Source: an uncultured Clostridium sp.
Lineage (GTDB): Bacteria; Bacillota; Clostridia; TANB77; CAG-508
DNA: 61,564 nt
Direction of reading: 5' to 3'
Assembly: GCA_900554565.1 (NCBI GenBank)
Contig: USHX01000005.1
Location: forward strand, 1 to 61,564
Shown here: positions 1 to 61,564 of the stretch, piece by piece
How the letters are laid out: the number at the start of each line of letters is the position of its first letter
How positions within the stretch are numbered: position 1 is the first letter of the stretch
Position numbers and translations under genes: made by a program
The notes under the pieces: generated by a model
Databases searched by the model: none
Seen by the model: the letters and a program-made list of their open reading frames with translations, nothing else
What the model was told of the DNA's origin: nothing

Positions 1-81
1 GCTTCAATAAAAGAACTTGAAAGAGTTTACAGAATTACAGATGATATAATCAAATACATCGTAATAAGAAAAGAAAACTAA
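1..81 (+). CDS. rpsF: 30S ribosomal protein S6, C-terminal fragment (gene begins left of window)
   Basis: Frame 1 reads ASIKELERVYRITDDIIKYIVIRKEN-stop. S6-like C-terminus and canonical rpsF-ssb-rpsR order. Confidence 0.6.
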   Translation, partial: ASIKELERVYRITDDIIKYIVIRKEN

Positions 82-142
82 TAAAATTAGTAAAAATAAA
101 GATAAGGGGCCTTTATTTGAAAGTAAAGAAAGGTGATAAAAA

Positions 143-571
143 ATGAACAAAGTAATATTAATGGGAAGATTAACAAGAGACCCAGAAGTAAGATACACAC
201 AAACAAACAACACACTAGTAGCATCTTTTAGTTTAGCAGTAAACAGAAGATTTGTAAGACAAGGAGAAGAAAGACAAGCAGACTTTATAAACATAGTAGC
301 TTGGAGCAAACTAGGTGAATTTTGTAGTAAATACTTCAAAAAAGGTCAACAAGTAGGAATTATAGGAAGAATACAAACAAGAACTTGGGATGATGACCAA
401 GGAACAAAACACTATGTAACAGAAGTAGTTGCAGAAGAAGCATATTTTGCAGATAGCAGAAGAGATGGAGAAACTGCAGGAAATACTTTTGAAAATACAT
501 TTGGAAATACAGCACCAGGAAACATGGGAGCAGATTTCGAAGTATCTTCAAATGATGACCTACCATTCTAA
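143..571 (+). CDS. ssb: single-stranded DNA-binding protein
   Basis: OB-fold N-terminus MNKVILMGRLTRDPEVRYT, Gly/Asn-rich linker, acidic C-terminal tail DDLPF. RBS aaaggtga upstream. Confidence 0.95.
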   Translation: MNKVILMGRLTRDPEVRYTQTNNTLVASFSLAVNRRFVRQGEERQADFINIVAWSKLGEFCSKYFKKGQQVGIIGRIQTRTWDDDQGTKHYVTEVVAEEAYFADSRRDGETAGNTFENTFGNTAPGNMGADFEVSSNDDLPF

Positions 572-591
572 TTAAAGAGGGGTGAAATAAA

Positions 592-867
592 ATGGCAGAC
601 AAAAAACAAAATAGAAGAAATAAAAACTATGATGAGGATTACAATCCAAGATTCAGAAAACAAAGAAAAAAAGTATGTGTATTATGTAGTGACAAAAACT
701 TTGAATTAGACTACAAAAATCCAGAACAATTAAAGAAATTTGTAAATGACAAAGGTAAAATCTTACCAAGAAGAACAACTGGAGCATGCAGTAAACATCA
801 AAGAGATATCACAACAGCAGTAAAAAGAGCAAGACACATTGCTATATTACCATATGCACAAAACTAA
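592..867 (+). CDS. rpsR: 30S ribosomal protein S18
   Basis: Motifs KKVCVLC..DYKN...[32 protein letters not shown] are typical of S18. Confidence 0.95.
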
Positions 868-881
868 TTTAAGATAATATA

Positions 882-907
882 AAAACCGTTGAGAAATCAA
901 CGGTTTT
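882..907 (+). terminator. rho-independent terminator after rpsR
   Basis: aaaaccgttga / gaaa loop / tcaacggtttt perfect hairpin followed by a T-rich run. Confidence 0.8.
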
Positions 908-1015
908 ACTTTTGTATATAAGAATAATATTGAATGTAAACTTTACAATTAGCAACTATAGTTTTAATAAAAACAATGTGTAATAAAAAACAAAAATTAA
1001 AAATTTCTTAAACCG

Positions 1016-1044
1016 TTTACAATTAAAAAAGCTTATGGTATAAT
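1016..1044 (+). promoter_or_regulatory. sigma-A type promoter (TTTACA, 17 nt spacer, TGgTATAAT extended -10)
   Basis: tttaca at 1016-1021, tataat at 1039-1044, TG two nt upstream of the -10. About 30 nt upstream of the 1075 start. Confidence 0.5.
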
Positions 1045-1074
1045 TTTTTGTGAGAAATAGGAAGGTGAAAAAAT

Positions 1075-2010
1075 TTGAATCAAATATTAAGTGTAGAAAC
1101 ACCGAAAAAAGAAAAAAATAAAAAATCAAAAAACAATGGCACAATAGAAATACAAAAAATAGTAAGATTCTTTTCAATTGTAATATTAATATTTGGAATA
1201 TGTATGATTGGAAGTGGTTCATACTCAATGTACAAAGGAACATCAGCAGAAACAGGAACAGCAAAACCAACAATATATGTACAAGAAACATCAGGAACAG
1301 AAATAACACTTCAAGTATCACATAACAAAGCACTAGAAAAAGTAACATACAAATGGAATAATGAAGATGAAACAGAAATAAACAGCAATGGTAAAAAACA
1401 AGTAACACAACAAATCCAAATACCAACAGGAAAAAATACATTGACAGTATATGCAAAAGACATAAACGGACAAGAAACAAGTTACCAAAAACAATATACA
1501 ATTCAAGGAGATATAGACATAGAACTAGAAGTTGATGGAGCAAACTTAAAAATAAATGCAACAGGAAAAGAAGAGCTATCATATCTAACATATAGATGGG
1601 ATGAAGAAGAAGAAACAAAAATAGATATAAATGATACACAAACAGAACAAACAATAGAAATACCAAAAGGACAACACACATTAACAGTTGTAGCAGTAGA
1701 TGTAAACAACAAAACCGAAACAAAAGAACAAGAAGTAAAAGGAGTAACAAAGCCAAAAGTAGAAGTAACAACAGATGGAGAAGCAAACTTCGTAATAAAA
1801 GCATCAGATGAAGAAGGTATTAAAAAAGTAGAATTCATAATAAATGAAACAGATAAAAATGTACTAAATCTAGACCAAGTATATTCACTAGATCAAAGAA
1901 AAGACTTTGAATACAAATACCCATTACACGATGGAGAAAACAAACTAGAAATAAGAGTATACAACGAAAGCGATGTATGTGAAGTATCAAGAGTAATAGT
2001 AAATAAATAA
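1075..2010 (+). CDS. membrane-anchored protein with three tandem ~80-aa Ig-like repeats (function unknown)
   Basis: TTG start after RBS ggaaggtga. N-terminal TM segment FFSIVILIFGICMIG. Three repeats share the pattern ..TY(K/R)W(N/D)xE(D/E)ET.I....Q.I.IP.G.(N/H)TLTV.A.D. Confidence 0.75.
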   Translation: MNQILSVETPKKEKNKKSKNNGTIEIQKIVRFFSIVILIFGICMIGSGSYSMYKGTSAETGTAKPTIYVQETSGTEITLQVSHNKALEKVTYKWNNEDETEINSNGKKQVTQQIQIPTGKNTLTVYAKDINGQETSYQKQYTIQGDIDIELEVDGANLKINATGKEELSYLTYRWDEEEETKIDINDTQTEQTIEIPKGQHTLTVVAVDVNNKTETKEQEVKGVTKPKVEVTTDGEANFVIKASDEEGIKKVEFIINETDKNVLNLDQVYSLDQRKDFEYKYPLHDGENKLEIRVYNESDVCEVSRVIVNK

Positions 2011-2018
2011 GCAAATAC

Positions 2019-2042
2019 CTCCTACAAGCTATATTGTAGGAG
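2019..2042 (+). terminator. probable rho-independent terminator
   Basis: ctcctacaa / ttgtaggag 9-bp stem followed by a T-rich stretch. Confidence 0.55.
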
Positions 2043-2066
2043 ATATTTATTTAAAAAGGGGAAAAC

Positions 2067-2876
2067 ATGAAAGAGCAATTATTTAATATATTAACATATT
2101 TTGTTATATATTCTTTCCTAGGATGGGTTATGGAATCCATAGTAAGGTCAGTATCAGAAAAAAAATTAATAAACACAGGATTTTTGGTAGGGCCAATGTG
2201 CCCAATATATGGGATAGGAGCAATGATAATGCTCTTATTTCTAGATAGATTTGAAAATAATATACTACTTTTATTTATAGTTTCAATAGTAGTATTAACA
2301 ATATGGGAATACCTAGTAGGTGTATTGCTAGAGACAATATTCAAAACAAAATATTGGGATTATTCAGATCAAAAATTTAATTTTCAAGGAAGAGTATGTT
2401 TAACAAATTCCATATGTTGGGGAATACTTGGAGTGCTATTCGTAAAAGGAATACATCCAGCCATAATTAAACTGTTAGAAAAAGTAGATATACACATTTT
2501 ACACTATGTAATATTTATAATAACAATAGTAGCAATAGTGGACATGATAGTAAGTATTATAAAATTAAAAAATATAAAAGTGACATTAGAAAAAATAGAA
2601 GAACTAAATAAAGAAATAAAAGAAAAATTAAAAGAAGTTAAAAAGCTAACCAAAGAAACTGAAAAAGCAAGTAAGAAAGCAGAAAAAGAAAAGAACTCAG
2701 AAGAAAATATTCAAATAATAGTAGAAAATTTGAAAAAGAAGAGAAATAGAATCTTAAGAAGACTATACAGAAATGTATATAGACTAAAAAAGGCATTCCC
2801 AGCAATTAACACAAAAGAAATAACAGAAGTATTAAATAAAAAACTAGATGAAATCAAAAATAAAAGAAATAAATAA
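2067..2876 (+). CDS. polytopic membrane protein of the 'putative ABC-transporter type IV' (CmpB-like, PF06541-type) family with Lys/Glu-rich C-terminal coiled coil
   Basis: N-terminus YSFLGWVMESI....GPMCPIYGIGA is characteristic of the family; several TM segments. Confidence 0.75.
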   Translation: MKEQLFNILTYFVIYSFLGWVMESIVRSVSEKKLINTGFLVGPMCPIYGIGAMIMLLFLDRFENNILLLFIVSIVVLTIWEYLVGVLLETIFKTKYWDYSDQKFNFQGRVCLTNSICWGILGVLFVKGIHPAIIKLLEKVDIHILHYVIFIITIVAIVDMIVSIIKLKNIKVTLEKIEELNKEIKEKLKEVKKLTKETEKASKKAEKEKNSEENIQIIVENLKKKRNRILRRLYRNVYRLKKAFPAINTKEITEVLNKKLDEIKNKRNK

Positions 2877-2890
2877 CAAAGGAGTAAAAC

Positions 2891-3814
2891 ATGGTACAAG
2901 AAATATATATTATAGATGATGATGATTCTTCAATAGTAATATTTAGAGAATTATTTAGAAATGATCCAGAATTCAAATTTATAAGTGTAAAAACAGAACA
3001 AATAGATGTAGCACTAAAAAACATTCCATCATTAATAGTAATAAATGAAGATGCTATAGATAGAGATGTTGTCGAATTATGTAGAAAAATAAGAAAAGAT
3101 GAAGACAATACAATAACACCAGTTATAATAGTGTCTTCAAAAACAAGCAAAGAACACAGAATGAGAATTTTGCAAGAATCAGTAGAATACTTTATAAAAA
3201 AACCAGTAGATGAAGAGTATCTATATTATACAGTCAAAAACTTAAACAGGTTGCTTGCAAGTAATAGAACTGTAAGTCCATTAACAGGCTTACCAGGAAA
3301 TGTACAAATACATGCAGAACTAAAGAAAAGAATAGCAAGACAGGAGCCATTTTCAGTATTATATCTAGATTTAGATAACTTCAAAGCATATAATGATGTA
3401 TATGGATTTTTAAAAGGCGATGAAATAATAGAATTTACAGCAGAAACAATAGTAAATTCAGTACATAGTGATAAAATAGAAAATACATTTGTTGGACACA
3501 TAGGTGGAGATGACTTTGTAGCAATTGTACCAGGAACAAGTTGTGAGAAATTGTGCCAAAATGTAATATCAGAGTTTGATAATAATGTTCAAAAATTCTT
3601 TACAGAAGATGATTTAGAAAAAGGATATATAGAAGTTGCGAATAGAAGAGGAATAATAGAACAATTTCCATTAACATCAATATCAATAGGTGTTGTTGTA
3701 TCAGATGTTGGTAGATTTCATAATATCTTAGAAATTGGTGAAATTGGAGCACAAGTAAAACATGCTGCTAAATCTGTAATGGGAAGCAGTTATGCAATAG
3801 ATAGAAGAAAATAA
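2891..3814 (+). CDS. response-regulator receiver domain fused to a GGDEF-type (GGDDF variant) diguanylate-cyclase-like domain
   Basis: REC features: IIDDDD, VIIVSS, FIKKP. GGDEF-domain features: LTGLPGN, YLDLDNFKAYND.YG, GDEII, HIGGDDFV. Confidence 0.88.
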   Translation: MVQEIYIIDDDDSSIVIFRELFRNDPEFKFISVKTEQIDVALKNIPSLIVINEDAIDRDVVELCRKIRKDEDNTITPVIIVSSKTSKEHRMRILQESVEYFIKKPVDEEYLYYTVKNLNRLLASNRTVSPLTGLPGNVQIHAELKKRIARQEPFSVLYLDLDNFKAYNDVYGFLKGDEIIEFTAETIVNSVHSDKIENTFVGHIGGDDFVAIVPGTSCEKLCQNVISEFDNNVQKFFTEDDLEKGYIEVANRRGIIEQFPLTSISIGVVVSDVGRFHNILEIGEIGAQVKHAAKSVMGSSYAIDRRK

Positions 3815-3866
3815 AAAAGGACTTGAAAAAGTTCTTTTTTTTGTCAAAATATACTCATTAAAACAT

Positions 3867-4125
3867 GAATAAAGAACAAACAAGGTCAATATACTATAGT
3901 ATAAAAATAAACAAGGGGAGCTATAATTATGATGATTATAGACAAAAAAAGAATAAAAATTATACTAGGTTGTATATTGATAGCATTATTTACTTTCACA
4001 TTTCAGGTGGCAAATCAGAAAGAAAGCACAAATAAAATCCAGGAACAAACGGCGCAAACAACATCAACTCCTGTATCAGGCAAAACAGTAGTACTTGATG
4101 CAGGGCATGGAATACCAGATGAAGG
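3867..4125. repeat. direct repeat copy 1 (cwlD promoter plus first ~65 codons, diverged copy)
   Basis: Aligns base for base with 6130-6389, roughly 90 percent identity by eye. Mismatches in this copy are mostly G/C. Confidence 0.9.
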
Positions 4126-4144
4126 GGTTTGCTTACTGCATTAA
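3929..4144 (+). pseudogene. truncated 5' fragment of a cwlD-type amidase gene
   Basis: Its 66 N-terminal codons parallel the intact gene at 6193, then diverge (VCLLH-stop) at the repeat boundary. Confidence 0.8.
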
Positions 4145-4174
4145 GTAAAAAATAAAAGTAACTATTCTTTTATA

Positions 4175-4208
4175 AAAAAGTTGCAAATGTAAAAGTTTGC
4201 AACTTTTT
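4175..4208 (+). terminator. rho-independent terminator
   Basis: aaaaagttgcaaa / loop / tttgcaacttttt, a perfect 13-bp stem ending in a T run. Confidence 0.75.
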
Positions 4209-4333
4209 ATGATTTTGATTGATAGAATAAAAGTAAAGTGATAAAATGTAGAAAATAAAAGAAAAAAATTTAAGAATAAACAATAAAAGAGAAACATAAA
4301 AATTGACAAAACAAATTAAAACAAGGAGGTATT

Positions 4334-4867
4334 ATGTATAATCGAATTTCTATTGTAGGTGGTTCTGGAAGTGGTAAAAGTACATTATGTAATATTTTAT
4401 CAAAAGAGTTAAATCTCCCAGCAATACATTTAGATGCCATTAATTATGAACCTAATTGGGTTGAAATAGATAAAGTAGAAAGAGATAAAATAATAGCTAC
4501 TAAGTCATCAAGAGATAAATGGATTATAGATGGTAATTATAATAAGACTCTTAAGGAACGTTTTAAAAAAGCAGATTTAATAATATGGCTAGATTACTCA
4601 ACATTTATGCAATTAAAAGGCGTTTTAAAAAGATATTTTAAAACACGTAATAATGAAAGACCAGAGATACCTGGCTGTAAAGAAAAATTAGAGTTTAAAT
4701 TTATAAAATATGTTCTTACTTATAATAAAAAGAAAAGACATATAATTAAAGAGTATTTAATGGATATACCGAAAGAAAAAGTATTAATTTTTAATAAACA
4801 AAAAGATTTAAATAAATGGCTTAAGAAATTTACAGGTAACAACAATATTTTAGAAAATTTAAAATAA
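4334..4867 (+). CDS. P-loop NTPase of the adenylate-kinase / topology-modulation (FlaR-like) family
   Basis: Walker A IVGGSGSGKST at the N-terminus. Size and WIIDGNY...ADLIIWLD pattern are typical of the family. Confidence 0.8.
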   Translation: MYNRISIVGGSGSGKSTLCNILSKELNLPAIHLDAINYEPNWVEIDKVERDKIIATKSSRDKWIIDGNYNKTLKERFKKADLIIWLDYSTFMQLKGVLKRYFKTRNNERPEIPGCKEKLEFKFIKYVLTYNKKKRHIIKEYLMDIPKEKVLIFNKQKDLNKWLKKFTGNNNILENLK

Positions 4868-4894
4868 ATATAAAAATAAGGAAGTAATAAAAAT

Positions 4895-5449
4895 ATGGAA
4901 TTAGTAGATATTGTAGATGAAAATAATAAATTAACTGGACAAGTGGAAGATAGATGGGTAGCATATAATAAAGGATTATGGAGAAGGACAGTTTCTTGTT
5001 GGATAATTAATGAAAAAGGAGAAATACTTTTGCAAAAAAGAACAGCAAATAAATTAAAAAATCCAAATAAATGGGCAAAAACTGGAGGACAAGTTGACAG
5101 TGGAGAAACAGTTGAAGAAGCTATATTTCGAGAAGTAAAAGAAGAATTAGGAATTAAAATTCCAAAAGAGCAAATTAAAATTGTGGATATTTATAAAAGT
5201 AATGATAAAAACAAACGATTTGGATATAATTTTATTTTTGTAGTTAATTATAAAATTAAAGACTACATATTACAAAAAGAAGAAGTAGCAGAAGTTAAGT
5301 ATGTTACAATTGAAGATATGGAATTAATCAAAAAAGAGAATGATTCTAATTATACTTTTTGTAATTGGGTGGATGAGGATTTTTATAGGGAAATAAAATT
5401 ATTAAAAAATAAAAGAAAACAAATTTTAGGTGGCAAAAATGAAGGTTAA
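4895..5449 (+). CDS. NUDIX hydrolase
   Basis: NUDIX box GGQVDSGETVEEAIFREVKEELGI. Confidence 0.9.
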   Translation: MELVDIVDENNKLTGQVEDRWVAYNKGLWRRTVSCWIINEKGEILLQKRTANKLKNPNKWAKTGGQVDSGETVEEAIFREVKEELGIKIPKEQIKIVDIYKSNDKNKRFGYNFIFVVNYKIKDYILQKEEVAEVKYVTIEDMELIKKENDSNYTFCNWVDEDFYREIKLLKNKRKQILGGKNEG

Positions 5450-5485
5450 AATTTACATTTTACAAAGGAATAATAAAAATTTTCT

Positions 5486-6104
5486 ATGGAAAAGAATAGT
5501 CTGAAAAAACTAAATAGTAAATTTTTTTACATGTTTTCAGATGGAAAAATCACAAATTCAACTAAGAAACACGGAAATAATAAGGCTGTAGCTTATATGC
5601 AGGATATAGAAGCATGGAGTATATATAAAGATGAGGAAGGATATGCAGAATATGTAATAGGTGGACCAAGCGTCGAAATGTTATATGATAGCTATAAGCA
5701 AACACATTCAAACTCTGATAAAAAACATATGTATACAGTTACAGGTGAAAATAAAGAAACAAATGAAAATAATGCAAAAGGTACTGGTTCTGCAGGATAC
5801 CAAATAAGTTGGGATGGTGGACAAACTTGGAAAACTATAACAGAAATTAATTTTAGTTATTTATCAAGTGATATTGATAAATTATATACTGGAGATGGAA
5901 CACATCAAAAAGCCTATGGATATTGGCTTTTATCTCCTTCAGCACAAAATGATGAAACCATTATGGGTGTGTATTATTATGGAAAAGTTTCGCTATTATC
6001 ATTATAATAATGAACTAATGGCATTTAGACCGGTGGTATATTTATCATCTGATGTAACATTAAGTTTGAATGAGCAAACTGGAAAATATGAAATAAGCAA
6101 GTAA
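5486..6104 (+). pseudogene. frameshifted gene for a secreted-type protein with a C-terminal ..WLLSP...G.RPVVYL motif (DUF6273-like)
   Basis: ORFs 5486-6007 and 5868-6104 overlap in different frames. Joining them near 5985 gives GVYYYGK..YYHYNNELMAFRPVVYLSS. No CGG at the shift. Confidence 0.6.
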
Positions 6105-6129
6105 CAGAAAAATATAATAATTAAAATAC

Positions 6130-6389
6130 GAATAATGAACAAACAAGGTCAATATACTATAGTATAAAAAATAAACAAGGGGAGTTATAATTATGATGAT
6201 TATAGACAAAAAAAGAATAAAAATTATACTAGGTTGTATATTGATAGCAATATTTACTTTCACATTTCAAATAGCAAATCAAAAAGAAAATTCAAATAAG
6301 ATTCAAGAACAAACAGCACAAACAACATCAACACCTGTATCGGGCAAAACAGTAGTACTAGATGCAGGACATGGAGTACCAGATGAAGG
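6130..6389. repeat. direct repeat copy 2 (native-looking cwlD promoter and 5' end)
   Basis: Partner of 3867-4125; continues into the intact amidase ORF. Confidence 0.9.
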
Positions 6390-6924
6390 TGCACAAAGTT
6401 CAAATGGAACAACAGAAGCAGAAACAAACTTAAAAATAACATTAAAAATTCAAAAGCTATTAGAGCAAAGCGGATGCACAGTAATATTAACTCGTTCAGA
6501 TGAAAATGCGATATATGATTTAGATGCAACAACATTAAAACAAAAGAAAATATCAGACATACATAATAGAGTCAAAATAGGAAACGAAAATTCAGCTGAT
6601 ATATTTGTATCAATACATTTAAACAAAATTCCACAAAGCCAATACTCAGGTTGGCAATGCTTTTACAAAGATGGAAATGAAAATAGCAATAAGCTAGCAA
6701 AAACTATACAAGAAAATTTAAATAAATCTATACAAAAAGAAAATAAAAGAGTGCCTATGAAATTGGATAATGTTTATATTATAAAACATGTAGAAATTCC
6801 AATATCAATAGTCGAATGTGGATTTTTATCCAACCCAGAAGAAGAAAAAGAATTACTAGAAGATAGCTATCAAAATAAACTGGCTTGGGGAATTTATAAT
6901 GGAATTATAAATTATTTTTATTAA
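6193..6924 (+). CDS. cwlD: germination-specific N-acetylmuramoyl-L-alanine amidase (Amidase_3)
   Basis: Signal/TM anchor, VVLDAGHG, E..NL, FVSIHLN, ECGFLSN.EE. Size and layout are typical of CwlD. Confidence 0.88.
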   Translation: MMIIDKKRIKIILGCILIAIFTFTFQIANQKENSNKIQEQTAQTTSTPVSGKTVVLDAGHGVPDEGAQSSNGTTEAETNLKITLKIQKLLEQSGCTVILTRSDENAIYDLDATTLKQKKISDIHNRVKIGNENSADIFVSIHLNKIPQSQYSGWQCFYKDGNENSNKLAKTIQENLNKSIQKENKRVPMKLDNVYIIKHVEIPISIVECGFLSNPEEEKELLEDSYQNKLAWGIYNGIINYFY

Positions 6925-7050
6925 AACTATAGAACCTGTTAATCGATAAACAAAAAACTAAAAAATAAAAAGTTTTGTTAATCTAATAACAAAACTTTTT
7001 TAAAAGTGGTATAACAAAAAAGAAAAAATAAAAGAGAAAGGAAGAATAAA

Positions 7051-8361
7051 ATGAAAGAAATAAAAAAAGAAAACTTAGAAAATATAGAAAATGAATACAA
7101 AAAAGACATTACAAATACAATAGCAAGAAGAGCATTAGTAAAAAGCAAAATAAGTGACATAACAAAAGTAAATGAACAAACAGAATTTACAAGAAATATG
7201 TTCTCAATAAACTTAAAAACACTACCAGTAACAAACCAAAAAAGAAGCGGAAGATGCTGGATATTTGCAGGATGCAATGTTATTAGAGAAAAAATAGCAG
7301 AAAAATACAATCTAAAAGATTTCGAAATATCACAAAACTATATAGCATTTTATGATAAACTAGAAAAATGCAATTACTTATTAGAAAGCATAATATCATT
7401 AAAGAATAGTCCAAAAGATGACAGAACACTAGACTACTTATTAAGTACAGGAGTACAAGATGGTGGACAATGGGATTTATTTGTAAATATTGTAAACAAA
7501 TATGGAGTTGTGCCTAAAAATGCATTTCCAGAAACATTTCAAAGTTCAAACACAAATGAAATAGATGGACTACTTAATAAATACATTCGTAAATTTGCAT
7601 ATGACATAAGAAATAATGAAGAAAACATAGAAGCAAGAAAAGAAAAAAGCATAAAGGAAATATATTCAATATTATGCAGTTGTTTTGGAATACCACCAAA
7701 AACATTCACATTTGAATATGTAGACAAAGACAAAAAATATAACATAATAAAAGATTTAACACCTATGAAATTTTATAAAGAAATAGTACCAATAAACCTA
7801 GATGATTATGTAAGTATAATAAATAGCCCAACAGATGACAAGCCATTTGGAAAAACATATACTGTAGATTACTTAGGAAATGTTATTGAAGGAAATGAAG
7901 TTTTATATTTGAACCTAGAAATAGAAAGATTAAAAGAACTAGCAATAAATCAACTAAAAAATGGAGAAACAGTATGGTTTGGCTCAGACTGTGGAAAAGC
8001 AGGAGATAGAGAAGGCGGAGTATGGGATGATGCTACATTTGACATAGATACGCTATTTAAAATAAATAGCCAAATGTCAAAAGGAGCTATGTTAGATACT
8101 AGAGAAAGTGCAATGAACCATGCAATGGTAATAACAGGTGTAAACTTAGATAATGAAATACCTACAAAATGGAAAATTGAAAATAGCTGGGGAGATGAAG
8201 TTGCAGACAAAGGATATTATGTGGCAACAGATAGCTGGTTTACAAAGTATGTATATCAAGTAGTTGTAAACAAAAAATATTTAACACAAGAAGAAAAAGA
8301 GAGTCTAAAGGCAGAAAAAATGAGACTAAAACCATGGGACCCAATGGGAACATTAGCTTAA
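7051..8361 (+). CDS. pepC: aminopeptidase C (bleomycin-hydrolase-type C1 cysteine peptidase)
   Basis: Catalytic-Cys motif QKRSGRCWIFA, HAMVITGV, ENSWG. About 436 aa. Confidence 0.92.
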   Translation: MKEIKKENLENIENEYKKDITNTIARRALVKSKISDITKVNEQTEFTRNMFSINLKTLPVTNQKRSGRCWIFAGCNVIREKIAEKYNLKDFEISQNYIAFYDKLEKCNYLLESIISLKNSPKDDRTLDYLLSTGVQDGGQWDLFVNIVNKYGVVPKNAFPETFQSSNTNEIDGLLNKYIRKFAYDIRNNEENIEARKEKSIKEIYSILCSCFGIPPKTFTFEYVDKDKKYNIIKDLTPMKFYKEIVPINLDDYVSIINSPTDDKPFGKTYTVDYLGNVIEGNEVLYLNLEIERLKELAINQLKNGETVWFGSDCGKAGDREGGVWDDATFDIDTLFKINSQMSKGAMLDTRESAMNHAMVITGVNLDNEIPTKWKIENSWGDEVADKGYYVATDSWFTKYVYQVVVNKKYLTQEEKESLKAEKMRLKPWDPMGTLA

Positions 8362-8489
8362 AATAATGCGAAAAAATTAATATTTATGAAGAAAAAGCAA
8401 AAAATATAAATAAAATTTTATAAATTTTGCTTTTTTGGTTTTTTAGTGTTATAATATAAATGTCGAATATCATTCAAAGGAGAAAAAAT

Positions 8490-9299
8490 ATGGGAAATAA
8501 TAAATTTAAAGATGCCTTAAAAGTTTATAATAGAATGAATTCTAGAGGAAAAAAAGTAGTAGGAGTTGCAGGAATAACGTTAGCAGCTGCAATTGGTGCA
8601 GGAGTTTATGTTACAACTAATAGTAATAACAAAGATGAACAACGAAGTCCTTCAATTCAAGAAGTACTAGAAAAAGGTACAACAATGAGAGAACTAGGCA
8701 TAAGCAAAGAAAGAAAAAGCAAAATTGAAAAATTTGAAAAATTTATAAATAATATAGATGAAACGACTCCAAATTCAGAAATATATAGACAAATATCAGT
8801 AGGACGCCAAAATTATGGAGATGTATTAAAGGAAAAAATTGCAGAAAAAATGGACACTACTACAGAAAATATAATTTTTAATATAAACGAAAGCCAAGGG
8901 AACAAACTTTGCCAAGCAATTGTAGATGGAACTTTATATGAAGAAAAAGATACAATATCTCAAATATTTGGTGATAAAAATGAAATTTCAGAAGACTTAG
9001 CAGATGCTATAACTTATATGGGAGATATTAATACGCTTGAACAAAAGATGCAATTTGGAAACGTAAAACTAGATAGAAACAAAGCAATAGAAGTACTAAA
9101 TGAACTAGGAGATAGAGTAAATAAAGCAGCAACAAGTGAAATTCAATATTCAGATGGCAAAATTTCAATGGAATATGCAGAACTAATAAATAATAAAGAA
9201 ATAACAGCACAAAAAGAAACTGAAAATGCTAAATGGACAGTAACAACAGTTAAGAATGATAAAGCAAAAACAGCAGAAAATAATGAGATGGAATTATAA
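8490..9299 (+). CDS. hypothetical membrane-anchored protein
   Basis: ATG at 8490 preceded by aaaggag. TM segment VVGVAGITLAAAIGAGVYV. I recognise no family. Confidence 0.55.
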   Translation: MGNNKFKDALKVYNRMNSRGKKVVGVAGITLAAAIGAGVYVTTNSNNKDEQRSPSIQEVLEKGTTMRELGISKERKSKIEKFEKFINNIDETTPNSEIYRQISVGRQNYGDVLKEKIAEKMDTTTENIIFNINESQGNKLCQAIVDGTLYEEKDTISQIFGDKNEISEDLADAITYMGDINTLEQKMQFGNVKLDRNKAIEVLNELGDRVNKAATSEIQYSDGKISMEYAELINNKEITAQKETENAKWTVTTVKNDKAKTAENNEMEL

Positions 9300-21815: not shown

Positions 21816-22163
21816 ATGTTAAAAAAAGCAAATATAGGTTTACTAGCAGGAATAGTAAGCGGACTATTTTCAACAGGTGGTGGAATGATATTAGTACCTG
21901 CATTTATATATTTACTAAAAATGGAAGACACAAAATCAAGAGGAACATCAGTATTTTGCATATTACCAATGGTAACAACAAGTAGTTTTTTCTATTACAA
22001 AGGTCATTATATAAATTGGGAAACATCAATTCTATGTGCAATAGGAGGAGCAATAGGAGGATTTTTTGGAGCAAAACTTTTAAAAAAGTTGCCAGAAAAA
22101 ACACTAAAAATAGCATTTACAATTTTCTTAATATATGCATCATACAAAATGTTAACAACATAA
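21816..22163 (+). CDS. TauE/SafE-family half-size (4-TM) membrane transporter subunit 1
   Basis: GLLAGIVSGLFSTGGGMILVP motif. Start could alternatively be 21777. Confidence 0.7.
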   Translation: MLKKANIGLLAGIVSGLFSTGGGMILVPAFIYLLKMEDTKSRGTSVFCILPMVTTSSFFYYKGHYINWETSILCAIGGAIGGFFGAKLLKKLPEKTLKIAFTIFLIYASYKMLTT

Positions 22164-22196
22164 AACCAATTCTAAAAGTCAGAAAGGAATACCAAA

Positions 22197-22581
22197 ATGA
22201 CAGAAATACTAATAGGTGTAATATCAGGAATAGTAAGTGGTACAGGCATGCGGTGGTGGAACAATATTAATATTTTTACTAACAATAATGTTAGGTATAG
22301 AGCAGCACATAGCACAAGCAACAAATCTAATATTTTTTATACCAACATCAATAGTTGCAATAATAGTAAATTTAAAAAATAAAAACATAGACTTAAAACT
22401 AGCAATAGTAATATCAATATTTGGAATATTAGGAGCAATAATAGGTGCAAATATTTCAATCCATATAGATGTAAAAATTCTAAAAAAATGTTTTGGAATA
22501 TTTTTAGCAATAATAGCAATAAATGAAATATATACCATTTCCAAAAAGTATAAAAAAGAAAAAATAAACAATACTAAATAA
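22197..22581 (+). CDS. TauE/SafE-family half-size membrane transporter subunit 2. Needs +1 at in-frame CGG 22251
   Basis: MTEILIGVISGIVSGTGM-c-GGGTILIFLL recreates the family G.GGG motif. ORFs 22197 and 22237 overlap in frames 0 and +1. Confidence 0.75.
22251..22254 (+). other. in-frame CGG(T) recoding / frameshift site (ATG CGG T)
   Basis: Codon 19 of the ORF starting at 22197. The +1 frame carries the remaining ~110 codons of TM protein. Confidence 0.75.
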
Positions 22582-22595
22582 AAAGGGGTGAGCGT

Positions 22596-22736
22596 ATGAA
22601 ATTTATAAAAGGCGTTATGATAGGTGGATTAATAACAACAGGACTAGTAATGATGTATACAGAAACAGACATGATGAATAAGAAAAAAATGATGAAAAAA
22701 GGAAAACAAATGGCAAAAAAATTAGGAATAATGTAA
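22596..22736 (+). CDS. small (46 aa) membrane protein, hypothetical
   Basis: Strong RBS aaaggggtga 6 nt before the ATG. One TM segment (VMIGGLITTGLVMMY) then a Lys-rich tail. Below the ORF-track length cut-off. Confidence 0.5.
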   Translation: MKFIKGVMIGGLITTGLVMMYTETDMMNKKKMMKKGKQMAKKLGIM

Positions 22737-22741
22737 AGTAA

Positions 22742-22774
22742 AAGAGCTGAAATCGATTAAAGAAATCAGCTCTT
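22742..22774. terminator. hairpin terminator between convergent genes
   Basis: aagagctga / 15-nt loop / tcagctctt, with A run before and T run after. Confidence 0.65.
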
Positions 22775-22827
22775 ATACTTTTTGCTACTTAATCCTAAAT
22801 AAAGAAAATTGAAAGCATCTTAAAAAA

Positions 22828-23307
22828 CTAGCAGTTTTCTTGTTTGCAATCTTCCTTACCTAAGCAATCATCACTATTACAACAATCAATATTTCTATCA
22901 CATTTATCATCTAAAAAGCAATCGCATTTATCATGTTTATCACCTTTTAAGCATTTGCCTTCATGATGACATTTAGCACAAATTTTTATTTTTTTAGTAT
23001 CATTTACCCAAATTTGAAGTGCATATTCTTTACCTGGACATAAAGGGCCAAATACGAATTCTCCTTCTTTATCTGTGAAAGTATGACCAATAGGTCTTCT
23101 TTCTTCTTTTCCGTGTTCGAAAACAACCTCAACTAATTTTACAACTGCATCACATACAGGTTCTTTAAAACAATTTTTAACAACTCCATATATTACATCA
23201 CGATTATCTTCTGGAAGAGTAATATCAAGGTCAAATTGTTTGCCACCAGAAATGACTCCATCAACATCTAATACAGGGCAGTGTGGTCTTTTTTTATCTA
23301 TTTCCAT
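22828..23307 (-). CDS. hypothetical protein: N-terminal beta-sandwich-like (carboxypeptidase-regulatory-like) region plus Cys/Asp/Lys-rich tail; possible spore coat/exosporium component
   Basis: GVVKN..PVCDAVVKLVEV....GHTFTDKEGEFVFGPL.PGKEYALQIW, then about 17 Cys in the last ~55 residues (CAKCHHEGKCLKGDKHDKCDCFLDDKCDRNIDCCNSDDCLGKEDCKQENC). Confidence 0.65.
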   Translation of the reverse strand: MEIDKKRPHCPVLDVDGVISGGKQFDLDITLPEDNRDVIYGVVKNCFKEPVCDAVVKLVEVVFEHGKEERRPIGHTFTDKEGEFVFGPLCPGKEYALQIWVNDTKKIKICAKCHHEGKCLKGDKHDKCDCFLDDKCDRNIDCCNSDDCLGKEDCKQENC

Positions 23308-23400
23308 ATATATTCATTCCTTTCAAATTTTACAACATATGTTGTTTATATTATTATATGAATTAGAAAAAATAATGCCATATAAAGAAATAAAAATACA

Positions 23401-23528
23401 AAAATGTGATAAAAATCATAAAAAAGATTAAAAAAGTGTGATTAAAAACATGAAAAACGCTGCAAAAGTGTGATAAAATAATAAAAAAACATTGAAAAAA
23501 TGTGATTTTGTAGTATAATTAATAGTAG
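23401..23528. repeat. four direct repeats AAARTGTGATWAAAA spaced exactly 32 bp apart (iteron/operator-like array) overlapping the promoter of 23562
   Basis: TGTGAT at 23405, 23437, 23469 and 23501. The last copy lies between a TTGAAA -35 (23492) and a TATAAT -10 (23514). Confidence 0.8.
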
Positions 23529-23561
23529 ATAGTAATATAATAAATATAGGAGATGAGTTAG

Positions 23562-24860
23562 ATGAAAAGATTTATTATAGAAAAATTAGTAGAATGGAAA
23601 AACAATAAATATAGAAAACCATTGATTTTAAAGGGTGCAAGACAAATAGGTAAAACATATATACTAAAAGAATTTGGAAAAGAATATTATGAAGGTGTAG
23701 CATATTTTAACTTTGACCATGATGAAGATTTATATAACATATTTGAAAACACCAAAGAGCCAAGAAGAATATTAGAACAATTGTCATTTATATATGGAAA
23801 AGCAATATTGCCAGGAAAAACACTAATAATATTTGATGAAATACAAGAATGTCCAAATGCATTAAATAGTTTAAAATATTTTCAAGAAGAGGCAAATGAA
23901 TATCATATTGCATGTGCAGGAAGCTTATTAGGAATAAGATTATCACACACATCATTCCCAGTGGGAAAAGTAGAATTTCTAAATATGTATCCAATGACAT
24001 TTAGTGAATTTCTAATAGCAGACAATTGTGAAAATTTAGTTGAGTATATGAAGTCAATCACTAAAGTAGAGAAAATTCCTGATATATTTTTTAATCAGTT
24101 GGAAGAAAAGCTAAAAGCGTATTTCATAATAGGAGGAATGCCAGAAGCAGTTGAAATATGGGCAAATGAAAAAAACATTGAACTTGTAAACAATGTGCAG
24201 GAAAATATATTAAAAGCATATGAAAGTGATTTTTCAAAACATACCGGAAATAATGAAGCAAATAAAATATCTTTAATATGGAATAGTATACCATCACAAT
24301 TAGCAAAAGAAAATAAAAAATTTTTATATCAAACAGTAAAAAAGGGTGCTAGAGCAAGAGAATATGAAGATGCATTAAATTGGTTAAATGATGCAAATTT
24401 AATATATAAAATTTATGATGTAAAAAAGGCAGAATTTCCACTAAAAGCATATACAGATTTATCAGCATTTAAAATATACATGAATGATGTAGGATTGCTA
24501 AGAAGAATGGCAAACCTAGATAGCAGAATTGTAGTAGAAGGCGATAAATTATTTAAAGAATTTAAAGGAGCTTTTACAGAGAATTACATACTTAATATGT
24601 TAAATATTGTATTTGACTTAGTACCAAATTACTTTACATTTGATAGAAATGAGATAGATTTTGTTATTCAAAACAAAAATAAAATTATTCCAATAGAAGT
24701 AAAATCAAATAAATTTACAAACAATATAAGTTTAACTAAATATAGTGAAAAATTTGATAATGAATTGTCAATTAGGTTTTCTATGAATAATTTAGCTAAA
24801 GATGGAAAAATATTAAATGTGCCATTATTTTTAATCGAATATATAGAAAAATTCATATAA
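23562..24860 (+). CDS. AAA+ ATPase with C-terminal DUF4143-type domain
   Basis: Walker A LKGARQIGKTY, Walker B LIIFDEIQ. About 430 aa, typical of the AAA_14/DUF4143 family. Confidence 0.88.
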   Translation: MKRFIIEKLVEWKNNKYRKPLILKGARQIGKTYILKEFGKEYYEGVAYFNFDHDEDLYNIFENTKEPRRILEQLSFIYGKAILPGKTLIIFDEIQECPNALNSLKYFQEEANEYHIACAGSLLGIRLSHTSFPVGKVEFLNMYPMTFSEFLIADNCENLVEYMKSITKVEKIPDIFFNQLEEKLKAYFIIGGMPEAVEIWANEKNIELVNNVQENILKAYESDFSKHTGNNEANKISLIWNSIPSQLAKENKKFLYQTVKKGARAREYEDALNWLNDANLIYKIYDVKKAEFPLKAYTDLSAFKIYMNDVGLLRRMANLDSRIVVEGDKLFKEFKGAFTENYILNMLNIVFDLVPNYFTFDRNEIDFVIQNKNKIIPIEVKSNKFTNNISLTKYSEKFDNELSIRFSMNNLAKDGKILNVPLFLIEYIEKFI

Positions 24861-24862
24861 AT

Positions 24863-24910
24863 AAAATCTACAAGAATAAGTAGTTAAATAAGCTTATTTT
24901 TGTAGATTTT
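24863..24910 (+). terminator. rho-independent terminator
   Basis: aaaatctacaa ... ttgtagatttt stem followed by a T run. Confidence 0.7.
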
Positions 24911-25007
24911 TTGTTATATAAAATAAATTTTGAAATTATTTCACATATATTTTTATATGTTTGATAAAAAATATGCGGAATTTATCGAAAAAACTAGTAT
25001 ATTAATT

Positions 25008-25238
25008 TTATATAATGTAATGTTTATCATCTGTAAAACCAATTAACCAAATAGGAGATACATCAAAAAAATCAGCAATCTTAGTAATTGTAGAAATATC
25101 AGGTTTTAATTTACCATTAGCATACTTTGAAATAGTTCCTTTTGATTTTATGTCTAGACTTAAAGCAATTTTTTCATAACTTAAATTTGAATCTTTTAAA
25201 AGTTCAGTAAACCTTTCTGGAAAACGATAATTTAACAT
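25008..25238 (-). CDS. XRE-family helix-turn-helix transcriptional regulator
   Basis: F..LLKDSNLSYEKIALSLDIKSKGTISKYANGK..P...TITKIADFFDVSPIWL, classic HTH_3. Confidence 0.85.
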   Translation of the reverse strand: MLNYRFPERFTELLKDSNLSYEKIALSLDIKSKGTISKYANGKLKPDISTITKIADFFDVSPIWLIGFTDDKHYII

Positions 25239-25401
25239 ATTAACCTCCTATTAATATCAAGATTATAACACGATGAAAAAACTTTGTAAACAAAATAATA
25301 GTTAGAAAAATCAATTTTTGGTATCAGAAAAGTGGAAAGTATTGACATTTTTGACTAAATATTATATTATGTTTCCATCAAGGAAACGGTCGGAGGAAGA
25401 T

Positions 25402-25644
25402 ATGAGTTCAATAGATATAGGAAATAAAGTAAAAGAATTAATGAAAAAAAACAAAATGACAAACCTAGAATTAGCAAAGTTACTTAACATAGAAGAACAG
25501 GAATTAAGCGAGAAATTATCAGGTAAAGAAGAATTTTTAGCAACAGAGGCAACAAAAATTTCAAATATATTTAAAATAAGTATAAATGATTTTGCAAATA
25601 TTTTCTTTAATACAAATAAAGAAAAAATAAAAAATATAAAATAG
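25402..25644 (+). CDS. XRE-family helix-turn-helix protein (first gene of the cassette)
   Basis: ATG 25402 preceded by ggagga. IGNKVKELMKKNKMTNLELAKLLNIEEQELSEKLSGK. The longer track ORF from 25318 is an unsupported extension. Confidence 0.8.
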   Translation: MSSIDIGNKVKELMKKNKMTNLELAKLLNIEEQELSEKLSGKEEFLATEATKISNIFKISINDFANIFFNTNKEKIKNIK

Positions 25645-25653
25645 GAGAATCAT

Positions 25654-26673
25654 ATGAAAAAACAAACGGTACAACCACCAAAAACATGGAAAAACGTAGA
25701 AAATCATTATCTAAAGGCAATAGACAATGAATGGTATTTAGATTTAATAGAAATAGAAAATATGATAAATAAATATACAACACTATTCTATTCAGAAAAA
25801 AATATAAAGACACTACATATGCCAATTACAACAGGTTCAATATCAAGCCCAATGGGATTAGGAAGCGATTCATTACCAGTAAAAATAAAATTGCACAATA
25901 TAGATACATATTTAGCCGATTCAATGCAATTTTCTTTAGAATACGCAACAAGACTATTTAAAAATGGTGCATATTACATAATGCCATCATTTAGAGGAGA
26001 AAAGGAAGATGAGAGACATCTAAGTCAATTTTATCATAGTGAAGTGGAAATTGCAGGAACGTTAGAAGATGTAATGCAACTTGCAGAAGAATATATAAAA
26101 TATCTATCAAAAAATATTTTAAGAGAATTTGGAAATGAATTAGAAAAAATAGCCGGAGATACTGAGCATATAAAGAAATTGATTGAAACTAAGAAATTTC
26201 CAGTAGTAACATTTGAAGAAGCTTGTGAAATTTTAGAAAATTCAGATAGATATATTGAATACCATGAAGAAGGATTTAGAACAATAAATTCTCTTGGAGA
26301 AAAAGAACTTATAAAATATTTTGATGGTATTGTATGGCTAAAAAACTTTGATATCTTGTCAGTACCATTCTATCAAAACTGTACTCCAGATAAAAAATAT
26401 GCAATGAATGCAGATTTATTATTTGGAATAGGAGAAACACTAGGTGCGGGGGAAAGACATGAAACTGGTGAAGAGGCTAGACAAGCACTAAAAATGCATA
26501 ATGTAAATGAAAATGAATATGGATGGTATATAAAAATGAAAGATAAATATCCGCTAAAGACTTCTGGATATGGAATGGGAATAGAACGATACATATTATG
26601 GTTAACGAAAAAAGATGACATTAGAGACTGTCAATTGTTACCAAGATTTAATGGTGAAGAGATTGTAGTTTAA
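25654..26673 (+). CDS. class II aminoacyl-tRNA-synthetase catalytic-core paralogue (AsnRS/AspRS type) lacking the anticodon-binding domain; AsnA-like amino-acid adenylating ligase
   Basis: Motif 2-like PSFRGEKEDERHLSQFYHSEVE and motif 3-like SGYGMGIERYILWL. Collinear with the catalytic half of the asnS gene at 44758-46149, but without an N-terminal OB domain. Confidence 0.8.
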   Translation: MKKQTVQPPKTWKNVENHYLKAIDNEWYLDLIEIENMINKYTTLFYSEKNIKTLHMPITTGSISSPMGLGSDSLPVKIKLHNIDTYLADSMQFSLEYATRLFKNGAYYIMPSFRGEKEDERHLSQFYHSEVEIAGTLEDVMQLAEEYIKYLSKNILREFGNELEKIAGDTEHIKKLIETKKFPVVTFEEACEILENSDRYIEYHEEGFRTINSLGEKELIKYFDGIVWLKNFDILSVPFYQNCTPDKKYAMNADLLFGIGETLGAGERHETGEEARQALKMHNVNENEYGWYIKMKDKYPLKTSGYGMGIERYILWLTKKDDIRDCQLLPRFNGEEIVV

Positions 26674-26692
26674 ACAAAAATAGGAGAGTGTA

Positions 26693-27514
26693 ATGGATTT
26701 AAATGAAATATACAAAGTTACAAAAGATTCTAGAAGAGAAGAATTTGAAGTGGCTTTTGAGAAAATAAAAAAAGACTTTATAAGACAGCAATCAAAAAAA
26801 TGCGAGAAACCATTATTCATATTAGCTGGTGGACAACCTGGAAGTGGAAAAACAGGAATTATAGAGACTATAAAAAACAGCCATAGAGACAGGGAGTTTA
26901 TAGTAATAGATTTGGATGAATATAGAAAATATCATCCAAATTTTAAAGAAATAAGAGAAAAGTATCCTCAAGATGCAGTAACATTAACAAATGAATTTGT
27001 ATTTGAAATAGAAAACGAAATGTTGTCATATGTGAAAAAAAATAAAATAGATACTATAAATGTATCAACACTAAGAAATACAAGTCTGATATTAAAGTCA
27101 ATAGAAGAAATAAGAGAATGTGGTTTTAAAATTGAAGTTTATGTTATTGCAGTATCAGCAGAAGAAAGTTACTTTTCAACATTAACCAGATATCAAGAGC
27201 AAGAAAAAGACATGAGTGAAGTGCCTAGATTTGTTAGCAAAGATTTTCATGATATTTCATATAAGAGTTTAATGAATACAATAGAAAATTTTGAAAGAAT
27301 TAATATACCAATAACGGTTTTGAAAAGAGCTAAAGAAAAGAAACAACCAGCAATTATAGTTGATAGAGACAAAAATGTGATAGATGCAATAGAAAATATA
27401 AGAAAAGATACAAAAAATGAAGCAATAGAAAAGATTAAAAATAGTAAATTAAATTTTCATGAAAAAATAATTCAATTAGAATATGAAAAATTTCTTAAAG
27501 AAATAGGTGAATAA
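26693..27514 (+). CDS. zeta-toxin-family P-loop kinase
   Basis: LAGGQPGSGKTG Walker A followed by IDLDEYRKYHPNF, the signature layout of zeta/PezT-type toxins. Confidence 0.85.
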   Translation: MDLNEIYKVTKDSRREEFEVAFEKIKKDFIRQQSKKCEKPLFILAGGQPGSGKTGIIETIKNSHRDREFIVIDLDEYRKYHPNFKEIREKYPQDAVTLTNEFVFEIENEMLSYVKKNKIDTINVSTLRNTSLILKSIEEIRECGFKIEVYVIAVSAEESYFSTLTRYQEQEKDMSEVPRFVSKDFHDISYKSLMNTIENFERINIPITVLKRAKEKKQPAIIVDRDKNVIDAIENIRKDTKNEAIEKIKNSKLNFHEKIIQLEYEKFLKEIGE

Positions 27515-27518
27515 TAAA

Positions 27519-28769
27519 ATGAATGTAGAACCAATATTAATAGAAAGAAATGGCAGTAAATATATTGATAATATAAATTTAGAAAGTATAAAGGAAAAAG
27601 AACATGGTCCGATAATAATTTTTAATAAAAAAAGATTAATAACATTATCTGAATTTATAGATAAAAGCTTTAAAAAATATTATAAAAATACAGAAATACA
27701 TTATGCTATAAAAGCGTGCTATACACCAGAAGTATTGAAAACATTTCTTGAAAATGAACTAAGATTAGAAGTTATGTCAGAATTTGAATATAAATTAGCT
27801 AAAAAAGTAGGAGCGAATACTCAAGAATTAGTAGTAAATGGACCTGGAAAAACAGATGGACTGCTAGAAATGGTAATAAAAGAAAATGTGGAATCAATAA
27901 ATGTAGATTCTGAAGAAGAATTAGAAAAAATTATAGAAATATCTAAAAAATATAGTAAAAAAGTAAAAATAGGATTAAGAATACAACCAGATGTACCAAA
28001 AGATTCATTTTTAAAACGTGGTGAAAAATTAGGGGTCGATGAAAAAACGGGACAAGCAGAGAAAATAATAAAAAAAGCAATTAATGAACCTAATATAGAG
28101 TTAATAGGAATACAATTTCATTCTTTTATAAATCAAAGTAGTGATACTAATATAGTAAATGCATTAAAATATGTAATTAAATTTGTTTTAAATATGAAAG
28201 AAAGCTATGGATTTAAACCCGAATATATAGACATAGGTGGTGGACTAGCAACATTAGATAATTGGGAAAAGAATGGAATAGATATATTTGCTAAAAATGT
28301 AAGTTTAGAAATGAAAAAGATGAATTGGAATCCAAAATTAATACTAGAACCAGGAAGATTTTTGGTATCTGACTGCGCAATAGTAATAGCAAAGATAATA
28401 CGAAAAAAAATGAATGGCGACAAAAGATGGATTATTGTAAATGGGAATACAAATATGTTAATTCCATTAGCAAGTGCAGATTTTAAAGTGGAAAGCCTAA
28501 AATGTTATAATGATAATTTGGTTGAATATAATGTAGGGGATTGTTTATGCTCTGCAAGTGGTACAATACAAAGAGATGTAATGCTATCAGATGAGGTAGG
28601 AACAGGAGATTATATAATAATAAGAAATGCAGGATCATATACGATAAATTTATCAGAGCCATTTGCAGAACCAATAATGCCAATATTTATAACAAATAGT
28701 GGAAAATTAGAAAAAATACATAATGGTGTAGATATTGATAAAATGTTAGCATACTTTTTAAAAGGATAA
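27519..28769 (+). CDS. PLP-dependent decarboxylase, fold type III (Orn/DAP/Arg decarboxylase family)
   Basis: HYAIKAC (PLP Lys), IDIGGGL, LEPGRFLVSD, GDCLCSASG. ATG 27519 follows the RBS aggtga. Confidence 0.85.
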   Translation: MNVEPILIERNGSKYIDNINLESIKEKEHGPIIIFNKKRLITLSEFIDKSFKKYYKNTEIHYAIKACYTPEVLKTFLENELRLEVMSEFEYKLAKKVGANTQELVVNGPGKTDGLLEMVIKENVESINVDSEEELEKIIEISKKYSKKVKIGLRIQPDVPKDSFLKRGEKLGVDEKTGQAEKIIKKAINEPNIELIGIQFHSFINQSSDTNIVNALKYVIKFVLNMKESYGFKPEYIDIGGGLATLDNWEKNGIDIFAKNVSLEMKKMNWNPKLILEPGRFLVSDCAIVIAKIIRKKMNGDKRWIIVNGNTNMLIPLASADFKVESLKCYNDNLVEYNVGDCLCSASGTIQRDVMLSDEVGTGDYIIIRNAGSYTINLSEPFAEPIMPIFITNSGKLEKIHNGVDIDKMLAYFLKG

Positions 28770-28772
28770 ATT

Positions 28773-29303
28773 ATGAAAAAGTTAGTTGGGAAAAGAATAA
28801 TATTAAGACAATGGAAAAAAGAAGATTTGAAAGATCTATTTGAATATGCAAAGTTAGATTCGGTTGGCCCTAATGCAGGGTGGAAACCACATAAAAACAT
28901 TAAAGAATCAAAAGAAATATTAGAAAGCTTTATAAAAGGAAATGAAGTATATGCTATAGAATTAAAAAATGAAAGCAAAGTAATTGGAAGCATAGGATTT
29001 CATGATAGGATAATAGATAAAAAGTATGAAGCATTAAATCAAAGAGAAATAGGAATTGCCTTAAATCCTAAATATTGGGGAAATGAATACTCAAAAGAAG
29101 CAATTAATTTATTAATACAATATGGATTTAAAACTTTAAAATTAGATATGATATGGATGTGTCATCATGAAGAAAATACAAAATCAGAAAAAATGATAAA
29201 GAAATGTGGTTTTAAATATTGCCTAGAAAAAGAAATAACTTTAGAAAGATTGAACAACGAAAAAGTATTAGCAAAGTTTTATACTCTAAAAAATAAATTT
29301 TAA
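28773..29303 (+). CDS. GNAT N-acetyltransferase, RimJ/RimL (Acetyltransf_3) type
   Basis: RIILRQWKKEDLKDLFEYA...GWKPH.....S.E.L..F pattern, plus the later ..G.ALNPKYWG.GY..EA..LL..Y.F core. Confidence 0.85.
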   Translation: MKKLVGKRIILRQWKKEDLKDLFEYAKLDSVGPNAGWKPHKNIKESKEILESFIKGNEVYAIELKNESKVIGSIGFHDRIIDKKYEALNQREIGIALNPKYWGNEYSKEAINLLIQYGFKTLKLDMIWMCHHEENTKSEKMIKKCGFKYCLEKEITLERLNNEKVLAKFYTLKNKF

Positions 29304-29377
29304 ATTGGAAGATATAAATATCATAATCTCTAAGAACAAGCATACAATTAAAGTAGCTTGAACTTGGAGGTTTTTTT

Positions 29378-30169
29378 ATGTTTTTAATATTAAATAAACA
29401 AAAAATATACACATATGTAGTATCACTAGTAACAGTAGTAATACTATTTGGAATGGCTGGAGGAATAACAGAAAAGCAAAATACAAAAAAAGAAAACAGC
29501 ATAATAACAACATCTGCAACTACTGGAACAAAACTATTACCAATATACAATGTAAAAACTGAAGAAAAAAAGGTAGCATTAACAATGAACTGTGCATGGA
29601 ATGCAGATGATATAGACAAAATATTAGAAGTATTAAAACAAAATAACACTAAAATAACATTTTTTATGGTAGGTGAATGGATAGAAAAATTCCCAGAAGC
29701 AGTGAAAAAAATAAATGAAGAAGGGCACGAAATAGCAAGCCACAGCGAAACACACCCACATGTTAATAAATTAAGCTATGAAGAAAACATAAATCAAATA
29801 GAAAAAAGCAATGAAAAAATAGAAAAAATAACAGGAAAAAGAACACAAATATACAGACCACCATATGGTGAATATAATGACACAGTAATAAAAGCAGCAC
29901 AAGACAAAAACTATTATGCAATTCAATGGAATCTAGACACATTAGACTATACAGGACTAACAGGAACTGAAATGTGGAATAGATTAAAAGACAAAATAAA
30001 AGCAGGAGATATAATACTTACTCACAATGGAACAAAACACACAGCAGATAGTTTAGATATGTTAATAAAAAATATAAAAGAAAAAGGATTAGAAGTTGTA
30101 ACAATTTCAAATTTAATTTACAAAGATAATTATAAAATAGATAATAATGGAACTCAAATAAAAAATTAA
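29378..30169 (+). CDS. polysaccharide deacetylase family sporulation protein (PdaB-like NodB domain)
   Basis: VALTMNCAW, ITFFMVGEW, ASHSETHPH, YRPPYGEYN, WNLDTLDY. Confidence 0.85.
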   Translation: MFLILNKQKIYTYVVSLVTVVILFGMAGGITEKQNTKKENSIITTSATTGTKLLPIYNVKTEEKKVALTMNCAWNADDIDKILEVLKQNNTKITFFMVGEWIEKFPEAVKKINEEGHEIASHSETHPHVNKLSYEENINQIEKSNEKIEKITGKRTQIYRPPYGEYNDTVIKAAQDKNYYAIQWNLDTLDYTGLTGTEMWNRLKDKIKAGDIILTHNGTKHTADSLDMLIKNIKEKGLEVVTISNLIYKDNYKIDNNGTQIKN

Positions 30170-30232
30170 AGTGTATAAAACTGGAAGAGATGGGAAAAAT
30201 AAAAAAGAATAAAAAGTTAAGGGGATTTTTAT

Positions 30233-30739
30233 ATGACTTTTATTGGTATAATTTCAGATTCTAAAAGTTTTGAAAGGATGAAAGAAAAAGTAAAACAATT
30301 AGATATAGAAACAATAAAATTAATTCATATAAATAAGAAAAGTATAGGAAATATAAGAAACATAAAATTTCAAAGTGTAATCATAAATTCAGATTTAGAA
30401 GAATATCAAAATGAAAAAAAGTTAATACAAATAATATGTGAAAATGCAGATTATATAGTAGTAAATACAGACATAAATTTAAAAATAGAAGGTAGAAAAA
30501 ATTCAAAAATAATAACATATGGTCTAAATAGAAAGGCAAATGTAACAATATCAAGCATAACAGAAGCAAGCATATTAATATATTTACAAAAAAATATAAA
30601 AATACAAGGAAAAGAAGAAGCAGAAATAGCTGAAAAGCGCATAAAAAGGCAAGAAGACAGCAAAATGAAAACATATGAAATTTTAATTTTATATATAATA
30701 TTTTTAATAAATTCTATTCCCATAATCGAGCAAATATAG
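30233..30739 (+). CDS. hypothetical protein
   Basis: ORF with RBS aaggggat. C-terminal hydrophobic segment. No family recognised. Confidence 0.5.
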   Translation: MTFIGIISDSKSFERMKEKVKQLDIETIKLIHINKKSIGNIRNIKFQSVIINSDLEEYQNEKKLIQIICENADYIVVNTDINLKIEGRKNSKIITYGLNRKANVTISSITEASILIYLQKNIKIQGKEEAEIAEKRIKRQEDSKMKTYEILILYIIFLINSIPIIEQI

Positions 30740-30880
30740 GAAAAAACTAACTTTTTTGAATAAAATTAACTTTTTATGTAGACAAAACCAAAAAAATAGT
30801 GTATAATAGAAAATGTATTTAAACGGAGCGTAAAGAAAAATATACAATTGATAAATAAAAAAAATAGGGAGGAAAAGAAA

Positions 30881-31582
30881 TTGGATACAAATTATTTAGA
30901 AAACAACTATTTAACATTAGTTGGGAAAGTTACAGGAGAAAAGAAATTCAGTCATGAAATTTATGGAGAAAGTTTCTATGTATTTAACTTAGAAATACCA
31001 AGACTAAGTGGAAACAGTGATATAATACCAATCACTATTTCAGAAAGATTAATTAAAGAAGACACATTACAATCAGGAAAAAAATTATTAGTAAAAGGAC
31101 AATTCAGATCATACAATAGTTATGAAAATGAAAAAAACAGATTAATATTAACAGTGTTTGCTAAAGATGTAGTAGAATTAGAAGAAAATAGCGAAGAAGA
31201 AGAAAACGAAATGGTAAAAAAAGACATAATAACAAACGAAGTAGTATTAGTTGGTTTTATATGTAAAAAACCTATTTACAGACAAACACCATTTGGAAGA
31301 GAAATATCAGACTTACTATTAGCAGTAAACAGAGCATATAACAAATCAGATTATATACCATGTATAGCATGGGGAAGAAATGCAAGATTCTGCCAAAACT
31401 TAGAAGTAGGAACACAAGTAAAAGTAGTAGGAAGAGTTCAATCTAGAATGTATGAGAAAAAACATGAAGATGGAACTGTAGAAAATAGAGTTGCATATGA
31501 AGTATCAGTTGGAAGCTTAGAAGTTATAGAAGAAAAAGATACACCAAAAGAAACAGAAACAGAAAATCAAGAAGCTGTATAA
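30881..31582 (+). CDS. SSB-like protein with two tandem OB folds and acidic tail
   Basis: TTG 30881 after gggagg. Repeats NYLTLVGKV...SFYVFNLEI..L.....IPI and NEVVLVGFI....RQTPFGREISDLLLAV.......DYIPCIAWGRNA......VGT.V.V.GR.QSR.Y. Confidence 0.6.
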   Translation: MDTNYLENNYLTLVGKVTGEKKFSHEIYGESFYVFNLEIPRLSGNSDIIPITISERLIKEDTLQSGKKLLVKGQFRSYNSYENEKNRLILTVFAKDVVELEENSEEEENEMVKKDIITNEVVLVGFICKKPIYRQTPFGREISDLLLAVNRAYNKSDYIPCIAWGRNARFCQNLEVGTQVKVVGRVQSRMYEKKHEDGTVENRVAYEVSVGSLEVIEEKDTPKETETENQEAV

Positions 31583-31688
31583 TATAGAAAATAATATAAA
31601 TAAAAAGTTTCAAAAGTATAGTCTTTTGGAACTTTTTTTGATATAATCTCAAAAAGAAAATACTAGGAACTATGTAAGGAGATATACG

Positions 31689-33359
31689 ATGAAAGAAAAA
31701 AGAAAACTAAAAACAAGCACAAAATTCACAATAATGGCAATAGTGCTAATAGCAATATTTTCTGTAGCCTTAGCACCAGTGACACTACAAAACGACACAT
31801 TCTACACAATAAAAATAGGAGAACACATAATAAACAATAGAATAGACATGCAAGATCCATTCTCATGGCATCAAGACCTAGCATACACATATCCGCACTG
31901 GCTATATGATGTAATAACATATTTAATATACAATGCATTTGGCATGATGGGAATATATATAACAACATGTATTTTATCAGCAACACTTGGAATAACAGTA
32001 TATCTAGTAAATAAAAAACTAGCCAAAAATCACCTATTTTCATTTTTAATAACAATAGGTGTAATGTATGTAATGAAAGGATATATTGCAGCAAGGGCAC
32101 AGTTAGTAACATTTATATTATTTATGCTAACAATATTATTTATAGAACAATTCTTAGAAACAAAGAAAAAGAGATATGCAATAGGATTAATAATAATACC
32201 AATATTGCTTGCAAACTTACATTTAGCAGTATTTCCATTTTATTTTGTTTTATATTTACCATATATAGCAGAATATTTTATATCATCATTTGCAGAAACA
32301 ATAATATATCAGAAAACAACACAAAGACAAATAAAATTCAAAATAAAAAGACTGTCTAAAAAGCCTGGAAATGAAGAAAAAATAAATAAATTACAAGAAA
32401 AATTAAAAATTATTGAAGAAAAAGTTGACAAAATAAAAGTAAAAAGAAGCAAAGAATTACAAAATCCATATAAAATAAAACTAGAAAAAAGAAGTACAGT
32501 AAAATGGCTTATTTTAATAATGGTAATATGCTTATTTACAGGGCTTTTAACACCGCTTGGAACAACACCATACACATACCTAACAAAGACAATGGAAGGA
32601 AACACTACACAAAATATAAATGAACATTTACCAATGACATTAGCTTCAGACACAGAAGTATTATGCACACTAATACTATTTTTATCACTACTAATTTTCA
32701 CAAAAGTAAAAATAAGATTAAGTGATTTATTCATGTTAGGTGGACTATGCTACCTTATGTTAGCATCAAGAAGACAAGTAACAATGTTCGTATTAATATG
32801 TTCAGTAATATTAAACAGACTAATTATGCAAGCAACAAAAATATATATAAAAGAAGATATAGAAGTTGCAATGAAAAAAATAACAAGTGTTATAGGAATT
32901 TTAATAACATCTATCTTAGTACTAGGACTAAGTTACTATGTAGCTAAAGATAAAGTAGATGACAAATTTATAGATGAATCTTCATATCCGGTACAAGCAT
33001 GTGACTATATTTTAGAAAACATAGATTTAGGAAAAGCTAGATTTTATAATGAATATAATTATGGAAGTTACATGTTATATAGAGGAATACCAGTATTTAT
33101 AGATTCAAGAGCAGATTTATATGCACCAGAATTTAGTGGAAAAAAAGAGGACATTTTTATGGACTTTATAGATACATCAAATATAGGAAAATTCTATGAG
33201 GATACATTTGAAAAATATGACATAACACATGTAATATGCTATAAAAACTCAAAAATGAACATGATAATAACAAAAACAAAAGACAAAAATTACAAGGAAT
33301 TATATTCTGATGAATATTTTGTAATATATGAAAGAGAAAACAGCAGTAATAATAAGTAG
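31689..33359 (+). CDS. polytopic membrane protein, GT-C-like (ArnT/PMT-type) putative glycosyltransferase
   Basis: At least 10 predicted TM helices, a Lys-rich cytoplasmic loop and a soluble C-terminal domain. Family assignment is tentative. Confidence 0.6.
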   Translation: MKEKRKLKTSTKFTIMAIVLIAIFSVALAPVTLQNDTFYTIKIGEHIINNRIDMQDPFSWHQDLAYTYPHWLYDVITYLIYNAFGMMGIYITTCILSATLGITVYLVNKKLAKNHLFSFLITIGVMYVMKGYIAARAQLVTFILFMLTILFIEQFLETKKKRYAIGLIIIPILLANLHLAVFPFYFVLYLPYIAEYFISSFAETIIYQKTTQRQIKFKIKRLSKKPGNEEKINKLQEKLKIIEEKVDKIKVKRSKELQNPYKIKLEKRSTVKWLILIMVICLFTGLLTPLGTTPYTYLTKTMEGNTTQNINEHLPMTLASDTEVLCTLILFLSLLIFTKVKIRLSDLFMLGGLCYLMLASRRQVTMFVLICSVILNRLIMQATKIYIKEDIEVAMKKITSVIGILITSILVLGLSYYVAKDKVDDKFIDESSYPVQACDYILENIDLGKARFYNEYNYGSYMLYRGIPVFIDSRADLYAPEFSGKKEDIFMDFIDTSNIGKFYEDTFEKYDITHVICYKNSKMNMIITKTKDKNYKELYSDEYFVIYERENSSNNK

Positions 33360-33370
33360 AAGCAGAAAGA

Positions 33371-34309
33371 ATGGTGAAAATGAAAAAAATTATTGTAGAA
33401 AATGAAGAGAAAAATCAAAGAATAGATGCATATTTAGCCAAAAAATATGAAGACATGTCTAGAGTTGCAGTAAAAAGACTAATAGATGAAGAAAAAATAT
33501 TAGTAAACAATAAAAAAACAAAAGCTTCATACAAAGTGCAAGAAAATGATGAAATAACAATAGAAAAAGAAAAGCCAAAAGAAATAGAATTAAAAGCACA
33601 AAATATTCCACTAGAAATTCTATATGAAGATAATGACATAATAGTAGTAAATAAGCCCAAAGGAATGGTTGTGCATCCAGCAAATGGAAACCCAGATGGA
33701 ACTTTAGTAAATGCAGTTATGGCAATTTGCCATGACTCATTATCTGGAATAGGTGGAGAAATAAGACCAGGAATTGTGCACAGACTAGACAAAGACACAT
33801 CAGGTGTAATTGTAGTTGCAAAAAATGACAAAGCACACATCAATCTTAGTGAACAAATAAAAAATCATGAAGTAGAAAAAACATATTTAGCATTAGTAAA
33901 AGGATTTGTTAAAGAAAATGAAGCAACAATAAATATGCCAATAGGAAGAAGTACAAGCAACAGAAAGAAAATGGCAGTAACCAAAAGTGGTAAACAAGCA
34001 ATAACACATTTTAAAGTAATAAAAAGATATAAAACACATAAACAAGATTATGCACTTTTAGAGGTAAAAATAGAAACAGGTAGAACACACCAAATAAGAG
34101 TACATCTATCACAAATAGGATATCCAATTGTAGGAGATTCAACATATTCAAACGGAAAAAACGAATGGGGAATAGAAGGACAATGCTTACATGCTAAAAG
34201 CCTAAAATTCAAACACCCAATAACAGGAAAAGAAATGTATATAGAAGCAAAATTACCACAATATTATGAAGAACTTTTAAGAGAGTTGGAGATATATGGA
34301 AGAAATTAG
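33371..34309 (+). CDS. rluD: RluA-family 23S rRNA pseudouridine synthase (RluD-like)
   Basis: S4 domain RIDAYLAK, catalytic HRLDKDTSGVIVVAKN, GRTHQIRVHL. Confidence 0.9.
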   Translation: MVKMKKIIVENEEKNQRIDAYLAKKYEDMSRVAVKRLIDEEKILVNNKKTKASYKVQENDEITIEKEKPKEIELKAQNIPLEILYEDNDIIVVNKPKGMVVHPANGNPDGTLVNAVMAICHDSLSGIGGEIRPGIVHRLDKDTSGVIVVAKNDKAHINLSEQIKNHEVEKTYLALVKGFVKENEATINMPIGRSTSNRKKMAVTKSGKQAITHFKVIKRYKTHKQDYALLEVKIETGRTHQIRVHLSQIGYPIVGDSTYSNGKNEWGIEGQCLHAKSLKFKHPITGKEMYIEAKLPQYYEELLRELEIYGRN

Positions 34310-35012
34310 ATTACAAAAATATATAGCAAAATCAGGAGTAGCATCAAGAAGAAAAGCAGAAGAACTAATTTTAGAAGGCAAAATACAAGTAAATGGAAAA
34401 ACAATAACAGAACTTGGAACAAAAGTTAATCCTGAAAAAGATATAGTAACATATAATGGAAGAAAATTAAAAACAGAAGAAGAATTTGTATATATTTTAT
34501 TAAACAAGCCAATAGGCTATGTAACAACTGTAAAAGACCAATTTGGAAGAGATTCAGTATTAGACTTAGTAAAAATAAAAGAACATTTAGTGCCAGTAGG
34601 AAGGTTAGATATGTACACATCAGGAGCATTGATACTTACAAATGATGGTGACTTTGTATATAAAGTAACACACCCAAAGCATGAAATAGAAAAAACATAC
34701 ACAGTAACAATAAAAGGAATAGTAAAAAATGAAGAAGTAGAAATGCTACGAAAAGGTGTAAAAATTGAGGATTATACAACAAAACCTGCAAAAGTAAAAA
34801 TACTAAAAACAGACGAAGAAAAAAATATTTCTAGACTTGAAATAACTATTCATGAAGGAAAAAACAGACAAGTAAGAAAAATGTGTGAAACAGTAGGACA
34901 CAAGGTTCTAGCATTACACAGAAGCAAAATTGCAGGAATTGGAGTAAAAGATATACCACTTGGAAAATGGCGATTTATGAAAGAAAAAGAAATAAGGAAA
35001 ATTTTAGGATAA
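34296..35012 (+). CDS. rluB: RsuA/RluB-family pseudouridine synthase
   Basis: S4 domain RLQKYIAKSGVASRRKAEELI, catalytic GRLDMYTSGALILTNDG, EGKNRQVRKM. Confidence 0.9.
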   Translation: MEEIRLQKYIAKSGVASRRKAEELILEGKIQVNGKTITELGTKVNPEKDIVTYNGRKLKTEEEFVYILLNKPIGYVTTVKDQFGRDSVLDLVKIKEHLVPVGRLDMYTSGALILTNDGDFVYKVTHPKHEIEKTYTVTIKGIVKNEEVEMLRKGVKIEDYTTKPAKVKILKTDEEKNISRLEITIHEGKNRQVRKMCETVGHKVLALHRSKIAGIGVKDIPLGKWRFMKEKEIRKILG

Positions 35013-35077
35013 ACATTGAAAACTAAAATCAAAACTTATATAATAAAGCAAACATAAGATAAAGGAGAAAAAAACAA

Positions 35078-35881
35078 ATGAATGCATTTAAATTCGTACC
35101 CGAAGGTTGGAATAATGAAATTACAAAAGTAAACCAAAATAATATAAAAACATATATCGAAAATCAAGAAACATTACAAGGATTAGTAAAAAATTGTGAT
35201 GATAAATACAATTTATATGTAAGCTTTGAAAACGGATTAAAAGGCAAAATACCTAGAGAAGAAGTCGAAGGAATAAACTTACAAGAAGATGGATTACCTA
35301 AAACAAATCTATGCACAGGAAAAGTACATAAATTTGTACAATTCAAAGTAAAAGATATTGACAATCAAAACAATATAATTTTATCAAGAAAAGAAGTGCA
35401 AAAAGAAGCACTAGAATGGGTAAAAGAAGACTTACAAGAAGGCGAAAAAGTAACAGGTATAGTAAAAAGTATAAAACCATATGGAGCATTTGTAGAAATA
35501 GGCGGTGGAATAGTAGGGCTTGTACATATAGAAGACCTATCAGTAGCAAGAATAAAAACACCATATGAACGCTTGAAAATTGGACAAAAAATAGATATTA
35601 TGGTAAAATCTATAAATAGAGACCAAGGAAAAGTAATATTATCATATAAAGAAACATTAGGCTCATGGAAAGAAAACATTCAAAAATTCAAAACTGGAAT
35701 AAGAGTAAAAGGTAAAATTAGAGAAACAGAAAAAAACAAAAACGGAATCTTTATAGAACTAACACCAAATCTAGTAGGAATGGCAGAATATAAAGAAGGG
35801 TATCAATATGGGCAAGATGTAGAAGTATATATAAAAAAAATTGATGAAAAACGCAAAAAAATAAAATTATTAATTGTGTAA
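35078..35881 (+). CDS. S1 RNA-binding domain protein
   Basis: GEKVTGIVKSIKPYGAFVEIGGGIVGLVHIEDLS plus flanking degenerate S1-like repeats. Confidence 0.8.
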   Translation: MNAFKFVPEGWNNEITKVNQNNIKTYIENQETLQGLVKNCDDKYNLYVSFENGLKGKIPREEVEGINLQEDGLPKTNLCTGKVHKFVQFKVKDIDNQNNIILSRKEVQKEALEWVKEDLQEGEKVTGIVKSIKPYGAFVEIGGGIVGLVHIEDLSVARIKTPYERLKIGQKIDIMVKSINRDQGKVILSYKETLGSWKENIQKFKTGIRVKGKIRETEKNKNGIFIELTPNLVGMAEYKEGYQYGQDVEVYIKKIDEKRKKIKLLIV

Positions 35882-35893
35882 GGAGGAATAAAA

Positions 35894-36829
35894 ATGGTTG
35901 AAGATAATCAAATAAAAGCACAAGTATCACCATTTGCAATAAGAGAAGGAGAAATAAAAACATTTGATGGAAAAGATGGATATGTATCAATGAATCAAAT
36001 AGTTCATAAAATCAATATAGGACATATAAATGAAATTCATTTTGCAATATTAGATTTAGTAAATGAATTTGAATTTATAACATCAAGACAATTATATCAA
36101 ATGCTTGAAATAAAAGGGATAGATCCAAAATCACAAGACAAATTAAATAATAAACTAGACCAATTAGTAAAATCTAAAATACTAACTAGATATTATTTTA
36201 CATCTGATGAAGGAAAAGGAATTTATAGAATATATTGCCTAGAAAAAATGGGAAAATATTTATTAAATTCAAAAGAAGTTGACTGTAAATGGCAACCATC
36301 AGATAATACAAAACCAGTTCCAATGATAAAGAAAAGATTAGCTGGAAATCAAACTTTAATAGCATATTTAAGAAAAGTTAAAGCATTTGATAGTTATGTT
36401 GTAAAACCAGCAATTACTGCAAAAGTTGCAGGAAAATTATTTAAAGCAACAGGAGGAGCTGTAAAATTAACTAAAAATGGAAAATCAATTCAATTTGTTT
36501 TCGAAGTAGTAAGAAGGGAACAAGATTGGCAAAAGAAAATAGTGGACAAAATGAGACTTTACAAAGACTTTTATGAGAACTTTGTTCAAGGTGATTCAGG
36601 ATTTTCATCAATGCCTCAATTAATTTTGATTTGTGAAGATGAAAAACATATGGCTGAAACATTTAGAGAAATTGTAACAAATCAAGTGGAAATTCCACAA
36701 ATTAAATTGTATTTTACAACAGATTTAAGACAAAATAAGGATACATTAGAAAATACTTTAGTTGAATTTAAATTAGTAGATGGAAAGTATAAAATGGAAG
36801 ATGTAGAGTTAAAGTTATTAGGTATGTAA
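35894..36829 (+). CDS. hypothetical protein with N-terminal winged-helix region resembling the replication-relaxation (Replic_Relax) family
   Basis: HFAILDLVNEFEFITSRQLYQML.....KLNNKLDQLVKSKILTRYYF...G.YRIYCLEKMGKYLL. Assignment by pattern only. Confidence 0.45.
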   Translation: MVEDNQIKAQVSPFAIREGEIKTFDGKDGYVSMNQIVHKINIGHINEIHFAILDLVNEFEFITSRQLYQMLEIKGIDPKSQDKLNNKLDQLVKSKILTRYYFTSDEGKGIYRIYCLEKMGKYLLNSKEVDCKWQPSDNTKPVPMIKKRLAGNQTLIAYLRKVKAFDSYVVKPAITAKVAGKLFKATGGAVKLTKNGKSIQFVFEVVRREQDWQKKIVDKMRLYKDFYENFVQGDSGFSSMPQLILICEDEKHMAETFREIVTNQVEIPQIKLYFTTDLRQNKDTLENTLVEFKLVDGKYKMEDVELKLLGM

Positions 36830-36859
36830 AAAATATAAATGGAATAAAAGAATATAAAA

Positions 36860-36984
36860 AGAGATTTAATATTATTTTTTACGAATTGACAATTCGGGGG
36901 GACCGACTTTTTAGCAGTCTGTTATGAAATTACAGACTGTTAGAAGTTGGGAGTCACAAAGTAAAAAATACATATTAAATCTCT
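36860..36984. other. structured, locally GC-rich intergenic element (23/24-nt inverted arms enclosing ~78 nt with a 15-bp palindrome, G6 run and 8-bp hairpin)
   Basis: Arms 36860-36882 and 36961-36984 pair with one bulge. Palindrome cgaattgAcaattcg at 36882-36896. Hairpin cagtctgt/acagactg at 36915-36939. Confidence 0.6.
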
Positions 36985-37023
36985 CTTTTAGTTAGTTTTC
37001 AGTAATTTTTAAATCTATTTAAT

Positions 37024-37752
37024 TTATAATCCTAAAATCTTTTTAGCCCTATCCACATCAGCTTGATTTGCTTCTCTTACACCCTCTAGAGGGTAGGAAA
37101 ATCCAAGTTTTTTCCACTTGAATTCTCCCATGTTGTGATAAGGTAAGATTTCAACCTTTTCAACAGTTTTTAATGTATTTAAAAAATCTTTCAATTTCAA
37201 TAAATCATTTTCATCATCAGTATAACCAGGAACCAAAACCTGTCTAATCCAAATAGGAATATTGTTATCACTTAAGTACCTAGCAAAATCAAGTTCAAGT
37301 TTATTAGAAACTCCAACAAGTTCTTTACATTTGTCATCATCAATATGCTTTATATCTAATAAAACTAAATCTGTAACACTAAGTACATTTTTAATATCAT
37401 CTGTTAAAGGCAATGAGCCAGAAGTATCAACACATGTGTGTATTCCTTCTTTTTTCAATTTTTTAAACAATTCAAAAATAAATTTAGATTGTAAAAGTGG
37501 TTCACCACCTGTCATTGTAACACCGCCATTAGGATAAATGTAATTCTTATATCTCATTATTTTATCAAAAATATCATCTAATGACTTAAATTCTCCACCA
37601 TTAACATCCCAAGTGTCTCTGTTATGGCAGTATTTACATTGTAGATGACAGCCTTGTAAGAAAAGTACAAATCTTATTCCAGGTCCATCTACTGTGCCAA
37701 AGGACTCAATAGAGTGCACTTTGGCGTAGCTTTTTAAATCTTTTTCTTCCAT
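37024..37752 (-). CDS. pflA: pyruvate formate-lyase activating enzyme (radical SAM)
   Basis: CHLQCKYCHNRDTW cluster motif, GGVTMTGGEPLLQ. Confidence 0.93.
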   Translation of the reverse strand: MEEKDLKSYAKVHSIESFGTVDGPGIRFVLFLQGCHLQCKYCHNRDTWDVNGGEFKSLDDIFDKIMRYKNYIYPNGGVTMTGGEPLLQSKFIFELFKKLKKEGIHTCVDTSGSLPLTDDIKNVLSVTDLVLLDIKHIDDDKCKELVGVSNKLELDFARYLSDNNIPIWIRQVLVPGYTDDENDLLKLKDFLNTLKTVEKVEILPYHNMGEFKWKKLGFSYPLEGVREANQADVDRAKKILGL

Positions 37753-37776
37753 CTTAATGCTCCTTAAATTAGGCTA

Positions 37777-40014
37777 TTAAATTTTTTCATGTATTGTACG
37801 ATTAATTACATCTAATTGTTGTTCTCTTGTTAATTTTGTAAAGTTTACAGCATATCCAGAAACACGAATTGTTAATTGTGGATATTTTTCTGGATGTTCC
37901 ATGGCATCTACTAATAATGCTCTATCAAAAACATTGACATTTATATGATGCCCTGTTTGTGTGAAATATCCATCTAACATATTAACTAAGTTTGTTATTT
38001 TTTCATCTTCAGTTTTACCAAGAGTTCCAGGTGTTATTGAGAAAGTATATGAAATACCATCTTCTGCAGAATCAAATGGTAATTTTGCAATTGAGTTCAT
38101 AACTGCTAATGCACCATTTGTATCTCTTCCATGAAGTGGGTTAGCACCAGGTCCAAATGGAGCTCCAGCTCTTCTTCCATCAGGAGTGTTTCCAGTAGCT
38201 TTTCCATAAACTACATTTGAAGTGATTGTTAATATAGATAATGTATGTGTTGAATTTCTGTAAGTTTGATGTTTTCTTAGTTTATTCATAAAGTTTTTAA
38301 CTATTCCAACAGCTAATTCATCAACTCTATCATCATCATTTCCGAATTTAGGGAAATCTCCTTCAATTTCATAATCAACAGCTAATCCTGATTCATCACG
38401 AATAACTTTTACTTTTGCATATTTTATAGCAGATAAAGAGTCTGCAACAACAGATAAACCAGCTATACCACATGCCATAGTTCTATATATATCTTTATCA
38501 TGTAAAGCCATTTCAATTGCTTCATATGAATATTTATCATGCATATAGTGAATTGCATTTAATGCTTTAATATAAATTTTAGCTACATAATCCATCATTT
38601 GATTGAATTTTTCCATAACTTCATCATAGTCTAAATATTCTGATGTAATTGGTTCATATTTAGGAGTTACTTGTTTTCCTGTTTTTTCATCTCTACCACC
38701 ATTTATAGCATATAATAAAGTTTTTGCTAAGTTAGCTCTTGCACCAAAGAATTGCATTTGTTTTCCTATTTTCATAGGAGAAACACAACATGCTATTCCA
38801 TAATCATCACCTAATGTGATTCTCATTAAGTCATCATTTTCATATTGTATTGAAGAAGTTTTTATAGATAAGTCTGTAGCAAATCTTTTAAATCCTTCTG
38901 GAAGTCTTGTAGACCATAAAACAGTTAGATTTGGCTCAGGAGCTGGCCCTAAGTTTTGTAATGTATGAAGTATTCTGAAAGAGTTTTTAGTAACTAAAGT
39001 TCTTCCATCAATTCCCATACCACCGATACTTTCTGTTACCCAAACTGGGTCTCCACTAAATAGTTCGTTATATTCAGGTGTTCTTAAGAAACGAACTAGT
39101 CTTAATTTCATAACAAAGTGGTCCATTATTTCTTGAGCTTCTTCTTCTGTTATAACACCATTTTTTAAATCTCTTTCAAAGTAAATGTCTAAGAATGTTG
39201 ATGTTCTACCAATACTCATAGCAGCACCATTTTGATCTTTTATAGCTCCTAAATATGCAAAATATAACCATTGAACAGCTTCTTTAGCATTTGTTGCTGG
39301 TTTTGAAATATCAAATCCATATTTTCCGGCCATAACTTTTAATTCATTTAATGCTGTTATTTGTTCACTAATTTCTTCTCTTTCACGAATTACTTTTTCA
39401 GTTAATTCATCTACATTTAAAACATCTAATTCAGATTGTTTTTCTTCTATTAATACATCAACACCATATAATGCAACTCTTCTGTAATCACCAATTATTC
39501 TTCCACGACCATATCCATCTGGAAGACCTGTTATTAAGTGTGAACTTCTAGCTGCTCTTATATCTGGTGTGTAAACACTAAATACTCCATCATTATGAGT
39601 TTTTCTATATTTGTGGAATATTTCATCAGTTTCTGGGTCAACTTTTCTTCCATATGCTTCACATGATTTTTCAACTATTCTAATTCCACCAAATGGCATA
39701 ATAGCTCTTTTTAATGGTTTGTCTGTTTGTAGACCAACTATATCTTCTAAATCTTTGTCGATATATCCAGCATCATGTGCTGATACAGTAGAAACAGTTT
39801 TTGTATCTATATCTAAAACTCCACCTGGAGCATCATGCTCTTGTTTGTAAAGTTCTAATACTTCATTCCATAATTTTTGTGTTTTTTCAGTTGTACCACT
39901 TAAAAAAGTTCCATCACCTTCATATGGTGTGTAGTTATGTTGGATAAAATCTCTTACATTTATTTCAGATTCCCAATCTCCTTTTTTAAATCCTTTCCAT
40001 TGTTCAAATTTCAT
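37777..40014 (-). CDS. pflB: formate C-acetyltransferase (pyruvate formate-lyase)
   Basis: Glycyl-radical motif [11 protein letters not shown], active-site ACCVSPM. 745 aa. Confidence 0.95.
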
Positions 40015-40130
40015 AATAATTTTACCTCCTATAAATTATATATATTATTTGCAATTTTTTCATTTATTATAATAACATATGGAAAAAATATTAGCAATGA
40101 ATTCACCGGAAATTTACAATTAATTGTCGA

Positions 40131-40155
40131 AAAAAAAGACCATAAAATGGTCTTT
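40131..40155 (-). terminator. rho-independent terminator of the XRE gene (minus strand)
   Basis: aaagaccat / atggtcttt stem; a T run follows on the minus strand. Confidence 0.65.
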
Positions 40156-40168
40156 AGAAAAATATTTT

Positions 40169-40519
40169 TTATAGTGGATCATGTGGATCAGCTGCAGCAA
40201 TAACTTTTGCTACATCATATATTAATCTTTGTGTTTCAGGTGAACAACTTTTTAATAATTGTGAAAATTCTTTATTTAAGTAATTTTCTGAATTACTAGC
40301 AACACCATTTAAGATGTAACCTTCAGAAACATCTAATATTCTACAAAGTTGGTTTAATCTTCTTAAATTTATATGAGAACTTCCTCTTTCGATTCTACTT
40401 AAAAAAGCGACAGAAACATCTAATTGCTCAGATAAGTCTTCTTGAGTTAAGTTTTTAGAAATTCTAGCTTCTTTTATTCTTTGACCAATTACACTATAAT
40501 CAATAGCCATATTTATCAC
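40169..40519 (-). CDS. XRE-family helix-turn-helix transcriptional regulator
   Basis: IGQRIKEARISKNLTQEDLSEQLDVSVAFLSRIERG. Confidence 0.82.
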   Translation of the reverse strand: MINMAIDYSVIGQRIKEARISKNLTQEDLSEQLDVSVAFLSRIERGSSHINLRRLNQLCRILDVSEGYILNGVASNSENYLNKEFSQLLKSCSPETQRLIYDVAKVIAAADPHDPL

Positions 40520-40812
40520 CTTCCCATTATGGATAATAGCATTTTATGGTTTAAATTTACAGGCACTAAAATATATATCTAGAACCTATAGGTTTATAAT
40601 TTTTATGAAAATTGGAAAATAATATACATATAAGGTAAATTCAAAATGAGTTATATAGAAAAATAAAGAAAAAATAAGAAAATGAAAGCAAAACAGAGGA
40701 AAAATACTATAAATAGCAAAAACAAAAGAACAAAATCTTTACAAAATGACAAATTACGAGCAATTGTGTATACATAATTTGCTTTTGGAGAGAATATATA
40801 GTATAATAGAAG

Positions 40813-41856
40813 ATGTCGCGCAGAGAAAAAACAATAAAAAAAGGAGAGTGGAGCTATATTTTAAACACAAAATTAAAATACTACACAAAAGAAATTTTAA
40901 AGTATTTTAACATAGTAGTAATAGCATTTGGTTTTATTATCGCGATAATATTAATAAAATATAAGCCAATGTATAAGGTTAGTATTTCTGGTGAAGAAGT
41001 AGGATATATACAAGCAAAAGAAGCATTTATTGAAAATATAAAAAAGAATTTAAAAGAAGAAAGTAACAAAAATATTGAATCAATAGATGTAAAAACAGAA
41101 CCAGAATACGAGTTAAAATTAGTAAATAGAACACTTACATCAAATGAAGAAGAAGTTGCAAAAAAAGTAGAAGAGAACGTAGAAGTAACATATAAATATT
41201 ATGAAATAGCCTCAAACAATGAAACAATAGAAAAAGTAAATACAAAAGAAGAGGCAGAAGAAGTAGTAAATAATATAAACGAAGAAAACAAAGAAGATGT
41301 AAGTATAATAGAGAAATACACACAAAATGGAGAAGATGTGGAAACATCAACTGTTGAAGTAGCTAAAACAAACATTCAAGAAAAACTAGAACAAAAGCAA
41401 GAAGAGCAAAAACAAAAAGAAGAACAAGAAGCTAAAGAAAAAGAGGAAGAAACAGCTATAGCAGATATAAACGGAATAAAAATAGCAACTAAACCAATAT
41501 CAGGAATGATAACTTCAAGATATGGAGTAAGTAGTAGCATAAGAAAATCAACACATACAGGTTTAGATATTTCCGCAACAACAGGGACACCAATAAAAGC
41601 AGTAGCAAGTGGAACAGTAACTTGTGCAAGTTATACTGGTTCATATGGTAATTTAGTAAAAATAGAGCATGGAAATGGTGTAGAAACTTGGTATGGACAT
41701 ACAAGTAAAATGTATGTAAGTGTTGGACAAAAAATTTCAGCAGGAGATGTAATTGCAGCTGTTGGTTCAACAGGAAATTCAACAGGGCCTCATTTACATT
41801 TAGAAATAAGAATAAATGGAACACATGTAAATCCACAAAAATATTTATATAACTAG
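40813..41856 (+). CDS. membrane-anchored M23 (LytM-domain) peptidoglycan endopeptidase
   Basis: HTGLDISA, GNLVKIEHGNG..T.YGH, GSTGNSTGPHLHLEI. Glu/Lys-rich linker. Confidence 0.88.
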   Translation: MSRREKTIKKGEWSYILNTKLKYYTKEILKYFNIVVIAFGFIIAIILIKYKPMYKVSISGEEVGYIQAKEAFIENIKKNLKEESNKNIESIDVKTEPEYELKLVNRTLTSNEEEVAKKVEENVEVTYKYYEIASNNETIEKVNTKEEAEEVVNNINEENKEDVSIIEKYTQNGEDVETSTVEVAKTNIQEKLEQKQEEQKQKEEQEAKEKEEETAIADINGIKIATKPISGMITSRYGVSSSIRKSTHTGLDISATTGTPIKAVASGTVTCASYTGSYGNLVKIEHGNGVETWYGHTSKMYVSVGQKISAGDVIAAVGSTGNSTGPHLHLEIRINGTHVNPQKYLYN

Positions 41857-42036
41857 GTCACAGTAGGAAAATCCTATTGTGGCTTTTTCTTTTGTTAGTA
41901 GATAATGGTTTTGATAAAGTTTTCAAAAGCAATATATATTAACGACATTTTTTTCTTGACAATGTTAGAACATTATAGATATAATTATCATGAAAACAAA
42001 AGCAAAATTATAGTTTTCAAGATAGGAGGATTTTTT

Positions 42037-44652
42037 ATGGCAAACCAAGAAATGCAAGAAGAACAAAAAGTTGAAAACATGATTAATGAACTAGTAGAAA
42101 AAGCCAAAGTAGCAGAAAAAGAATACCTAAAATTGGACCAAAAAACAGTAGATAATGTAGTAAAAGCAATGTCAATGGCAGGTCTAGAACACCATATGGA
42201 ACTTGCTAAGATGGCAGTAGAAGAAACAAACAGAGGAATATATGAAGATAAAATAACAAAGAACATGTTCGCAACAGAATATGTATATCACAGCATAAAA
42301 TACGAAAAAACAGTAGGAATAATAAATGAAAATGAAGAAGAAGGATATGTTGAAATAGCAGAACCAATAGGGATAATTGCAGGGGTAACACCAGTTACAA
42401 ATCCAACATCAACAACAATGTTTAAATCAATAATATCAGCAAAAACAAGAAATGTAATAATATTTGGATTTCATCCATCAGCACAAAAATGTAGTAAAAG
42501 AGCTGCTGAAATATTAAGAGATGCAGCTGTAAAAGCTGGTGCGCCAGAAAATTGCATATTGTGGATTGAAGAACCAAGTATATTGGCAACAAAATTACTT
42601 ATGAATCACCCAGATGTAAACCTAATATTAGCAACAGGTGGAACTGGAATGGTAAAATCAGCATACTCTTGTGGAAAACCAGCATTAGGAGTAGGACCAG
42701 GAAATGTACCATGTTACATAGACAAAACAGCAAAACTAAAAACATCTGTAAATGATTTAGTATTATCAAAATCATTTGACAATGGAATGATTTGTGCTTC
42801 AGAACAGGCAGTATTAGTAGATAAAGAAATATACCAAGAATTCGAAAAACTAATGAGAGAAGCAGGATGCTATTTTGTAAGTGAAGAAGAAAAAGAAAAA
42901 CTAAAAAATAGTATGTTTGATTTTAATGAAGAAAACGGATACAAATTAAAATCACATGTACCAGGAAAATCACCATATCAAATAGCTAAAGAAGCAGGAT
43001 TTGAAGTACCAGAAGAAACAAAAGTATTAGTTGTTTATGAAGAAGGAATTGGAAAAGAATATCCATTCTCAAAAGAAAAATTAAGTCCAGTACTTACATA
43101 TTACATTGTAAACAATGAAGATGAAGGAATAGAAAAATCAGAAAAATTACTAGAATTTGGAGGACTTGGACATTCAGCAGTAATACATTCAGAAAATGAA
43201 GAAACAATATTAAAATTTTCAAATACAATGAAAGCAGGAAGAATAATAGTAAACTCTCCATCAACACATGGAGCCATAGGTGACATATACAATACAAATA
43301 TGCCATCATTAACACTTGGTTGTGGATCATTTGGTGGAAACTCAACAACAGCAAATGTATCATCAGTAAATTTAATTAATATAAAAAGAACAAGTAAAAG
43401 GAGAGTTAATATGCAATGGTTTAAAGTTCCAGAAAAAATATATTTTGAAGCAGGCTCAATAGGCTACTTAGAAAAAATGCCAGATATAGAAAGGGCATTT
43501 ATAGTAACAGATGAATCAATGGTAAAATTAGGATATGTAGATAAAATCCTTTATCATTTAAGAAATAGAAAACAATATGTACATTCACAAATATTTAGTG
43601 AAGTAGAATCAGATCCATCATTTGACACAATAAAAAAAGGTGTAAAAGCAATGGAAACATTCAAGCCAGATGTAGTAATTGCATTAGGTGGTGGAAGTCC
43701 AATAGATGCAGCAAAAGGAATGTGGCTATTTTATGAACATCCAGATGCAGATGTAGAAGGACTAAAATTAAAATTTATGGATATCAGAAAACGTACATAT
43801 AAATTTCCTAAATTAGGTGAAAAATGCAAAATGGTAGCAATACCAACAACATCTGGAACAGGTTCAGAAGTAACATCTTTTGCAGTAATAACAGACAAAG
43901 AAAAAAATAAAAAATATCCATTAGCAGACTATGAGCTAACACCAGATGTAGCAATAGTAGATCCAGACTTAGTAATGAGCCTTCCAAAATCAATTACAGC
44001 AGACACAGGAATGGATGTTTTAACACATAGTATAGAAAGTTATGTTTCAAATATGGCTTCAGACTATACAGATGGGCTAGCAGAAAAAGCTGCAGAATTA
44101 ATAATGAATTATCTAGAAACAGCATATAATAATGGAAGTGACAGACAAGCAAGAGAAAAAGTTCATAATGCAAGCACAATAGCAGGAATGTCATTCACAA
44201 ATGCATTTTTAGGAATAAACCATTCATTAGCACACAAAATGGGTGCGGAATTCCACTTACCACATGGAAGAATAAATGCAATATTATTACCATATGTAAT
44301 AAAATACAACAGTAGCAAACCAACAAAATTTGTATCATTCCCAAAATATGAATATTTTATAGCTGATGAAAAATATTACCAATTAGCTAAAAAATTAGGG
44401 TTAAAAGCAGATACAAAAGAAGAAGGAATAAAGAGCTTAATAGAAAAAATACAAGAAATGAATGTGAATATGAATATTCCAAAATCATTTAAAGACGCTG
44501 GAGTAGATGAGCAAGAATTTTTAGCAAAAGTTGATATGCTTGCAGATAGAGCTTTTGAAGATCAATGTACAACTGCAAATCCAAGATTGCCATTAGTATC
44601 AGAATTAAAACAAATATTATTAGATAGCTATTATGGTAAAGAAATATTTTAG
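42037..44652 (+). CDS. adhE: bifunctional acetaldehyde-CoA / alcohol dehydrogenase
   Basis: ALDH half (ICASEQ catalytic Cys) plus Fe-ADH half (GGGSPIDAAK, HSLAHK). ATG 42037 follows ataggagga; the track start 41905 is an extension. Confidence 0.95.
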   Translation: MANQEMQEEQKVENMINELVEKAKVAEKEYLKLDQKTVDNVVKAMSMAGLEHHMELAKMAVEETNRGIYEDKITKNMFATEYVYHSIKYEKTVGIINENEEEGYVEIAEPIGIIAGVTPVTNPTSTTMFKSIISAKTRNVIIFGFHPSAQKCSKRAAEILRDAAVKAGAPENCILWIEEPSILATKLLMNHPDVNLILATGGTGMVKSAYSCGKPALGVGPGNVPCYIDKTAKLKTSVNDLVLSKSFDNGMICASEQAVLVDKEIYQEFEKLMREAGCYFVSEEEKEKLKNSMFDFNEENGYKLKSHVPGKSPYQIAKEAGFEVPEETKVLVVYEEGIGKEYPFSKEKLSPVLTYYIVNNEDEGIEKSEKLLEFGGLGHSAVIHSENEETILKFSNTMKAGRIIVNSPSTHGAIGDIYNTNMPSLTLGCGSFGGNSTTANVSSVNLINIKRTSKRRVNMQWFKVPEKIYFEAGSIGYLEKMPDIERAFIVTDESMVKLGYVDKILYHLRNRKQYVHSQIFSEVESDPSFDTIKKGVKAMETFKPDVVIALGGGSPIDAAKGMWLFYEHPDADVEGLKLKFMDIRKRTYKFPKLGEKCKMVAIPTTSGTGSEVTSFAVITDKEKNKKYPLADYELTPDVAIVDPDLVMSLPKSITADTGMDVLTHSIESYVSNMASDYTDGLAEKAAELIMNYLETAYNNGSDRQAREKVHNASTIAGMSFTNAFLGINHSLAHKMGAEFHLPHGRINAILLPYVIKYNSSKPTKFVSFPKYEYFIADEKYYQLAKKLGLKADTKEEGIKSLIEKIQEMNVNMNIPKSFKDAGVDEQEFLAKVDMLADRAFEDQCTTANPRLPLVSELKQILLDSYYGKEIF

Positions 44653-44757
44653 GCAAAAATATTATTTTGAAAGATAGACAGAAAATAAAAGCCGTAAGTT
44701 AAGGTAATACCTTAGTTTACAACTTTTATTTTTTGTTTTTTAATAATATTTTAAAAG

Positions 44758-46149
44758 TTAGAATTCACAATTTTTTGGTGTTCTTGGGAAAGGAATAACA
44801 TCACGAATATTTTGCATACCTGTTAAATACATAATAGCTCTTTCAAATCCAAGACCAAAACCAGCATGGTTACAAGATCCATATTTTCTTAAATCTAAAT
44901 ACCATTCATAATTTTCAATTGGCATATCAAGTTCTTTCATTCTATTTAACAATTTATCGTAATTTTCTTCTCTTTGGCTTCCACCAACAATTTCTCCAAT
45001 TCCTGGAACTAATAAATCAGCAGCTGCAACAGTTTTTCCATCTGAATTTAATTTCATGTAAAATGCCTTTATATCTTTTGGATAATCTGTTACAAATACA
45101 GGTTTTTTAAATATTTGCTCACATAAAAATCTTTCATGTTCAGTTTGTAAGTCAAGTCCCCAGAAAACTTTAACTTCAAATTTATCATTATATTTTTCAA
45201 GCTCTTTAACAGCATCAGTGTAGCTTATTCTAGCAAAATCAGAATTTATTACATTATCTAATCTATCTAAAAGACCTTTGTCAATAAATTGATTGAAAAA
45301 AGCCATTTCTTCAGGACAATTATCTAAAACATATTTGAAAATATATTTAATCATATCTTCTGCTAAGTCCATATCATCTTTTAAATCTGCAAAACAAATT
45401 TCAGGTTCAATCATCCAAAATTCAGCAGCATGTTTTACAGTGTTTGAATTCTCAGCTCTAAATGTTGGACCAAATGTATATACATTGCAAAAACTTTGTG
45501 CAAATGTTTCAGCATTTAATTGTCCACTTACTGTTAAATGCGCAGATTTTCCAAAGAAATCTTTAGAAAAATCAGGTTCACCATTTTCAAGTTTTGGAAC
45601 ATTTGCTAAATCAAAAGAGTTTACATTAAACATCTCTCCAGCACCTTCAGCATCACTTCCTGTAATTAAAGGTGTATTTACATATACGAAGTTTCTTTCT
45701 TGGAAAAATTTATGTATTGCATATGCTAAAACACTTCTTACTCTGAATACTGCATTAAAAGTATTTGCTCTTGGTCTTAAATGTGCTATTGTTCTTAGAT
45801 ATTCAAAAGAATGTTTTTTCTTTTGAAGAGGATAGCTATTGTCTGACATACTAAATATTTCAATATTTGTTGCTTGAATTTCAAATGGTTGTTTAGCATT
45901 TTCAGTTAAAACAACTTTTCCTGTTACTTTTATTGTTGAACTAATTGTTAGTTTTTTTACTTTTTCAAAATTAGATAGTTTATCTGTGAAAACTATTTGA
46001 ACATTTTTGAAAAATGTTCCATCATTTATTTCTATGAAACCAAATGTTTTTGAATCTCTTAGAGTTTTTACCCATGCTTCTAATGTTATTTCTTGGTCTA
46101 CATACTTTTCTGTTTGTTTGTATAAATCTCTTATGCTTATTTCTCTCAT
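44758..46149 (-). CDS. asnS: asparagine--tRNA ligase
   Basis: N-terminal OB anticodon domain, [23 protein letters not shown]. 463 aa. Confidence 0.95.
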
Positions 46150-46342
46150 ATTATCCCTCCGATTATTTAAACTTTCATTATTATATTACAGTTTTTAGCA
46201 TATTTCAATAGGAACCATAGGTTTTTAAAAAGTTTTAGAGCTGAAAAGCTTTACAAAGAAGTAAAAAGATGCTAATATAATTAACATAATGGCAAAAGCC
46301 ATGTTGTACATAATATCGTAAGACAACAAGGAGGAACAGACA

Positions 46343-47179
46343 ATGGAAAAACGATATGAAAAGAAAGTGTTAGAAAAAGGAACAACTATTTATGGGGATC
46401 ATACAAATCCACCAATTCCTGAAGGATACAATTATGTATTTGGAAGCTGGAATGGAGGATATACTATTGTAAATTGTTTGGGTGATGCGTTTGTATGGGT
46501 TCCAATAGGTGCTCTAGAAAAGAATGGAGTATTTAAAGGAAAGTTAGAAAAATTCGGGCGAAGACCAAGTTTAGACAAACCTTTTGTTGAGTCAGGTTAC
46601 TATGAAGAAAATTCCAAAGAATTAGAAGAACAATTTGAAATGGTCAAAAAATATGGTGGAATTTATATTTCAAAAAATTTGATTTCCAAAACGCCGAGAA
46701 ATGAGGTGCACTCATACGTAGAAAGATTTCCTTGGGTCAATATTAGCATTGATGAAGCTAGAGCAGTTATCAAGGAAGCTTTTGAAACTGAAAAAGTTGG
46801 CGCTGGAGTAGTAACAGCATCTCTATATGATTCAATTTTAGAATTGTTGATTGAATTAGGTGTTAAGAATACTGATGAAATAGTAAAAGATTCTTCAAGC
46901 TGGGGAAACTTTGCAGAATTACCATATGTGAAAGATCCGAAACCAAAATTAGAAATGACAGGAGTACATCCAGAAAATAGGGTAATTGGAATTAATGATT
47001 TAGCTGGAAATGTTGGAGAGTTAACATTAGAAAGTAATACTTTCACTAAGACTAAAGCAACTGTTAGAGGAGGAGGTTACGGACATTGTGATAATTATGC
47101 AAATGTAGCCTTTAGATCACAAGTAAGTTCATCTGGACATAGTGCTGTAGGATTCAGAGCGGTACTTTTTATAAAATAA
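46343..47179 (+). CDS. SUMF1/FGE-fold (formylglycine-generating-enzyme-like) domain protein
   Basis: C-terminal NDLAGNVGE.T......VRGGGY........R........VGFR pattern. Tentative. Confidence 0.55.
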   Translation: MEKRYEKKVLEKGTTIYGDHTNPPIPEGYNYVFGSWNGGYTIVNCLGDAFVWVPIGALEKNGVFKGKLEKFGRRPSLDKPFVESGYYEENSKELEEQFEMVKKYGGIYISKNLISKTPRNEVHSYVERFPWVNISIDEARAVIKEAFETEKVGAGVVTASLYDSILELLIELGVKNTDEIVKDSSSWGNFAELPYVKDPKPKLEMTGVHPENRVIGINDLAGNVGELTLESNTFTKTKATVRGGGYGHCDNYANVAFRSQVSSSGHSAVGFRAVLFIK

Positions 47180-47248
47180 TAACACGAAAAAAAGAAAGAT
47201 TTTGAAATTTCAAGTCTTTCTTTTTTATAAATATTGCATGAAAAGATA

Positions 47249-47277
47249 TTGACAATGTAAAAACTAGACAATATAAT
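47249..47277 (+). promoter_or_regulatory. sigma-A type promoter (TTGACA, 17 nt spacer, TATAAT) upstream of the ABC exporter operon
   Basis: Perfect consensus hexamers at 47249-47254 and 47272-47277. A second extended -10 (TGaTATAAT) lies near 47380. Confidence 0.55.
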
Positions 47278-47408
47278 TAAACAAAAGTTTGGGATGCATG
47301 ATGTGGAGGAAAATATAAAAAAATAAGAAAATAACAAAATAATATTTGTAGATTTTTTAAGCAAACATTTGATATAATGTAATTGCCAAAAAATGAAAGG
47401 AAAAAAGT

Positions 47409-49169
47409 ATGAAAAAAAGTTTTTTAAATAGGACACTAAAAGGTACAAAAATATATATGATTCTAATCTTAATATTAAGTGCAATATATTCAAGATTACT
47501 GGTATATATACCTATGTTTATACAATATGCACTTGATGGTGTAATAATGGAAAAAGAAAGCATAATTCCAAGTTTAATAAGAAATTTATTTTATTCAAGT
47601 AACAAGTTATCAAAGATAATAGTTCTGGTTTTAGTATTAATAATGGTAAATATATTAGTATTTGTTGTAAAGTACTTGAAGAGTAAGATTAATACAAAAT
47701 TTAATTTAATAATAAATAGAAATGTCAAAGAAACAGTTTTAGATTATATTCCTAAAATAAATTATATGCAATTCAGCAATATAGACAAATCAAATGTAAT
47801 TCAAAGAGTAAATAATGATGCTACTACATATTCTGAATTTTTTAATTCTCAACTAAATTTATTTTTTGATACAATTTTTATTGTTATATTCGCAGTAGCA
47901 CAAACATTGAAATTAAATAGTACTGTTGGATTATTTATAGCTATAATTTGTGGAATGATAGTTGCATTATCTGTATGGTATTTTAAAGCATCAAGACCAT
48001 TAGTAGAAGATATTGTTGAAAAAAATAGAGAAGTAATAAATAAAACTACAATAGAAATAGAAGAATCTAAAATGCTAAAAATATTTAATAGAAGAGATAA
48101 AGAAATAGAAGATTTTTCAAAAATGAATAATAATTACAAGAAAAAAGAAATAGAACTAGCCAAAAAGAAAGTATTATATGGAATTGGAACACACACTTTA
48201 AGAAACTTTAAAGAACCATTTATATTATTATGGGGTGGAATATTAGTTGTACAAGGGGAAATGACACTTGCTACTATATCAATCTTATTAACATATTCAA
48301 CAAAAATATTAGAATACGTACATGAATCAGTAGATAAACTAAAGACAATAAATGAATTTGTTGTAGCGTATAAGAAGTTGTCAAATTTAATGAACTTAGA
48401 TGAAGATATAGAAAAAAATCCTTACATAAAAATAGATGGCGATATTGTTTTTGAGAATGTAAGCATAAAACTAAATGATAATACTGTATTAAAAAACTTG
48501 AATTTTACAATAAATAGAAATGAGAATGTAGCAATTATAGGAGATAACGGATCAGGGAAAACAGTTCTTTCAAAAACTTTAATAGGTTTTTATGATTATA
48601 CAGGAAATATATATATTGGACAACAAAATATAAAGGATATAAGTAAAAAGAGTTTAAGAGATTATATAGGAGTAGTTCTTCAAGACACGTATTTATTTAC
48701 AGATACTATTAAAGACAACATAAAGATTACAAATCAACTTATAAAAGATGAAAAAATAATAGAGGCTTGTAAATTAGCAGATATATACGAAGATATAAAA
48801 AGGTTTGATAAAAACATAGATTACATGATAGGAAAAGGCGGAAATAACATTTCAGGAGGACAAAAACAAAGAATTGCAATAGCAAGAACTTTAATAAAAC
48901 AAAGCAAATTTATAGTTTTTGATGATTCACTATCAAAACTTGACACAAGAACAAAACTAAATATATTAAACAATATTATAAAAATGAAAATTGGAACGAT
49001 AATAATTTCACACGATTTGGAAGTAGTGAAAAGATGCGATAAAGTTTTATTTATAAACAATAAAATTATTGAAATTGGAAAACATGAAGATTTAATGAAA
49101 TCAAACGAATCATATAAAGAAATTATAGAAATTAATAAAAATAAAATAATAGAAGATGAGGAAATTTAA
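47409..49169 (+). CDS. ABC exporter, fused permease/ATPase subunit 1
   Basis: Six-TM ABC_membrane region, Walker A GDNGSGKT, signature ISGGQKQR, Walker B FIVFDD. Confidence 0.9.
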   Translation: MKKSFLNRTLKGTKIYMILILILSAIYSRLLVYIPMFIQYALDGVIMEKESIIPSLIRNLFYSSNKLSKIIVLVLVLIMVNILVFVVKYLKSKINTKFNLIINRNVKETVLDYIPKINYMQFSNIDKSNVIQRVNNDATTYSEFFNSQLNLFFDTIFIVIFAVAQTLKLNSTVGLFIAIICGMIVALSVWYFKASRPLVEDIVEKNREVINKTTIEIEESKMLKIFNRRDKEIEDFSKMNNNYKKKEIELAKKKVLYGIGTHTLRNFKEPFILLWGGILVVQGEMTLATISILLTYSTKILEYVHESVDKLKTINEFVVAYKKLSNLMNLDEDIEKNPYIKIDGDIVFENVSIKLNDNTVLKNLNFTINRNENVAIIGDNGSGKTVLSKTLIGFYDYTGNIYIGQQNIKDISKKSLRDYIGVVLQDTYLFTDTIKDNIKITNQLIKDEKIIEACKLADIYEDIKRFDKNIDYMIGKGGNNISGGQKQRIAIARTLIKQSKFIVFDDSLSKLDTRTKLNILNNIIKMKIGTIIISHDLEVVKRCDKVLFINNKIIEIGKHEDLMKSNESYKEIIEINKNKIIEDEEI

Positions 49170-49172
49170 GTA

Positions 49173-50862
49173 ATGTTAAAAGAAATTATAAATAATTACA
49201 AAAAACAATCAATTAAAGTAGCAATTCGGTTGGTTTATAACAAGTATAATAGTAGTAATTTTTATAGCTTTTACAATTGTTATGGTAGAATATGCAATAC
49301 CAAGTAAAGATATAAAATTGATAATAGTGTTAGGAATCAGTTATTTTGGAGTTAATATTTTACGCTCAATTGTTACATTTTTTGAGGATTTTAATGACGC
49401 AGAATTTCAAAAAGAATTAGAAGCGGATTACAGAGAAAAAATTTATATAAAGTTACAAAAAACCACACAAAGTGAGATTGACAAAATAAGAGTGGGAGAA
49501 ATTTTAGAAAATATAATAAATGATACTAAAGAAATTGCAAGATGGTATAATACAGGAATTTGTACCTCTTATTTAGGTGGAGCTGTAAGATTAATTGGAA
49601 CATTACTTGTGTTAATGTATTTAAATATACCAATAGTTACAATAACATTTATGATATATATATTTGGATTTTTTATAACACATATATTTAATAAAAAATC
49701 AATTGAATATACAAAACTAAAAAGAGAAATAAATGCTAAAATACTAAATTGGTCAAATGAACAAGTACAGGGGTATTCTACAATAAAATCATTGGAGATT
49801 GAACACGAAAGAATGGCACAGGTAAAAGGCCTAATATCACAATATGAAAAAGCTACAAACAAATTAGAAAAAAATATTAGAATATATACTTGTTTATATG
49901 ATTTTATAGTCTCATGTGTTGGTGTATTAAATATATTAATTGGATCAATAGGAGTTGAACAAGGAATTATAACATATGGAACAATGATAATTCTTGCAAG
50001 ATATATATCTTCACCAGAAGCATATGCGAAATGGGTAATAGAAGGATTTCAAATAAGAAATATTGGTAAAATATCATATGAACGAATAACTAATATATTA
50101 CAAAAAGAAGAGGAAGAAATAGATAAAGGAATAGAACTAAAAGAAGTAAATAATATTCAGTTTGAAGATGTTAATTTCTCGTATGATAATGAAAAAAATG
50201 TATTAAGCAATATATCATTTAATGTAAACAAAAACGAAAGTGTTGCTTTGATTGGAAGAACAGGCAGTGGAAAGACAAGTTTAGTGAATTTGATTTGTAG
50301 ATTTTACAATTTAGAAGATGGTATTATTAAAATAAATGGAAAAGATTATAAAAAATATAATATAAAAAGTTTAAGAAATAAAATTGGTTACATTATGCAA
50401 AAAGTTGTAATATTTGATGGAACAATTTTAGAAAATATAAATTATGCCAATAAAGATATTTCAAAAGATGAGATAATTGAAATATGTAAAAAGTTAAATT
50501 TACATGCTAAAATAATGTCTTTAAAAGATGGCTATGAAACAAAGATTTCTGGAGATACAGATATTTTTTCAGCAGGCGAAAAACAATTGTTGAATTTTAC
50601 TAGAGTTATGGTTGAAAATCCGGAAATCATAATATTAGATGAGACTACAGCATCACTTTCAGCTAAATCTGAGATGATGGTTAGAAATGCAATTGATGAG
50701 ATAACAAAAGGAAAAATAAGTTTTATTATAGCACATAGACTTTCAACTATTAAAAAATGTGACAAAATATTACTTATGAAGGATGGAAAAATAGTGGAAG
50801 AAGGTAATCACAATGAGTTAATGAGTAAACATGGAGAATACTATCAATTAATGCTTAAATAA
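49173..50862 (+). CDS. ABC exporter, fused permease/ATPase subunit 2. Needs +1 at in-frame CGG 49227
   Basis: ATG 3 nt after the subunit-1 stop. MLKEIINNYKKQSIKVAI-c-GWFITSIIVVIFIAFTIVMVEY restores TM1. Walker A GRTGSGKT, signature FSAGEKQL, Walker B IIILDE. Confidence 0.82.
49227..49230 (+). other. in-frame CGG(T) recoding / frameshift site (ATT CGG T)
   Basis: Codon 19 from ATG 49173. The zero frame stops after 27 more codons; the +1 frame is the 526-codon track ORF. Confidence 0.75.
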
Positions 50863-50962
50863 AATAAAAAAAGTTGCCATATTATTGGCAGCTTTTTTTA
50901 AAATACACCTTTTGTATAAAGACAACATAATATATAACAAAAAGATGAAAGGTGGCAAAAAA

Positions 50963-61564: not shown

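Follow-up and report, generated by a model that had tools for sequence, protein, structure and literature searches.

Which function is served by a compact group of genes that encodes a truncated tRNA-synthetase-like ligase, a zeta-toxin-like kinase, a decarboxylase and an acetyltransferase behind two XRE regulators? Such a group lies in a human-gut Clostridia genome, at positions 24860-29308 of the window, i.e., the whole stretch of 61,564 nucleotides that was analysed. The features are as follows.

24863..24910, plus strand: terminator-like 18-nt inverted repeat with a T run (94% complementary, A+T-rich), just 3' of the stop codon of the upstream gene PDC-S01
25008..25238, minus strand: XRE-family HTH regulator, 76 aa, divergent from the operon (Pfam HTH_3, 1.8e-10)
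25262..25370, both strands: back-to-back divergent promoter-like sites (minus 25290-25262, plus 25342-25370)
25402..25644, plus strand: XRE-family HTH protein, 80 aa, operon gene 1 (Pfam HTH_26, 3.9e-6; HTH_60, HTH_3)
25654..26673, plus strand: ligase assigned to the AgnA family, 339 aa (Pfam tRNA-synt_2, 7e-35, residues 15-331)
26693..27514, plus strand: Zeta/PezT-fold P-loop kinase, 273 aa (Pfam Zeta_toxin, 1.9e-39)
27519..28769, plus strand: fold-III PLP-dependent decarboxylase of the Orn/DAP/Arg family, 416 aa (Pfam Orn_Arg_deC_N, 8e-36; Orn_DAP_Arg_deC, 1e-8)
28773..29303, plus strand: Acetyltransf_3 GNAT of the RimJ/RimL/SpeG/MccE-CTD type, 176 aa (Pfam Acetyltransf_3, 2.6e-25)

Strain comparison and operon layout

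Comparison by blastn with L105 and L107 revealed a strain-variable segment of 4449 bp (4.45 kb) with sharp edges and six genes. The flanks are 98-99.7% identical through position 24859, resuming at 29309, and in L105 and L107 the site is occupied by just 596 bp, which code for a zeta-like kinase of 192 aa. Its absence from sister strains whose flanks are 98-99% identical marks the cassette as accessory, and its foreign nature is shown by strain comparison rather than by composition. The different codon style proposed in an earlier note on this DNA was not seen: the third-position values of the cassette genes (A3 0.54-0.57, T3 0.27-0.31, G3 0.09-0.11) lie within one SD of those of 24 other window genes (A3 0.58 ± 0.07, T3 0.27 ± 0.07, G3 0.08 ± 0.05), and the G+C content is unremarkable. 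The identical six-gene set was present in seven independent gut-metagenome contigs. The kinase is solitary in L100 and L105-107, and in decayed cassettes it is the sole intact survivor, which by analogy resembles the behaviour of orphan immunity genes.

The plus-strand XRE gene and the ligase, kinase, decarboxylase and GNAT genes are co-directional with gaps of 9, 19, 4 and 3 nt, as the earlier note described, and a Shine-Dalgarno-like sequence precedes each of the five starts (for the XRE gene, GGAGG 7 nt 5' of the ATG). The decarboxylase start is an ATG, with a GTG at 27507 open as well. The second XRE gene, on the minus strand, is indeed divergent and has a weak RstR-like match. The two promoter-like sites in the XRE-XRE spacer are sigma-70-like with 11/12 matches each and ranked as the top two in a 4.8-kb scan, the site of the minus-strand gene carrying a TG extension; they are consensus matches only, and the regional total of such sites does not exceed that of shuffled sequence. 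Through these back-to-back promoters the two regulators would control one operon. The plus-strand XRE protein consists of the HTH only, without a PezA-like toxin-binding C-terminal domain. Neither ThiF/MccB-type nor epsilon/PezA-type genes were found in the cassette, in line with the earlier note, the family assignments of which were all upheld by the Pfam matches listed above.

The ligase and its gene neighbourhoods

The ligase is an AsnRS-type class II catalytic core in which Pfam detects no anticodon-binding domain. On sequence grounds it is a member of the family of AgnA, the agrocin 84 synthetase: it is 39% identical to AgnA of pAgK84 across 98% of its length (E 1e-91), compared to approximately 28% for true AsnRS, and in the tree it falls within the compact clade formed by the AgnA family, at a long distance from the AsnRS that the window itself encodes. 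The AsnRS motifs are complete (S-x-Q...E, fRxE...RHL..F.H.E.E, GxGE..G..R and GxGxGxER), with 70 invariant columns across 59 family members. The AsnA-type aspartyl-adenylate chemistry named in the earlier note must be regarded as an assumption, the ligase being nearer to genuine AsnRS (2e-25) than to the archaeal AsnRS-related asparagine synthetase (6e-12).

Agrocin 84 is a biocontrol antibiotic and AgnA its proposed key enzyme. AgnA has been proposed to join an acyl moiety to AMP via a phosphoramide bond, but neither this reaction nor the pathway to agrocin 84 has been established (PMC8323819), which counts against reading the cassette as a source of an antimetabolite. The same applies to the name "asparagine synthetase A" given to the family by NCBI models; however, these models match AgnA as well, so the name is no evidence of function. 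The family is known from approximately 230 species and is also carried by tiny CPR genomes, in which antibiotic clusters would be unusual, a further point against.

Within the family, an S66 peptidase (MccF-like) lies at most 10 kb from the ligase in 59 out of 80 species loci examined, and for one of these peptidases MccF-type structures were matched far better than LdcA. An MccD-like transferase often adjoins the ligase; one such neighbour, a "methyltransferase", aligns with MccD along the full length at 30% identity (E 3e-30). Pantoea encodes an in-frame ligase-GNAT fusion with an MFS exporter gene behind it, and in Robertmurraya the ligase is accompanied by a decarboxylase and a non-homologous APH-type kinase.

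The association of the cassette genes proved to be conserved. Ligase-kinase-decarboxylase occurs in L007/L008, and together with the GNAT in L102, L103/L104 and L192-194, the order being constant while the flanks differ; altogether the set, with or without the GNAT, is found in at least four other contexts, all without XRE genes. The L103 copy precedes a gene for an MccF-like S66 peptidase and has S51 peptidases nearby; S51 peptidases have been found to confer resistance to McC (PMC9239234).

Kinase, decarboxylase and GNAT

The kinase resembles PezT (1e-21) and zeta (4e-20). Its AlphaFold model (pLDDT 94) gave Foldseek TM scores of 0.70-0.76 to PezT/zeta and 0.54-0.58 to AvrRxo1. It belongs to a small subfamily, sharply set off from its superfamily, in which the Walker A motif GGQPGSGKT, Asp75, Arg166 and Arg179 are invariant. 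Where zeta has EGTxR the kinase reads NVSTLR, with Val aligned to zeta Glu116, a residue essential for toxicity. We propose that it phosphorylates the nucleotide product, for either self-protection or tailoring.

The decarboxylase scores 190 bits with the lysA model, far under the cut-off of 298, and its PDB matches are DAP decarboxylase (2e-33), BtrK (2e-23), DokD and FslC. Its subfamily is distinct, comprising 15 clusters of at least 56% identity, beyond which identity falls to 38%, and we propose it to be a tailoring enzyme. For the GNAT, proposed to provide self-protection by N-acetylation, a PDB profile search matched 3fbu (3e-22), RimJ (1e-13), SpeG (~1e-12), MccE (1.8e-8) and RimL (7e-6). 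It is 32% identical to the GNAT domain of the Pantoea agglomerans fusion, and homologues are present in four other ligase loci.

The analogy to MccE drawn in the earlier note stands at the family level only, with 23% identity of the decarboxylase to the N-terminal domain (E 1e-9) and 29% of the GNAT to the C-terminal domain (E 2e-4). It does not extend further: by sequence, 3fbu, RimJ and SpeG are closer to the GNAT, which is not specifically MccE-like, and this counts against an antimetabolite. So does the lack in the cassette of an MccD-like transferase, since the MccE decarboxylase requires MccD, and a supplier of an MccE-type substrate is therefore missing.

Comparison with known systems

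By sequence, the closest known relative of the cassette is the agn cluster of plasmid pAgK84 of Rhizobium rhizogenes K84, consisting of AgnA, AgnB1, AgnB2 and AgnC1-C7. The ligase and AgnA are full-length homologues, both truncated AsnRSs without the anticodon domain. AgnA is the first gene of its operon, while here an XRE gene precedes the ligase. The nearest ligase relatives (65-68% identity) lie in clusters that match agn gene for gene, with counterparts of AgnB1 (MccD-like), AgnC1, AgnC4 and AgnC5 (MccF-like); these also hold SDRs and a radical-SAM enzyme, with LeuRS at the end. In contrast, our cassette lacks AgnB1, AgnB2, AgnC1-C7 and an exporter; its ligase is accompanied by the zeta-fold kinase, the PLP decarboxylase, the GNAT and the two XRE regulators, and it resides in a gut Clostridia bacterium instead of a plant-associated alphaproteobacterium. 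As both genes and host differ, the product would not be agrocin 84 itself. The earlier note had not recognised the locus as a described system and had missed the kinship with AgnA; the locus is not wholly undescribed.

In the cassette, as in the two domains of MccE of the E. coli microcin C operon (mccABCDEF), the decarboxylase comes first and the Acetyltransf_3 GNAT second. A non-hydrolysable aminoacyl-adenylate mimic as product and layered self-immunity would likewise be common to both systems; the ligase family overall travels with MccD-, MccF- and MccE-like genes. On the other hand, the MccA peptide, MccB (ThiF-type), MccC, MccD and MccF are absent, and with a tRNA-synthetase paralogue as the adenylating enzyme no ribosomal peptide carrier would be involved. 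The archaeal AS-AR (PDB 1nnh/3p8t) and SlgZ of the streptolydigin cluster are likewise non-translational AsnRS cores without an anticodon domain, but the ligase matches AS-AR far more weakly than AsnRS or AgnA, and its neighbourhoods are toxin clusters and not those of asparagine synthesis.

The epsilon/zeta and PezAT kinases are UDP-GlcNAc 3'-kinases and AvrRxo1 is an NAD 3'-kinase. Our kinase shares with them the fold, Walker A, the catalytic Asp and two Arg residues, but it differs from epsilon/zeta and PezAT in the absence of an antitoxin, in the substrate motif and in being found either by itself or in the company of a ligase and a decarboxylase.

Alternative explanations

The same chemistry could be used intracellularly, in a toxin/immunity or abortive-infection-type defence module, which we regard as unlikely although it is the best of the alternatives. 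A phage or stress trigger would then lead to synthesis of a tRNA-synthetase-blocking nucleotide that arrests the cell producing it; during normal growth the module would be kept harmless by the GNAT and kinase, and the XRE pair would be the switch. Consistent with this, the cassette has no exporter, divergent XRE pairs are typical for mobile and defence modules, and many Bacilli genomes have the ligase gene 24-50 nt 3' of a RelA/SpoT gene. The cassette also adjoins, in a strain-variable spot directly 3' of it, the PADLOC candidate phage-defence gene PDC-S01 (1.6e-174), which counts against an antimetabolite; however, PDC-S01 is present in strains both with and without the cassette. Furthermore, none of the four enzymes matched PADLOC models, the ligase family was not found in phage and viral collections, the relatives are missing the XRE genes, and related clusters hold MFS/ABC exporters and ATP-grasp ligases, typical for secreted products.

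An ordinary metabolic role, in which an AsnA-like asparagine synthetase, a DAP/ornithine-type decarboxylase and a SpeG-like polyamine acetyltransferase would handle amino acids or polyamines alongside a nucleotide kinase, appears quite improbable. The ligase reaches 315 bits with the NCBIfam "asparagine synthetase A" model (cut-off 322), DAP decarboxylases are nearest to the decarboxylase, the GNAT matches SpeG structures and reduced genomes carry the ligase family. Yet sister strains of the same species lack the cassette, the lysA score is low, AgnA itself matches the same NCBIfam models, and the ligase family is associated with genes for MccF-like and MccD-like proteins, exporters and resistant aaRSs, and not with amino-acid pathways.

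Least credible is an epsilon/zeta- or PezAT-like toxin-antitoxin pair, in which the kinase would poison the synthesis of the cell wall through phosphorylation of UDP-GlcNAc, the XRE protein would serve as antitoxin and the ligase, decarboxylase and GNAT would be unrelated passengers: the kinase belongs to the Zeta_toxin family by sequence and fold and retains Walker A and the catalytic Asp, and PezA has an N-terminal XRE-type HTH (PezA model 17 bits for the plus-strand protein, cut-off 290), but that protein is an HTH only, the ligase gene separates it from the kinase, the substrate motif is replaced, L007, L102, L103 and L192 have kinase, ligase and decarboxylase without XRE or antitoxin, the kinase can be solitary, and a ligase, decarboxylase or GNAT was found at none of 77 canonical zeta-toxin loci.

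Proposed function

The first option of the earlier note, a modified aminoacyl-nucleotide antimetabolite with self-immunity by the GNAT, is favoured by the comparative evidence, namely the AgnA-family ligase, the linkage of this family to MccF-like, MccD-like and GNAT genes across phyla, the Pantoea ligase-GNAT fusion and the conserved gene association. An exporter, a carrier peptide and an uptake moiety are all missing from the cassette, which leaves the exit of the product or its entry into a target cell unexplained. The ligase would make the warhead from ATP and an Asn/Asp-type amino acid, probably as an N-acyl phosphoramidate nucleotide similar to agrocin 84 and processed microcin C. The substrates of the MccE N-terminal domain, BtrK and FslC contain an amino-acid moiety attached via its distal end; from such a moiety the decarboxylase would strip the alpha-carboxyl, leaving a primary amine. 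Like the MccE C-terminal domain, the GNAT would acetylate the toxic species at a free amino group, and the kinase would phosphorylate a hydroxyl of the nucleotide. Both would mask the compound within the producer, although either may instead act in tailoring.

Taken as a whole, we consider it moderately likely that the segment is a small accessory cassette that produces an aminoacyl-nucleotide antimetabolite of the microcin C/agrocin type, a low-molecular-weight, hydrolysis-resistant aminoacyl-adenylate mimic that would poison an aminoacyl-tRNA synthetase, while the producer would be protected by the GNAT and probably by the kinase.

The cassette is an accessory segment of six genes

The window genome is that of an uncultured member of the Clostridia from a Hadza gut metagenome (L014). 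Contigs of sister strains of the same species (L105-L107) match the window at 98-99.7% identity on both sides, as far as position 24859 and once more from 29309 onwards; between these points lie only 596 bp, coding for a 192-aa zeta-like kinase. Therefore, the variable segment spans 24860-29308, which makes the cassette an accessory element with sharp limits. The same six-gene arrangement was found in six further gut-metagenome contigs.

Genes of the cassette and its surroundings
22828-23307, minus strand: cysteine-rich 159-aa protein, no family match
23562-24860, plus strand: AAA_14 + DUF4143 ATPase, PADLOC candidate defence family PDC-S01 (1.6e-174)
25008-25238, minus strand: second XRE gene, divergent from the operon (ORF listing)
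25402-25644, plus strand: XRE gene of the co-directional operon (ORF listing and sequence reading)
25654-26673, plus strand: ligase (ORF listing; Pfam tRNA-synt_2)
26693-27514, plus strand: kinase (ORF listing; Pfam Zeta_toxin)
27519-28769, plus strand: PLP decarboxylase (ORF listing; Pfam Orn_Arg_deC_N, Orn_DAP_Arg_deC)
28773-29303, plus strand: GNAT (ORF listing; Pfam Acetyltransf_3)
35894-36829, plus strand: Replic_Relax (replication-relaxation) domain protein

An earlier note, made from the sequence alone, described five co-directional genes with gaps of 9, 19, 4 and 3 nt, and both the ORF listing and the sequence bear this out. Each of the five starts is preceded by a Shine-Dalgarno-like sequence, and the spacer between the XRE genes contains the region's two top promoter-like sites, arranged back to back. 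The family calls of all genes were upheld by Pfam and NCBIfam searches, with Pfam matches of the ligase to tRNA-synt_2 (7e-35, residues 15-331), the kinase to Zeta_toxin (1.9e-39), the decarboxylase to Orn_Arg_deC_N (8e-36) and Orn_DAP_Arg_deC, and the GNAT to Acetyltransf_3 (2.6e-25). The note had also seen a different codon style in the segment, but its third-position composition lies within one standard deviation of that of 24 other window genes and its G+C content is unremarkable. Codon style was therefore dropped as a sign of foreign origin.

On either side, the cassette is flanked by genes of the conserved backbone: upstream lies PDC-S01, and downstream a polysaccharide deacetylase gene. 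The PDC-S01 gene is found in strains both with and without the cassette, and the cysteine-rich protein is conserved in all related contigs. The Replic_Relax gene, approximately 6.5 kb downstream of the cassette, hints at the remnant of a mobile element. Elsewhere in the window, a 2219-aa protein (9374-16033, plus strand; GH94 supersandwich and glucoamylase-like) and a 501-aa GH94 catalytic-domain ORF (15930-17435, plus strand) overlap in different frames. A frameshift or an assembly error may have split what is one cyclic-glucan-synthase/phosphorylase-like gene. The gene at 47409-49169 was rejected as an AspRS gene syntenic with the related locus L007, as Pfam identifies it as an ABC exporter.

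The ligase groups with the agrocin 84 synthetase AgnA

The 339-aa ligase has a class II (IIb, AsnRS-type) catalytic core, complete with motifs 2 and 3 as well as the residues of the amino-acid site. Alignment to the AsnRS of P. horikoshii recovered all the AsnRS-type catalytic motifs (S-x-Q..E, FRxE..RHL..F.H.E.E, GxGE..G..R and GxGxGxER). Pfam gave no match to the anticodon-binding (OB) domain PF01336 in the ligase; the window's own AsnRS (463 aa) carries it. Genuine AsnRSs share only 26-28% identity with the ligase. A tblastn search of plasmids matched it to agnA of pAgK84 ('Agrocin84-synthetase') with 39.3% identity over 98% of the ligase, and the pairwise E-value with AgnA is 1e-91. In a neighbour-joining tree, the ligase falls inside a tight AgnA-family clade, separated by a long branch from the window's AsnRS and with AgnA itself as the earliest branch. 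Judged by these alignments, the ligase is a member of the AgnA family. AgnA is a truncated AsnRS homologue without the anticodon-binding domain, and it has been proposed, though only proposed, to join the acyl moiety of agrocin 84 to AMP via a phosphoramide bond (PMC8323819). The relatives of AgnA reported so far are confined to one Ensifer cluster and some actinobacterial clusters (PMC8323819, PMC4392301).

Microcin C- and agrocin-type genes accompany the ligase family

When a single genome was scanned for each species, 230 relatives of the ligase emerged, distributed over Firmicutes, CPR bacteria, Actinobacteria, Vibrio, Photobacterium, Providencia, Rahnella, Legionella and others. In 59 of the 80 loci that were fetched, an S66 peptidase lies within 10 kb of the ligase, and 32 carry a class I 'methyltransferase' homologous to the neighbour of agnA. 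One ligase-linked S66 protein matched MccF-type structures with E-values down to 5e-100 and E. coli MccF at 3e-15, with LdcA coming last. The ligase-adjacent 'methyltransferase' is 30% identical to MccD over its full length (E-value 3e-30). In the microcin C system, MccD acts as the 3-amino-3-carboxypropyl transferase (PMC8323819).

The nearest relatives of the window ligase outside its own type (65-68% identity) are encoded on gut metagenome and MAG contigs of human- and animal-gut Clostridia (L010, L015-18, L094-96), in clusters whose content parallels that of agn. Besides the ligase, they comprise an MccD/AgnB1-like protein, an S66 peptidase, an AgnC1-like protein, Amidohydro_2, SDRs, a radical-SAM enzyme and a terminal LeuRS; some also have an upstream SAM synthetase gene. 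The agn counterparts of the S66 and Amidohydro_2 proteins are AgnC5 (annotated 'MccF-like') and AgnC4, respectively, and AgnB2 is the agrocin-resistant LeuRS. The 387-aa protein of L010 is the only significant AgnC1 homologue (E-value 8e-10); the u379 and u442 proteins were rejected as not significant. The PNP_UDP_1 gene of related clusters was likewise set aside as an MTA nucleosidase for MccD chemistry, as it scores higher as an AMP nucleosidase or uridine phosphorylase. No earlier report of agrocin-like clusters from Firmicutes was found in the literature searched. Within 24860-29308 there is no AgnB1/MccD-like transferase, AgnC1, MccF-like peptidase, resistant LeuRS or exporter, these agrocin 84-type partners being found instead in the clostridial relatives. 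MccB is also missing from the cassette, as the earlier note had stated.

Other relatives carry different partners. Six Pantoea agglomerans plasmids encode a 531-aa fusion of a GNAT (32% identity to the window GNAT) and a ligase (55% to the window ligase), followed by an MFS transporter (L110, NZ_CP034471.1, 4962-7785); in P. agglomerans BIM B-2003 (L109), the GNAT part is truncated. Homologues of the window GNAT occur in four further ligase loci. In the cultured Bacillaceae strain Robertmurraya beringensis (L037, 8818-19153), a ten-gene cluster has a divergent S66 gene and, after the ligase, genes for an ATP-grasp protein, an MccD-like protein, an APH kinase, a ParA/Mrp-like protein, a PLP decarboxylase (31% identity to that of the window), a NUDIX protein, a second ATP-grasp protein and an MFS exporter. 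This strain would be a convenient organism in which to look for the product class. Taken together, microcin C tailoring and immunity functions, exporters and resistant tRNA synthetases accompany the ligase family, a partner set which is the signature of aminoacyl-adenylate-mimic clusters and not of asparagine synthesis.

A conserved and specific gene set follows the ligase

The co-occurrence of the genes extends, in the same order, to contexts beyond the window's own. The kinase subfamily comprises approximately 25 clusters (44-56% identity), and the decarboxylase subfamily 15 clusters at identities of at least 56%, the next relatives dropping to 38%; a metagenome scan with the kinase profile added three close relatives and no more. 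The ligase, kinase and decarboxylase genes adjoin asnS in L007-9, on a different Clostridia backbone. In L102 and L192-194, they are followed by a GNAT, an AMP-binding enzyme and asnS, and in L103/L104 by a GNAT and an S66 peptidase, with S51 peptidases, another GNAT and a NUDIX protein close by. The gene order is constant in all these contexts, and XRE genes are present in none of them. In L102 and L103, there is a one-base overlap between the genes for the decarboxylase and the GNAT. Among 77 metagenome loci of ordinary zeta toxins (25-36% identity), used as a control, none had a ligase, decarboxylase, GNAT or S66 homologue. Therefore, the kinase-decarboxylase-GNAT set is conserved and specific.

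S51 peptidases, additional GNATs and NUDIX genes lie near the Bacilli cassettes (L192, 15381-16604; L103, 1235-3698), one S51 peptidase being fused to an Acetyltransf_3 GNAT. These surroundings look as if genes similar to those for microcin C resistance had accumulated there; S51 peptidases give resistance to microcin C (PMC9239234). The asnS genes beside the cassette in L007 and L102/L192 were considered as resistance copies, but they are ordinary asnS equivalogs and the window asnS lies 15 kb away. The adjacency is at most suggestive. In the ligase tree, the kinase/decarboxylase cassettes form two separate lineages, one beside the clostridial agn-like clusters and the other within Bacilli clusters of the MccD-like and S66 type. 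Therefore, while the ligase evolved vertically, the tailoring and immunity modules behind it have been exchanged, which is typical of biosynthetic clusters.

A zeta-type kinase retained without the ligase

The AlphaFold model of the kinase (pLDDT 94) gave TM-scores of 0.70-0.76 to PezT/zeta and of 0.54-0.58 to AvrRxo1, and the kinase is predicted to have a zeta fold. Its subfamily shows no variation at the Walker A lysine, the catalytic aspartate or the two arginines. However, the EGTxR motif of zeta/PezT is changed to NVSTLR across the subfamily, the Thr and Arg being kept and the Glu and Gly replaced by Val and Ser. Glu116 of zeta is required for toxicity, and because it is replaced, the substrate pocket has probably changed. 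Zeta/PezT toxin-antitoxin pairs share with the kinase the fold, the Walker A lysine and the catalytic aspartate, but they have an adjoining antitoxin gene, which the kinase does not. As the earlier note had remarked, there is no recognisable epsilon/PezA-type antitoxin beside it: the adjoining upstream gene is the ligase, and the plus-strand XRE protein consists of an HTH only, scoring 17 bits against 290 for the PezA model. No antitoxin was found in any context of the kinase subfamily examined.

The kinase is retained without a working ligase in three lineages. In decayed cassettes (L101, 6551-7864; L111; L112), the last 117 residues of the ligase (223-339) and a 31-residue decarboxylase scrap surround an intact 287-aa kinase, whose cluster has 121 member sequences, and in L100 and L113 the kinase stands alone. 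In the sister strains, a short kinase gene occupies the exact cassette site, 18 nt 3' of PDC-S01 (L105, 7001-7579; L106; L107, 2906-3484). Its 192-aa product has 47% identity to the window kinase and a complete set of catalytic residues, but is shorter by 40 residues at the N-terminus and by 50 at the C-terminus; the gene may represent an orphan immunity function. The survival of the kinase without the ligase fits an immunity or resistance gene kept by non-producers better than a tailoring enzyme or an unopposed toxin. The APH-type kinase of the Robertmurraya cluster would be consistent with this idea.

The decarboxylase and GNAT share families and order with MccE

The earlier note compared the decarboxylase and GNAT with the two domains of MccE. 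This comparison holds for the domain families and their order, a fold-III PLP decarboxylase followed by an Acetyltransf_3 GNAT, and fails for specific orthology, since both proteins have closer characterised homologues than MccE; the cassette also differs in having neither MccD, which makes the substrate of the N-terminal domain of MccE, nor MccB. Within the Orn/DAP/Arg family, the decarboxylase is divergent: at 190 bits, it does not reach the cut-off of 298 of the LysA equivalog TIGR01048. Its nearest structures are DAP decarboxylase, BtrK, DokD and FslC, and the first three outscore MccE, with whose N-terminal domain it shares 23% identity (E-value 1e-9). The substrates of BtrK, FslC and the MccE N-terminal domain are amino acids with the distal end already conjugated, and, by analogy, a side-chain-linked Asp/Asn-nucleotide would be a substrate of that kind. 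The GNAT shares 29% identity with the C-terminal domain of MccE (E-value 2e-4). A profile of ligase-linked GNATs matched this domain at 1.8e-8 and RimL at 7e-6, while 3fbu, RimJ and SpeG scored higher; the single-sequence AlphaFold model of the GNAT (pLDDT 51) was unusable.

Proposed function and alternatives

On balance, we favour the interpretation that the cassette is an AgnA-type aminoacyl-nucleotide antimetabolite cassette, although any single step assigned here is doubtful. The ligase would convert ATP and an Asn/Asp-type amino acid into a warhead, the decarboxylase would turn an amino-acid appendage into an amine, the GNAT and probably also the kinase would mask the compound inside the producer, and the XRE pair would control the whole as one operon. 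The AsnRS amino-acid-site residues retained in the whole family, AgnA included, and the strong conservation of the ligase across phyla argue for universal primary metabolites as the substrates.

An internal use of the same chemistry, of a defence or dormancy type, appears unlikely. The cassette has no exporter or carrier moiety and adjoins PDC-S01, as would suit such a use. In addition, the ligase of Bacilli frequently lies just downstream of rel (15 of the 80 loci), and in many genomes of reduced Bacilli it starts 24-50 nt 3' of the RelA/SpoT-homologue gene on the same strand (L035, L039, L043, L045, L052, L053, L062, L070, L075, L102, L103 and L192), which may be a functional link to the stringent response or merely a conserved position. 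On the other hand, the ligase, decarboxylase and GNAT had no PADLOC match, the kinase matched only mad8 at 0.0028 and the XRE proteins only generic HTH models, and the viral and phage collections held no AgnA-family ligase, only AsnRSs at identities of at most 28%.

A role in ordinary metabolism is very unlikely. It would follow from the name 'asparagine synthetase A', but the ligase stays below the cut-offs of both NCBIfam models with this name, NF005053 (315 vs. 322 bits) and NF005055 (276 vs. 389 bits). As the same models also match AgnA itself (191-199 bits), they cannot separate the two functions, and such names are probably over-annotations for the whole AgnA family. With the antitoxin absent in every context of the kinase, a zeta toxin-antitoxin pair of the classical kind is scarcely credible, even if the shared fold and catalytic residues might speak for it.

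The antimetabolite interpretation can be extended into a broader proposal, to which we give somewhat less than an even chance. AgnA-type tRNA-synthetase paralogues, present in approximately 230 species including human-gut Clostridia, reduced Bacilli, CPR bacteria, Streptomyces, Vibrio and Legionella, would be widespread peptide-independent makers of microcin C/agrocin-like phosphoramidate poisons of the 'aminoacyl-adenylate' type. The window would hold a minimal four-enzyme version with a warhead masked twice, by the zeta-fold kinase and by the GNAT. As an immunity enzyme, the kinase would detoxify the compound, survive as an orphan in non-producers and represent a new non-toxin role for the zeta-toxin fold.

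Significance

The nearest known systems are the agn and mcc clusters, and our literature search found no description of this gene set or of how widely AgnA-like ligases occur together with partners of the MccD, MccE and MccF types. Since the sequencing of the agn cluster in 2006, no route to the phosphoramidate bond of agrocin 84, which has been called the sole compound of its class, has been established (PMC8323819). The cassette, which is compact and simple in its transcription, and its smaller Pantoea relative, with a GNAT-ligase fusion and an exporter, would be far easier to reconstitute than the 17-gene agn cluster and would offer a minimal test system for AgnA chemistry. If the proposed role of the kinase is true, the zeta-toxin-fold kinase gains a benign role outside toxin-antitoxin pairs, which bears on the annotation of such genes. 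If the product is an aminoacyl-tRNA-synthetase inhibitor, the immunity and tailoring genes of microcin C and agrocin 84 (MccD, MccE and MccF types) would form one toolkit used with two unrelated adenylating enzymes. The family would then be a source of new warhead scaffolds and resistance enzymes, and the cassette a strain-level weapon among human-gut Clostridia.
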